Positions 1 through 64,000 are shown, counted from the stretch's first letter. The stretch: 64,000 bases of DNA from Salisapilia sapeloensis CBS 127946 (GCA_023334545.1 JAADVB010000081.1:5734-69733), one strand, 5' to 3'. The notes: generated from the letters alone by a model not told the origin. Program-made: numbers and translations.

Positions 1-3000
1 GGTAATAAAGCTACTGGGCCTAGGCCCGCGCAAGTATGTCCAGGACGCGTTTAACACCTTTGATGCTTTTGTCGTGATCATGGGAACGCTAGAAATGATT
101 ACTACGCCGCCTACATTTATAACAGGAGATACGGAGTCTACAAAGGCAGCAGTGTCCGCGCTCAGGTGTTTTCGTCTCTTTCGAGTCTTTAAACTCGCAC
201 GGAATTGGCGATCGTTACGAGAGCTGCTAGCAATGATTGCAAGAGCTGTGGCTAGTATCGCGAACTTTGCTGTGCTTCTTCTTCTCATGATCTACATCTA
301 TGCTCTAATCGGCCTCCAACTCTTTGCCAATACCTTGCACTTTGATGAACACGGGTACGTGATGAAAGTGGATCAAGGGATTGACTTTTGGCGTGGAGAG
401 GTAAGCTACTACTTGTTGATTAAATGAGTCGTTGGAACTAAATATGTCATGATTGTGCATGACTGGTATAGGTACCTCGCAACAACTTTGACAGTCTCTT
501 GTGGTCCTGCCTAACTGTCTTTCAAGTTATTACGGGTGAAAATTGGAATACGATTATGTACGACGGAATTAGAGCCAACGGTGCAGTTGCCGGTGCATAC
601 TTTATATCTCTGGTAGGACTTCTGATATTCCACTTTGCTTCCTCATGTTTTGATATGAAGGCTAACAGAGATAATTGACGTAGATCATCTTTGGAGACTT
701 TATATTGATGAACTTGTTTCTCGCCTTGCTACTTGATAACTTTAGTGGGAATAATGAGAATGATGGAGAGAAAGAGGACAGAGAGGAAGGAATGAAGCAA
801 CTAGTGCAAAAGATGTCTACAATGAAAGTAGTTCCAGAATTTACACAGACTTTACGTCGATCATCTCGAATGCCAATACTAGCCTCTCGAACGAGTATGA
901 TATCATCCCTACATGGAATTGACGGGAAGATCGACGAGGGTGATAGTGGTGACGAAGACGCAGAATCAGTCGACCTCGATCAGTTGTCGAAAGACCTTGA
1001 GAACTATTCACGGTTACATTCAGCTAGTCTTGCTCGGCAATCTGTACGGTCCAATCGTTCGTTCAGGCACTCCGCCGAGGGTGATTTAGGTAGAAGCCGA
1101 AAGTCATCTTTTATTCCTTCCAGCGACAAGCCTGAAGAAGTTGATGAAGCGAAACCCAAAGACGAGGATGATGCATTCTTTCCACTACCACCTCAAGGCA
1201 AGTCACTCCTTCTCTTTCCTGAAACAAACCGATGGAGACAAAAAGCCTTTCAGCTCATCTCTCACCCGTGGTTTGATTCCTTGGTACTCGTACTCATCAT
1301 CTTCTCGTCCTTGGCATTGGCCGTGGACGATCCTATCGCGGACGAAATGGCGCCAAAAGCAATGATTTTGAAAAAGCTGGACCTTATCTTTAATGTCTTG
1401 TTTTTGATCGAAATGCTGCTGAAAGTCTTTGCACTGGGATTGGTGTGGCATAAAGATGCTTATCTGCGGAACTCGTGGAACATATTGGACTCCATCATCG
1501 TAATGTCATCTATGATCATGATGGCAGGTGATGGAAACAAGTTCAAGTTTTTACGGTCTCTTCGGACACTTCGGACGCTGCGACCTCTTCGAATGATCAG
1601 CCGTCGACCAGGTTTACGTCTAGTCGTCAACTCTTTAATCGAAGCGATACCGGCAGTCGTGAACGTGTCGTTTGTTTCGTTGCTAATCTTTCTCATCTTC
1701 AGTATAGTTGCCGTGACGTATTTGAAAGGGACGTACTATCGCTGTCAAGGCGATGTCTTCGAGTCCTTGACAGAGGAGCAGCAAGAGTTCTTGACGTTTC
1801 CAGTAGTGTGGACGAACATGACAATGCATCAACAGCAATGGTTTGATGGTAATGCATCTTGTATCGAGTTCAGCTCCAGTCCAAAAGCAAGAATCACATC
1901 GAGATATATATGCGAGTGCTTTGGAGCCGAGTGGGGGCCATCGCTTCTCGAGAATCAAAATTTTGACAATGTCGGCTACGCGCTCATGACGTTCTTTGAG
2001 ATTTCGACGACAGAGGGCTGGGCAGATGTGATGATGGCAGGAATGGATGCTACGGAAGTGGACATGCAGCCGATTGTAGACTACAACAAGCCCATGTCAT
2101 TGTTCTTTGTCGCCTTCATTTTCATCGGAAGTTTCTTTGTCGTCAACCTTTTGGTAGGTGTGATCATCGACAACTTTAATCGGATGAAGGCAGCATTAGG
2201 TGGAGACTTTTTATTAACACCAGAGCAGCGAAAGTGGATTGAAGCTCAGAGAGCTGCTTCTCGAGTTGGACCTGTACGTATATTAAAGCCGCCCAAGAAT
2301 CCCGTTCGAAAGTATATATTCATGTTTGTCCGAAGTATCTACTTTGAATGGTTCATCATGGGATGTATCATTGGCAATACGCTCTTGATGGCAACAATGT
2401 ACTTTGGCGTATCATCCCTCCAACAGCTCTTGATGGATATTATAAACTACATCTTTGCCGCCATCTTCACGGTCGAAGCGATCCTAAAGCTATTTGCATT
2501 CGGATGGGCATACTTTGAAGATGCATGGAACAAGTTTGACTTTTTTGTCGTCTCAGGAACGCTCGTTAGTATCATCGTTGAACGCGTGACGGACACCTCC
2601 GTCCGGACACTCACAACGTTCGTACGTATATTTCGCGTCACTCGTATTCTACGACTCGTCAAGGCTTCCAAAAGCATTCGACAGATCATGCTGACGTTGT
2701 ACATTGCCCTCCCAGGTCTTAGTAACATCGCATCCATCCTCTTTCTGCTCATTTTTATCTTCGCTACGATGGGTGTCCAGCTCTTTGCCACCGTTGAGTT
2801 ACATAACAACATTGATTCTCATGCAAACTTTCAAAACTTTGGCATGGCTACGTTATTCCTCCTGCGTGCAGCCACCGGTGAGTCTTGGAACAATTGCATG
2901 CACGACCTTGCCACGAGCACCCCAGACTGTGTAAATGAGTTCGTATACGACCCGAACTTGTGCGATTACACCACGACGGAAGATTGTGTCCCATTAAAAG

Positions 3001-3763
3001 GGTGTGGTAACTTAAGCGCCTACGTCTACTTTTGCCTCTACACGCTCCTCGTGACATACGTGATGCTAAACCTGACTATCGCTGTCATTCTTGAAGGTTT
3101 CTCGTCTTCCCATGAAGACGATGAACCTCTGTTTGAACCAGAGCTTTTGGATGAGTTCCGAAAGAAATGGGCTGAAATCGATCCTCGTGCAACTGGATTC
3201 GTGAGCGTGCTGAAGCTCAAGACGCTTATTAACATTCTGGAACCTCCGCTAGGAAGATATGGGACGCTACTAGATAAGCACGAGCTACTAAGCTACATGA
3301 GTATGAAGCATCAACTAGCTCCTAAGGCTCTAGATATGTACTAATATGTACTTTTTAAATATAGGTGACTTGGATCTGCCGCTGTATGAAGGCGAGCGCG
3401 TCCTCTTCAAGGATGTGCTACTAGCCATGGCTCGAGAAATGGTGAAAGAGGTGCGTACACTTTTAGTCGTATAAAGCACGTGTTATCTTATATTCACTTT
3501 CGATCTATTAGGCAGTGTCAGGAGATCCGAATGCTATTGTGACAATGGCATCTCCACCAGATGAAGAGTTTGCGCACGAACGCATTGACTTTTTCGCCCA
3601 CGAGTACTTTGCCGTCGTCGTCATGCAACGAAGTGTCGTGGACTGGTTACGGACAAAGAGACGATTAGAAAAGCAGTACATGGAAGAGTATAAGAACAAG
3701 ATTAAGAAACCGAGTGGTCGACCGAAAAAGGTGCGGGATGCACGCGTGTACACAATTGCATAG
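1..3763 (+). CDS. Four-domain voltage-gated Ca2+ channel alpha subunit, 5'-truncated at the window edge (end of domain II through the C-terminus). Introns about 401-471, 613-683, 3301-3364, 3451-3511.
   Basis: S4 Arg repeats ([13 protein letters not shown]; [13 protein letters not shown]; [13 protein letters not shown]). Pore loops ITGENW (DII, in the spliced exon 472-612), STTEGW (DIII) and ATGESW (DIV). GT-AG introns restore the frame. EF-hand-like and IQ-like C-terminal segment. Confidence 0.92.
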
Positions 3764-3780
3764 ACATCAACTCGTAGAAA

Positions 3781-3796
3781 TATATATATATATATA
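3781..3796. repeat. (TA)8 microsatellite in the 3' intergenic region
   Basis: tatatatatatatata read directly from the sequence. Confidence 0.85.
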
Positions 3797-3880
3797 TTCC
3801 AAAAGAAGATTTCACTAGTGTTGTATCGGATGTTTGTGGTTTATTGATCCAAAACAGCGTTTGAAATGGAGAATCTAGGT

Positions 3881-4421
3881 CTATCTACGTCGTCCTCGGT
3901 CTCGACCTCGTCCACTCCGGCGGCTGTCACTTGTACCTACATCAATGCGTTCATATTCATTCTCATCTATCATACACATGAAACGTACTTGGTTTAAATG
4001 CCCAGTTGACGCTAATCTTTTCACCCAAAATCTCTGTGCCATCCAGTCGAGCGATAGCATCCTTGGCCGCATCGAACTCCTCGAACTCGACGAGCGCATA
4101 CCCTTTCACGAAACCTGTGCGCCGGTCTAGATTCAAATGCATGTTCTTCACAGGGGCATCTTCACCGAATGCATCCATCAAGTCATCCTGCTGTGCCTCT
4201 TCATGCACACCAGTGACGAAGAGAATCCAGCCTTCGATCGATTTAGCTGCGTCCTGTTTGTCCTCATCCTTATAGTCGAGTTTTTCGAAAACCCCGCTGC
4301 TGCCACCATATCTCTCAGTATCCATAGCCGCTCGACGAGGACCCCGGCCTTTTACATTATTTCTAGGACTCATAGAGTCGCTCGTATCATCCGAATATCG
4401 TCCTCCTCGCTCTACTTCCAT
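3881..4421 (-). CDS. RBM8A: RNA-binding protein 8A / Y14 (exon junction complex); intron 3937-3988
   Basis: RRM SIEGWILFVTGVHEEA...HLNLDRRTGFVKGYALVEF is the Y14 signature. Splicing gives an Arg-rich C-terminus (SRRSGRGRDRGRRR*). The start codon could be 4421 or 4373. Confidence 0.93.
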
Positions 4422-4564
4422 TATTTTTTCTAATGTCGTGACTTGTTGCTCGAGGTCAAATGGTACCGTCTCTACATACAATTGACAAGTGTAAAGCGCA
4501 CGCTTGCCAGTCGGAACGGTACGAGACTTGGCCAACGAGTACTCGGTCTCTATTCGACAAGACG

Positions 4565-6012
4565 ATGATGACCGAGTCGGAGGAAACTCCATCACCCACC
4601 AGCAATGAACAGGAATCCAGGGACCACCATGAAGCAGTGGATGTAGCGGAAATGGAAGATAAACCAGAACCGAGTATAAATTCAAAGGAACGTCCTGCTC
4701 GACCGCAATTGACACTCGACACGGATCAGATAAGCCCCAGCGTAGGCAAGTCGAGGTTCCTAGAGTCGATGAATCTAGACTCTCCTACTGAATCCACTGT
4801 CATGGACGACGACGATGACGACATGTCCGAGTATGACGCCGAGACACCTCAGACGAAAAAGCTCCAAGGCCAGCATGATCAGAACTTTCGCGTCAATGGC
4901 ATCATCGTCGACCATGAGGTCGTCGGAGGTGCTCGACCGAATTGGCAATACATGTACGAAGTCCTGTTCAAAAGCAGCACTCCATCCGGCCAACGTATCG
5001 CCGTCATCCTCCTCGTCTTCGTCTCCATGAGCGTCGTTGTTGGTATCTTTACCTTTTATATCTACGAGGCAACATATTCTCATCCTATCTCTACCTCATA
5101 GCTGTGCTGGATAGTGTCGAGGAAATACGGTATGCAGTCATATACTGGTATCTCTACGATCGCATCTAACCCCCTGCCTCTAGTTTCTACATTGGCGACA
5201 TCTTACTCGTACTAGAGATCCTCTTCACGGCTTTCTTCTCCATCGAGTACCTCCTCCGACTCGTATGTCTCCAACGACCACTTGAATTTATCCTCAGCCT
5301 CCTCGGCTTTGTCGATATCTGTGCACTCGTGCCATCCTATCTAGGTCTACTCCTACCGACTGCAAGACCTCTTCTCCATCTAGCTGTCTTACGTATCTTT
5401 CGCGTCATGCGAGTCTTTCGTGTCTTGCGCATGGCTCGATTCGTCGATGCCGCAGCGGCTTTAAACGATAACATTCACGCCAACAAACGGCGTATCGTCG
5501 TCTTCCTCGTCGGTATGTTCAGTCTTATCCTCGTCATCGGCTGTGCCATGTACTTGATCGAAGGAGACCGATACGAGTTCTCCAACATACCCATCAGTCT
5601 CTACTGGACTGTCGTCACCATCACGACCGTCGGGTATGGAGATATCTTTCCTCTTACGGTCATGGGACGTATCCTAGCTACCATCGTCATGCTCGCGGGT
5701 TACGGCATCATCGCCTGCCCGCTCGTGTTGAACCAGTCGGCTGGTATCGATGCACTCACGGACATCAATGAGTGTCCGCGATGCTACCGTCGACAGCATC
5801 AAGAAGACGCCAACTTCTGCCGTGTCTGCGGTGCAGCGCTACGACAGCCACAAGCCAAGACGATTCGTATGCGTCGAGAACGCGTTCGAATGGCCAAGCT
5901 GAGGCGAATGGCGCAACGTACACCATCCACCGCGCGATCGACAAGCCATCTCCTTCAAGACGACTTCAACTCGCCTCGATCCGACGCGCCATGCGATGCA
6001 AAGACTGCATGA
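4565..6012 (+). CDS. 6TM voltage-gated-type potassium channel with a C-terminal zinc-ribbon-like motif; introns about 5043-5101 and 5130-5183
   Basis: S4 RIFRVMRVFRVLRMAR; K+ filter TTVGYGD; C-terminal CPRC...NFCRVCG; splicing joins S1-S3 in frame. Confidence 0.88.
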
Positions 6013-6341
6013 CTTGCTTTTTGTATACGACTGCGTCCTCTCCACTTTAGACTACAAGACGACGTTTTTTCTTTTCTTTCTAGCCTTTTTATCTTTCAAC
6101 TGTCAATGCATCCTTGTGACGTTTCACTTTGTCGAGCATGGGAAGCTACGGCCATGTCTAAACGTCAAGACGTTTCCTCTACTTGCCTACTCGACCGTAC
6201 CTTCGCATTCGGTGCGTCGAGGGCGGTTTCAATCTCCAAGGGCCGTTTTACTTTGAAGTTGATGGCGGTTGAAGCGACGCAGGAGGGATGACCTGTGGTC
6301 ATGATGTGGAGGACGCTATATAGTTGTATACTAGAGACAAG

Positions 6342-8502
6342 ATGTCGCCCCGCCAAGGCAACATGCTACGCGATGGAGAACAAGAACGTGAAAGCGCGGC
6401 AAGTACGGAACGGCTGACCATGCTTCGATCACCTAGCGCCAGTCCAGGTGCAGCGCCATTTGATGAGAACAATCCGTGTCCGTTCGTCACAGGTACCTAC
6501 AGCGAAGATGAAGACCAGAACATGGAAGTCATGCGGTCGACGCCCGGCGTTGCTTTCTCGCCATCACCGGTCGAGCATGAGGACGTCAAGCAGAGCAAAA
6601 GCCAAGTGAAATTCGCCTCTCTTGCAGACGACTTCCCCGTTGCCACGACTGGCACAGCTCTCCCCCTCGCGACACAGTCGTGCGCACAAGAGGCGGGTGG
6701 TGTCAACTTCTTTGCTAGTCCGTTCCACGGCCGACAATCACCTGCGCGTGCGGAGACGACTCAGATTGAAGAGATCGCACAGGCGGAGGAATCACAGGTG
6801 CTGTACAAGGAAGGCAACTTGAAAGGCGTGACGTTCGTCGCAGCATCCCATCGGAGTAGCTCTCCGTTGTGCGAAGAGAAAGTTGCTGCAGACAAAGTCA
6901 TTCGGCAACAAAGGAGGTCTCCTTTTCAACTCCATGCGTCTAGTCCACTGCCATTGTATAGCTACGACGCGAGTAAGGATGATATGGACGAAATGGAGGT
7001 AGGTGCTGCTCTAGAGCACTTTGTCCATAGATCCTCACGTTGTACTTGTAGGAAGTGCGATGGAATCTGCAGGAACAAGTCTTCCAAAGGTACACAGAAC
7101 TGAGGCAGCAAGAGCCAGAGATGGGGACACTCGAGATTCGAGACAAGTAAGGTTGACAATACGATAGACAGGATGGCGCTAATGTTTGCTACGACTGTAG
7201 TCGGACGTTCTTCCGCTCAGGCAAACGGAGGGAAGCAGTGATGATGGAGAAGCGATTCTACGAAGCTCGTTACAGAGAAGTAAGTTGTATATATTAAGAC
7301 AGACAGTAGTAGCACTGACATGTTGGACGACAGACGCAGGACACGCAGTGGTTTGAGAAACGTCTCAAGGAGTTTGAAGAGCCCTACAAGAATTTCTGTG
7401 TAAGGTTCTATACATGCTTTTGGTCGTAGATGGTAGCTTAGATGGATATGATAGATGGAAGAGAAGAAACACAAGCTGGCTATGGTCCAAGCGCATCTTC
7501 AAAAGAGTACGTCCATCGTCCATACTGTTTCCTGTGACGGCATTGTAATAACCTTGGATGTATCGCAGCGTCACCTTTTAAGAAACTCCCGATCCTATGC
7601 AACCGGTTCCTGCTCGTGTGTCTTCGAGGACGAGGAGGCAACGGAGAAGTATGGGAAGTGCTCGACTATCAACAGGGTCAACGCCGCGTCGCGATCAAAC
7701 TCTCGACGGCGCAACGATATCTTCGAGAAGAACACTGTACGCACGTGGTAAGTCGTTAAAGTTGCTTATTTTTCCCCGCACAATGCTCATTTCATGTACC
7801 AAAAGCGACTGCAACACCCGCACATTGTACTCGTTGGTGGCAATGCATTCGCGTTCGAGTATCGGCAGCAGATCTATTCTGCGTTCATGCAAGAGTGCAT
7901 CAAGTCAGACTTGCAGCAAGAGCTCGACCTGTGCGACTGTCTGCCAGAGCCGACGTCCCTCAAGATGCTTTATCAACTCTTGACAGCCTTACTCTATCTA
8001 CATGAAGAGGTAGTGTCTGCTAGTACAAGGTGGCCAAAACATTCTCATATATGTTTCCTCTTAGCAAAAGATCGCGCACTACGACTTAAAGCCGTCCAAC
8101 ATTCTCGTGTGCGAAGATATGACGATAAAGCTAACTGACTTTGGTCTCGCGCGCCATGTTGATGCGCAAACGGCAACTTCGACCATTGGTACCCTTCGGT
8201 ATCTCCCACCCGAGTGTTTCCGAGACCGAGGAGATGCGACCGTTGGAACAGCCGAAAAGGCTGACGTGTGGATGGTCGGCGTCGTCTACGCACTGATGAT
8301 CTGGGGCAAGCACCCGATCTTGGGTGACCGGTCGGCGCGAGAAGACGCGAAAAATCTCATCGGCAACTTCAACGGCAACGTTCGGATCCCGAAACCCACG
8401 TCGGAAGTGTCACGGAAGATCATCCAGAGTTGCCTCCAGTTGGACCCGCGACAGCGACCGACGACGAGGGAGCTGCTGCAGGCAATGACGCAAGGCGTAT
8501 AG
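6342..8502 (+). CDS. Tousled-like Ser/Thr protein kinase, divergent; 7 inferred introns (about 7000-7051, 7147-7200, 7280-7338, 7400-7454, 7507-7568, 7748-7805, 8010-8064)
   Basis: Spliced translation gives PILCNRFLLVCLRGRGGNGEVW..VAIK, LQHPHIV, HYDLKPSNIL, DFG, GTLRYLPPECF and ADVWMVGV. HYDLKP and YLPPECF are characteristic of TLK. Low-complexity N-terminus followed by a coiled coil. Confidence 0.8.
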
Positions 8503-8559
8503 GTCAACTACATCAAAGTACTATTAAAGAAAAAAGAAAAGAGTGTAGTTGTAGCGAAG

Positions 8560-10200
8560 ACGATAAAAACAATTAGACTTGCATCCATCCCTAGTGCTTC
8601 TTGGTGAGTTGCCGTAAAAATTTGGAGGTGCAGGAGATAGGAAGCGATTCTCGGCAAGTAGAGAGACAAGGGATACAGACAGCTCCCTGGATGTGAAGAT
8701 ACATGGACCAAACCACGGATGCAAGACGCAGCGCTGCTGAAAATTTCCAAGAGATGCTTGTGCACTGGATAGGAAGCACGTTCAAGTTACTGTCTAGGAA
8801 GGCATGATAATTTCCATGGGTATTGCTCGGTTACTGAAAGGCCGAGTTAGATACGATACGAACATGTGCAGCGTAAGCGTCCAGAGGGTATGGAGGACAT
8901 GTCAATACTTCAGAATGCGTGCGCTACACTCCGAGTTACCCGGCCGATTTTTGGATACGGAAGTTTGCAATGAATCAAGTTGAACTTGGAGGTTGCATAC
9001 GCTACGTGCATCTGAGTGTATGTCGACAATGCAAGCGATATTTTCATGATGAACACGGTGAATTCGAATCGAGTATGGAAGCTGCTTGCTTTTCTCTGTG
9101 CTGTATACTGTCTGCCGGAAGCATCTCATATCGGTATTTACAATTCCTTATCGATGACGACAATTTTCGCACGTAAATTTTTGAAGGCAGTCTACCACAA
9201 CAGTGCACTGCCGTGCGCACATATCATGCCAAGGTTGTGAAGAACATACAATCGTCAGCTGGCATGGTCGAGGAGGACGCAAGGTTTAGATCTTGAGACT
9301 GACCGGCCAGCCTCCGAAACGACGCTCGGCTTGTCACATGGCGTCCATATATGCGCCGCATCATCTTTATCTTTTAGGCAGAATCGTACGAGATGCAATG
9401 TGTTTCACAGGAAGGCTATTTCATGTGGTATAACGTGTTGTACTACCTTGATCGTGCGAGTTCGCTAGAACCTTGTGCAAGTACCATCTTCTATCTCCAC
9501 TTCGAAATGATCGCTCCATTTTCTACCTCGCGACGTTGTACCTGTATAAGATCGATTGGTAGCCATAACGATTTGGACCTTGCGTGCACTTGATGTTGCC
9601 GCATAAAGATAGGTGGTGGTGTTGACGAAAACAACGCGCATCGTCGGCAATGCAGTTGAAGCTTGAAGCAAGCTTTTTTGAACGCATGTTTCTGCCCGGC
9701 TTCGAGTGTCGTCGGGAGGTGATGAAGCTCGTACAGCCAACGATAGTCGTGTCAGCACTTCGGCTTCCACCGTCGTTGCATCCTGCACGATACTTGTAAA
9801 TTTTTTAATTGACGTGACCGTGGTGGTATCCAGCTGGAAGTAAATAGCGAATCTTGAATGGCCATGCGCTGGTTGCCACAAAGTGGGTTCATGGCCAGTC
9901 AGTGGTTGCAACAGGGTTTTGGTTTCGAACAGCGCGATGTAAGGTACGACCACGAGGCAATGATTGCCATTGGTTCGACGAAACTACACGTACGCCCGTT
10001 CCGAAGATACAGCACGTGCTCATCAATGAGTGAAGACGTGAAGAAAGAGCTTACGTGGTAGAAAGAATAAGAGTGGAAGGACGTCTCAGCTGGCGCGAGG
10101 CACTGGCTGTGCGAAATGTTGAATTTCAAACTGTTGAATTTCAAGTGATTTTTTGCAAAAGCCAGCAACACATCTCTATTCCAACATCTGCAGACTGTCC
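8560..10200 (-). CDS. Putative multi-exon hypothetical gene; boundaries approximate
   Basis: Donor GTAAGC near 10057 and acceptor GTGTAG near 9990 join an upstream exon in frame to the 162-aa ORF 9465-9953. No recognisable domain, and the downstream exons are unresolved. Confidence 0.35.
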
Positions 10201-10283
10201 ATGCCGTTTGACACGGTGCAATCGCAGGTTTGAAAAGCGGCCAGAACCGAATTAGCACGCCAAGACGTAAATGCCCAAATTGG

Positions 10284-10682
10284 ATGAAGCGGTCCAGAGC
10301 CTACGAAGACCTCGTCGCACTCGAATCGACGCATACCAAGCCTCGATGCAGACACTTTGGCAGTAAACGACAAAAGACCGACAAGATTGCCAAAGAGCTG
10401 TCACTTGACCATCTCGTCCTAGACGACGAGCGAGATGACCTCGACCATCCCGAAGAGGCGCATTGCGACTTCACCATATCACCTACGGAAATCTCCTTTC
10501 TACAGAACGACGATAAGACCGACAAACTATTCGCACTACCGGACTCGACGACCCACTCGCGACTGCGACGAAATCGCGTCCGACTAGAAGCACTTCATCT
10601 GAGTTCGTTCGAAAAGCGCTTGGCGCCATACATCGAATGCCGGACCATGGCACTTCAGCCGCTGCACCAGCACAACGCGTAA
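10284..10682 (+). CDS. Hypothetical protein, about 132 aa
   Basis: Single-exon ORF with coding-like composition; no motif recognised. Confidence 0.55.
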   Translation: MKRSRAYEDLVALESTHTKPRCRHFGSKRQKTDKIAKELSLDHLVLDDERDDLDHPEEAHCDFTISPTEISFLQNDDKTDKLFALPDSTTHSRLRRNRVRLEALHLSSFEKRLAPYIECRTMALQPLHQHNA

Positions 10683-10839
10683 AGCTGCTTCTCCGCCCTT
10701 CATCTCGTCGAAGATGGCGTACCGCTCGTGTACCGGTCTTCTTCAAGTCGTTGAAGAAACGGAAGACTTGGCTGCTTCTTGCTATTTAAATAGAAAGTTA
10801 TACAATTCTTGCAATCTACTTATGGTTTTATTTCTCTAT

Positions 10840-12098
10840 TTATGCATATGGGTTCCATTGACTATGTCCGCCAGGAGGTGGACGTCTCGAGCTACTCGAC
10901 ATGGTACTACGTCCAGAGTCCGATGGCGTCGCAATGCGTCGACCGTGGTCCACCCACGGACTACGATTTCCATACTGATGACTGATCTGGTTGCCTGATC
11001 CGAAGGTCGCAGGTTCGTGGCTCGACACGCGCTGCTTGAATTGCTGTTGCTGAACCAACTTGGACAAGGGCGAAGTAGCTCCGTGACGAGCCGACGAAAG
11101 GCTTTGGTAACTTGAAGTTGGCGGCGGGCCATAGCTCTGGCAGCTGGAAGTGGATCGAGATCCAACGGAGCTGCCACGACGCGCAAGCCACAGCCGGCGC
11201 TTCTTCTCCCAATTCTGATCGCGCTTGGAGCTTGTTAATGGTGGCTGCTGCGTCCAAGTAGAAGAAACGGTGCTGTTCCCACGAGATAACGAAGCTTCTC
11301 TACCAAAGGAAGAGTACGATGGCTGATGGTTCATATCTGCGCCTCCGGTTGGATAGTAGCTATCTCCTTCCACCCGATGAGCGTCAAGTCGATTGTTAGC
11401 TGATGCCGTCGATGGGTGGAGATCGCTGCGATAGCTACCAGCAGTTGGCGGTATCAAAGGATCTTGGTAACCTCGCATGCCAGATGCAGCTGAGATACTT
11501 TCCTCATACGCACCCGAGCTTGGTGGGCTCCGGATCATATGCTCTCCACTTCCATACGCATTCGTGGTAGGCATAGCCTGATCTCGGTAATAACTTGAAG
11601 TCGGTGGCGGTCTGGCCAGCCCAGCTTCGCCACGATAGCTGCCAGAAGTAGGTGGAGCCTGATCTGCGTAATAGTTTGAAGTAGGAGGCGGTCGGGACAT
11701 TGCAGTGTCTACACGATAGCTGCCAGAAGTAGGTGGAGCCTGGTCTCCATAGTAGCTAGTAGGTGGAGGTCTGGACACTGCAGTTTCGCCACGATAGCTG
11801 CCTGACGTTTGTGGAGGTTGTACAGCCGATTGCAATCGACTATTCTCGGTCGTACTCGGACAGTCGTACATTTTAAAGTGTTGCTCGGAGACGGGCGAGT
11901 CGTGGACTTCGCTTCGTGGTGGATCCATCGACCCAAAGCCACCAGCACCTACATACTCATCCTGTTCAGCGTACATGCTCCTTTTAACGCAAATATATCG
12001 ATGATACCAAATCCGAGAGAGGAGCGACCACCAGGAGGAGCGTGTAGCCTAGTCGAGCTTCGCTTTACATGCATGTCCGCAGACGTTAGTGTCGACAT
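10840..12098 (-). CDS. Low-complexity protein (399 aa) with SPIRAL1/Jupiter-type PGG motifs at both ends and internal Pro/Ser/Tyr tandem repeats; intron 11949-12007
   Basis: Exon 1 MSTLTSADMHVKRSSTRLHAPPGGRSSLGF splices in phase 1 into the long ORF; C-terminus RRPPPGGHSQWNPYA. Confidence 0.75.
11575..11815 (-). repeat. Coding tandem repeat, about 3 units of 78-81 bp (26-27 aa: PPTSGSYRGxxxxxRPPPTSxYYxDQA)
   Basis: acgatagctgcc(agaagtaggtggagcctg) recurs at about 11632, 11712 and 11791. Confidence 0.85.
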
Positions 12099-12787
12099 GT
12101 TTTCACGTCTAGGAAATGAGAAATGGCTATATTTGGAACGCTCGACGTCGTCTGTAGGATCCCACTTTCCTAGTAGACATGAGCTTATTTGATGCTGCTA
12201 AAGACCTCGTCTGGTTCGCTCTGAGGGATAATAGAAATAAGACAGTAGACCTGACGAGTGTTAGTTTCCACATCAATTCTTTCTACGATCATTTGCTCTC
12301 CGAAAGGCATGCTCAACCTCAGAAATCCATCAAAGTTTCCAAACTTCCAAATACATTTCCATTCCAATTCCATATCCACAAACCTTAGTAAAAACATCAA
12401 ATAGCGCGTCAGATGTCAATGTCTAAGCTAGACATCTTCTTGGCGACTTGATGGACGAAATGGATTCGAAGCACTTGGTAACTTGGACGACGGTCACCTC
12501 TCGTCAAAAGTATCGCGATACCTCCCACAAATCATTATCACGATGTACACCTTGACTAAGTCTTTTTAATTATTTATAACAATATATCATATATGAAATC
12601 TACTATTGAAGCAAATGCTAATCAAAACATTGTACCTTTTTATCGATTACTGCGTAAAATCAATTTGTAAAGGATCAGTTCTAGGAGGTATGACGGTATC
12701 TCGACACCCAACTAAACCACATTACGCCTATCGTACTTGTCATTCATATCCTCCGTCACCTCCAATAGCTCAGATTGCTACATTACG

Positions 12788-14511
12788 ATGCTATCCGAGT
12801 CGGAAGCTGCGTTCTACTCCTTCGGAGCTGTCATGCTCCTGCTCTATCTAGTCCCTGCAGGCATCTACACTAGCTACAGGCTATACAGACAGCCCAAAGC
12901 AGCTCTTCGATCCAATGCTTTTCAATTCCACCTCGCGATCGTAGTCATCCTCATCGCACTCCTGTGGCAATGTTTACGTACACTTGAGGACGTCGATATC
13001 TCTGGCGTCTTCGACCCCTATGATATCCTCGGTGTGACCATGTCAACCTCCATTAAGGACATTAAGCGCAAATACAGACGCATGGGAAGAGAACTTCATC
13101 CTGACAAGAACCCTAGTGCCCAGGCAGCAGCACAATTCCAGCGCCTGACGAAAGCCTATGAAGCACTGACAGATGCACGAGGGATGGAAAACTATAAAAA
13201 GTATGGTCATCCAGACGGCAAGCAGTCGATCCTGATGAACTTTGCCGGTCTATCCGACTTTGGCGATAGCAACGGGTCGATCTTTGTCCTCCTCTACTTT
13301 ATCGGTATCTTTGTCGGTCTCCTCTTCCTCGTCTACTACGTCCGAGGAGGTGGTAGTAGTCGAGATAGAACCCACGTATCGAAAGACACTAGACAGAAGC
13401 TCGTGGAGGCTGTAAAGAATGACATGAGCGTCCAGGACATTGCAGAGCTCTTGCTCTCCACCCCTGAGATGGCAGGAACAAGTAGTGAGAAGGAGACAAT
13501 GGAGCTACAGCAACGCAGCAAAGCGCATGAAAAAGTTTTGAAGAAGATAGACGCAGCCAAAGCTCTACCAGCACCTGCCATTGCTCGTATCAAGAAATGC
13601 ACTGATCTAGCGACTCGGTATCATTTCCGTACAAGGCTCTATCATGTAGTATCTAACTGAGTCATGTAGAGAGAACCTCATCGCCTTGTACTGCTTCCTC
13701 CGTCGCCACAAGCTGCCAAACCTCATGAAACCTGATTGGCGTACTCTTTCCTACTTCTATAACAGCTACAACAGTTCTCATACCTCGAAATAGTCGAAAT
13801 GCGTACGCGTCGTGTCGTCCTCGAACTCCCCTTCCTCCTAGACGTACTCCTTAGTATCCTCTACCTCCATTCTACCTCTAACTCACGATAATCGTAGCTC
13901 TTTGCCGACATCGCGACGGCCGTGAGCGTTAAACGCGGAGATAAGAGTACAACGGTGGAGCGTTGTGTGGGTCTGCTAGCAGGTATGATGCAAGGCAGCC
14001 TCGTCGCAGATGACCAGGCACTACAGGAGCAACGCCAGCGCCTCTCGACCGCTCCTCCGTCCTATCAGCTCGTCAATCCGTCCTTGTGCGTAGTCGACGA
14101 AGACCACGTGCGGCCTGGCGACTACCTGACACTATCGCTACAACTCGTTCGAGAGCATCTAGATGAAGGAGACAGCGCCCCATTAGCAGCAAGTGTCTAC
14201 GATCAAGTGGATCCGTCCATCTTGTATCGAAAGGAACATGTCTACTTTATCGTGACGGAGAAAAAGAGTCGACAGCTCTTGTCTGCTTGGAAGTGCAACG
14301 ACTTGAACAAGACAGTGGACGTCCAGAAAGTGTTCCAAGGACCGTTCAAACCAGGTACGATGCATATATTGATCCGTCTGCTCTAGTTATATTCATGCTG
14401 TGTCTAGCCAAGTACCAGGTCGAGATCCAAGCCATGTCAATGTGCTACTTGGATGTCTCGAGTACCACTTCCGTACCTCTCGAGGTCGAAATGGAGATGG
14501 ATCGGAAGTAG
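12788..14511 (+). CDS. SEC63: SEC63-like ER translocation protein (TM segments, J domain, Sec63/Brl C-terminal part); several introns after about 13615
   Basis: FDPYDILGV...LHPDKN J domain between hydrophobic segments; YKKYGHPDG motif; C-terminal fibronectin/Ig-like Sec63 region (FQGPFKPG|KYQVEIQAMSMCYL). Confidence 0.78.
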
Positions 14512-14677
14512 AAAATCTGAATTACTGAATGACACACTCATCATCGTCCTTGTGTTTTCCCTCTCGTCGTCGCTCCATCTCACGTTCCTTGGCCTCTCGT
14601 CTCATCCGTTCCTCTCGACGGACAAAGTAGCCTGCTTTTTCATCCAATTTATAATGCTGCATGTGCCTAGAGGTCGA

Positions 14678-15210
14678 TTAGTACGAGAAGAGGATGGCGG
14701 AGAGGATGGCGTACGCTGTGACGCGAGCACTGCCTGGACTGCGTGCCGTAGGGGTATTGTCCCGAGAGGAAGACGAGTGCATTTGCGCCCTCTTCTTCGG
14801 CTCGACGCCATAGTGATGATAGAGCCATTCTTCCTCATTAATGCCATAAGCTGGTCCGGTATACATGGTAAAGTTGGAGCTGCCTCGTCTGGACCTCGGT
14901 CCGTACGTTTGTTTCCCGAACCGGTCATCTCCGGCGGTTGGATTGTAGGAAGTCCGGAACGTAGCGTCATACTGTCGTCGTTCTTGCGGATCCGTGAGAA
15001 TATGATACGCCTCGTTCACGCGTTTAAAAGCTTCGGCTTTCGACTGATCATTCCCTGTTACATCCGGGTGCAGCTTTCGTGCTAATTTCCGATAAGCTTC
15101 TTTAATTTCTTTGGTCGATGCATTCCTACGCTCCAATAAGTCCTTGTATAATCACTAGTATCCATCAATGGAACCTACCGAGAGACGCTGAGGACGGCGT
15201 AGTAATTCAT
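14678..15210 (-). CDS. Small DnaJ-domain protein with a C-terminal hydrophobic tail; intron 15126-15178
   Basis: Spliced MNYYAVLSVSR|NASTKEIKEAYRKLARKLHPD...FKRVNEAYHILTDP. Confidence 0.88.
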
Positions 15211-15419
15211 TCTGAATTCTTTTCTTTTTCCAAGAACCACTTGTCGCAGGTACCGCACCCACCCAACAAAGTACGCTCCCTTTTATACCGCAGTTTCGAC
15301 CGTCGAGTATTCTCTCTGACTCTTTGTATACCGCCAAAGAGACAGATTCTCGCTCTCGACCACACTTGCTCTTCGCACCCGTTGGCTTCTGCCCGATAGC
15401 TACTTCCTCGATACACGTC

Positions 15420-16975
15420 ATGAGCGTCTCGAATGATCGCGCACGATGGAGCCTCGCTCGCGCCACGGAGTTCTTTAGTGGAGATGGAAAACCAGACATG
15501 TACACACCTCTTTCTTGGTCCTAGTAGACGATTCGAACCTTAAAACACCATTTTTAGGCTTGATATTCGAGGCATGACGGCCGTCACCAAAGGTGCGACG
15601 GGGAAGCGTGATAAATTCCGTAAGAGCGTCTCGAAATGTGGCGTGTCGATCTACGGGCCCAAGCACCAGCAATCTACAGGTACACTTGTTTCGTCGACAT
15701 CCCTCTCGCTTTGACATACTAAGAACACGTATAGAAGCGTCGCGAGGGAGCGGCAAGGAACGTATCTTTATTGAAGACCCGCGAGCGCCTTGTTTAAACA
15801 TTGACTATGCCAATGAAGCCTACAGGCTCTTGCCGTCGTCTGAGAAGTTTAGCGCCCATTCGGGCGTCTGCCAGATCCTCGGCACCAAGAGCATTCGAGG
15901 TGGCAAGCACAGGATTAAAGTCGGCGATATCATCCGCTTTGGGAGCGTCGGGCTACTAGTGACGGAGATTGACACTGGCGGCGTCGGACCGAACGACGCC
16001 TCGCTCTCGACCGCCGAGACCAATAGTCTCATCCAGCGCGTCGTCTGCCATGACGATGGCGTCGCGGACGTTGACTCTGGTCTGGACACGGATGACGATG
16101 GCGGGGAAGGCTCTGGGAATGACGAGAGTAAGCCTCGAGCGTCTCTCTCTCGACAATCCACGAGTGCCATTTGCTACGTCTGCTACGACGAGACGGAGGA
16201 AGACAACCCTCTCATCTCGCCATGTAAATGCACTGGTGATACCAAGTACATTCATCTGAATTGTCTCAAGCGCTGGAACACGAATGGCGAGAAGAATGAG
16301 ATTTGCACCGTCTTGGATGAACGTAACGCTCGATGCTGTAGCATTTGCAAAGCTCCTTACCCAAGCAAGACACGTCTTCCATCCGGGAAGTGCATCTCTC
16401 TCCTCCCCGATCGTCTCCAAGCACCCAACATTATGTTCCAAGTCGTGACGAAACACTCGTCATCAACGCTGAACCTATCGACGAGATACCAACTGAGCTA
16501 CAAGAGTCTCTTGGAGAATGACATCCATCGTCCGCTCATGGTCGGACGCTCATCTCAATGCGATCTCGTCCTCAAGTATCGCACCGTCTCGACCATCCAC
16601 GCGGAGATTCACTATACCAAGGGTGAATTCTTCCTCAAGGACGCCGGGAGCTCCAATGGGACACTACGATACATTTATCGTCCACTTACGCTGCATAACA
16701 ATCAGAGTCTCCACGTCAAGTTCGGTCGTACGGTCTTGTCAATTAAACCGACGAAGAAGATTCGATTGCCGCACTTCTTCTCCGGTACGACTGGAAATGG
16801 TCCGATGAATGAGTATGGACGATCGGAGGACGGTATGCAAGAAGAGGACGATCAGGCGCTGGACCACGTGACGCCGACGGACCAGCGGCAGCGCTTTGCG
16901 TCGCCCCCCGCGGCTAGTTCGAATGGCAATGCTGGACATGGGCTCCAGTCGCAGATGGACAATTTAGACTTGTAG
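15420..16975 (+). CDS. FHA-like + RING-variant (RINGv/C4HC3) + FHA domain protein, putative E3 ligase; 5' end uncertain (main ORF 15593-16975)
   Basis: CYVCYD...PCKCTGDTKYIHLNCLKRW...CSICK; FHA motif MVGRSSQCD...VSTIHAEI...DAGSSNGT; upstream FHA-like KVGDIIRFGSV. Confidence 0.85.
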
Positions 16976-16981
16976 CACAAG

Positions 16982-17058
16982 TGTCCTCCACGACAAAATG
17001 GACACTTGAGAATGTCCTCCATGAGAAATGGACATTTTGATAGTGTCCTCCATGACAG
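16982..17058. repeat. 31-bp tandem repeat (about 2.5 copies) between convergent genes; each full unit has a TGTCC...GGACA inverted arm
   Basis: Units start at 16982, 17013 and 17044: tgtcctccacgacaaaatggacacttgagaa / tgtcctccatgagaaatggacattttgatag / tgtcctccatgacag. Confidence 0.85.
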
Positions 17059-17154
17059 GATCACGACGCGAGGAGCATGCATACTGTAATAATTTTCAAC
17101 CTTTGCCATGAATTTGTCAACCTTTCTTGTATGTCCACTTGTATTATTGTCCTC

Positions 17155-19827
17155 CTAGACGTCCACAACGTTGAACTCGACGATGCTCCGGGCCAAATTC
17201 GCCATAATCGCGCTTTCGAAGCGAGCTGCGACGCTCGGATGATCGCGTTGCATCTTGCGATACTTGCTTCGACTAAGGAAGAAGAGGAGAGTTGTCGCTC
17301 GAGCTTCAGCCGAGAACTGATGTCGACGACGCAATGCGAACTCTGATGACCCGCAGATGCCACCACAAGACACGCGCATGACCCTCTTCCGTCCAGAGAA
17401 GCCAGGCCCCATGGCTTGATGGACCTTGGATGGCACATACACATCCACTTTGCCATACCCGATGAAGTAGATCCCAGTCACGAGCGATCCGACTCGATAG
17501 ACCGTATCTCCTTCTTGTTTCCACATGTACTCGATATACTTTTCTCCAATCTCACGCGTCAAAGCACCATCCGCATGCTCTCGCTTCGGCAACATCTCTT
17601 CCAACAACTGCATACGATCACTACCTTTCGGTATACTAGACGTAAGCGGTTGCACGCCTTCACTAAGCAGTAGTTCATCCTCACACCATTCAAGAGCACG
17701 GTCGACGGATTCAAAGACGAGAGAGCCATCGCCACTACCATCTTCATGCTCTAAAACGTCATGCACACGTAACAAGTTCTCTACTTCAGGGATGACACTC
17801 GCGAAGATTAACGTGATGCCATGCTGATCCAAAAGCTGCTTTGTTGCTTGGAAGCAGCTACGGACGGCAGTGGCATCGACACCTCGTACACGTTCAAAGT
17901 CGAGGATGAAAAACTGTGTGCGCTTCGCGGTCATGATCTCCGCCGATTCATCCATCGGATCCGTCTCGAGACTTGAGAAGGCTGCACCACCATCTTCTAA
18001 TGTCGTTAGTTCATCCTCTGCATCTGTCGTCCCAGCGACACTAATCGGTATTTCAGGGGATAGTAGCGGCGTGTGTTCCTGCATCACACCTCCATCCGAG
18101 TGATTCGCATTCACTAGTACATGCTTTCGTATCTCTTCATTCATCTTGACACTACTCCCGAAGAAGATGAATCCGTCGAACTCTAACGTGACGATCGCTA
18201 GACGTAGACGCTCGAGTACACGTTGTTCTCGTCCACTACGTTCTACTCGACTACTCTTGACAACACGTCGAACGCTAGAAACGTTGATATACGAGTAGAT
18301 AAAGTTGAAACCAGCGATGACGATGCCGAGGATGATCCCAGCTTCAAGGTTCAAAAAGTTCATCGCGAGGAACGTTAGCCAGACGATCGCATACTCTCGT
18401 CCGAGCATCTTCTTTCGAGCATGGTACATCCATTCCGAGATGAGGTCAGCGGCGATGAGCGTCTGGAGGGCACCGAAGAAGAATTTAGGAACGTAAGCGA
18501 TGATCGAGAACGGACAAAAGACAACCACGATTTCTAATAAAGCGACGAGGACACCATTGAGACGAGTGAAGACACCGCCACGCATGGTGAAAATCGTTTG
18601 AGAGAAGATGTAGGAACCAGTGAAGCCACCCGTGAGACCGGATACGAGGTTACTAAACCCGACTGTCTGGAGCTCGACGTTATAGTCTAGTGGTCGACCA
18701 AGTCCCATCTCGACTGCCGCGACGTCGAGAGACGAGGAGAAGCTTACTACGAAAAACATAGCGATCCAATTCGGAATCTGAGCAGTCATGAAACTAAAGT
18801 CGACCTTGTCTAGTTGATAGAATTGGTAGCTATCGAATACAGAAGGTTGGGAGTGCGGGAGCTGACCGACCCAGCCACTGTCTCGAGCGTCTTGCATCGA
18901 GTACCCAAAGCCAAAGAGAATGGCGTAGAATATAAACAAGACAGATCCGAGGCAGCTCGGGAGGACACCGATGTGGTCCACGTGCGTCACGATGACAAAG
19001 ATGAGGACGCCGGCGAGGAGACCTGGTGCGATGAGTGTCAGCGACTCGGCGTTCGCGAGCTCTGGCCAGTCCGAAAGGTCTTTGATGGTCTTGGACGACA
19101 TGGCTGATAGACCGGCGTCGAGACAGTAGAGACCGATGTAGGCGAGGTAGCCACCGATGACCGGCATGGGGAGGTACTGGACGAAACCAGCGAGTTTCAG
19201 CTTGCCTGTGATGATGAGGGCGATACCGAGCAGGGCAGTAGAGCCGGCTAGAGTGAATAAAGTGGTGGCAATAAGCTCTTCGATACTATACGTCTGTGCT
19301 TTGGCTCGAACGGCGTCGGCGATGTTACTCGCCATGGCAGAGAGGAAGATGAGTCCTGCGTCCTGCACTTGACCGACTGCAAAGGGGAGGGAACTACGAA
19401 AGGCAAAGCAGAGCTGATGGACGGAAGCAGACACGAGCACGAGCTTGACGAACATGTCCATATACGGCTGGAAAGCTTGGTCACGGAAAATGATTTGCGT
19501 AAAGCTGATCATCAATGGGATCAAGATGATCGTATTCAAGAGTCCATATAGTCCGACACGCACGGCTGCAGAACCTTGTGATGGCTCTTGCGTCGTCGTA
19601 TCCATCGGTTGCGGTTTCAATGGTGAACGAGTGGTAGCGCCATTGGTCTGTGCTCGACGCTCGATAAAGTGGCGAGGAGTGCGTTTATGACTGATGCTAC
19701 CGTACGCTACGTCGCTAGAGCGACGAGTGAGTATCGGGCTAAAGGATGTATCTCGGGGAGTCCGATGTCCATCGGGAAAGCGAGCAGGAAAACCTGGAGA
19801 CCGAGCAGCGGCCCCAGCACTATTCAT
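17155..19827 (-). CDS. SulP/SLC26 anion transporter with STAS and cyclic-nucleotide-binding domains
   Basis: Multi-TM region with PFAVGQVQD, LPMPVIGG and GFTGSYIFSQT; STAS motifs FDGFIFFGS and ILDFERVRGVDATA; C-terminal cNMP-like GIYFIGYGKV...GICGSSEF; intronless 890-aa ORF. Confidence 0.9.
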   Translation of the reverse strand: MNSAGAAARSPGFPARFPDGHRTPRDTSFSPILTRRSSDVAYGSISHKRTPRHFIERRAQTNGATTRSPLKPQPMDTTTQEPSQGSAAVRVGLYGLLNTIILIPLMISFTQIIFRDQAFQPYMDMFVKLVLVSASVHQLCFAFRSSLPFAVGQVQDAGLIFLSAMASNIADAVRAKAQTYSIEELIATTLFTLAGSTALLGIALIITGKLKLAGFVQYLPMPVIGGYLAYIGLYCLDAGLSAMSSKTIKDLSDWPELANAESLTLIAPGLLAGVLIFVIVTHVDHIGVLPSCLGSVLFIFYAILFGFGYSMQDARDSGWVGQLPHSQPSVFDSYQFYQLDKVDFSFMTAQIPNWIAMFFVVSFSSSLDVAAVEMGLGRPLDYNVELQTVGFSNLVSGLTGGFTGSYIFSQTIFTMRGGVFTRLNGVLVALLEIVVVFCPFSIIAYVPKFFFGALQTLIAADLISEWMYHARKKMLGREYAIVWLTFLAMNFLNLEAGIILGIVIAGFNFIYSYINVSSVRRVVKSSRVERSGREQRVLERLRLAIVTLEFDGFIFFGSSVKMNEEIRKHVLVNANHSDGGVMQEHTPLLSPEIPISVAGTTDAEDELTTLEDGGAAFSSLETDPMDESAEIMTAKRTQFFILDFERVRGVDATAVRSCFQATKQLLDQHGITLIFASVIPEVENLLRVHDVLEHEDGSGDGSLVFESVDRALEWCEDELLLSEGVQPLTSSIPKGSDRMQLLEEMLPKREHADGALTREIGEKYIEYMWKQEGDTVYRVGSLVTGIYFIGYGKVDVYVPSKVHQAMGPGFSGRKRVMRVSCGGICGSSEFALRRRHQFSAEARATTLLFFLSRSKYRKMQRDHPSVAARFESAIMANLARSIVEFNVVDV

Positions 19828-20218
19828 TCTTGTCGCTCTTGAAAATGGTATAGTCAGGCTTCATCCATCTGGGTATGAGACGATCCAAGAAAAGGAGGGG
19901 GAGGTACTTGATACCTCCGGAATGGATGGACAATCGAGAGAGATGGTGCTAGTACGTTCATGAAAGTTGTCATGTACTATGGTATCTAATATGGAATTCC
20001 AGGTTTCCATAGATATGGGATAAGCAAGGTTTCCGTTGGTGATGGATTGGCAACGAGTAATATGGTATACTTGGTTGGACGTTTCTACTTGAACCTTTCG
20101 GTGTGCCGGTAGATGAGGAAGATGTAGGTAGAGACGGAATGTACCTTGACTTCGCTCTATCTAATGGGTCTGGCTATCTTTCGAAGGAGTTGAGATTAGA
20201 GGAGGGATGCATTAGGAT

Positions 20219-20900
20219 CTACTGCGCTGCAAAAGAGATTTGTGTGGTACATGGATCTTGTCTCGTCTGCACGGCTGACGGGAAGGTAGCAGATGTCGAT
20301 ACGAACAGCGGTCGTATCAAGGCTTTGCTAGTGCATATGCGTTCTGTCGACGATGCAGAAGCGTCGGCAGTATGCGCTGTGGCGATACTTTCAAGTCGCT
20401 TCTCTTCTTTCATGACGTGTATAAACGCATTTCGATGCTAGTTGCGGACATGATGTATAGGATCACAGTACCTGATATCTTTCCTTTCTACTTTGCTGTC
20501 GTCATTGATGAGGTTTGTGCAGGTTGTGCACGACAAAGCTCTCTTCCTCTCGTATGCCCAATGATCAGGAATACGTACGGCATGTTTTCGTTTAATACTT
20601 CTCTCCATAGAAAGCTACAGCATCAAATGTACATCTTGTTCATCCGTACCAACCTACACTACCTAGGCGATGAATATGTAAAACCTCCACTTGAAAACTG
20701 TTGTCCCCGTCCTCGGGTCCTGTCTGGTGGTAGAGCCAATAACGTAGATCTCGAAAGGATAAGGCACGGTTACCATATCTCAGGTACATCGTGCTTTCAA
20801 ATCTACTCTTCATGCACACAGCACAGGAGCTTCATCCCAATTATAACAGTGTGCAAAGTCCGAGGTATTAAATTATCGCAATACACCACAGATACTGAAA
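20219..20900 (-). CDS. Possible multi-exon hypothetical gene; structure unresolved
   Basis: Terminal exon-like ORF 20219-20413 follows a CTAG acceptor; GTACGT/GTACTG donors upstream; no motif. Confidence 0.25.
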
Positions 20901-21012
20901 GCATACAAGACGATCTACTAGTTACATTCTATCCAAATAATACTAGTATAAGACGAGAATGTAAGCGTTCACTTTATTAATCCATGGCAATTTCAATTTG
21001 CTCACGATCTTC

Positions 21013-23075
21013 TTAAGCATACATGCTTTCGATTACGTCCTTATGGTTCTCCATGACATTTCGCCGCTTGAGCTTCAGCGTCGGCGTCATCTCACCGTAC
21101 GCGAGCGAAAAGTCTCGGTCCAGGATCGCGTACTTGGAGACACGTTGGGCATGGGAAATCGCTCTTTCATTCGCACGAGCGACACCTTCATCCAAGTACT
21201 TTTGAATGTTTGGACATTCCTTTGCCTCTTGGACAGTTGTCGCTGAGCTTCCAACAGATTCACATACTCGCAAGGCTGTCGGGTCCAGCTGACTCGTCGG
21301 AAGTCCATTCTCATCAGGAACTGTCCGTAGAGTAAGGAGAGCAGAGACAAACTTTCGGCGGTCGCCAATCACGACTGCATTCGACAGAATGCTCATTTCG
21401 TCCTTGAGGACGTTTTCAATCAGACCTGGATGCATGTTCTCTCCGCCTGCAGTGATAATGAGCTCCTTAATACGACCAGTGATCTTCACGAAACCGTCTT
21501 CATCCACGTCGGCACAGTCACCCATGTGATACCATCCTTCGTCATCTATCGCTGCTTTCGTCTGGTTCTCATCGTTTAAGTATCCCATCATCACGTTTCG
21601 ACCGTAGAGGCACAACTCACTCGTGCCTTCCTCCGACTTGACCTTGGATCCGGACAAGGCTGGACCGGTGGTGCCGATCTTCCAGATACCACGATTACCA
21701 GACGTCAGCGGTCCTGTTGCCTCACTCGCGCCCATGACCTCATAGACGGGAATGTCGAGCGCAGCGAAGAACTCGAGCGTCTCCTTTGCAATGGGAGCAG
21801 CAGCGCTGATACATAGCAGAGCTTCGTCCAGACCAAGCGCTTGCTTGATTTTGGATAGCACAAGCGCATGGCAGATGCCATAGTCGTACGGATCGCCGTC
21901 TTCCTGGCCGTACTGAGAGTACTGGCTACGTCGCCAGCCACTGCTTTTGGCCCAAGCCATCAGAAGGCTCTTGATCAGACCAGACTCAGCCGCGACAGTC
22001 TTGAGCTTCTCTGCCATCTTCTCCCATACTCGAGGCACGCCAATGAAGATTGTAGGCTTCACCTCCTTTAGCGTGTCCACGAGTGATCCCTTGAGCGCAT
22101 CCGGCTGGGCAAAGTAGACCTGGCAGCCTGATCGCATCGGCAGGTGGACGTCAGCTGCCAACGCTGCGATGTGCGAGAGCGGGAGAAAACTGACGATACG
22201 ATCGACGTTGCTCATGGATCGACCGTAAGGCTCGTAGAAGTGAGGTGCTGTGGATGCCATCGTCCATGTGAGGTTGTCGTGGGAGATCATGACGCCCTTG
22301 GGATTTCCAGTCGTACCGGATGTGTAGATGAGCGTACAGCACTCTCCAGGATGCTGCATTTCCATTCGTTCCTGCAACTGCTCGTCCGGTACGTCCTGTC
22401 CGACTTGCAAGAACTCTTCGAACGAGTACACAGGAATGGTGGCGTGGATGTCCTTCGGTACCTCAGCGTTATAGACGACGAGAGCCTTGAGTTGTGGCAA
22501 GTCCTGCTGCACCTCCAACAGTTTATCTAGCTGCTTCTGACCGTCGCAAAGGACGACCATCGAGTTGGAGTGCTCGACAATGTACTTGCAGGCTGGAGGC
22601 GTGTTTGTCGCGTAGATACCGGTGCCGATGCCTCCCGCGAAGATCGTGCCGATGTATCCCATGACCCATTCAGGCGAGTTGAAGCCAATGATACTTACGC
22701 CTTGGAAGCGTTGGATACCGAGATGCAGGAGAGACTTGCCGAACGCTTTGCTCTGGTCGTAGTACTCTTGGAACGTCATCGAGTGCCTATCATGGTCGAC
22801 TAAGCTCTAGGTTTCCATAGAAAGAAAATGTAACCTAAGTTACCATTTGTCACCGCGTTTGATATGAAATGCTGGCTTTGAAGCGTCCTGTTGGAGACGG
22901 TCGTGGAAGACCTCGATGACCGTTTGGGCGGGGCGAGCACCTAGCTCACCGTCGCATGGACGGATCTCCACTTGGCCGTCGATGCGCCAAGTCTGTCGAT
23001 AAAGGTATGGGTCTATTGGCAATTGTAATTGCAGTCGAAAGAGAAGTTGCGTACACGATAGTCGGAAGGTGCCAT
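21013..23075 (-). CDS. Long-chain fatty acyl-CoA synthetase (bubblegum/ACSBG-like); intron about 22790-22843, short first exon uncertain
   Basis: AMP-binding motif IYTSGTTGNPKGVMISH; YEVMGASE; GWYHMGD; ITGRIKELIITAGGEN; GEMTPTLKLKR. Confidence 0.92.
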
Positions 23076-23966
23076 GTCCAGAGTTTGTAAATTAGGGAAA
23101 TGATATCCAAGGGAACCAAGCGGCTTTCAAACGGACGGCATGCATGTTGTATGGACGTGAGGGATTACACCAATCTTGTCACTTCAAAGTGGTAGTACGA
23201 TGTATTGATATGCAATTATCGAGTTTCTAATGGCTTGAAGGTGCAAGTACCTTGATGGAGAACGTTCACGATGTAGTTGCCACGTTGACCGGGCGTTCGC
23301 TTCGATATCATATGCAACGACTTATTGTGGATACGACAGAAGCTCCATACGCCATAAAAGTTTTGGCACATGAAGTACCAAGGGTGTCCTCGTCCACGGT
23401 AGAGTGGCTCTTGGTGGTAGAAGGTCTCGATTGGAAGGACGCATCGAGCTGTACTGGACATCTTTATAAGACCGGTAGAGAGACCAAGGGCGATGCGCAT
23501 TCGAGCCGGATAGAAGCAATCCAACATTAACAACTGGGTGCACTTGTGTCAAACACTATCACTACCCTTGCATGGAAGCGTCCGAGTATACATGATTCGC
23601 TTCCTTCTCTCTGTACGCCAGTCACTTAGGTCCAAGACCTAATCCAGGTGTATGTCTTCCTACTCAGAGTTGACATGGTATCGAATCTGATGTTCTCGAA
23701 GGTGGTTTCATCAACTATCTTCACGTCTCTCGTCTCGATTAGAAATAGCGAAAGGCAAGGAAGATGCTATAGCACACACGCCAACTTGCATCAGACCAGA
23801 GAGTATTTCGAACGTATAGCCCAAAGCTCGAAAAATCGACTTTGACGTCGTCTCAAAACTTTTCGCACAAGCGCACGCCACTTCCGTCGCCTTGTTTATG
23901 ATACTGACGCCATTACGCCGGGAGCGCCGGCGAGAGGGCAGTCTTGCCTTCATGATACTCAGAGGC

Positions 23967-24746
23967 ATGCACACGTCCCCCACCGCAGTCCCCACCCGCG
24001 GCTCGACCATCGTCGGCTCGCAGACCTTCTCCGGGTTTCACGGACGCAGCCCACTCTTCTCCGCCACTTCAACTACCATATCGCCCGCTTCGACCAATGC
24101 GAGTCGAACGCGGTCCTGGCAGTCGCTATTTGACGCGCCGGACGACCCGGCTGGTCGCTACCGGCATCGACGTCATGGCGCCCATAGCGCCAATGCTGCA
24201 CGCGGCATTGTCTCGCGCAATCGCTTCGACAGCCTCGACGACGATTCGGATATGAACGCTGTAGGTCCATCGCCACTTGAGTTAGCTGCAATACAATCGC
24301 AGCGAAAGCCACCAAATAACGCGCGACGGGCGCGGAGACGTAGTGCAACGGACCAGAGCAATCAGCTTGCACCAGCAAAGTGCTCGAGCTTGATGGTCGC
24401 GAGTGTCGAAGCCGTGCCATCAGACGTCCGTGCGCACGCCGAGACGCAGGACGCGAACGAGAATGGTACATCTGCAGGTGGCTGGGTCCGTGGGTCACCA
24501 GCAGAAGTCCGATGGTCTGTTTTGGACACCTCGATACAAACCGTTCGGTTGGATGTCTGCAATGCCAAGTGGGATGTCCCGACGACAATCTCGACGGAGG
24601 CATCAAACGATGGCACTTTTCTATGGAAACGAGTGTATTGGGGCATGCCGATCACGGACGGATATTATATAAACGTCTATGATGCAACGGAAGGCAAAGA
24701 GTTACGTCTACTCGCGACAAGTGACTACTTTCGTGTCGTTCGTTAA
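23967..24746 (+). CDS. Hypothetical protein with a disordered N-terminus and a C-terminal beta-sandwich-like domain
   Basis: 284-aa ORF; C-terminal AEVRWS...GTFLWKRVYWGMPITDGYYINVYD...SDYFRV has an alternating beta pattern. Confidence 0.6.
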   Translation: MHTSPTAVPTRGSTIVGSQTFSGFHGRSPLFSATSTTISPASTNASRTRSWQSLFDAPDDPAGRYRHRRHGAHSANAARGIVSRNRFDSLDDDSDMNAVGPSPLELAAIQSQRKPPNNARRARRRSATDQSNQLAPAKCSSLMVASVEAVPSDVRAHAETQDANENGTSAGGWVRGSPAEVRWSVLDTSIQTVRLDVCNAKWDVPTTISTEASNDGTFLWKRVYWGMPITDGYYINVYDATEGKELRLLATSDYFRVVR

Positions 24747-24853
24747 ATCTCGAGCTAGAGCCGATCGGTCACCTCGCTCTCGTCGTCCTCTTTTGCTTCG
24801 CGTCAAGTTGGTAGAAAATGGAGAAATAAAAAATCAAATTATCATCCACACAC

Positions 24854-25855
24854 TTAAAATGTCTTCGGCCGGAAGCGCTGGAATGAACGTTGGAGCTGCT
24901 CGCCTTGTTGCACGGCCTCGGCGATCTTGGTGTCCTGCTCTTCCATCATCTCCGCCTTGGACGCCACGTCCGCTGCTTTCTCGATCGGAACTACGATCAC
25001 GCCGTTCGCGTCGCCACGGACGATGTCGCTGTTCCGGACGACGCAGCCCGATACACTGATGGGACACCCAACGTCCGCGACGGTCGTGGCACCGCGCTGG
25101 CCGTGAACAGACGTACCTTTGGCGAACGCTGGGAAGCCCATGGTGCATATCTCCTGGACATCGCGCACGCGACCATCGGTGACGACACCCGCGACGTTGC
25201 GAGCTTTTGCTGCCGTCGCGAGTAGTCCGCCGAATACGCCGGTGGTGCTACCTTCGGGCGCACTGATGACGATGACTTGACCCATCTCGGTCGTGTCAAT
25301 GTAGTTAAATGGTAGCTTCCGGACGGCAGCGCCCTTGGCAGGAAGCACTTTGACCGTCAATGCCGGTCCGCAGATATTCATAGACAAAGGGTTTTCATAC
25401 CCTCGGATTAAATCTACGTCTACGAGATGTCCTTCAATTTTAATGGACGCCATGGCGTCTGCAATGGCACATGTCGATAGCTTGGAGAAGCGCAGGAGGA
25501 GATCCGTATCGAGATCATCCGTCTCGAGGAAACCTACAACGAGTTAATATAAACTACGTGAAAACTACGAGAGTAATTTACTTGGTAAAGCGAGTTGCGC
25601 CGAGGCGTCTTGCAACGCGCCTTCGGATGTCATGGGTGGATTTGCACTGCGCTTACTTGTCTTTTGGTTGCTTACAAAGTTCGGCATGCAGCCGCCGAAA
25701 CGAAGGTGCTCGGCTAAACGAGTCGCGTTCGCCGCGTACTGCTTTTGACACTTTTTGCACTCGTACCGGACGAGGTTTTTCCCAGACTCGATACTATCTT
25801 CCGTCGGCTCGATGCGTGTGAAAAAGTCGTAGACGTTCGAGGGTTTCCGTCCCAT
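24854..25855 (-). CDS. BED zinc finger fused to an RraA-like / 4-hydroxy-4-methyl-2-oxoglutarate aldolase domain (317 aa); intron 25534-25581
   Basis: Exon 1 has VYDFF...ECKKC...LAEHLRFGGC (BED). A 48-nt GT-AG phase-1 intron follows. Exon 2 has LSTCAIADAM...GPALTV...GVFGGLLATAA...GVVTDGRVRDV...VRNSDIVRGDANGVIVVP (RraA family). Exon lengths 274+680 = 954 nt, in frame. Confidence 0.8.
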
Positions 25856-26072
25856 ATCCTCGGCACCACGCACGTCAACTAGCTGGTCGTCCACACTTGT
25901 GCGTGATACTTTCGCGTAGTTTTCTCCGCCTTTCGTTTCTTCCCAACAAATTGTGTAACTTATACTTGTATGCAATGTTTCTCGAAGGTACAAATAACCA
26001 ACACAGCCGAAAGAAAAGAATTTGGATAACTTCCTAAAAAAGCTTGTTTTTGTCTAGCTTTAAATCAAACGC

Positions 26073-28190
26073 TTAATCCACCTCTTCCATCGTGCTCTCC
26101 TCTTCCTCGCCCTCAAGCGGAGGCAAGTCGTCCATGTTCTCATCCGCAGCATCATCATCGTCGTCGATGCTCAGACCGAGCTTAATAAGACGGTGGATAC
26201 GGTTCGCGAACGTCGTCGGCTCATCGAGGCTGAAGCCAGACGTCAGGAGCGACGTGTCGTAAAGCAACCAGATGAGATCCTTGACCGTCTTGTCGCTCTT
26301 GTCGGCCTCGGCCTTTTCACGAAGCGCCTTAATGATCGGATGGAGCGGGTTGATCTCCATCGTCTTCTTCGACGTCATGTACTGCGACGTGCTGCTGTCA
26401 CGAAGCGCCTGCGCCTTCATGATACGCTCCATGTTGGCAGACCAGCCGTACTCGCCCGTCACGAGTACGCACGGGGACTCGACGATACGGTTCGAGATCT
26501 CGACCTTCTCGACCTTGTCGTCCAAGACCTCCTTCATGAGCTTGGTAAGACCCTCCGTAGCGGCCTTAGCCTCCTCGAACGACTTCTTCTCGTCCTCGGT
26601 TTCCTCCATCTGGAGTCCTTCCTTGCTCACCGAGATGAGCTTCTTGCCCTCGTACTCCTTGAGCTGCTGGACGGCGTATTCATCGATAGCCTCGACCATG
26701 AACAGCACCTCGTAGCCCTTCTTCTTGAGCTTCTCAATGAACGGAGACGTCTCGACCGCCTTCTTGGATTCACCCGTGACGTAGTAGATGCCAGGCTGGT
26801 TCTCCGGCATGCGCGAGATGTAGTCGTCGAGCGACGTCATGTCCTCACCGCTCTTGGTCGAGTGGTAGCGGAGGAGCTTGGCGATCTTGTTACGGTTCGT
26901 CGAGTCCTCGTGGATACCGAGCTTAAGGTTCTTGCTGAAGGCCTCGTAGAACTTCTTGTAGTTCTCCTCGTCTTCAGCGATTTCAGCGAACATCTCGAGG
27001 CACTTCTTGACCAAGTTCTTCTTGATCACACGCAAAATCTTGTTCTGCTGGAGCGTCTCACGCGAAATGTTCAACGGCAAGTCCTCAGAGTCGACAACAC
27101 CCTTGACGAAGGACAAGTACTCAGGCATCAAGTCCTCGCAGTTGTCCATAATGAACACACGACGGACGTAAAGCTTGATGTTGTTCAGCTTCTTCTTTCC
27201 GCCACCTTCAAACATGTCGAACGGAGCGCGCTTCGGCGTGTAGAGGCACGCCTTGAACTCGAGCTGACCTTCAACAGAGAAGTGCTTGACGGCCATGTGC
27301 TCCTCCCAGTCGTTCGTGAGCGACTTGTAGAACGAAGCGTACTCGTCGTGCGTGACGTCCTCCGGCTTGCGCATCCAGATCGGCTTCTGGTCGTTCAGGT
27401 GCTGCCAGTCGTGCGTCACCTCCTGGATCTTCTTGGTCTTCTTCTTCTTCTCACCATCTTCGTCCTCATCAACTTCCTCAACCTTAGGCTTGTCGTCCTC
27501 TTCCTTCTCGTCTTCCTCCTCTTCCTCATCGTCAGTCACCTCCTTCTCTTCGGTCTTCTCGACGTAAAGACGGATGGGGAAACCAATGAACTCGGAGTGC
27601 TTCTTGACGAGGTCCTTGAGCTTGCGCTCTTCAAGGTACTCAAGCATGTCCTCCTTGAGCTTGAAGTCAATGCGCGTACCACGCGGGATGCGCTCGCCCT
27701 GGTCCGGGGTGATCGTGAAGGAGCCACCAGCGGCAGACTCCCACACGTACTGCTCGTCGTCATTGTGCTTGGAGTGGACGACGACCTTGTCGGCAACAAG
27801 GTAACCAGAGTAGAAACCGACACCGAACTGACCGATCATAGAGATATCAGCGCCAGCGGAAAGCGCTTCCATGAAGGCCTTGGTGCCAGACTTGGCAATC
27901 GTACCGAGGTTGTTGATCATGTCGGCCTTGGTCATACCGATACCAGAGTCCTGGATGGACAAAATGCCGTTGGCCTTGTCCGGGATGATCTTAATCTCGA
28001 GGTTCTTGTCAGCGTCAAGGACGGACGGGTCCGTAAGCGACGCGTAACGGATCTTGTCGAGCGCATCACTTGAGTTACTGATGATTTCACGGAGGAAAAT
28101 GTCCTTGTTCGAGTAGAACGTGTTAATGATCAGACTCAAGAGCTGGTTGATGTCCGCCGAAAAGGCGAAGGTTTCTGCTTCCGCGCTCAT
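26073..28190 (-). CDS. HSP90: Cytosolic heat shock protein 90
   Basis: [41 protein letters not shown]-terminal MEEVD; intronless with strong GC3 bias. Confidence 0.99.
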
Positions 28191-28234
28191 GTTTCTCTTG
28201 TTTCGGTTGAAAATGCGCGCTTGAGGTGTCCGCG

Positions 28235-28252
28235 GCAACTATGGAAATGACT
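28235..28252 (-). promoter_or_regulatory. Oomycete-type INR+FPR core promoter of HSP90
   Basis: Minus strand AGTCATTTCCATAGTTGC resembles the GCTCATTYYNCAWTTT consensus and lies about 45-60 bp upstream of the ATG. Confidence 0.6.
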
Positions 28253-28351
28253 GGGTGCAGGTCTTGCGGATCTTTTATTCGACTTACTTGACTTTTGTAT
28301 GGGCGACCCTTCCCGCCCAATGCGCCACCGATTGGAACTTATCGATGGATC

Positions 28352-28557
28352 TTTCTCGAACTTGGATTCGAGAAGGGTAGGACAGCAAGTATGAGGATGG
28401 AGGTTCGCTTGGATGGGGCATTTTAATTATAATAGAATAGTATAAATGGATGCATGGAAAGTGTAGACGGAGATGGTGGGGAGGTAGGAGGCGACGAGCT
28501 CTTCCGTGGATGGTGGTAGTAGCATGGAAGATTCTAGACGGATGGGAATATTCGAAC
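28352..28557. promoter_or_regulatory. Candidate heat-shock elements (nGAAn inverted arrays) and CCAAT boxes upstream of HSP90
   Basis: TTCtcGAA (about 28353), TTCgaGAA (about 28365), GAAgaTTCtaGA (about 28527), GAAtaTTC (about 28546); CCAAT about 28317 and ATTGG about 28331. Confidence 0.5.
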
Positions 28558-30420
28558 AGTCGCTGATATACAAAAAACAAGTGTATTATTAGTGTAGCCA
28601 TATCGAGTTTGGAAAGTCAACTTCATCTAAACTTCAACATCGTGTCCGCTGAGAGGATACCTGGAGCGAAGCTACTCTCTTGTCATCTGAATGGAACATG
28701 GATGGCTTTCTATTTATGTCCTGTCTCGTGTATTGGTGCAATTGAGTCTATGTGTGGATGGTTATCATTGACAGGGACGTAAGCGCCACGTGTTCACTGT
28801 TGCAGCTTTCCGTTTAACAGTCATACCTTCGTATCTCTATCTGAGTGAGTACTACGTATCAGGACAATCTTCCTTTGGATCCATTTTCTTGTGCACAAAA
28901 AATTGATGCATATAGAAAGTATGCTCACCACTGTTGGGAGGATATACCACTATAAAAATTGATAATGGCATTGCCACCTTTTCAGATGAATTGCATTCTC
29001 TTTCCTTTGACATGAACCTAGGCTTGGTGTACAAGAGATACAAGGATCATTAAAGCCAAGTATAATGACGTTTATGGAGATGAAAAATGAACATTCCGTG
29101 TGCGCCTTCGGAACTGTGTCATCTCGAACAAGCGATGAATATAGATATCTCTTCCGTTAGACAACCTGCTATGCCGTGCTTCAAAGTATCTTCTTTCTGA
29201 GCTGTACGAAGACATTATAAAATAAGAGATATATATTCTATGATGAAAGCTCTAGCAAGTAAATCGGTGTTCGTTGAGTAGATAATCGGGTAGTACACAA
29301 GGCATTGAAGGCGATATGAAAACAAAAAAGGATAAATTATAAGAGAAATTAATACATGAGTCTTTGACGGGTTTCCTACTCTTTTGTCGTTATCCACCTT
29401 TTCATTCCTATCTATGCATGTCGTTCGCTTTTCAGCCGACCTTTGATGGGGCATAGTGTCGAGCGTATCATCGGAAGTCCTTCAGGTTGAAGTGTCATTC
29501 GATTTACTTCCGCTATTGAGCTCTTCGCTGTTTTACTGGGACGGATACAGTGCGCGTTGAACATGGCGCTCAATTATTCCATCCAGCACGGTACTGTGTC
29601 TGTTCCGAAATAATAGAGAAGGGCTCAATAGCGCAAGTAAATCGAAGAGCTCACCGAGTCTTTCGCGCGCTTTTTCAAATGTGCACATTTCGAGCACCAG
29701 GCATGCTTTGAAGTCTTCTCGAAGATCATTTTCTCCTGTGTGCATGAAAGACGAAGACAGAGATAAACCAAGAATATGAATTCGCATCTCCATTGGCAGT
29801 AAAGGACACTCGCTTATGCATTCGATATGATGGGAGAAAGTTGTATTGAAGTGTTGTGTTAGGTTTCCATAGCATGTAGCTACTCCGAATCAACAACTCT
29901 CAACGAACACAGAGCTGTCCGATTTGAATATCGAGAATATAATTGCTAAAAGTGAGCCCCCAATCATGCCGACTCGGTATTCAGTGCAAACACGGCTTAA
30001 AATGTGGATGGTTTTAGACTGTTGAGGATCGCAACCTTCGCCATCGAAGCATTTGCAATCTCTTTGATAGCGTATACGATACAATCTTTTCTACGAGCAC
30101 AAAACTAATTGCCAGCAAAACCTACAGTAGGCCCATCTCAAATGTACATTTACTTGTACAAGTAGAGTACTAGCTACCTATCAACTTCCTCAAGACATCA
30201 TTCCATTAAAGAGAGCATGCATAAAGTACAATCAAACGGACATCGTGCCAATATGATCTAAGAAGACTGATGCTAGATACAGCAACTCTTAAAAGCTCCT
30301 GCTGCAACAACTAGATAGAAAACATATATGAATATAAATTGATCTATTACCAGCATACGCGATTTAACTGCAGAGTATCTAGAAGAATGGACTTCTTAAC
30401 AATCTCACTTTCGTACGAAT

Positions 30421-31860
30421 CTACTTGCGCTCGTCCTTCTCGTATGCGCTTCGCATGAGCAGAAACAAACTCTTATAAGTTTTCCTTGCGTTTTCATCCC
30501 AAGCAGTTCCTGTGCGATGATTGCCGTTCACACGATAGACATGCCATCGTCCTTTGAGGTAGTGACAATGGTCTTCCTGGATATCATCTACCGAAGTATG
30601 TGAGTTAAAGCGAAGACGACGCTTATGACCAACCGTCGGGACATCGTGTGCAGTTGCTTCTGACTCAGTCACTGGTGCAAGTGCGTCATCGGAAGCTGCT
30701 AAGGCTTCCGGTATCTCTGCTGGCGCAGGGAACCAAGGTCGGTCCATCGACTTGATATTAATAATCCCATCGTTCGTCTGCCACGCATCCGAGTCAAATC
30801 CTTCAAAGAGGTCTGGAAGTGACTTTGTCACGATAGTCATCACCCAGCTTAACCAGAAGAGGAACGAAAACCAGGAGAAAGAAACATTCTTTGCTCGTCT
30901 CCATAGCAGAATGGACAGAAGAAAAGCTCCTTGCAATCGAAACGCCAAGGACATTTCGATCGGTAGTAGATCCATCAACAATAAGCCGAGGACTACTAGT
31001 ACCAGCAGCTCTGCCGCTGGGAAATGAGCCGAGTCGTGCGTCGTGGCGATGCTTAGCAAGTAGATCTTGTCCATTTCAATCAACTTTTTATTTCGTTGAA
31101 CGCGTTCGTGAGGTAGGATGTCGAAAAACAAGTTCCCTTTGTGCATTCTCCGAGGCATGTTCGGACCAGCGAGATCAGAGAGCGAATGGTCTCTCCATTG
31201 CGTCATCCGCAAGTCGTACATGGAACGAAGGAAAGGAAGTTTTTGGTAAATCTGAAGCCAGCCGATGATGACACCACAGAATGCCTGTCCTCGTAATCCC
31301 AACGGCGATGTCGTATCGCGGATACCAAAGAGGTATGGAAACGTCGATCCCGTGAGTGGACTCGCGATCGTCGTGAGGCTACGCACCCACGAAGCATCTG
31401 AGCCGACTTTGAAAAAGTCTTGGCAAAGCAATTGGTAAAGCTCCAACGCAGTGGTGCCACCACAGCTGTGACCAACGAGGTGTATCGGCCGCTTGCTGCT
31501 CCACTTGGCATGCAGTGGATGGTGGAAAGTTGGACCATAGCGATGGTGTCCACGTTCCTTCGAGTGCTCTTCTCCGTAATCGACCGTACCACCATAGAGT
31601 TGGTAGAAGGTCTCGCACGCCCGATCATGGTCTGAAGTGATGATACCACAGTCAACCATGATATGATTCGGATTCAATTCTTGCAGAATGTCGTCTGGCC
31701 AATACGCCGGACCTCGCCCGTACAGCGGCCTCGAACGCCCATAGCCGAAGGCACCTAGCACAGTCCAAGCATCTTTAGTAACTCTGGAAAGCTAGGTAGA
31801 GAGTCGTAGCCATTGCATACCGTGGATAAGAACGACAGGAAACTTGGTTGTCGCTGACAT
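30421..31860 (-). CDS. Alpha/beta-hydrolase lipase resembling bacterial family I.5/I.6 lipases, with an internal hydrophobic insert; intron 31755-31820
   Basis: Spliced PVVLIH|GAFG; RACETFYQLYGGTVDYGEEHS; nucleophile IHLVGHSCGG; TIASPLTGS; NDGIIN; terminal NH. Confidence 0.88.
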
Positions 31861-32890
31861 TGTCAGTGGACTGAAGGACGAGCGAATATGCGAATGAAAA
31901 GGTAAAGGCCGCCCACGCTCACATAGCATTAGTACTCGACAGGCATGTCGACCGTACGTAAATTGCCATCATTCATATGGAACGGTATAGAGGAATGGCA
32001 GGTTCGAGTAGGAACAAATGACACTGTCACATCAAGTCAACTTCAAACGCGATTCTGAAGATACTCGTGTCTGCAACTAAGATGGTCCATAAAGAGATTT
32101 TAAGTGGAGTACCAGCTATACTCACGATGTTCGGTTCGATTTCACCATGATTGACTAGAATTTCATTACGTGTATATTTGACGATCAAGTGCGATTTTGA
32201 AGAGCTTCTTGCGTTGTGACGATGTTTATGTCAATGCTGTCTTCGTCCACATTGCGACAACGCTAATGAGAAAAATGCAAACTGGGCAATGGGCTTATTC
32301 ATTTACGTGGACGTGTCCGTGCCCGCGTTTCTATTCAAATCGTCATCAGTAACCACATGAGTATGTACCTCGAGATAGTAGCATGGTTGCAGCATATTGA
32401 CGCATCAAATTGGTCTGGTTATCGCCTTTCATCGCAAAAAGTTTTTTACTGAGCAAGGTCGACCCGGAGCTCTACGAGATACACAACTAGAAATCGTAAG
32501 ATAATGCTTATAAGCAGTGTGTAAGTCTATTGAAGTGCACGATGATACCGCCGTCAAGAGCGCGTTGATCATGCTCATGACATTTACTTCGCGTCAGAGA
32601 TAGTGGTACATGAGGAGACTGCGTTATCGCTATTGGTAGATTACATTATCTAGGACAAGAAACTCATGAACACATCGACATCGTTTATACTTCTTTGTGA
32701 GCTACATTCCATTTCCATTTGTTCATCACGGTGAAGCTTTTCAATCGATTGATCAACTTGGGTACCGCTTCCATTGGATATTGCTTAATCCAAATGACAA
32801 TGTCACCAAGGTGTTGGTGGGAAGGTGCACTGTAGCGATTAAGACAAGCATAGGACGAGCAAACGCAATTAAAGTTGGCTTGACATAAAG

Positions 32891-35159
32891 ATGCCCGCAT
32901 CTTATGCAAATACCTCTACATTCCTAAAGCAACCGCGTGGTATGGATATAGAAAGAGCTAAGCACGAGATGAAGTATGAAGCAATGTCGAAACGGAATCC
33001 ACGATATCACTCCTTCCAACAAGATCGGGCTGCTATACTCGAACATTCCAAGCAACTACAACTCCCAATTACGGGATCAACGTCCATTGTAGCCATTGAA
33101 AAGTAGTTTAGAGCAAAGATGATACTTTTGTATTTATAAAAGCAGCAAAACTTTGATCCACGCCGGGTTTGGCGTTTAGTTGTATAAATAGAATAGACAG
33201 TAACCAATTAATATGAGCTTAAAAGCTCAACGCAAAGTACATGGAGTCGCTACTTTTGCTTCCAAACGTCCGAAGCTTGCTCCAACAAGAGAACTTGATC
33301 CAGCTCTTTTCAGACATCAATATACAGGATGATCGATATATCCCGACGCTCCAGTATCTCGTGCAACCTGACCACTGTAAGAATCGGAGTGTATTGCAGA
33401 TATTATCTTTGCTCATGTCTATACAGTACAGGAACTAGTTGCGCTTCTGTTAGAGGAACCTCACGAGTCGTTAGAGAAAACAATTGCGTCCACAGGCAAT
33501 GGACAATACCCGGTATATAGTCAGTACTCGTTCGTGTATAAAGCGCAATGGCTGCTTTGCTCGTCCACTTTTTCCCATGGTATCATTTCAGCGATACTGT
33601 CGTTAAATTCACAGCAAAAGCAGACACTACAGGAGTTTATGTTGTGCTGTAATACTCGTGATACGATGGTAACCGAGGCCTTCACCCGCTTTTTATCGGC
33701 TATCATTGATCAACATTCAGTGATAGGCTTGGTTACTTTCTTCGAGGACCGTCAGGAAGAGCTTGTTGAAACGTTACTCGTTCAATTGTACTACGAGTCC
33801 GTCCGAGAAGTCCTCGTTCTTATATGTACAAACACCAGCGATACCGAGGTGCATATGAAAGGGTTTGTTGGGCAGTTATTACATCAACTCAGTCCACAGT
33901 CCAAGCTACTCGAAGACACTTCCCTTGTGTCTAGTCGGGTGATCGAGAAACTAGCCAAGGATGAACCACATCATACGTTCTCTCGTGTGATGTTCACTTG
34001 CGACTTCATTACAGACATCATTCATGAAAAACGAACAGGAAGCATAGGTTGGTTTTACGTCAATGAACTGATGCACAACGAGACGTATATCAACCATTTT
34101 CTGGATGCAGTTGTGTGGGAACTTACGACTTTGCCGACGTTTCTCGCGAATGAGTCCTATGCAGTCAAAGTGCTGAACACTTTACTGCAGCAGTCTCAGT
34201 GTGGTTGTGTCACGAAGTTAGCTTTTACAGGACGACCGAGTGACACAGAAGCATGGCAAGAACAAAGTCCGCACGTCGACTTGAGCTTGTTATGGAAAAA
34301 GATGATCGAACGATTACCAGAGCTTTTACAACTAGTACAATTACCACTCACACGGTCCTTTCGACCGACACTGATTCAGGTCATCTACTTGATACTTCCT
34401 ATCGTCAACTGCTCCTGCTATATCGTCGACCAACACTTAATCAAAGCGAAGACATTCGAAACGCTGATCGAAGTCGTTCTCAAGTATCCACGTCTTCACA
34501 TCGTCCATTCTGCCGTCGTTCGACTCTTCATCCTCTCCCTCGAAGACGCACCATTCATGTTTGGTAAAGAGCTTCCGGTTCTGCGCACTGGAAGCGATCC
34601 ACTTCGACTCCACTTATTGCTACAAGGCTGTCTCGAACTACTGCTCTCGTCATATGAGAAACAGCTAGAATTTCCACCTGCCTTCACCGACATTTCCATC
34701 TCCTTTGACCAAGCACTTACGGCAGCAAGGGCTAACTTGACCCAACCTCCCCATCATAAGCTCTTGAAACGATGGCAAAGATATCGATCCAACTTTCTGC
34801 TTCCAATTCAAATGCTGTGGGAGAACCAAGTACAAGAGAAGAAGATCGTGTCTGCTCCACCCTCTCCAAAGCACACCGACAGTGAACTAGAAACACTTCC
34901 TCCTACCATTTTTACACAAGACAAGGACTCACCTACAAAACCCACTATTCTTTGCCATTCGCATCCGATCCAAGGCTTAATGGAGGAGATGATAAGCACG
35001 ACGGAAGAAGTGGTCGTATCAGACGAACTTGATCATCAGAAAGACAGTGAGACCCCTCTGTCTGCTCTCTATGATGATGAAGAGCGAATGATCATGGAGA
35101 AGGTGGTGTCGGAGCAAGAGCAACGTACTGTCATCACATCCAATCAAGCACAGAACTAG
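32891..35159 (+). CDS. SIT4/PP6 phosphatase-associated protein (SAPS family), multi-exon; 5' exons approximate
   Basis: LLQQENLIQ..., helical repeats, VLKYPRLHIVHSAV (corresponds to the SAPS 'YPWNNFLH' region), acidic tail. Confidence 0.6.
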
Positions 35160-35197
35160 ACAATCAGATGCAGAGAACAAGAGACTAGCAAGTATAT

Positions 35198-36964
35198 CTA
35201 TTCAGCTTCTTCCTTTACTTTTTCCTCCTCCTCTTCCTCCTTCACTTGTTCCTGCTTGACTTCCAAACCGTCCAACAGCTCACGTATCTGCGTTCGAGAC
35301 CTTTCAATGTCCTCCGTCGTTTTCTCTTCGTTCTCGTCCTTCACCTCGAGCTCTTGCTCCAACAACTCGAGCTGCTCTTTCAAAGTGTCCACGACACTCG
35401 ATCGCTTCAAATTGCTTTCGTACAGTTGGATATTGATGTACGCATTCAACTTTCGAGAGTACGTGCACAAGTGAGCAAGCGTAAAGGCAAGTCGTTGTAG
35501 CACATATAGCCCTGCCTCCAGTCTACGAACATACGCCTCGTCCGAGTCATCATCGACACTCGATTGAACTCGTTCGTAGTACTTGCCAAACAAACTCACA
35601 AGCCGATCTACCTTTTCCATCTCATTCTCGATAAACTTTGCATGGAATCGATCACAAACATCGTGCTCTGCCTCTGGACGCAAGAGACCACAGCACGAAG
35701 CGATGATACTCGCTGTATTCTCCTCCAGCTGAGCTTTCACGGACGCAAGCTTGTAGTTCTTGGACGGACGAACGATCTTCTTGCCCATAAAGTACGAAAA
35801 CAAGGCACGCAAGCCACCGACTTGGACCAGTCGCTCGCAATTCCGAACGTTCCCGATCGTCGCGTGGTCTACGATCCGCACTGCGCCATGACCGACGAAT
35901 AGTTTCTTGTCTTTCAAGCACCGGAGCATGAGCTCCATGCCTTCTAAATGTCGAAAGTGGTCCTGTGCCTGTCGAACGAGCAAGACACTACATAACGAAT
36001 TGACTAGGTTTTCTACCAACTCTTCCTCTTCTTCTGACGCTGGCGTCCGCTTACGGTACGGAGCCAACGCCTGGAGAAGTCCATCCAGTCCATCCGTATC
36101 CTCTTGCTTCTTGAGAAAATGATCTCGAGAAGCTGGACCGGATTGGAGCAGGATGGATAGGATTTCACTAGCGTACAATTTATTTTCACTAAAGGAACGA
36201 GATGGACTAACTAGTTGGAGTAGGAACGGCGCGACATTCGTGTGTCCGATGGCTTGTTCACATGCAGATGGAAGCACCTCGGCAACGTTTTCCAGGAGCT
36301 GGAGGGAATGGTAGATCCCCGTCGCCTCGGCAGCGTTCTCGTCCTGCGTCGGGTTCGCTGCATCCATCTGCCACATGTTGGACACTACTAACGAAAGCAT
36401 GTTCTGGTCTACAAAGGTCTGGACGAGGCCGCGAGTGTGCTCGAGCACAGCAGACGTGGCGGAAGCTTCTTCCTCCACCACGTCCGAAAGCTCCGCAAGA
36501 ACGGAGAGGACACTAAGGCGTACGTCTAGATTCTCATGGGAAAGCATACCCAAGAGCATACTAGGTACTTGTAGCTCCTGTAGACGTGGATATAAGGACG
36601 AAGCAGCACCCACTGCCTTCCATTTATTCACTTCTTCATCGAGTGTCACCTCGGAGTCCATGAATTTCGTCGGGTCATTCGCGTATTTGGAGCGTTGGAG
36701 AGCGTTTTTACGTATAGCTTTCTGTAGTGAAGTCGCCATGGATTTTAAGGAGCGTGCATCGAGCGTTAGCACTTGATTCTTGTCAGCTTGGGCCAATAAT
36801 CGGTCCATATCGTCCTTGGACATCTCTGTTTCCTGTGTTCTGGAACGTTTAGCATGAGATTCGACGCCATCCGTGTAAGTGGATGGGTTGTCTTCGTCAA
36901 TATCATCTTCTAGAGACCGTTTCTTCGCATGTACGTCGGATTCAGAGCGAGAGGAAGAGCTCAT
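35198..36964 (-). CDS. CTNNBL1: Beta-catenin-like protein 1 (Prp19 complex)
   Basis: KNALQRSKYANDPTKFMDSEVTLDEE; LLGMLSHENLDV; NKLYASEILSILLQ; EELVENLVNSLCS; LEAGLYVLQ. Confidence 0.93.
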   Translation of the reverse strand: MSSSSRSESDVHAKKRSLEDDIDEDNPSTYTDGVESHAKRSRTQETEMSKDDMDRLLAQADKNQVLTLDARSLKSMATSLQKAIRKNALQRSKYANDPTKFMDSEVTLDEEVNKWKAVGAASSLYPRLQELQVPSMLLGMLSHENLDVRLSVLSVLAELSDVVEEEASATSAVLEHTRGLVQTFVDQNMLSLVVSNMWQMDAANPTQDENAAEATGIYHSLQLLENVAEVLPSACEQAIGHTNVAPFLLQLVSPSRSFSENKLYASEILSILLQSGPASRDHFLKKQEDTDGLDGLLQALAPYRKRTPASEEEEELVENLVNSLCSVLLVRQAQDHFRHLEGMELMLRCLKDKKLFVGHGAVRIVDHATIGNVRNCERLVQVGGLRALFSYFMGKKIVRPSKNYKLASVKAQLEENTASIIASCCGLLRPEAEHDVCDRFHAKFIENEMEKVDRLVSLFGKYYERVQSSVDDDSDEAYVRRLEAGLYVLQRLAFTLAHLCTYSRKLNAYINIQLYESNLKRSSVVDTLKEQLELLEQELEVKDENEEKTTEDIERSRTQIRELLDGLEVKQEQVKEEEEEEKVKEEAE

Positions 36965-37278
36965 GACGTCCGAAAGTTTATTATCTACTTTTTGTGTCGC
37001 GTTTTAGTGTCGTGGAAAACACTTGAACAAAATATAGGACCAGGAAAAGGTACTTGAGAAAGCGTCTACTTGGCTCTTTTTGACCATCGTCATGTACGCT
37101 CACGACGTACTCCTGTGCTCATGCAAAGTCGGAGCATTATATATACATCTACCATTACGATATTAAAACGAGCTAAAAGACACATAAGCAGATTCTTCTC
37201 AATACTGCATAAAGGTCTAGCTGAAAGATAATGAAAGCTAGCTGAACTAGTAGATATTCATGTATATTCCTGTTCTAC

Positions 37279-37656
37279 TTAGGACTGCAAGATCGGTTGA
37301 GGCCGAGATGCAAAGAGCACTCGCTGTCGCGCGATCCCAACGACTTCATATTGCAATTCTATTCCCATTCCACTCCATAAGCACATATGTATCTCCTACA
37401 AGCTGACGATGCTACCTTCATCCTGTTCAGCTCCACCATGCTTTTCAAGCACAGCAAAAGGCTTTGGAAGCGGCGCTAGCTTCCCAGTGAGTAGCTGATG
37501 ACCGATACGCAGTGTCGGTACGCCATTCACAAACTTTAGTTTCCCGATCTCGGTGTCCTGGAAGCCATCGGAAGCTTCCTCCGGTACGATCTGTCCTTGG
37601 AACTCGACCACACACCACTCGTGGTCCGCCCCCGTCGTCTCCACCTCCACGAGCAT
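37279..37656 (-). CDS. CTF8: Chromosome transmission fidelity protein 8 (Ctf18-RFC subunit); one intron about 37359-37415
   Basis: EWCVVEFQG...LRIGHQLLTGKLAPLPKPFAVL; spliced C-terminus YEVVGIARQRVLFASRPQPI. Confidence 0.88.
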
Positions 37657-37756
37657 GCTTCGAGCTTCCTGTTCGTGTGCTTTATCCGGATGACTAGCAT
37701 CTTATCCGGACAACAATTCCACGACACAAGCTGCCGGTGCTTCGATCCTAGCAGCT

Positions 37757-38860
37757 ATGGAGACGGCTTCCTCAGCTAGTACGCCGCCAAAACCACGTAC
37801 CAAACCATCCATGGTCAACAGACTAGATGCCTATCAAGAGTCAGACTTGCCAGGTACACCACCACCTCCACAAGAGCTGCCAAATACGGAAAAGAGACCA
37901 GCGAGCGTCACGTATGACGACGAACAAGTCGCGTGTGGTAGAAGGTTGCAACGTGCAATCCGTAGATTCATGTTCCGAACTAGATACGCTCGTAGTCGTA
38001 GTGCAGAAGGTCGACCGGCCCAAGTACGTGTACTTCGGACATTAGGATTAGAACTCTTATGCGATTTTCGTAACCTCGCCTACTTGTACTGCAATGTCCG
38101 CGTCCTCAAGCAACCGTTCGGTCCGTTCATGTTCCAATTCCAGACTTCTCGTTGTACCAACGTCTACGGTGGGCATTGGGAAGACGACGAGCTCTTCGTG
38201 CCGTATCTCTCTTCCAAATGCGAAATCGTCCTCACGCTCGTGGGCGTCACGAGTCGAGGACGTAAGCGGCATCTAGGCCAAAGCGTCATTCCTCTGCACA
38301 CGTATTGGGAACGCAGCGTTCAGACTGTGACAGAATCCCTGGGCAAGTGGAAATTCCCGACGGAGGAAGAGCTCCTTGGAACAGGTCGCTACATCAAAGG
38401 ACAGTTCGAGGTAGAAATCAAACCCGTCGCGTCCAATTCCTCGGGTCAGTTCCTCATGGCCCCTCCGATGAAACTCCAAAACAGTACGTCATGGAAAGCA
38501 CTCTGGTCTGCTTGGTCCAAGACGAAAGAAGAGGAAGACGCAAGTACGAATACACATGCTACGAGTTCTACTTTAAAGGAGGTGGAAGGCAACTTGGTGT
38601 GTCGTTGGGGCGTGCTAAGCGACACCTACTTCCACCTCTTTGACCACAACTCTGCCAAGCTCTACGTCAGCCTCGACCTGGCGAAACTACAGCTCATTCA
38701 GCCGACAGAACAGGAGCAAGAAGACGCGAATACTCGTCTGTATCCCGTTAAAGTCTACAGCCAAGGCTCGACGTACGTGCTATTCGTCTCTACTCTCCAC
38801 CTACAGCAGCTATGGGTCTATCGTATCGACTGCTGTCGACGCAAGCTCCTGATTCCATAG
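37757..38860 (+). CDS. Hypothetical protein with IQ-like, C2-like and PH-like segments
   Basis: RRLQRAIRRF (IQ-like); LTLVGV...RHLGQSVIPL (C2-like); RWGVLSDTYFHLF...LQQLWVYRI (PH-like). Confidence 0.6.
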   Translation: METASSASTPPKPRTKPSMVNRLDAYQESDLPGTPPPPQELPNTEKRPASVTYDDEQVACGRRLQRAIRRFMFRTRYARSRSAEGRPAQVRVLRTLGLELLCDFRNLAYLYCNVRVLKQPFGPFMFQFQTSRCTNVYGGHWEDDELFVPYLSSKCEIVLTLVGVTSRGRKRHLGQSVIPLHTYWERSVQTVTESLGKWKFPTEEELLGTGRYIKGQFEVEIKPVASNSSGQFLMAPPMKLQNSTSWKALWSAWSKTKEEEDASTNTHATSSTLKEVEGNLVCRWGVLSDTYFHLFDHNSAKLYVSLDLAKLQLIQPTEQEQEDANTRLYPVKVYSQGSTYVLFVSTLHLQQLWVYRIDCCRRKLLIP

Positions 38861-38911
38861 ATATGTACTAGCTGTATTTAAGAAAAGAGTCTTCGGAAAG
38901 AAAAGAAAGGT

Positions 38912-39939
38912 CTATTGCGTCTTCTTCGCTAGCCATCCAAGAGGTCTACAAATCTTTGGTTTTAGATACAGAAGTAGGCAATCGAATATAGGTACAGGTC
39001 TTACGATCCGACGTTCCAGAGAGATTGGATCTTGGGAAATATAAGGTATGCGTCATAATCCACGACGAATGCTCGTGGATTCTCGTCAGGAGACGTGTAT
39101 CCGATCGGATGTCCAGCTTGGACGCACTGGAAGTTCTGATGACCGACACCGTCAGCCCATTGGAACCCTTCCTGCGACAGTTTAAACACCTGCGTTATCT
39201 CGTACGTATGTCGCTTGCCAGTGGACTCTACAACGGAACTAGTAGGTGTATCTAAAACGACCGTCTGTGTGTCGTGCTCTAGTATCTGCCATACCCTACG
39301 TTCTAAGTCATCTACGGTGGCACTGGAGAAGGCACTTGCCTGGCCACTCTCGTAGCAGATGCCTGTACCGCCATGGATGTTCACGTACTCGTCCGTGAGC
39401 GCTACTTGACCATCTGCTAAGAGATGATTCGGATCTAGGAGATGGATGTCACAAGGCAGGCGGCGTAGCATTTGCTGTAGCTGACTGTCGTGCTCCACAC
39501 GTTGTGCCTGGCGTCCTGCTAGGCGGATGAAAGGATCGGAAGGCTTGTTCGTCGAATGCACATCCAGCAATACGTCGCTTTGGGCTAGAATTGGAGCTAA
39601 TGCTTGTGCTCTTTGCTGCTCATACACGCTTGATTCGTGATTTCCAGACAAGAGGTCCTGTCGGAAACACCGGTTCATGTCTGCATGAGGAACACTTCCT
39701 CGCGTACCCGTACGAATCGCTACAGGATTACCATATATGAGTGTCAAGGATCCATTCACGACTGTCGCGGGGTTTCGAGCTGCTTGTGGAAGCAAGAGAG
39801 CTTGTCGAAGTCGATCAAGCACATCGACACCAATGCGTTCATTCCCATGCACACCACCCATGATCGTAACATTCTTCCCAGCACGTGCGGACTGAGATGG
39901 GAAGCGATAGACGCCATGGAGGAGCTGCTGGTACTTCAT
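38912..39939 (-). CDS. Succinylglutamate desuccinylase/aspartoacylase (AstE/AspA, M14-like zinc hydrolase); 3' intron about 38948-39004; start uncertain
   Basis: GGVHGNERIG zinc motif; GNP...DMNRCF; LLDVHST; GICYESGQ; C-terminal biotinyl-like region ending PLGWLA. Confidence 0.85.
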
Positions 39940-40044
39940 TTGTCCACTTTCGTCTTCTGAGACGAGACTCTTTCTTTTGTTTACAATTCTTTTCTTCCCA
40001 TGAGACGAAACCATATCCTGAAGCGATTTATTTTGAATCGGAGC

Positions 40045-41364
40045 ATGATGCATCTCCTTATCCTCTTCTTTCTCCTCTTCCAGGCCTCGTATGGCCATCT
40101 AAGTGAAGACAAACGCAATGTACTAAAGTCACACATGTCTACCAAGACAGTGTACCCACCTCCACCGACATTTGATGACCAGCTCAAGCAAGAGAGCGAG
40201 GTCGAAACGACCGACGAATGCGTTCCGATCCAGCTCAATTATGTCATTCGACACGGCACGAGACACCCGACAATCAAGGATATTCGTAAGATCAATGCCA
40301 CGCATGCAAAGCTGAACACTAGCAGTCGAGCAGACTCGTGGATCTCGTCCTGGACGTCCAGATATAGAGACGAAGAGGAGGCGTGGCTCGCACCTGCTGG
40401 CGTCACGGAGCTCGTGGGACTCGGACAGCGTCTACGTGCTCGATTCGGAGCATCCATGGGCATTCAATTCCACGCCGACAAGTTCGTAGTGGAGCACACA
40501 TGGAAGGAGCGGACGCAGCAGAGTGCTTCGGCCTTTGCTCACGGCTTCTTTCACGGTCCGCAGCCAGTGTTCATGTCCGCGGCGCCGGCCGGACAAGATG
40601 AGATCCTTCGGTTCTATGATAACTGCCTAGCTTTTGAAGTGCAAGTAGAAAAGAATAAGTCAGCTCTAGTAGAACATACAAAGTATAGGGATAGTCATGC
40701 CATGCGTCGGAACTTGCGCAAGTTCCGACAAGCAGCAAACGACCCGACGTTGTTGCAAAAGGACATGGAGGCTGCTTACAGTGCCTGTGCCTTTGATGTC
40801 GCAACGCACGGCATTCTCGATGAATGGTGCTCGCTCTTTGACGTCGAATCGCTCCTGTCCTTGGACTATCTAAACGACCTCAAGCACTTCTATCGCAAAG
40901 GCCATGGCAACGCCATCGCCTATGAGATCGCTTCTCCTCTTCTGCAGCACGTCGCGCAGACGATGGAGAGCAGAGTGCGTGGCGACACGAGTGTCGAAGG
41001 CCACTTTCGCTTCGCACACGCTGAAACGATCCTCCCTCTTGCTTCGCTTCTTAATTTGTCCAGTTTGGACATCCACCAAAGTCGTTTAGATGGACACTTC
41101 CGTGCCGATACGCCTCTCGAAGTCGCTCTCAAGCGCAAGTTCAAAGGATCGGAGCTAGCTCCTTTCTCGGCCAACATTGGCTTCGTCCTATATGACTGTC
41201 ACGACGGCTTTAAAGTCCAGACGCTGCTGCATGAACGTCAAGTGACGTTTGATGCATGTGGTAACGAGCCTCTGTGCCCATTTGAAGAGTTCAAAGACAT
41301 GTTCCGGACTTGGCTATTCGAGTACGACTTCCAGACGCAATGCCAAGTACCATTTGAAAAATAA
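40045..41364 (+). CDS. MINPP1: Multiple inositol polyphosphate phosphatase / histidine acid phytase with a signal peptide
   Basis: RHGTRHP catalytic motif; RTQQSA; FAHAET; APFSANI; hydrophobic N-terminus MMHLLILFFLLFQASYG. Confidence 0.9.
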   Translation: MMHLLILFFLLFQASYGHLSEDKRNVLKSHMSTKTVYPPPPTFDDQLKQESEVETTDECVPIQLNYVIRHGTRHPTIKDIRKINATHAKLNTSSRADSWISSWTSRYRDEEEAWLAPAGVTELVGLGQRLRARFGASMGIQFHADKFVVEHTWKERTQQSASAFAHGFFHGPQPVFMSAAPAGQDEILRFYDNCLAFEVQVEKNKSALVEHTKYRDSHAMRRNLRKFRQAANDPTLLQKDMEAAYSACAFDVATHGILDEWCSLFDVESLLSLDYLNDLKHFYRKGHGNAIAYEIASPLLQHVAQTMESRVRGDTSVEGHFRFAHAETILPLASLLNLSSLDIHQSRLDGHFRADTPLEVALKRKFKGSELAPFSANIGFVLYDCHDGFKVQTLLHERQVTFDACGNEPLCPFEEFKDMFRTWLFEYDFQTQCQVPFEK

Positions 41365-41380
41365 GAAAGCAATCTATTCC

Positions 41381-42654
41381 TTAATCCAATTCATCTACAT
41401 TCGTCTCCATCTCTTTCGCTCTTGATGCCATGTGAACAGGTGCTGGAGGAGGTAGTAAAGGTGCCTCTGTCTCTACAGAAGACAGAAGAGGAGTGACGTT
41501 CAAGAGGCGCGTGGCAGGTGGAAGAACCTTGTCATGATCCATGGTAACCTCCGACGCACTCTCCACGACCTTGTAGTTACTCTGTACAAAGGTCTCGGTG
41601 GAGCTGCCGATGCCAGCTCCGACACTTGCACACTGCTCCAAGAGCTTCATCCGATCGGGAGTCACGTCGACGGGAGCTCTCGTTTCCTCCTGATTATCAT
41701 TCACGACATTCTCCCATCGCTTCTGTCTCTGTTGTCTCAAGTCCTCGCTCTCTTGCGTCGGACGAATCGTTTCGCCAGAGTACACGTTCGTACGTGCCTC
41801 TTGTTCATCTCTCCTCTTCTTCTTCGCGTCCTGAATCATCTGCTCAAAGAAGAGGAAGTTCTGTTCATCCCGATCCTTCTTCTCCTGCCGAATTCGATCC
41901 ATCTCGACTCTCTCAGCTTCCTGAGCTGCCTTATAGTCTCCATCAGAAGCATCCAACGCTCGTCCCCATGCATCCACTCGACGTCGCTCGTCCTCAAAGA
42001 CCGGACGATCGTCCAAGTACCGTAGTTTCCGACAACGATAGATGATCGTCTTGCGATACTGCTTAATGTGCTTCACGACGTCATTTCCGTGGAGATACAG
42101 GACCTTTAGCTCCGGCATGTTGGACAAGATATCTACGATCGCCGGATCATCGAGTTGGTTCCCTTGGACATCTAGGACACTCAGCTTTGGCAGAAACTCG
42201 ACGGCAGCGATATCGGACGCTGAGTGGAGATAATTCCCCTTTAACGCTAATGTCTAGTAGGAGATCGTATAAGTACATCTACCTAGATCTACGCATGTCG
42301 ATGGAAACGTACAGTCAATTGATGTAGATGGCTCACATTTTCTATACAAGAGATCTGGTTCTGACTAAGGTTCAGTGAATCCAACTCGAGTAATGTATCA
42401 AGACCTTCTATCTTTCGGATCAAATTTTCATGCAGATAGAGAGATCGGAGATGTGTCTGATGCTCAAGACCTTCGATACGAGGCAGACCATTGCCTTCGA
42501 GCCACAAGACTTTCAGGTTCACGTACTCTTCCAGATTTTGAATACGTCGGAAACCCTTGTAGTGGAGGTACAGCTTGTCATTCACCGATGGCGTCGTGTA
42601 CAAGTCATGCTCTCGACAGAGCTTGCGCAAGTACGGCTTCTCCATGTCGACCAT
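41381..42654 (-). CDS. DNAAF1: Dynein axonemal assembly factor 1 (LRRC50/ODA7); intron about 42255-42310
   Basis: [24 protein letters not shown]; LRRs; LYLHGN...[31 protein letters not shown]. Confidence 0.92.
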
Positions 42655-42778
42655 AGCTGCTGGAGATCGAGTGTGACCTTTCAAGATCGAAAGATCGCAT
42701 CTGCCGTTTCGATATCAAAGAGTAGAGGTACGAGTACTACTGGCACTGGCCATGGAATATCTCCTTTATTCAAGGTTC

Positions 42779-43855
42779 TTATAGCTGGTTAGTCGAGTTC
42801 AAGTTCTTGAACGCAACCTTGACGCGCTCCATCATCGACTCCTCAGCCTTGCGGACCCACACGCGCGGGTCGTAGTACTTCTTGTTCGGCTTGTCGGCGC
42901 CCTCCGGGTTACCGATCTGGTCCTGCAAGTAGTCCTTCTTCTCGTCATAGAACTGACGGACACCGTTCCAGTACGCCCACTGCGTGTCCGTGTCAATGTT
43001 CATCTTGACGACACCGTTCTTGACAGCGTCAAAGATCTCCTCTTCCGTCGAGCCAGAGCCGCCGTGGAAAACGAACATGACCGGCTGCTTCTTCGACGGA
43101 GCAACCTTCTCGGACACGTACTTCTGGAACTTATCCAAGAGCTCCGGGTGGAGACGGACGTTGCCAGGCTTGTAGACACCGTGGACATTGCCAAAGGCAG
43201 CGGCAATCGTAAAGTACGGGGAGACTTCGCTAAGCTCGTTGTAGCAGTAGAGAATGTCCTCCGGCTGCGAGTACAGCGAGTTGTTGTCGACACCAGTGTT
43301 GTCGACACCGTCTTCTTCGCCACCCGTGATGCCGAGCTCGACTTCCAAGATCTGGTTCATCTTGGCCATGCGCTTGAAGTACTCCTTGCTCGTCTTGACG
43401 TTCTCCTCCATGGGTTCCTCAGACAGGTCAAGCATGTGGGAGCTGAAGAGCGGGACGCCGTGCTGGGCAAAGTACTCTTCATCGGCCTGGAGCATGCCGT
43501 CAAACCACGGAAGCAGCTTCTTGGCGCAGTGGTCCGAGTGCAAGACGACCGGCACCTTGTAGTGCTTGGCCATGGCGCGGATGTGGTAGGCGCCGGCAAC
43601 GGATCCGAGGACCGAAGCCTCCTGGTTCTTGTTGTCAATGCCCTTGCCGGCAAAGAAGGCGCCGCCGCCGTTCGAGATCTGCAAGATCACGGGCGAGTTG
43701 GCGTCGCGGGCGGCCTGGAGCACGGCGTTGGCCGTGGACGAGGACGTGACGTTGACGGCCGGGATGGCAAAGTCGTGGTCTTGCGCATAGTGGTAGAGCT
43801 TGACGACGTCCTCTCCGTTGAGGACACCGACGGGTACAATATCCAAGACTCCCAT
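42779..43855 (-). CDS. FBA: Fructose-bisphosphate aldolase class II (type A)
   Basis: VLHSDHC; SSHMLDLSEE; LEVELGITGGEEDGVD; FGNVHGVYKPG; FHGGSGS; KMNIDTD; KYYDPRVW. Confidence 0.97.
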   Translation of the reverse strand: MGVLDIVPVGVLNGEDVVKLYHYAQDHDFAIPAVNVTSSSTANAVLQAARDANSPVILQISNGGGAFFAGKGIDNKNQEASVLGSVAGAYHIRAMAKHYKVPVVLHSDHCAKKLLPWFDGMLQADEEYFAQHGVPLFSSHMLDLSEEPMEENVKTSKEYFKRMAKMNQILEVELGITGGEEDGVDNTGVDNNSLYSQPEDILYCYNELSEVSPYFTIAAAFGNVHGVYKPGNVRLHPELLDKFQKYVSEKVAPSKKQPVMFVFHGGSGSTEEEIFDAVKNGVVKMNIDTDTQWAYWNGVRQFYDEKKDYLQDQIGNPEGADKPNKKYYDPRVWVRKAEESMMERVKVAFKNLNSTNQL

Positions 43856-43892
43856 TCTTACGTTTGTGTTTCTGTGGCTTGTGTGCGAGGCG

Positions 43893-43910
43893 GCAAGATC
43901 CAAAATGAGC
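43893..43910 (-). promoter_or_regulatory. Oomycete-type INR+FPR core promoter of the aldolase gene
   Basis: Minus strand GCTCATTTTGGATCTTGC, about 40-55 bp upstream of the ATG. Confidence 0.65.
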
Positions 43911-44488
43911 TTTTCGAACCTTTTGCGGTGATCTCATGTCGAAGTGTCTATGTCCACAGCAGCATTTACTAATTTTCTATATCAAAATTCTAGTCAACTT
44001 AAAATTTCAAGAATTCATTTATCATATCATAGCTCTTTCTAAAAAGAAATATTTATCTCCAAAAATAAGAAGGAAACGTTGCTGTTGAAGTGGAGGCAAG
44101 AGCTCCATGTGCTTCTACCAACGCTTTCCCTTCTAAGAGTGCATGTTCGCATCATCGACCTTGTCCCTCAAGCGTTGTCCTTGCTTTAGTAATAGATATA
44201 CCAGATGCATCTTGTTTGCATCATGAAGCGTCTTATATGACGCTGCAGTGTCTATGCCACCTTCTCTCCGCATCGAATTAAAGACAAGTACATGCATGCC
44301 CCTGTTTTTCCCACACGCCTTCCCTCCTTTTGCTCTGCACACCGTCAATCGCCATACAAAATGTAACTACCTCTCGTCCTCGTCGTCTACACCTCTACAC
44401 AGTCAGTGTCTTCACTTGATTTTTGTATGTGAATTCGAACTACGTTCATTTTCCATCGAGAACCGAGAAACAAAGGTCGAGTACTAGT

Positions 44489-45920
44489 ATGCCGATTAAT
44501 TCACCCTACCACTCCTCTATGGAGAAGGAGATCATTAAAGCGACGAAAATCGTCGACTCCTTCTTCGGTTCTACCGTCAGCGCAGACGGTGCCATCCCGA
44601 CGGAACTTTTACGCAAATGCAGCGGCGTCGCATTCCTCACGGTCATCAAAGGAGGTTTCGTTTGGACGGGCAAAATCGGCACTGGCGTCGTCATCTCGAA
44701 ACTCCCGGATGGGTCCTGGTCGCCACCCTCTGGTATCGGCACCGCCGGCGTCGGCTTTGGTGCTGAAATCGGTGGGGAGCTCGTCGACTTCCTCATCATC
44801 CTCGGCTCCCCCTCGGCCGTACGCACCTTTAAGAAAGGAACGCAGGTAAGCGTCGGTGCAGGACTAGACATCACCATGGGCCCTGTCGGTCGTACTGCTG
44901 CAGCCAGCGTCAATGCCAGTGGCGGCGGCTTTAGTGCCAACTACTCGTACAGTCACTCGAAAGGAGCGTACGCTGGCATCGGTCTGCACGGCTCTACGAT
45001 CATGATCCGAGGCGACATGAACCACAGATTCTACGGCTCGGAAGTGTCGCCGATGCAGATCCTTTCAGGCGACGTCCAGCCTCCTGCCGGCTCGTGTGAT
45101 ATGCTCTACGAAGCCATTAACAGAGCTCTTAGCCACGAACAGAACATGCATCAGCCTGCCCTCGAAGGTCCCTCTTACGCAAGCCAGACGTACGGCAGCT
45201 ACCACTCTCGTGAAGAACGTGCGAGCGTCCTCCAGAGCGCCAGTCGCTCCTCAATGAACGCCAGCGTTCCGTACGACCACCAGCGTTCTTCCTCATCCTC
45301 ATCATCGTCCATCCCTCCACCCACCACCGTCGAAGCCGACCCAAATGACCCGAGACTCCGTCGCTTTAGCAATTACAAGAGTGAAAAGGAACTTTACGAA
45401 CAGTTCGCACAGCAAAAGAATGGCGGGAGTAAGCAAGAGTACAAGCACACGAATCCGAATGCGCCGGCAGTCCAGTACGAAGCTCGTCCGGCACCGGATG
45501 CCTCTCGTCCACCACGCCCATCGACCTCGTCTTCCTCCAGCTTTTCTGCACCAAAGCAAGAGGCACCTCCCGTACCTTCTCAGGCAACTGGATCCGAGAT
45601 GAAGCAAGTGTACATGCAAGTGATCAAGTTCATCAAGACGCAATGTCCACATGCCGATGTGCAAAAGTTCAAGGACAATTGTCGTCTCTTTGGACAGGAC
45701 CAAATGTCTTTGGACGCCTACTTTACCTATTTGAATTCGATATGCTCTCAGCAGCATCTCAAGGAGCTTTGTCCGCAACTTGTCCGACTACTTCCGACCG
45801 CCGACAAGCGAGAACGCCTATGGGTACGTTGTATTCAATTTCCTAGTCATTTCCTCCTGATCCTCATGTACGTAAAAATAGCAAAAATACGTCTCGGATG
45901 TCCTGCTCCTTCGAGTATAA
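44489..45920 (+). CDS. SYLF/Ysc84 (SH3YL1-like) domain protein with a C-terminal helical (PAH-like) domain; intron 45824-45881
   Basis: GVAFLTVIKGGFVWTGKIGTGVV...WSPPSGI...GAEIG...YSYSHSKGAYAGIGLHG; splicing gives LW|QKYVSDVLLLRV*. Confidence 0.85.
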
Positions 45921-45994
45921 AGAAAAGAAAAAACATGCTTATCTTTTTTGAAACTTTTATCTTTATTTTTATTTCTTGTTGCGAAGAGACGTTG

Positions 45995-46447
45995 ATGGAT
46001 CTACAGCTTACGCAGGAAGAGATTGATGCATGTCGAGAGTCGTTCGTACACTTTGACAAGGATGGGAGTGGGACGATTGACAAGTATGAATTAGCACGAG
46101 TCTTGGAAGCTTTAGGACAAAACCCGACGGATGAAGAACTCTTTCAGATGATCGCCGAGGTCGATAGCGACCACAGTGGCGAAATCGAGTTTACAGAGTT
46201 CCTGCAGGTCATACAGGGACAGAAAGCACGCGCGGCGCAGTTCGATGATGAAACCGACTTTGTCGACGCGTTCGTGGCATGTGGCGGTAAGGCTGACAAA
46301 TCAGGACATGTTGAGCGAAGGTTGCTTGTACAGCTCATCAAGAAGGACTTCGGCCTGCCCATCGACCTCGACCGAATGCTCGACGCGCTCGACACGGACG
46401 GCAGCGGCGAGATCGAGTACGACGAGTTCAAAGCGCTATTGTCCTAG
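45995..46447 (+). CDS. Calmodulin-like EF-hand protein, flagellar outer-arm dynein LC4-like
   Basis: FDKDGSGTID...LGQNPTDEELFQMIAEVD...SGEIEF; DAFVACGG..DKSG; DTDGSGEIEYDEF, as in Chlamydomonas LC4-type light chains. Confidence 0.8.
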   Translation: MDLQLTQEEIDACRESFVHFDKDGSGTIDKYELARVLEALGQNPTDEELFQMIAEVDSDHSGEIEFTEFLQVIQGQKARAAQFDDETDFVDAFVACGGKADKSGHVERRLLVQLIKKDFGLPIDLDRMLDALDTDGSGEIEYDEFKALLS

Positions 46448-47358
46448 CTTGCTCTGGAACTGCCGCCGGGATTTTTTAGCACTAGGTTTGTACCCACATG
46501 CCTCGCACTCGGACGCGTCGTTCAGAAGCGTGCAGCGAGGACACTCCCAACTACTTTCTTCCGTTGTTTCCTGCTCTTCCATCTTGCGTTTCTTGTCATT
46601 GCTATCTGGTACTACACTACTAGCCTGTTCTACGCTATGTCCATCCTTTCGCTGCTGAATCTCGGCCTTGAGACGAGCGAACGTCGCGTTCATGGCCGAG
46701 GAAGACTGCGTTTTCGCGACGGTGGAGCGGAACCGCTCCTGTTGCCGCCGCTGATGGTTCCGGACCACCTCCTGCTTGAGCTTTGCTACACTCTTGGGTG
46801 CACTCGAGTCTGCCTGTGCGTTCCACAACAGCACAAACTAGATGCACATTCAGATAGATATCTACTTGGAGCTCTATTACGACGTACCTCTTTGTGTATT
46901 TGGATAATCTCATCACGCTTGGTCGTACTGACTCGTATACCTGTATCCTCGAGCAATTTACGTACCTCCTTGTCCTTCATGACGCTGTAATTGACCAGCG
47001 GCATGCGTTCCAGTGGTGCCTGTCCACCGTCCTCACTTGCCTCTTCACTCGATCCATCGAGCGGATGGCGTTCAAGTACAGGAAGTAGTCTCGGCTTAAG
47101 CTTCCGAAACGATGCAGCAAGTCGCTCGACGGTTCGATTCGCCACGAGCTCTGCTGGCGTGCACGGCTGCTTGCATTCGGGGCAGCAGCCATTGGAGCCT
47201 CGAGACTGCAAGAAGCGTCGAACACATTCAGAGCAAAAGACGTGGCTGCAAGGCAATAAAACAGGTCCGTGATAGAACTCGCCGCAGATCAAGCACCGGA
47301 GAGCTGCCTCCATGTGCTGGAGCTCCGGCTCGGTCCATTCGGCCTCCTCCATTTGCAT
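46436..47358 (-). CDS. RAD18: RAD18-like E3 ubiquitin ligase (RING + SAP-like + C-terminal RanBP2/NZF-type zinc finger); intron about 46840-46885
   Basis: LRCLICGEFYHGPVLLPCSHVFCSECVRRFL...CPEC; VNYSVMKDKEVRKLLEDTGI (SAP-like); WECPRCTLLN...CEAC. Confidence 0.78.
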
Positions 47359-47424
47359 CTGTACTTTCCCGCCAGTTTTCTATGGATTAAAATATGCGAT
47401 GTTTGACAACGACGACACGAATTG

Positions 47425-48571
47425 ATGGACACAAACAACGAAATGAGCCATAAGACCTACCTCGGAGCTTTTACGGACAAAGTGAAGGCGTATATACATG
47501 AACTAGAAGACTTTCGACAACATAATCGACTCCAGACTTTCCAGCCAAAGTTTTGGCTTCAAAATGAAGATTTTAACGTCGCGAGAGACGTTTTCATTGC
47601 GGTAGGATATGAAGTAGAGTTTGTATAGGCTGGTAAATTGATAGAATGACTGTATTAGGCTAGTGGAAGCATCGGACATGAAGTGACCAAGTTCTCGCTT
47701 GTGTATAGCAAGACACCGTCCGAGGCAGAAGCCGAAAGTATCTGTCGAGCCATGGATGAGCCGTGTGAGCAGCTCGTATCTGCCGCCAAAGTCGCTCTCT
47801 TCTGCGGTGCTGGTCCGTCACTTGCCAAGGAGATCCTCAACGATGCACTGTACTATTCTACACTGGTCTTGTATGCCTACAGCCTACTTATCAAGAAAAT
47901 GAACTAGACGATTGCTTACATGCGTGAGGGACTTGGGCCTTGGCGTGCTAGATGGACGACTAAAGGATGTCCCACAACTCACAGGTCGCGTGTGGGAACA
48001 CTCCAAGGCACAGGTTTCTAAATCCAACTGCATCGCGTCCAAGAAGAGCATGCTCCAGTGCATTAGTATGCTCAATTCGACCATCCAAGAGCTACAGGAA
48101 GCTGTCCAAGAGGCTTCTAACGAGACAGAAAAGGATGTAGAGGACGAGGATGACTTTGATTTCGATGTCGACATGTCCGAAGAGGAGACGAAGCTACTGG
48201 AAAGTGCCATTAAGCTACTCTCCATGTGTGCAGCCGTGCTCAAACGAGGCGTTTTGACCTTAAAAAACGCTCAGAACGTCGAAGACAATAACACTTTCCT
48301 CAAGTGGACAGCCGAATTGGAACTCGCCTACGGAGAGATGCAGGACCCGATCGTCGACATGGGCGCAGCCTGCACGCCGCCTCCATCCACAGACGAATTG
48401 GCCGCACCGATCACAAGCATCGAGGCTGCGACCATCAAAATCCTCGATGCACTCGCACAGCACCCACAGCGTGAGCTTAAGGATGAAGAGCAGTTGGCAA
48501 CAGGCCGCACGGCCCTTGAGCGTCAAGTACAGGTCGTTCGAGACCATCTCGCTGCCGTGGAACAGGAATAA
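47425..48571 (+). CDS. Cyclin-D1-binding protein 1 / GCIP-like, multi-exon
   Basis: IGHEVTKFSLVY...; GVLDGRLKDVPQLTGRVW; EDDFDFD...; DPIVDMGAACTPP match the GCIP family pattern. Confidence 0.65.
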
Positions 48572-48698
48572 AATGCATACAACCCTTCAGGATCTATATG
48601 TATGACGTCGTTTTTCTGGAACAATACAAAAACCAAGTGTAATATCGAATAAAAGTACTCAAAAGGTGATCTCGGGGCTGTCTTGGGCCAGTGACGGC

Positions 48699-49785
48699 AT
48701 GGAGACGAGAGGGAAGAAGCGTAAGCGTGTGGGCTTCCACGGTGCCGAAGTCATCGAGTATGATGCTGAACGGCCAGCTGTGGTGCACTTGGGTGGAGCT
48801 AAAAAAGCGTGGGCTCTAAAGAACGATACGCTCGAGAATAAGGCGAGAGGACTGGATGAGACGGCGGAGGACAAACTCGAGCAAGCGTACGTGGACGAAT
48901 TGACCGAATGGCTGTCGAATCGAGGGCTCACGGCACTTCCACTTGCGTCGGATGAAAGTAAAGTGCCTTATCTTCGACGACAGACGCACTTAGCCGATCT
49001 CCTCTTCACATCTGCAGAGCTCTTGGCAGCATTTTCCGACGCTGAGGAGCATCAGGAGAACAGATTGGAGGCTAAGAAACTAGTACAAGACAGTATAGAT
49101 GCATGGGTAGCTAGAGATGAATACGTAGACAAGTTACATCAATTGCATCTACTTAAAAAGCAGGTCGATGGGCAGGAAGATGAGAGCTATGCGTTCGGAA
49201 GGCGCTTCATCTCCATCGAAGCGTACTTGGAGTCAATGGAGGAAGATGAACTCGTCGCTCTGGCGACAGATAAAGGTGTCCATATACCTGGGCTAGAAGG
49301 AAAGCAGAGGACGCAGTTCCGAGTCCCAGACAGTGAACTCGTCGGGACTCTTGGCATGGCTGTAGGCAAGCCGCTAAAGAAGTTGACACTACGGGAGCTA
49401 GTTCTTGAAGCACAGGCTCGAGGCCTGAATGTCTTCCGAGCGAACGACAAAACGTCTAAGAAGAAAAAGATCTGGGTTGATGCCCTCAAGGTAGTACGCG
49501 TCTACCATACTTATTGGAACATGATTAATGGAATTGTAGCCTGTAATGCGAGAGGAGATACGGGACTTTAAGATACGAGAGGCGAGGGAGACGGTGCTAC
49601 GTATGGTCCTAACACCAGTCCTGGAAGAGCAGATGAAGCATCAACAAGTGAAAAACGTCGTGGCACTCGTAGACGAGACATTACGTCGGGAAGACGCAAT
49701 GGCAGATAAAGTGGAAAGCAGTTTGGAAGATGAACTCCAGTCAAGATTCACACAGCTCTTCCACCTCGAAAGACGAGCGACCTAG
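48699..49785 (+). CDS. Hypothetical protein with HeH/SAP-like helical motifs; intron about 49492-49540
   Basis: Long ORF with LKKLTLRELVLEAQARGL; continues after a GTAG donor into the 49546-49785 frame. Confidence 0.6.
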
Positions 49786-49948
49786 ACACTTTTCTTTTCT
49801 TTCTAGTAAACACGAGTCGTAGCACATGTACTTGTTCCTCCTTCGTTCCGTTTCAGAAAGGCTTTGGCCTTTCCTCTTGATCGAATCTATTTTCAGACGA
49901 CAGCTCGACTCGTCTTGCTCTTCTCGCCGATCGAAGTTTCCAACGTGC

Positions 49949-52243
49949 ATGAGCGCCAGTATCGAACCTCGAGCACATACGACGGCACTAAGCACCGTGG
50001 ACGAAGAGGCTGGGAAACAGTCGGCTTCAAATGCTTCTGAGCTCTCATCCATGGACTTGGAATCTTCTGCTCGAGCTAGCAGCGTACATACCTTTTCTAT
50101 CCTCCTGTTCATACGCATCATATCCACTTGGAAAATATAGGTCGAGAGTCCAGATAAGAAACCTCCTGATCGCTACGGGACTCCGGATGCAAAGGTGAAA
50201 GCCAGGTTACAGCACTTGTGGGCACAGCATACGACGTCGACGCCAGTAAGTGCCTTGAGAACGCTTTCGAGAGACTTTACGTTGCCACAAGTGCCTTCTG
50301 CCATCTTCCATGAAAGCTGCGCCAGTCTCAGAGACCAATTTCTGCGCGTACGAGACCGGTTTTCAGCGACAGGATCCAAGTCTCGATCGTCATCGCTAAA
50401 TAAACCGCTGAAAAAGTCTTCCTGTCAATCCGATTCCTTGACAAAGAGACTGGCATTAGCTGTCGATGCCATCGCTAGTCGGCCGCCGATAGACGATGCC
50501 CAGACGCTCGTGTGTGGTCCTATCGAGCACTGGTACGTGGAAGACTGTCGATTACGAAGGACAATCATGTGTACTTCCTTGGAAGCTGGAGCAGCTGTCG
50601 TCGCTCGTATCGCGAACGCTGCGCAGCGAGAATCGTCGAATGAAAGCTTAAGTCCAGACTTGAACCTCCAGTGGGTAGACCAGTCGACGTGGTCCGTGAC
50701 CGTCACGCTCGTGCTTCCGAAAGTCGGGTCTATCGCAGATGACCACGTCGCATTGGCACAGACGATCGAAGACGCGATCGTTTCGGACCAAACGCCAGCA
50801 CAGGTGACACCGGATGACCTGCCATTAGAACGAGGCGCGTACTGCTGGAGCAATCAGTACGGGACGTTGGTACTAAAGAAAGAAAGTAATGAAGAAATTA
50901 GACAAGCAGAAACTTTAGATGAAGCTCCATCAGGTGATGTAAGACCGGCAGGACCACTACCGAGCGTACCGGAGGATAGTCCATCGACCAAGGTCGAGCT
51001 AAACGTTCCGAATGCACCAGCAATGCCAGAGAAGATGGGCTGGCTGAAGAAAAAGACCGGTATCAACTCGTGGAAACTTAGGTATTTTGAGCTCAAGGGG
51101 AATCATTTATATTATTTTAAAAACGATACGGACGGCATGCCAAAAGGAGCTATCCTCATGGACCAGACACGAGTCACGCGAGCTCGGACGGACGATAAGA
51201 CGTTCACCATCACAGCATCCAAGCTCCAAGGTTCGCTACAAGTTCTCAAGTTTTCCAGTCGAAAGATGCATCATGCCTTCCCTCGCAAGTCTTTCGTCCT
51301 CCGCATCGATGACAAGGACGTCGCGAATGCATCGAGCTGGATCGACTTGCTCAATCGTGCCTCTCGATACTGGCGCATGGACGACAATATGACTTCAGCG
51401 AACACGAAAGCCAACACAATACCTGCTTCGTCCTTCCGTCCAGGCTCTTCATCCTCTTCGTCCTCCATCTCTACGCCTGCAGAGGATGATGGACACCACG
51501 TTTCTTCCTTTGGCATCTCGTCCATCCTCGAGAACGCTACGCTCCACCACTTTGGCAGTGTCAAGTACTTGCAAGCAACAGATCCGCTCTTGTGGGAGAT
51601 TCATCCACAAGACCAAGCAGGTATCCGCAAGCGAGCAGCAACCGCCCAGACGCGACAGGACTACCTGACTATCTTCCACAAGCATGCGTCGACGTTCCGT
51701 CAGATCTTTCTCCCACGACCTCAATCGATCTCGCTCGAGCAGACACTTCGAGACATCCTACCCGAGCGCTTCGTCCTCGATGGAGCGCTCTTCGGAGGCG
51801 GCTTAGAAGGCGAATCAAAAGGACTTGAAGACATCTTCGATGACCTCGACGCCAAAGTCAAGCAGTACGTAAGTGATCCAGGAGAACGTGTGCGAGCCGT
51901 CAGTGCCATTCTCCAGGCATGTGCTCGCACGATCAGCGGCGGCGACGCGTACTTTGTCGTGCACAATCTCCTTGGGAACGACCTGATGGTTCTCCGTCCG
52001 GCCGAGAACCGCGGCCATCCGATCGAGATCAAGCGTCTCGTAGACCACCCTGGCAGCTTCCGTATCACCGTCCATAGCTCCTTTTCCTTCCATCGAGTAC
52101 GAGACGTCGAAGAGTTCTCGTCTCCAGAAGACGGACACGTGATGACACCGTCGGCACTGTTGTCGGTCCACACGCAGCACATCCAGGACTTTGATCTGGT
52201 CTCAAGCAAGTCGCTACGATGGTTGTGCGTCACGCCGGAATGA
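49949..52243 (+). CDS. PH-domain protein with an N-terminal pterin-4a-carbinolamine dehydratase-like segment; probable intron 50084-50140
   Basis: PH: KMGWLKKKTGINSWKLRYFELKGNHLYYFKN...ASSWIDLL. PCD-like: WYVEDCRLRRT...IANAAQRE...PDLNLQW..VTVTL. The phase-0 intron links an upstream exon in frame. Confidence 0.75.
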
Positions 52244-52316
52244 AAAGATAGGTAGCGTACAAGTAAAGGAACGAGGTATCAAGTAGAGTTTTTTCTTTTG
52301 TCATGCCTGGCACTAG

Positions 52317-53291
52317 TTACTTGGCCTGCTCGTCGTGCAAAGGCGTTTGGAGACGATCCGCTAGTTGCTTGACCTTCCGGTACGATTCTCTATCTCTGTT
52401 CACAGACTTTCGCTTGCCAGTGTAGTACTCACTCGAGGCATGGACCTTGTAGCCAAATACTCGAGGGACGTACGTCTGCGTCGGTGGCGACGGCACGAGC
52501 TGCGCGTGCGTCATAAGGAACATGTGTGCAAACGTCGTGCCAAAGTACGCGCCATCAATCTCTATGAGCCAAACATAAATATAAATAAGTATAAAAGTAG
52601 TGCACAAGGAAGAAGAAAACATACGTCCAGCGCGCTTGGACTTTGGAAAGTAAATGTCGCGGCATTTCGGACAAAAGACATTCACCGTCGTGTGGCGAGG
52701 GACGTCCGATTGACCGACAGGCAACACCGGCTGACCTTGGCAGTGGACGCGATGACACCGGCCAAAGTCGACGCTCTGGTACTTTTCCAGCATCGCCGCC
52801 ATGCCCTTGGTCGTGAGAATGTATCGCTGGTGGATGAGACCGTAGAGCATTTCAGCTGCCGACTCGATCATCTCCTGCTGGATCTGTGTGAGGCTCTGGT
52901 CGTGCGGAGCCTCAATGTCCAGGATAATGTCCAACGCATAGTCATAGTACGGGACGATGGCGCTGAGGCCAGTCAGGTTAAACTCATCCTCGATGTAGTC
53001 CTCATCGACTTCGCACAGGAAGGCGTTCTCGCGTAAGGAGCAGAACCATGCAATCCAGCTAGCCTCCTCTTCTTCCTCGCTCTCGTCCCCGTCCTGCTCG
53101 AACTCATCCTCGTCGCTCGAGTCGTCCATGGACGAGTCCTCCTCCTCGTCCTCGTCCTCTTCTCCTTCGCCCTGCTGTACGTCTCCCCGTCTCATCTGGA
53201 GGTTCTCCATGTTGTCCAGGAGGTCCTGAAGCTCATCTTCGTCCGCCGTCTTGCGCTGGCCAGGTGACGAAGGCGGCACGGCCCCACTCAT
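52317..53291 (-). CDS. CSNK2B: Casein kinase II regulatory subunit beta with an acidic N-terminal extension; intron 52562-52624
   Basis: [32 protein letters not shown]; [12 protein letters not shown]; FGRCHRVHC...CPKC; [10 protein letters not shown]; [11 protein letters not shown]. Confidence 0.96.
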
Positions 53292-54060
53292 TCTAAGCTG
53301 CTAGCAACTCGTGTCTTCACGTATACAAAACGCAAGTCAATCCAATAATTGCGATTGTAGGCAGAAGAATCAGAATTATCTAGATAGTAGTCTCTCCATG
53401 GGAAAATTAATAGGAATATGCTCGCTTTACGAGGTAGGTCGAGTATGGCATGCGTGTGTATGGAGGTGGAGTACCCGGCATTTGGGGATTGGCGTAGGAC
53501 GCAGAAGTGGTCGGGTGTGACTGATGTGATGAGACGTGTTCTGTTTGCAGTAGCAGGATGTCACAAGGTATCGAACGAAACACGCGGGCTACGACAGGAT
53601 CGGTAGGAAAGCAGACTAGAATCGTCATAGGCGAATGGTGCGAGCTATCGACAACAAGCGTACAAGGTATCGTAAAGACGGTTTGAGCGACTAAGAATTC
53701 TTGAGCAACACATAGTTTACAGCGCATATACATCCAACTAGCTGATATTCACATCGAAACAAGCAATAGCATGGCTCTATCCATGCCAAAAAAACGAGAT
53801 AAAAGATCATAAAGATGACATCACCTCTTTATATAAAGCTACTAGTATACCCTATGTAACTTTACAACCATCAAAGGCGTACAAAGATCAATACTGTACT
53901 TCATGGTCATCCAAGAGCCCGAAGCGAGCTCCGAGTACACTTCGTAGCATGCTTTGGCGCCAGTCCGAAGGATTTGATTCGTGTTTCCTCCATCCAATCA
54001 AAATACTACAAGAACCTCCTATCCTTGATATCAGGGCCCATGTCACAATAGCATTGGAAG

Positions 54061-55181
54061 ATGGCTCGAGGCTTCTACTCTGCGGATGGCGGTGCTGCTG
54101 AGCTCCTAAACAAACTCGTACCGGAGGAGATCATCGAGACTGGTCCATATGCCTACGTCGGTGACTCTCGTCGTGAAAATAAGGTCGAGGCGAATGCAGA
54201 GCCGGTGGAATTCAAAGGTATTAAGATCCAGGACTGTGTTGTCGGATGTAATAAGACCCACATCACGCCCATCGAGACGCTAGATGCGTACGTCTACTCC
54301 CTCTTACCTCTTTGCAATACACACCTGACCCAAAAGTAGTGTCGGGGAGGAAGCGCAACTGACGCCACCCGAGATGGTCTTTGGCCACAATCAGCTCCTC
54401 TTCTACCACGAGCCTTCAGGCGTATGCTACAACTTTTTAGCAGTCGAAGCCCTTAAGGGCGCCCACTTCTCCTCACAAGATCGCAAAGACCAGGACGTCG
54501 TCTCGCAGCAGCAGCGACAGCTCAAGGTGTCCATCGCCAAGGAGAACTCGAACAAGTACGATTATATCTATCTTTTCACTTTGCTGCCGCTAACTTTCGC
54601 TACAGGGAAGCCGTTAAGGAGCTCGATATCCCATACGACTGGACCTATACGACAGATTATCGGGGCAACATCCAGCGAGTGACGAGGGACTCGACGGCTC
54701 CGAATGGATTCACTCAGTCTGATAACGTTCGTATCGAAGCGACGGAAGAGCGGATCGATTTGGAGAAACTCAAGGAGAGAGAACCGATTCTATGGTTTGA
54801 AGACGTCGGGCTGTACGAAGATGAACTGCATGACCACGGCCTCTCCATCATGTCCGTCAAAGTGGTACGTCCAGCATGTGTCTATCTTTTCACCACGATA
54901 CCCACCTCTCTTCCTAGCGCGTGATGCCGTCCGGCGTTTACATTCTCGCGAGGTACTGGATGCGTCTAGATAACGTCGTTGTACGCCTGCACGAGACGCG
55001 TATCCATCACCTCTTCGGTCGCAACTACTTGCTCCGAGAGTTTAGCCGCAAGGAAGCGACGTTCGACGAGCTCTTTGCTCAAGGACATCCGAAGGGCATG
55101 GCCAACTACACCAACATCGACACTTTCCAGCACTTGCTTCCCGTCCAAGAGACGTGTTATGAACGTGTAGTACTCGAGTAA
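54061..55181 (+). CDS. TIPRL: TIP41-like protein (TOR/PP2A regulator), 3 introns
   Basis: PPEMVFGHN; SHTYDWTYTTDYRG; IDLEKLKEREPILWFEDVGLYEDELHDHG; RVMPSGVYILARYWMRLDNV. Confidence 0.92.
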
Positions 55182-55221
55182 CTAGCAATACAAACGAGAT
55201 GGAACGACATGTACTTGTACT

Positions 55222-55889
55222 TTATGTTTGGATCGGATGCGCGACACGAAGGTAGCCCGGGTGGATGTACTGGGACCACGCGAGGGACCTCCCGGGCGGT
55301 GGGTCACTACGATACATGTCCATGTCGTCGCCGACGTACCCAGCGAAGGTTTCGCGGGCGTTGAACGCATATGAACAGCAGAGCCACGACTCGGTGGCGG
55401 GAATGCCGTCCAGCACTACCGGGCACGGCTCTCGCCATCGCCACTTGGGGTTGTACTGAAGGATGCCATTGAGGAAGAATGCAATGCGGCGCTGGTTCAT
55501 GTCAATCGCGAGACCGACGGTGTCGCCGGCGCTGTACCGCAGCGCGGAGCCGACGACGCCGGCGGGAGAAACGATGCACCCATTGCACGAGTACGCTAGG
55601 ACGCACTCACCAGAGGCATCACAGACGCCCACGGCCGTGTCCTCATTGCATTGCTTAGGAATACACGCTTCGAGGTAGTGGCAGCCGCTCGTGAAGAAGA
55701 GATGCTTCCGTCGGTGCATTGGAATGGAAATAAATGGCATGGTAGAGTCCACGTCCTCTCTTCTGATCCTACCGAATACGTCTACGTCGTACGCAAGGAA
55801 AGTGGCGGTGCATCCGGAACAACGCGGGGAACATGCGACATACAGTATCGCGACGTCGCGCGTTCGCGCTGACGCTTGCGATCAGACAT
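55222..55889 (-). CDS. SPRY/B30.2-domain protein; 5' end approximate
   Basis: HYLEACI...AVGV...YSCNG...YSAGDTVGLAIDMNQRRIAFFLNG pattern. Confidence 0.7.
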
Positions 55890-55924
55890 TTGCTTGAACA
55901 AGAAGCGTAGAAAGATGTATATTA

Positions 55925-57345
55925 CTAGTTCGCCCACGTGAGCATGCCGCTGCTTTCATAGTAGCACACGAGCTGTAGCTTTACGAGTTCATCGACGGCA
56001 CGCTGGCCGTCACGTTCGCTCGGACACGACTTGAGAAAGTCATTCAGGTCGAGCGTCTTGCGGCGTTTGCGATTCGAGTCTGCACGCTCCGGCGCTAAGT
56101 GCGCGTACAGTCGCTCCATCAACGGCCTCAAATCGGCGGACGGCGCGACAATGCGCAGGAGCTGGTGGAACCTCGTCTCAAGCTCCTGATGCTCAGACAA
56201 GAGGTCCTGGACCACACCTTCCTCCTAGTAGCTAGTATGAGTACGATGCGCTTGTACTAGTTTCAATGATAAATACATAAGTAAGCTCTTCCTCGGCTTC
56301 CTTGAGCTCCTGTTCATACTGCGACGGCGTCTGGTGCTGCTCCGTGAGCGACGCATACGTGTCCTCGAGTACCTGTATCTCTTGCTGCAACCTACTAGAT
56401 TCTCGCTCGAGCCGCTCCGTCTCTAAAGCGACATGATCTCCACTAGATTCTTCCTCCTCCTCTTCGTCGCCTTCATCCAGACGAGCATACTCGCTCTGGA
56501 GCTTCCCGACCGAGGTCGAAAGCTCCGAGATCTCTTCCTACGACTACGAGTGACTACCATGCAACTCCTTGTACTAGTTTTATAAGGTACTTGTAGCTGA
56601 TCAATCTCTGTCTGTGGGTCGTCTTCCTCGCCGGAAGGAGTCGAGATGTCATGCTCCTGCCGTTTGATCCGAATCGCTTCCTTGAGCGCTTTGGATTTCT
56701 ACTTGATCTACTAAGACCTGCGTCGTGGGGATGCGACAAACCGACGTACCTCGATAGAAGACGCGATCTGGTCCTCTACTTCACGCATGATACGACTATA
56801 CTCTTTCTACTCGTGCATTAGAAGCCAGGAAGACACTTGAGACGACTAGACGTGCCTGTATCTCGACATCTCGACTCTCGACAATCTCCCGAACTTGTTC
56901 CTCTCGACGCTCCGACTCCCTCTCCGTCCGAGCCTTTCGAGCCTCGAGCTCCTTAACCAGCTCCATCCCTATGATCGACATGAGAAGAGCTCGGACCAAG
57001 ACAAGCAGCAGCAGCACCTTGCTGGAGATGCTGCTCCACTTGGTCCACCGACGTCGCGTTCACGTCTGCATGTTCCTGTTTCCTCTTCACACTCACTGTC
57101 GCTCTCTACACCCCCATCAGCAAGTAGTCTATAGCCTTCGCTAGCCTCCTAGCAACGTACGAGCGACGGCAGACCGGTCGATAAGAAGGTCTGCTGCGTC
57201 TGCTTTAGCCTCGCATCCAGCACCTCCTGCGCTCTCTCCAACTATTTTAACTATCAATACACATACACCTCCTTCTTATCGACTTCCTGCAGACCTTGGC
57301 ATTGCAAGAAGCGAGCTCCTGGACACACTGCTGCAGCTCGTCCAT
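55925..57345 (-). CDS. Multi-exon coiled-coil protein (about 6 introns, one GC-AG); N-terminus weakly resembles DASH subunit Spc19
   Basis: Exons join in frame: MDELQQCVQELASCNAK|LERAQEVLDARL...|RATVSV...|GMELVKELEARK...EIQ|KEYSRIM...|KSKAL...|EEISEL...|LLEEGVVQDLL...WAN*. Confidence 0.65.
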
Positions 57346-57469
57346 CCGGTCGGAAGAGCTCGTGGTGATGGATATCTTGTACCAGACATTTGCGTCCTCA
57401 CCAGTGATCTCGTCATGGCGTCTGGTATCTAGGTCTCTCTCGCTCTTTATCTTCGTACCTGACACTAGT

Positions 57470-59414
57470 ATGACAGATACCTTACGTACGAAACTCTTTC
57501 TACGAGGCAAGCACGGCATTGAGTCGCTATGGGGACCTCCATCATCCAGTCAAGACGATGTCCAGATCGAGAAACATGACTCCTTTGATCTGCCGCAAGC
57601 GGATGTGATGGTCTGTTCTCCTGATGGAAGGAACATCGTACTCGTGTCCACGGATAAGGGATTCAGCGTCCGAGATACACAAACGTAGGCAGTATCAAGT
57701 ACATCTACTTTCCTACATATTTCTCATCGACCTCTTCTAGTGGACATGTCTCGATCGACATCGAGCATAGTGGCATCCAAGCCATGGCGTGGTCTCCCAA
57801 AGGTAGCTACTTGATCTCATGGCAACGGCCGGTGAAAGACTCGGACGATGGAAACCTCATTGTATGGGACGCCGCCACGGGTGCCATCGCCACGCGTTTC
57901 CAGCAAAAGACTTATGCTCGCGACGTGCGTCCTCCTATCCACTACCTACCTGCCGTGCCTAACACGTCTATGATAGAAATGGCCGTCCCTCCAGTGGTCC
58001 TCGGACGAAGCCATCTGCGCCCGACTGAGCAACAACGGCGTCGTCGTCTACAACGGCAGTAACCTCGCCAGTGGTCCCGTCGGCAGCATCAACCAACCCG
58101 TACGTCTTCTTCCCTCCCTCTCCGATCCATCTAACACCTTGATAGGGCACGACCGTCTTTAGCGTCGCGCCTGGGAACGCACCGTACAAACTCGCGCTCT
58201 TCGTGCCGGAGAAGAAGGGCAAGCCCGCGAGCGTCCGCGTGTACCAGTTTCCGTCACTCGACACATGCGTGGCGTCCAAGAGCTTCTACCGTGCGCAGGA
58301 AGTGACGCTCAAGTGGAATCCGACCGGCCAGTCGCTCATCATCCAGACGCACACGGACGTCGACGCGACCGGCAAGTCGTACTATGGCGAGAGCGGCCTC
58401 TTCTTCCTCCAGGCTGACGGCCAGTACGACTGCATTGTCCCGCTCACAAAGGAAGGGAGCGTCCATGACGTCCAGTGGGACCCGACTGGTAAAGTCTTTG
58501 TCGTCCTAGCTGGCGCCATGCCATGCCACGCGACGCTCTACGACTCGAAAGCCGTCCCGACGTTCGAGTTCGGTGCCGCGCCTAGGAACATCGTGAGCTG
58601 GAGTCCACATGGACGCTTCCTATGTCTCGCAGGCTTTGGCAACTTGAGAGGCGACATGGACTTTTGGGATCGAAATAAACTCAAGAAAATGGGCTCGACG
58701 AATGCCAATGCCGCCACGACCTATGGCTGGTCCCCTGATAGCCGCTACTTTTGCACTGCCACGACCTTCCCTCGCCTACGTGTCGACAATGGTTTGAAAC
58801 TCTTCCGCTACGATGGCTCCGGACCGGTCTTTACCGACACGCGCGCAGAGCTGTATGATGTCGTCTTCCGTCCAGCAGCCAAGGACGTGTATCCGAACCG
58901 GCCGCAGTCTCCACGTCGAAAGGGAGCGGAGGCGACGACCGCCAAAGCTCCGGAGAAACCGAAAGCGTATCGTCCTCCAAACTCGACGGGAGCACTCGCG
59001 GCGCTTATGAAGCAGGAAGAGAGCGGAAGCAAGAAGCTCGATCGGAACAAGTATACGCCTCCGAACGCAGGTGGGAGTATCCCTGGCATGGCTCCGAAGG
59101 CAATCCCAGGCATGGCTCCGTCCGGTCCGAAGAAGCCGAGTAAGAGTCAGAAGAAGAAGAAGGCCAAGGAGGCGAAACAGGCGCAGGAAGCTGCTGAACA
59201 AGCACTTGGGACGGCAAGTGCTCCTGCTTCGACGACACAAGGCCTTACGGATGCCGAGAAGAAGAAGAAGAGTAAGGCCTTGTCCAAGAAGCTCAAGCAG
59301 ATTGACGAGATCAAGGAGAAGCAGGCGAGTGGCGCGGAATTGAATGCCGATCAAGTGCATAAACTGTCGACGGAGGAAGAGTTGAGAAAGGAACTAGAGA
59401 CACTGCAGTTGTAG
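57470..59414 (+). CDS. EIF2A: Eukaryotic translation initiation factor 2A (WD40 propeller), 3 introns
   Basis: WSPKGSYL; PEKKGKPASVRVY; TDVDATGKSYYGES; LAGFGNLRG; WSPDSRYFCTATTFPRLRVDNG; basic C-terminal tail KKLKQIDEIKEKQ. Confidence 0.94.
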
Positions 59415-59530
59415 ACATTCAAAAGCACAAGACAGGAGGAAAGAAAAAGCTTTGCATCCGTTCCATTCGTACATGCCGTAAGACTTCGCGTCGTAGAGCA
59501 TAGAGCTAGTAGGAAGAGAAGTAGTAGAGG

Positions 59531-61033
59531 TTAAGGATACCGCATCTCGCTTTCGTCATACCCGATCGTCGGGAATCGCTCGATGAACGACGTGACGTCC
59601 TTCTTCAACGACGCAATGTCCTCCTGCGCCTGAACGTCCTGCTCGACGAACGACTTAAAGTCCTTGACTTTCTTCATCCCGTCGCTCTTGGCGCGTGCAT
59701 CCAGCTCCGCCGTTAGCTTCACGCCTTGGTCGAGGAACTTGGCGACTTGGGCAAAGTCCGACTCGTCACACCCGCGAGATGTCAGCGCCGGAGCGCCGAC
59801 ACGCACGCCGCCTGGCACCATCGCACTTTTGTCTCCAGGCACCGTGTTCTTGTTCACGACAATGTTCGATCGCTCCAACAAGTACTCGACACGTGCGCCG
59901 TCGACGCCCTTGGACGCCTTGACGTCGATCAGCGCCAAGTGGTTCTCCGTACCGCCTGACACGATCTCATACCCGAGCGTCTGAAGCTCGGATGCCAGCG
60001 TCGATGCGTTACGAAGCACTTGCTGCTGGTACGCGACAAAGTCCTCCGACTGCGCTTGCTTAAGCGCAGTCGCGAGTGCTGCGATCGTGTGGTTGTGTGG
60101 ACCGCCCTGGAGACCAGGGAAGACGGCGGCGTCGACCTTGCTCTCCAAGTCGTACAACGTCTCCTTGCCCTTCTTATCCGTGCTCCGGACACCCTTGCGG
60201 TAGAAGATCATGGCGCCGCGAGGACCACGCAGCGACTTGTGCGTCGTCGTGGTCACCACGTCCGAGTGCTCGAACGGAGATGGCACGACGCCCGCCGCGA
60301 CGAGGCCACTGATATGCGCCATGTCCGAGAGGAGGTAGGCGCCTTGGGCGTCCGAGATCTCCTTCATACGAGCGTAGTCAATGTGGCGAGAGTAGGCGCT
60401 GATGCCCGCGACGATCAAGCTCGGGTTAAAGAGCTCGGCGGACTTGGCCAGACCGTCGTAGTCGATGCGGCCGGTGCTCTCGTCCAGACGATACGGCATG
60501 CTCTCGAAGAAGATGGACGTGGCCGAGATTTTCTTCCCGTTCCGGAGCTGATAGCCGTGCGATAAATGACCACCGTGTGGCAGGTCCAGCGCCATGAGAC
60601 GGTCGTGAGGACTGAGGAGAGCAGTGTACACTTGGAAGTTGGCAGGAGACCCGGAGAGTGACTGGACATTCACGCCCCACTCTTCCGGGTCGAGCTTAAA
60701 GGTTTCAAGTGCACGCTGTCGACACAAGTTCTCGGCTTGGTCGATGAACTCATTCCCGCCATAGTACCGCTGGCCAGGATATCCTTCCGAGTACTTGTTC
60801 GACATGACGGAGCCCAAGGCATCGAGGACGGAGCGTGAGGTGAAATTCTCAGACGCGATGAGACTCAGACACGTCCGCTGTCGATGCTTCTCCTTTTCAA
60901 TAATATCAAACAGATCCGGGTCCGTGTCCTCGAGTCGAGCATTCAAAGCCTTCGCCCGGTCCCGAGTCGCGTCCGAGATCCAGCGCGTGGACACTCGAGG
61001 TCGAAGGAGCTTGTTGATTCTGATTCCGAGCAT
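59531..61033 (-). CDS. SHMT: Serine hydroxymethyltransferase, probably mitochondrial
   Basis: LIASENF; [15 protein letters not shown]; [11 protein letters not shown]; [14 protein letters not shown]; Arg-rich, acid-poor N-terminal presequence. Confidence 0.97.
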
Positions 61034-61531
61034 GACGTGTTCCTCGCCGCTCACTTTGTAGAGTGGATGTGGACCACTAGGAGATGGCTAATCTTATCCG
61101 ATATCAGGCGCTCGTTGTTTGTGTTTCAGTATGAGGCTGGGTGTATAGAAAGGGGTGATCGTAGATGCGAGTTACCACTCCTTTGCTATGGGAGTATAGA
61201 TGGAGTTTGCAAATGGTACGAACACCTTTTTTACGTCTATCTGTATGGAATGGGGATACTGGAAGTTGTAGTACCAAGGTAGAAGGGAGGAATATAAAAG
61301 GTGATGAGTACTTGAAAGGTTTAATGTGAGATACGACATCGCCAAGGTTCAACTCTGGTCATCAATCCTTTGGAACGATTAGGACGTTGTCAAATACTTT
61401 GCTGCCATCTTTACACGTGGAAATTTCTAGTGTCGTGGAGGAGTGGGGAAAGCAGATCACTTGATTAGACAGATGAACGAATACATGTAGTTGGAACTTG
61501 TACTTGAACTTTAAGCACAGCAGTCTTGGTG

Positions 61532-62860
61532 CTACAAGACTTCATGGAGTGGAAGAGAGTGGTTGAGCAGATTGGAGGTAATGTCTACTTTAGACGGTGC
61601 TTTATTGAAAATGGGCTGCCCCTTGCCATGGGTCACTACAGTGTCTTCATTTACTTTACCAAAGGATTTGGTCTGTTTGTACAGTCTGCGAGTAGCTTTT
61701 GCTATGCTTGGTATCCCTCTTCCCAAGTCTAAGCTCACTTCCTCATAACTTTTAGTAGGGAGCAGCTATGGTTCATGAGCTTAATGCCATAGCAGTAGAC
61801 CACTTCTTTCTAGGTGACATTCGTTGCTTTGATTGCAAAGCATCTCTCTAAAATCCTTTGTACCTGTGCTCCGTGCCGCTCGACACTTGAGCTCCTAGTC
61901 AAAGTCGAGTGTACAGTCTTTGATGTCATGCATATCATTCAAGCAAAGATCCTCTTCTAACTTATGTGCAAAGTGCTTACTTCATTGCTCTAGAGCTTTT
62001 ATCTGCTGCGGATTAGTGAGACCAGAAATGAGTTGTTGCTGTCGTACAGTTGGGCATGCTCAAGCAAGTCACCGAGGGTCGAACCGTCTTATACAAAGAA
62101 TTGTACCATGTAAAGGAAAAGCACCACATTATTAGCTCACCAGGAACTTGGACGTACTCATCAATCCGATGGAAAATCACATCGCTTCGTACTTTGGGCA
62201 AATGTGCCAAACCGTATCATGTTCTAGGTAGTGAGAGCATCCGCAAAAAGGTTCATCGCTACAGTCTCTCTTCAAAAAGCAGTATACTTCGTAAATGCAG
62301 CTGGATTTGAGCATGCTTTTGACATTTGACTAGAGTAGAAGCTTGGACTGTGTTTGTGCTGAATACCAGTTCGGCAAAATTGGGATCCACCTCTTGCAGT
62401 TCTATTCTTGGTAAGCGAATGGAGCAGTTCCACGTTCGATGAAAATAGCCGATTTGATTTATTACTTGTAATTGGAAACCCATGTAGCACTTCAATCAAA
62501 CTTTCCCGCCAAACAAGGAGTACAAAACCGAATGATCTCTACTACCAATAGAGACGCAGATTCTTATTCTTGGTACATCTCTGTCTTCGTTTTGATTCCA
62601 ACCATGAGGAAATGATCCTCGAAAAAACTTCAAGCCTCGTCTGGTGCTCAAAATGTGCAAATTTGAAAAAGCGCGCGAACGACTCGGTGAGCTCTTCGTT
62701 TTACTTGCGCTAGTGAGCTCTTCGCTATTGTTTCGGAACAGGCGTAGTACAGTGATGGGCGAAATAATTGAGCGATATTTGTGACTCGCACTGTACTCCG
62801 TTCCACTGAAATGGCGAAGAGTGCAATGTTGCAAGTAAATCGAATGACACTTCAACTTCA
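61532..62860 (-). CDS. Putative intron-rich hypothetical gene in AT-richer sequence; structure unresolved
   Basis: Exon-like segments flanked by splice signals: GACTAG|ELKCRAARSTG...; CATAG|LLPTKSYEEVSLDLGRG...HEVL*; GTAAGC and GTGAGC donors. Confidence 0.35.
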
Positions 62861-64000
62861 ACCTGAAGGGCTTCTGAGGAAACGCTCGACATTATACTCC
62901 ACCAAGACATGACAGAGGAACTGATGATATACGAGAATAGGAGTAGAGATGTGTATAGTAACGTACGAGTAGGTAGAATCGCCAAAGACTCGGACATTAA
63001 TTCCTTTTACGGTTTTTGCGTGTTTGTTTTCATACTGCCTAGTATTCCTTGCATGATGCCCGATTATCCGCTCAATGAGCACGGACTTGGATTTCATGTA
63101 CCTAAAGGATGCACTCTATCACTTTGGACAGGTATTCTGATGTACAAAACGAATGTAAGATGCAAAAAGATGACGAATTTCTAAAGCGCCCAAGTCATAT
63201 AGCCCATAGTGGATATGGCACAGAGGTACCGCCTTCTCACAAAGTAGTCGTTTCAGGCACGAAAAAAGAAAAGAATTGAATATGGATGTAGCGCCTGTCG
63301 AAGCGTGATATTAGACTAGTTACAACATCTCCAAGTAGGAAGAAATCTTCTAGTCTCTTCTAAACGTAACACTTTATCTAAATTCTAGGAGTTAAGAAGT
63401 GCTTTAAACTACGAATGAAGCTTTTAAGCATGACCAAATCAATCCGCACGCCTACATAGTTGTGTGCTTTATATTTATAAACTATTGTATTAGCTTGCTA
63501 TTTGAAAGCACGTCACTTTTGTAAGTGAACAATCCGATGGAAAGAAACCTTTGCGATTCGTACGCACGTGAACAGAAACGATGAACTGGCTTTAGAAGAG
63601 TCCATTTGAGAGTAGTCATGGAAAGATACACTTGCGTTATATCAATATATTTCAATTTCTTCGGCTGTATACAACTTTCTTGTCTGCTAAGAAAAGGAAG
63701 AGAACGAAGCATGAATATGAATGAGCTACAGCTAAATCTTTGCTCGTCTTTGAGCTATACTATCGGGTTCAAAGCTATGGACGACGCTTGGAGCGCTTTT
63801 TTTTCCACAGCATTGTGTCGCTTTGGCTCGTCGTTTTAGTATAGATCCTTCCTAAAACTATCCACAGAATGGATTTCCTTTCTCTTCGCGAATTGCATAC
63901 ATGAATTTAGTTCAGATATCATACAGCCTACCAAGTCTCAAGTCAACTCAAGACTGTGTCTTTTAAAAACATTTATCGATGGAGTTTTTTCGAGCAACGA

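Follow-up and report, generated by a model that had tools for sequence, protein, structure and literature searches.

Two open reading frames that follow one another on the minus strand of the window, a 64,000-nucleotide stretch of the Salisapilia sapeloensis CBS 127946 genome (GCA_023334545.1 JAADVB010000081.1:5734-69733), pose the question of whether a BED zinc finger and an RraA-like enzyme domain are encoded here by two genes or by one and, if by one, how the pairing arose and what it might do. An initial annotation of the locus proposed a single gene in which a short intron joins the two frames, and read it as a product of exon shuffling, with an architecture of which it knew no description.

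Gene structure and splicing

Sequence and reading frames define a two-exon gene on the minus strand, at positions 24854–25855, that encodes a BED zinc finger and a complete RraA-like domain. Its features and immediate upstream context are as follows.

26073..28238 (−): HSP90 gene, upstream context; stop codon 26073-26075; 217 nt from the BED ATG, same strand
25856..26027 (−): 5′ untranslated region as far as the assembled contigs reach (5′ ends 25992, 26018 and 26027); abuts the HSP90 3′ end
25582..25855 (−): exon 1, coding part; ATG 25855-25853; 274 nt, or 91 codons plus 1 nt, phase 1; BED finger and first part of the linker
25688..25840 (−): BED core, residues 6–56, from Pfam zf-BED, ligand conservation and AlphaFold2/Foldseek
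25759-25757, 25750-25748, 25708-25706 and 25690-25688 (−): putative zinc ligands C33, C36, H50 and C56, respectively, from the sequence
25534..25581 (−): intron, 48 nt, phase 1, GTAAAT...TTAAC...TTGTAG, from the sequence and the contig skip
24854..25533 (−): exon 2, coding part; 680 nt including the stop codon 24856-24854; end of the linker, RraA-like domain and C-terminal helices
24992..25474 (−): RraA-like / HMG-CHA aldolase-type domain, PF03737 (Pfam E 1.8e-32)
25451..25453 (−): sole ATG in the RraA frame, residue 27 of the exon-2 product, within the first RraA helix; not the start codon
25160..25165 (−): codons of the Arg-Asp pair, aligned with Arg-123 and Asp-124 of the P. putida HMG/CHA aldolase, within G-x20-R-D-x2-E

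The product of exon 1 starts with MGRKPSNVYDFF, in agreement with its orthologues, and ends in ...ASAQLALP; no ATG lies upstream of its start between the 5′ ends of the contigs (25992–26027) and 25855. That of exon 2 begins FLETDDLDTDLLLR, and from 25533 the frame reads on as (S)FLETDDLDTDLLLRFSKLSTCAIADAMASIK... up to the stop codon. The intervening intron contains a TAG in the BED frame and, in the RraA frame, a TAA (25546–25544) that closes this frame upstream of its sole ATG at 25453. The initial annotation had placed the N-terminal RraA helix upstream of this ATG, so that the domain would need the BED exon, and indeed the PF03737 match opens seven residues before it. By arithmetic, the joined product has 317 residues.

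The 48-nt phase-1 intron proposed to connect the two frames is also seen in assembled contigs. In all four public runs used (X1–X4; three samples of one study), contigs join 25582 to 25533 and skip exactly 48 nt across 25581/25534, with the ends of the skip reading CT..AC on the plus strand, or GT..AG on the minus strand; the contigs are otherwise identical to the window, with zero mismatches. The RNA status of these runs is an automatic guess, accepted on the basis of contig breaks, depth and assembly size: contigs are interrupted between HSP90 and the BED-RraA gene in three of the four runs, the depth of neighbouring contigs differs 6- to 13-fold, and each run assembles to about 15 Mb against a genome of 22.4 Mb. 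Since these properties are not DNA-like, the junction 25582|25533 is taken as transcript evidence. The contig ends are not mapped transcript ends and, in run X1, one contig covers both HSP90 and the BED-RraA gene, which says nothing of a single transcript.

The gene is one spliced, expressed unit encoding a BED finger and an RraA-like domain, and everything in the initial annotation that describes the sequence was borne out. The alternatives of two distinct genes and of translation from the internal ATG were rejected, given the spliced contigs, the single frame found in relatives and a Pfam domain that opens upstream of this ATG. For annotation, this means that the RraA frame should not begin at the internal ATG and that the BED frame is no separate gene.

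The BED finger and the RraA-like domain

The complete BED finger recognised by the initial annotation is present in exon 1 in the form of VYDFF, C33-x2-C36 and H50-x5-C56, and zf-BED (PF02892) matches profile positions 1–40 of 44, although marginally so, at 20.9 bits against a gathering cut-off of 20.6 (E 3.7e-4); orthologues P0037, P0060 and P0067 have a precomputed PF02892 match. In an alignment of 20 BED regions of the family, the ligands C33, C36, H50 and C56 together with L47 and L51 are invariant, while V8 and the aromatic (Y/F) positions 9–12 are nearly so. The AlphaFold2 model of exon 1 predicts two short strands (residues 30–33 and 39–41) and a helix (residues 44–53), with core pLDDT of 82–91, and its top Foldseek match in the PDB is the BED domain of ZBED1 (2CT5), itself a weak match (E 0.04, probability 0.96, TM 0.38–0.46), with ZBED2 and ZBED3 (9L4J) also among the matches. 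The region is basic, with 13 K/R vs 7 D/E over residues 1–69. It carries a five-residue insertion (TEDSIESG region), and is 61–67% identical to orthologues of the standard type and 31–43% to divergent Phytophthora paralogues.

Whether this finger is decaying was addressed by Nei-Gojobori counts. Against four relatives the window BED has pN of 0.19–0.25 and pS of 0.77–0.98, synonymous sites being saturated relative to every available relative, so that no dN/dS is given for the window itself. Among less diverged relatives dN/dS is 0.06–0.21 for the BED finger, 0.065–0.10 for the RraA domain and 0.17–0.42 for the linker. On these ratios, both the BED finger and the RraA domain are under purifying selection, and the BED finger is not decaying.

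The match of exon 2 to PF03737 is full length (profile 1–152 of 152) and scores 113.1 bits against a cut-off of 24.5. RraA-like proteins include members with aldolase or oxaloacetate decarboxylase activity, and the nearest solved relatives by sequence are 3K4I, 5IR2, 3NOJ, 5X15 and 2C5Q. Two of these, the HMG/CHA aldolase of P. putida F1 (3NOJ) and yeast Yer010c (2C5Q), share with the exon-2 product both the PF03737 fold and the ~220-residue form with C-terminal helices, although the likeness to solved RraA-like proteins is remote (E 7e-16) and only the oomycete protein has an N-terminal zinc finger. E. coli RraA belongs to the same Pfam family and has the same core fold (E 5e-5 to the 162-residue form), but is of the short form (~160 residues) that lacks the C-terminal helices found here. 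It is an inhibitor of RNase E (a P. aeruginosa homologue has been solved as 3C8O), a role that is not transferable to an oomycete because the partner, RNase E, is bacterial.

The initial annotation called for a check that the catalytic Arg and Asp are retained. Alignment to 3NOJ places Gly, Arg and Asp at Gly-101, Arg-123 and Asp-124, and R-D-x2-E is present. In the P. putida enzyme Arg-123 is essential and stabilises the enolate, while Asp-124 is a metal ligand (PMC5065237). The pocket and phosphate-site residues Asn-71, His-75, Thr-145 and Lys-147 of that enzyme are unmatched in the pairwise alignment, and the substrate may therefore differ from that of the P. putida enzyme. In the same alignment Met-196 stands opposite Glu-199 of the neighbouring subunit, but Glu-197 and Glu-198 are adjacent and the assignment is ambiguous; the helix in which they lie, AE-x-[IM]-E-[ED]-Q-D, is conserved across the family. 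Almost every member retains the G/R/D motif positions. A six-frame search of the 22.4-Mb genome found the BED-RraA gene as the sole RraA-like locus, which leaves the fused protein as the only source of RraA-type chemistry in this organism. Judged from these residues, a 2-oxoacid is most likely still a ligand of the RraA domain, and probably also its substrate.

Modelled as three copies, the exon-2 product is predicted to trimerise with an ipSAE of 0.93, the best control reaching 0.16; of proteins solved as same-chain pairs, 21 of 30 attain the ipSAE mark, and of those solved as single chains, 0 of 23. Prediction runs share at least 85% of contacts, with pLDDT of at least 88, although the score, a measure of likeness and not of binding, may stem from the model's memory of solved RraA trimers. 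In the model, residues 19–25 pack on R123/D124 and on residues 140–144 of the neighbouring subunit. As these seven residues are encoded upstream of the internal ATG at 25453, a protein started there would be expected to be non-functional, since part of the modelled interface would be missing.

Inferences about the full-length protein were drawn from the natural uninterrupted frames of relatives, the window exons being analysed singly. In the AlphaFold2 model of the P. oligandrum frame, BED residues 7–50 and RraA residues 114–331 are folded, whereas residues 60–113 between them have pLDDT below 50. This linker is poorly conserved and probably disordered.

Distribution and origin of the fusion

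With the exon-2 product as query, 69 oomycete proteins were recovered, none with an E-value above 4e-36, the best matches being 310–385 aa long and starting with MGRKPSNVYD[YF]F. Orthologues with this N-terminus occur in Lagenidium giganteum, Pythium oligandrum, Globisporangium polare, Albugo laibachii and many Phytophthora, as well as in the downy mildews Plasmopara, Bremia, Peronospora and Peronosclerospora. Identity over exon 2 is 78–82% to the Lagenidium and Pythium orthologues, and 73–82% over the wider set. No named Saprolegnia or Aphanomyces orthologue appeared among the matches to the exon-2 and P0100 queries, in a word-based search that is no proof of absence, and the BED-RraA pairing is apparently restricted to oomycetes.

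A recent date for the domestication suggested by the initial annotation does not fit this distribution: the fusion is common to Albugo, Pythium, Lagenidium and Phytophthora. By this sequence comparison it is old and conserved across oomycetes, from Albugo to Phytophthora. Nor does the intron tell of its making. BED finger, linker and RraA domain form a single open frame in P. oligandrum (331 residues), G. polare (343) and P. kernoviae (339), and in the divergent metagenomic relative P0100 (289), and with four relatives having an uninterrupted frame, the window intron is not evidence for exon shuffling as the origin of the fusion. Lagenidium P0001 and the uninterrupted frames read ...ASLAVP...MLETEIALDTDLLLR, in the same order as exons 1 and 2 of the window, and a shared linker motif, A-[SQ]-L-A-[VL], precedes the [ML]L[DE]xE..D.DLLLR helix in an order common to Lagenidium P0001 and to the open frames L009, L014 and L015. 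The family members P. sojae Ps132793, P. ramorum Pr79676, P. oligandrum Poli38472_007463, P. kernoviae BBO99_00000963 and Albugo laibachii P0016 have the order found in the window (BED finger, variable linker, RraA-like domain and C-terminal helices) and share with it the N-terminal MGRKPSNVYD[YF]F and the CCHC ligands. The window gene differs from its orthologues in the 48-nt linker intron, where four relatives have an open frame, and in its short linker.

In a maximum-likelihood tree built on the RraA part, the fused proteins, those of the window and Albugo and the divergent pair P0100/P0110 included, all group in a single clade (SH-aLRT 92). Unfused paralogues of 220–225 residues are found in Peronosporaceae only and lie outside this clade; among the named exon-2 matches there is no unfused RraA protein from Pythium, Albugo or Lagenidium. 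The base of the tree is unresolved and the outgroup branch long (1.8), so that the ancestral form was not inferred. In Peronosporaceae the fused copy that coexists with an unfused paralogue sits on a long branch (0.3, support 100), and Phytophthora has additional fused paralogues whose fingers have diverged (MESGNVYDYY..., MGGSRRSNVWEYF...), in some cases on the same contig. Substitutions of the G/R/D positions are seen only in fused-clade proteins of Peronosporaceae (R to Q in Plasmopara P0030, D to Q in P0101), and paralogues of the unfused clade have none. This pattern hints at a relaxed catalytic constraint once an unfused enzyme became available, although the cases are few and errors in gene models possible, and in view of the Arg and Asp losses the role for which the fused form is conserved may be other than catalysis.

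Of the gene's surroundings, the proximity of HSP90 on the same strand, put at about 220 bp in the initial annotation, is confirmed at 217 nt. Its linkage as a conserved trait was rejected, as Pythium, Globisporangium and P. kernoviae have other neighbours. An ADH_N gene lies upstream in two of the three named relatives checked and in the metagenomic relative, P. oligandrum has a 190-aa gene upstream of its BED-RraA gene, and an RRM gene lies downstream in all three named relatives.

As to the origin of the finger itself, an exhaustive phmmer search of 1.84 billion representatives with exon 1 returned 12 matches, six of which belong to the BED-RraA fusion family, so that the BED subtype of the window is almost confined to this family. 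The other matches are weak (E 1e-7 to 4e-4) and include a hAT-related protein with three BED fingers and DUF659 that contains the nearest BEDs outside the family, 36–39% identical over ~41 residues. The window BED shares the Cx2C...Hx5C and N-terminal aromatic motifs with BEDs of ZBED and hAT-DUF659 proteins (ZBED1, 2CT5; P0106; L012 of the same genome), and with P0106 also a Y-x-x-N-A-T-R-x-x-x-H-L helix, but it differs from these proteins in the lack of a transposase, DUF659 or hAT dimerisation domain and of TIRs. As the initial annotation had stated, neither was found nearby: Pfam detected only zf-BED and RraA-like in the two exon products, with no transposase catalytic, DUF659 or hAT dimerisation domain, and an inverted-repeat search found no TIRs flanking the gene, its matches of 14–35 nt (74–93%) lying within coding sequence and none bracketing the BED exon. 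The BED+DUF659 protein encoded on another contig of the same genome has a BED unlike that of the window (E 1.8). Exon shuffling or domestication of recent date at this locus was rejected on the spread of the fusion from Albugo to Phytophthora, the missing TIRs and this dissimilarity. Of the proposed transposon origin, what stands is the remote likeness to the protein with three BED fingers and DUF659, and a descent of the finger from a transposase is plausible only if it lies far back, as an old and distant event.

The architecture, of which the initial annotation knew no description, has left traces in databases and in print. Several orthologues are automatically named 'BED-type domain-containing protein' (UniProt), and several exon-2 matches, as well as PDB 1J3L, bear the label 'Demethylmenaquinone methyltransferase', the name by which the RraA-like family formerly went. 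An entry 'BED finger | Demethylmenaquinone methyltransferase', for Ps132793/Pr79676, stands in Table S1 of Morris et al. 2009 (PLoS One 4:e6133, PMC2705460). The window gene is thus a new copy of a known oomycete fusion catalogued since 2009, this catalogue entry being its sole trace in a literature in which we found no functional study of a BED-RraA protein. Considerable confidence attaches to the gene model, to the orthology and to an architecture of two intact domains, taken jointly.

Possible functions of the fused protein

The mechanism that we propose starts from the predicted assembly. The RraA domain would assemble as a homotrimer whose active sites lie where subunits meet and, with its Arg/Asp pair kept, would probably be an aldolase of pyruvate or a decarboxylase of oxaloacetate that depends on a divalent metal. 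From each subunit a basic BED finger would extend on ~40 residues of flexible tether, so that the particle would present three nucleic-acid-binding fingers, most likely serving to place an enzyme or a ligand-binding core on DNA. Taken alone, this picture of a trimeric RraA-type core with three tethered BED fingers, our best reading, is tentative, possible rather than probable.

Most characterised BED fingers bind DNA, and some bind proteins. The initial annotation had proposed either a metabolite-sensing DNA-binding regulator or a chromatin-tethered enzyme. Along the first of these lines, the fused protein might be a ligand-responsive transcription regulator in which RraA provides trimerisation and 2-oxoacid sensing and the BED finger sequence-specific DNA binding, with catalysis secondary or dispensable. 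Such a role would agree with a finger that is basic and conserved as strongly as the enzyme domain, and with the long-branched Peronosporaceae fused copy being the sole form with G/R/D losses; the RSD value for the P. sojae–P. ramorum pair, which at 0.42 is among the high ones of the 2009 table (Morris et al. 2009, PMC2705460), points the same way. The motif losses, however, are few and could be errors of gene model or sequence. Moreover, because the fused gene is the sole RraA-like locus found in the genome, no unfused RraA protein occurs among the named matches from Pythium, Albugo or Lagenidium, and the full R-D-x2-E is kept, it can be argued that the enzyme chemistry is still selected. Weighing these points, we regard this regulatory reading as somewhat unlikely; a tethered enzyme and a ligand-responsive DNA-binding regulator are not separable on present data.

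The same intact motif in the only RraA gene found in the genome would suit an ordinary soluble metabolic enzyme, whose zinc finger would be a structural or protein–protein tag without a role in nucleic-acid binding. BED-type fingers can mediate protein contacts, ZBED3 of the SCMC complex is among the structural matches, and a long disordered linker suggests independent modules, but a finger that is basic, far more tightly conserved than the linker and of a kind whose characterised members mostly bind DNA makes this reading unlikely. Highly improbable, finally, is a locus with two products, namely a BED-only peptide of 96 residues from messages that retain the intron and stop at its in-frame TAG, and an RraA protein translated from the ATG at 25453. 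Assembled contigs drop rare variants, and a minor intron-retaining isoform may escape them; against this, every contig across the site is spliced, relatives carry both domains in one frame, and the internal start would cost residues 19–25, which belong both to the Pfam domain and to the modelled trimer interface.

Returning to the trimeric core with tethered fingers, a bolder version would make the family an oomycete-specific trimeric DNA-binding regulator whose output is set by a 2-oxoacid of central metabolism, pyruvate or oxaloacetate, that the RraA core binds or converts, and which in Peronosporaceae could turn to regulation alone once an unfused enzyme paralogue had arisen. We consider this version a speculative one and quite unlikely as a whole; if true, it would constitute a direct link from enzyme to chromatin without a characterised counterpart. 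The finding as such opens no new category. For the family at large, BED-RraA proteins are a conserved combination of a finger of the DNA-binding type and the fold of a metabolic enzyme, single-copy in the small genome of the window and expanded in tandem in Phytophthora.

Contig boundaries around the BED-RraA gene

In contigs assembled from the public runs, those of the minus-strand BED-RraA gene (25855-24854) begin at 25992-26027 in the window, and those of its upstream neighbour HSP90 (26073-28238, same strand) end at 26016-26036. In run X1, taken as RNA, a single 7.4-kb contig covers both genes together. The BED-RraA promoter must be either extremely compact or overlap the 3' end of HSP90, the alternative being a degree of read-through transcription. 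On the downstream side lies a 284-aa reading frame (23892-24746, plus strand), which is convergent with the BED-RraA gene; 107 nt separate its end from the stop codon of RraA. Assembled BED-RraA contigs extend below 24600, through the region of this frame, and the two transcripts may share sequence at their 3' ends.

Gene order and deposited models in relatives

A comparison of gene order taking in loci L014 (G. polare), L015 (P. kernoviae), L009 (Pythium oligandrum) and L010 established that Pythium, Globisporangium and P. kernoviae retain a common arrangement, in which a BEACH/WD40 or ADH_N gene is followed by BED-RraA, an RRM_1 gene and an ion-channel gene. A divergent metagenomic BED-RraA copy also adjoins an ADH_N gene. 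In contrast to these three relatives, the upstream neighbour in the window is HSP90.

The deposited gene model of the Pythium oligandrum protein P0005 (L009:6001-7057) has a 3' intron that exchanges the conserved C-terminus for an unrelated tail, and its 3' part is probably in error: the uninterrupted frame at L009:6001-6996 closes with the conserved residues ...QQGEPLQRSLQRFRSKNV. The deposited G. polare (L014:5001-6032) and P. kernoviae (L015:5001-6020) models remove short, stop-free, in-frame linker segments of 81-84 nt at positions that differ between the two species, and these may be optional introns or predictor artefacts. The 481-aa P. kernoviae protein P0111 looks like a merged RraA and RRM gene model.

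Other BED frames and paralogues

Two further BED-related frames appear elsewhere in the S. sapeloensis genome:
L012:1550-3799 (contig C1200), minus strand: 749-aa uninterrupted frame, zf-BED with the hAT-related, transposase-derived DUF659
L013:1097-3322 (contig C1233), plus strand: 741-aa frame, weak BED match in the genome scan

The BED of the former is unrelated to the RraA-fused finger, and for the latter Pfam gave no match with an E-value of 0.01 or below.

Additional BED-RraA paralogues with divergent fingers occur in Phytophthora oleae, P. citrophthora and P. capsici (P0060-P0062, P0066, P0067); in one of these fingers the stretch from the Cys pair to the His is lengthened by 6-8 residues. 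P. oleae has three fused genes together with an unfused (RraA-only) one on a single contig, under close locus tags (V7S43_009238, 009244-009246). Compared with unfused paralogues, substitutions at positions of the catalytic G/R/D motif are found only in fused-clade copies of Peronosporaceae (P0030 from Plasmopara, R to Q; P0101, D to Q; P0047, P0055, P0056), a family that also possesses an unfused RraA paralogue and in which the fused clade has a long branch (0.3). This pattern may reflect subfunctionalisation.
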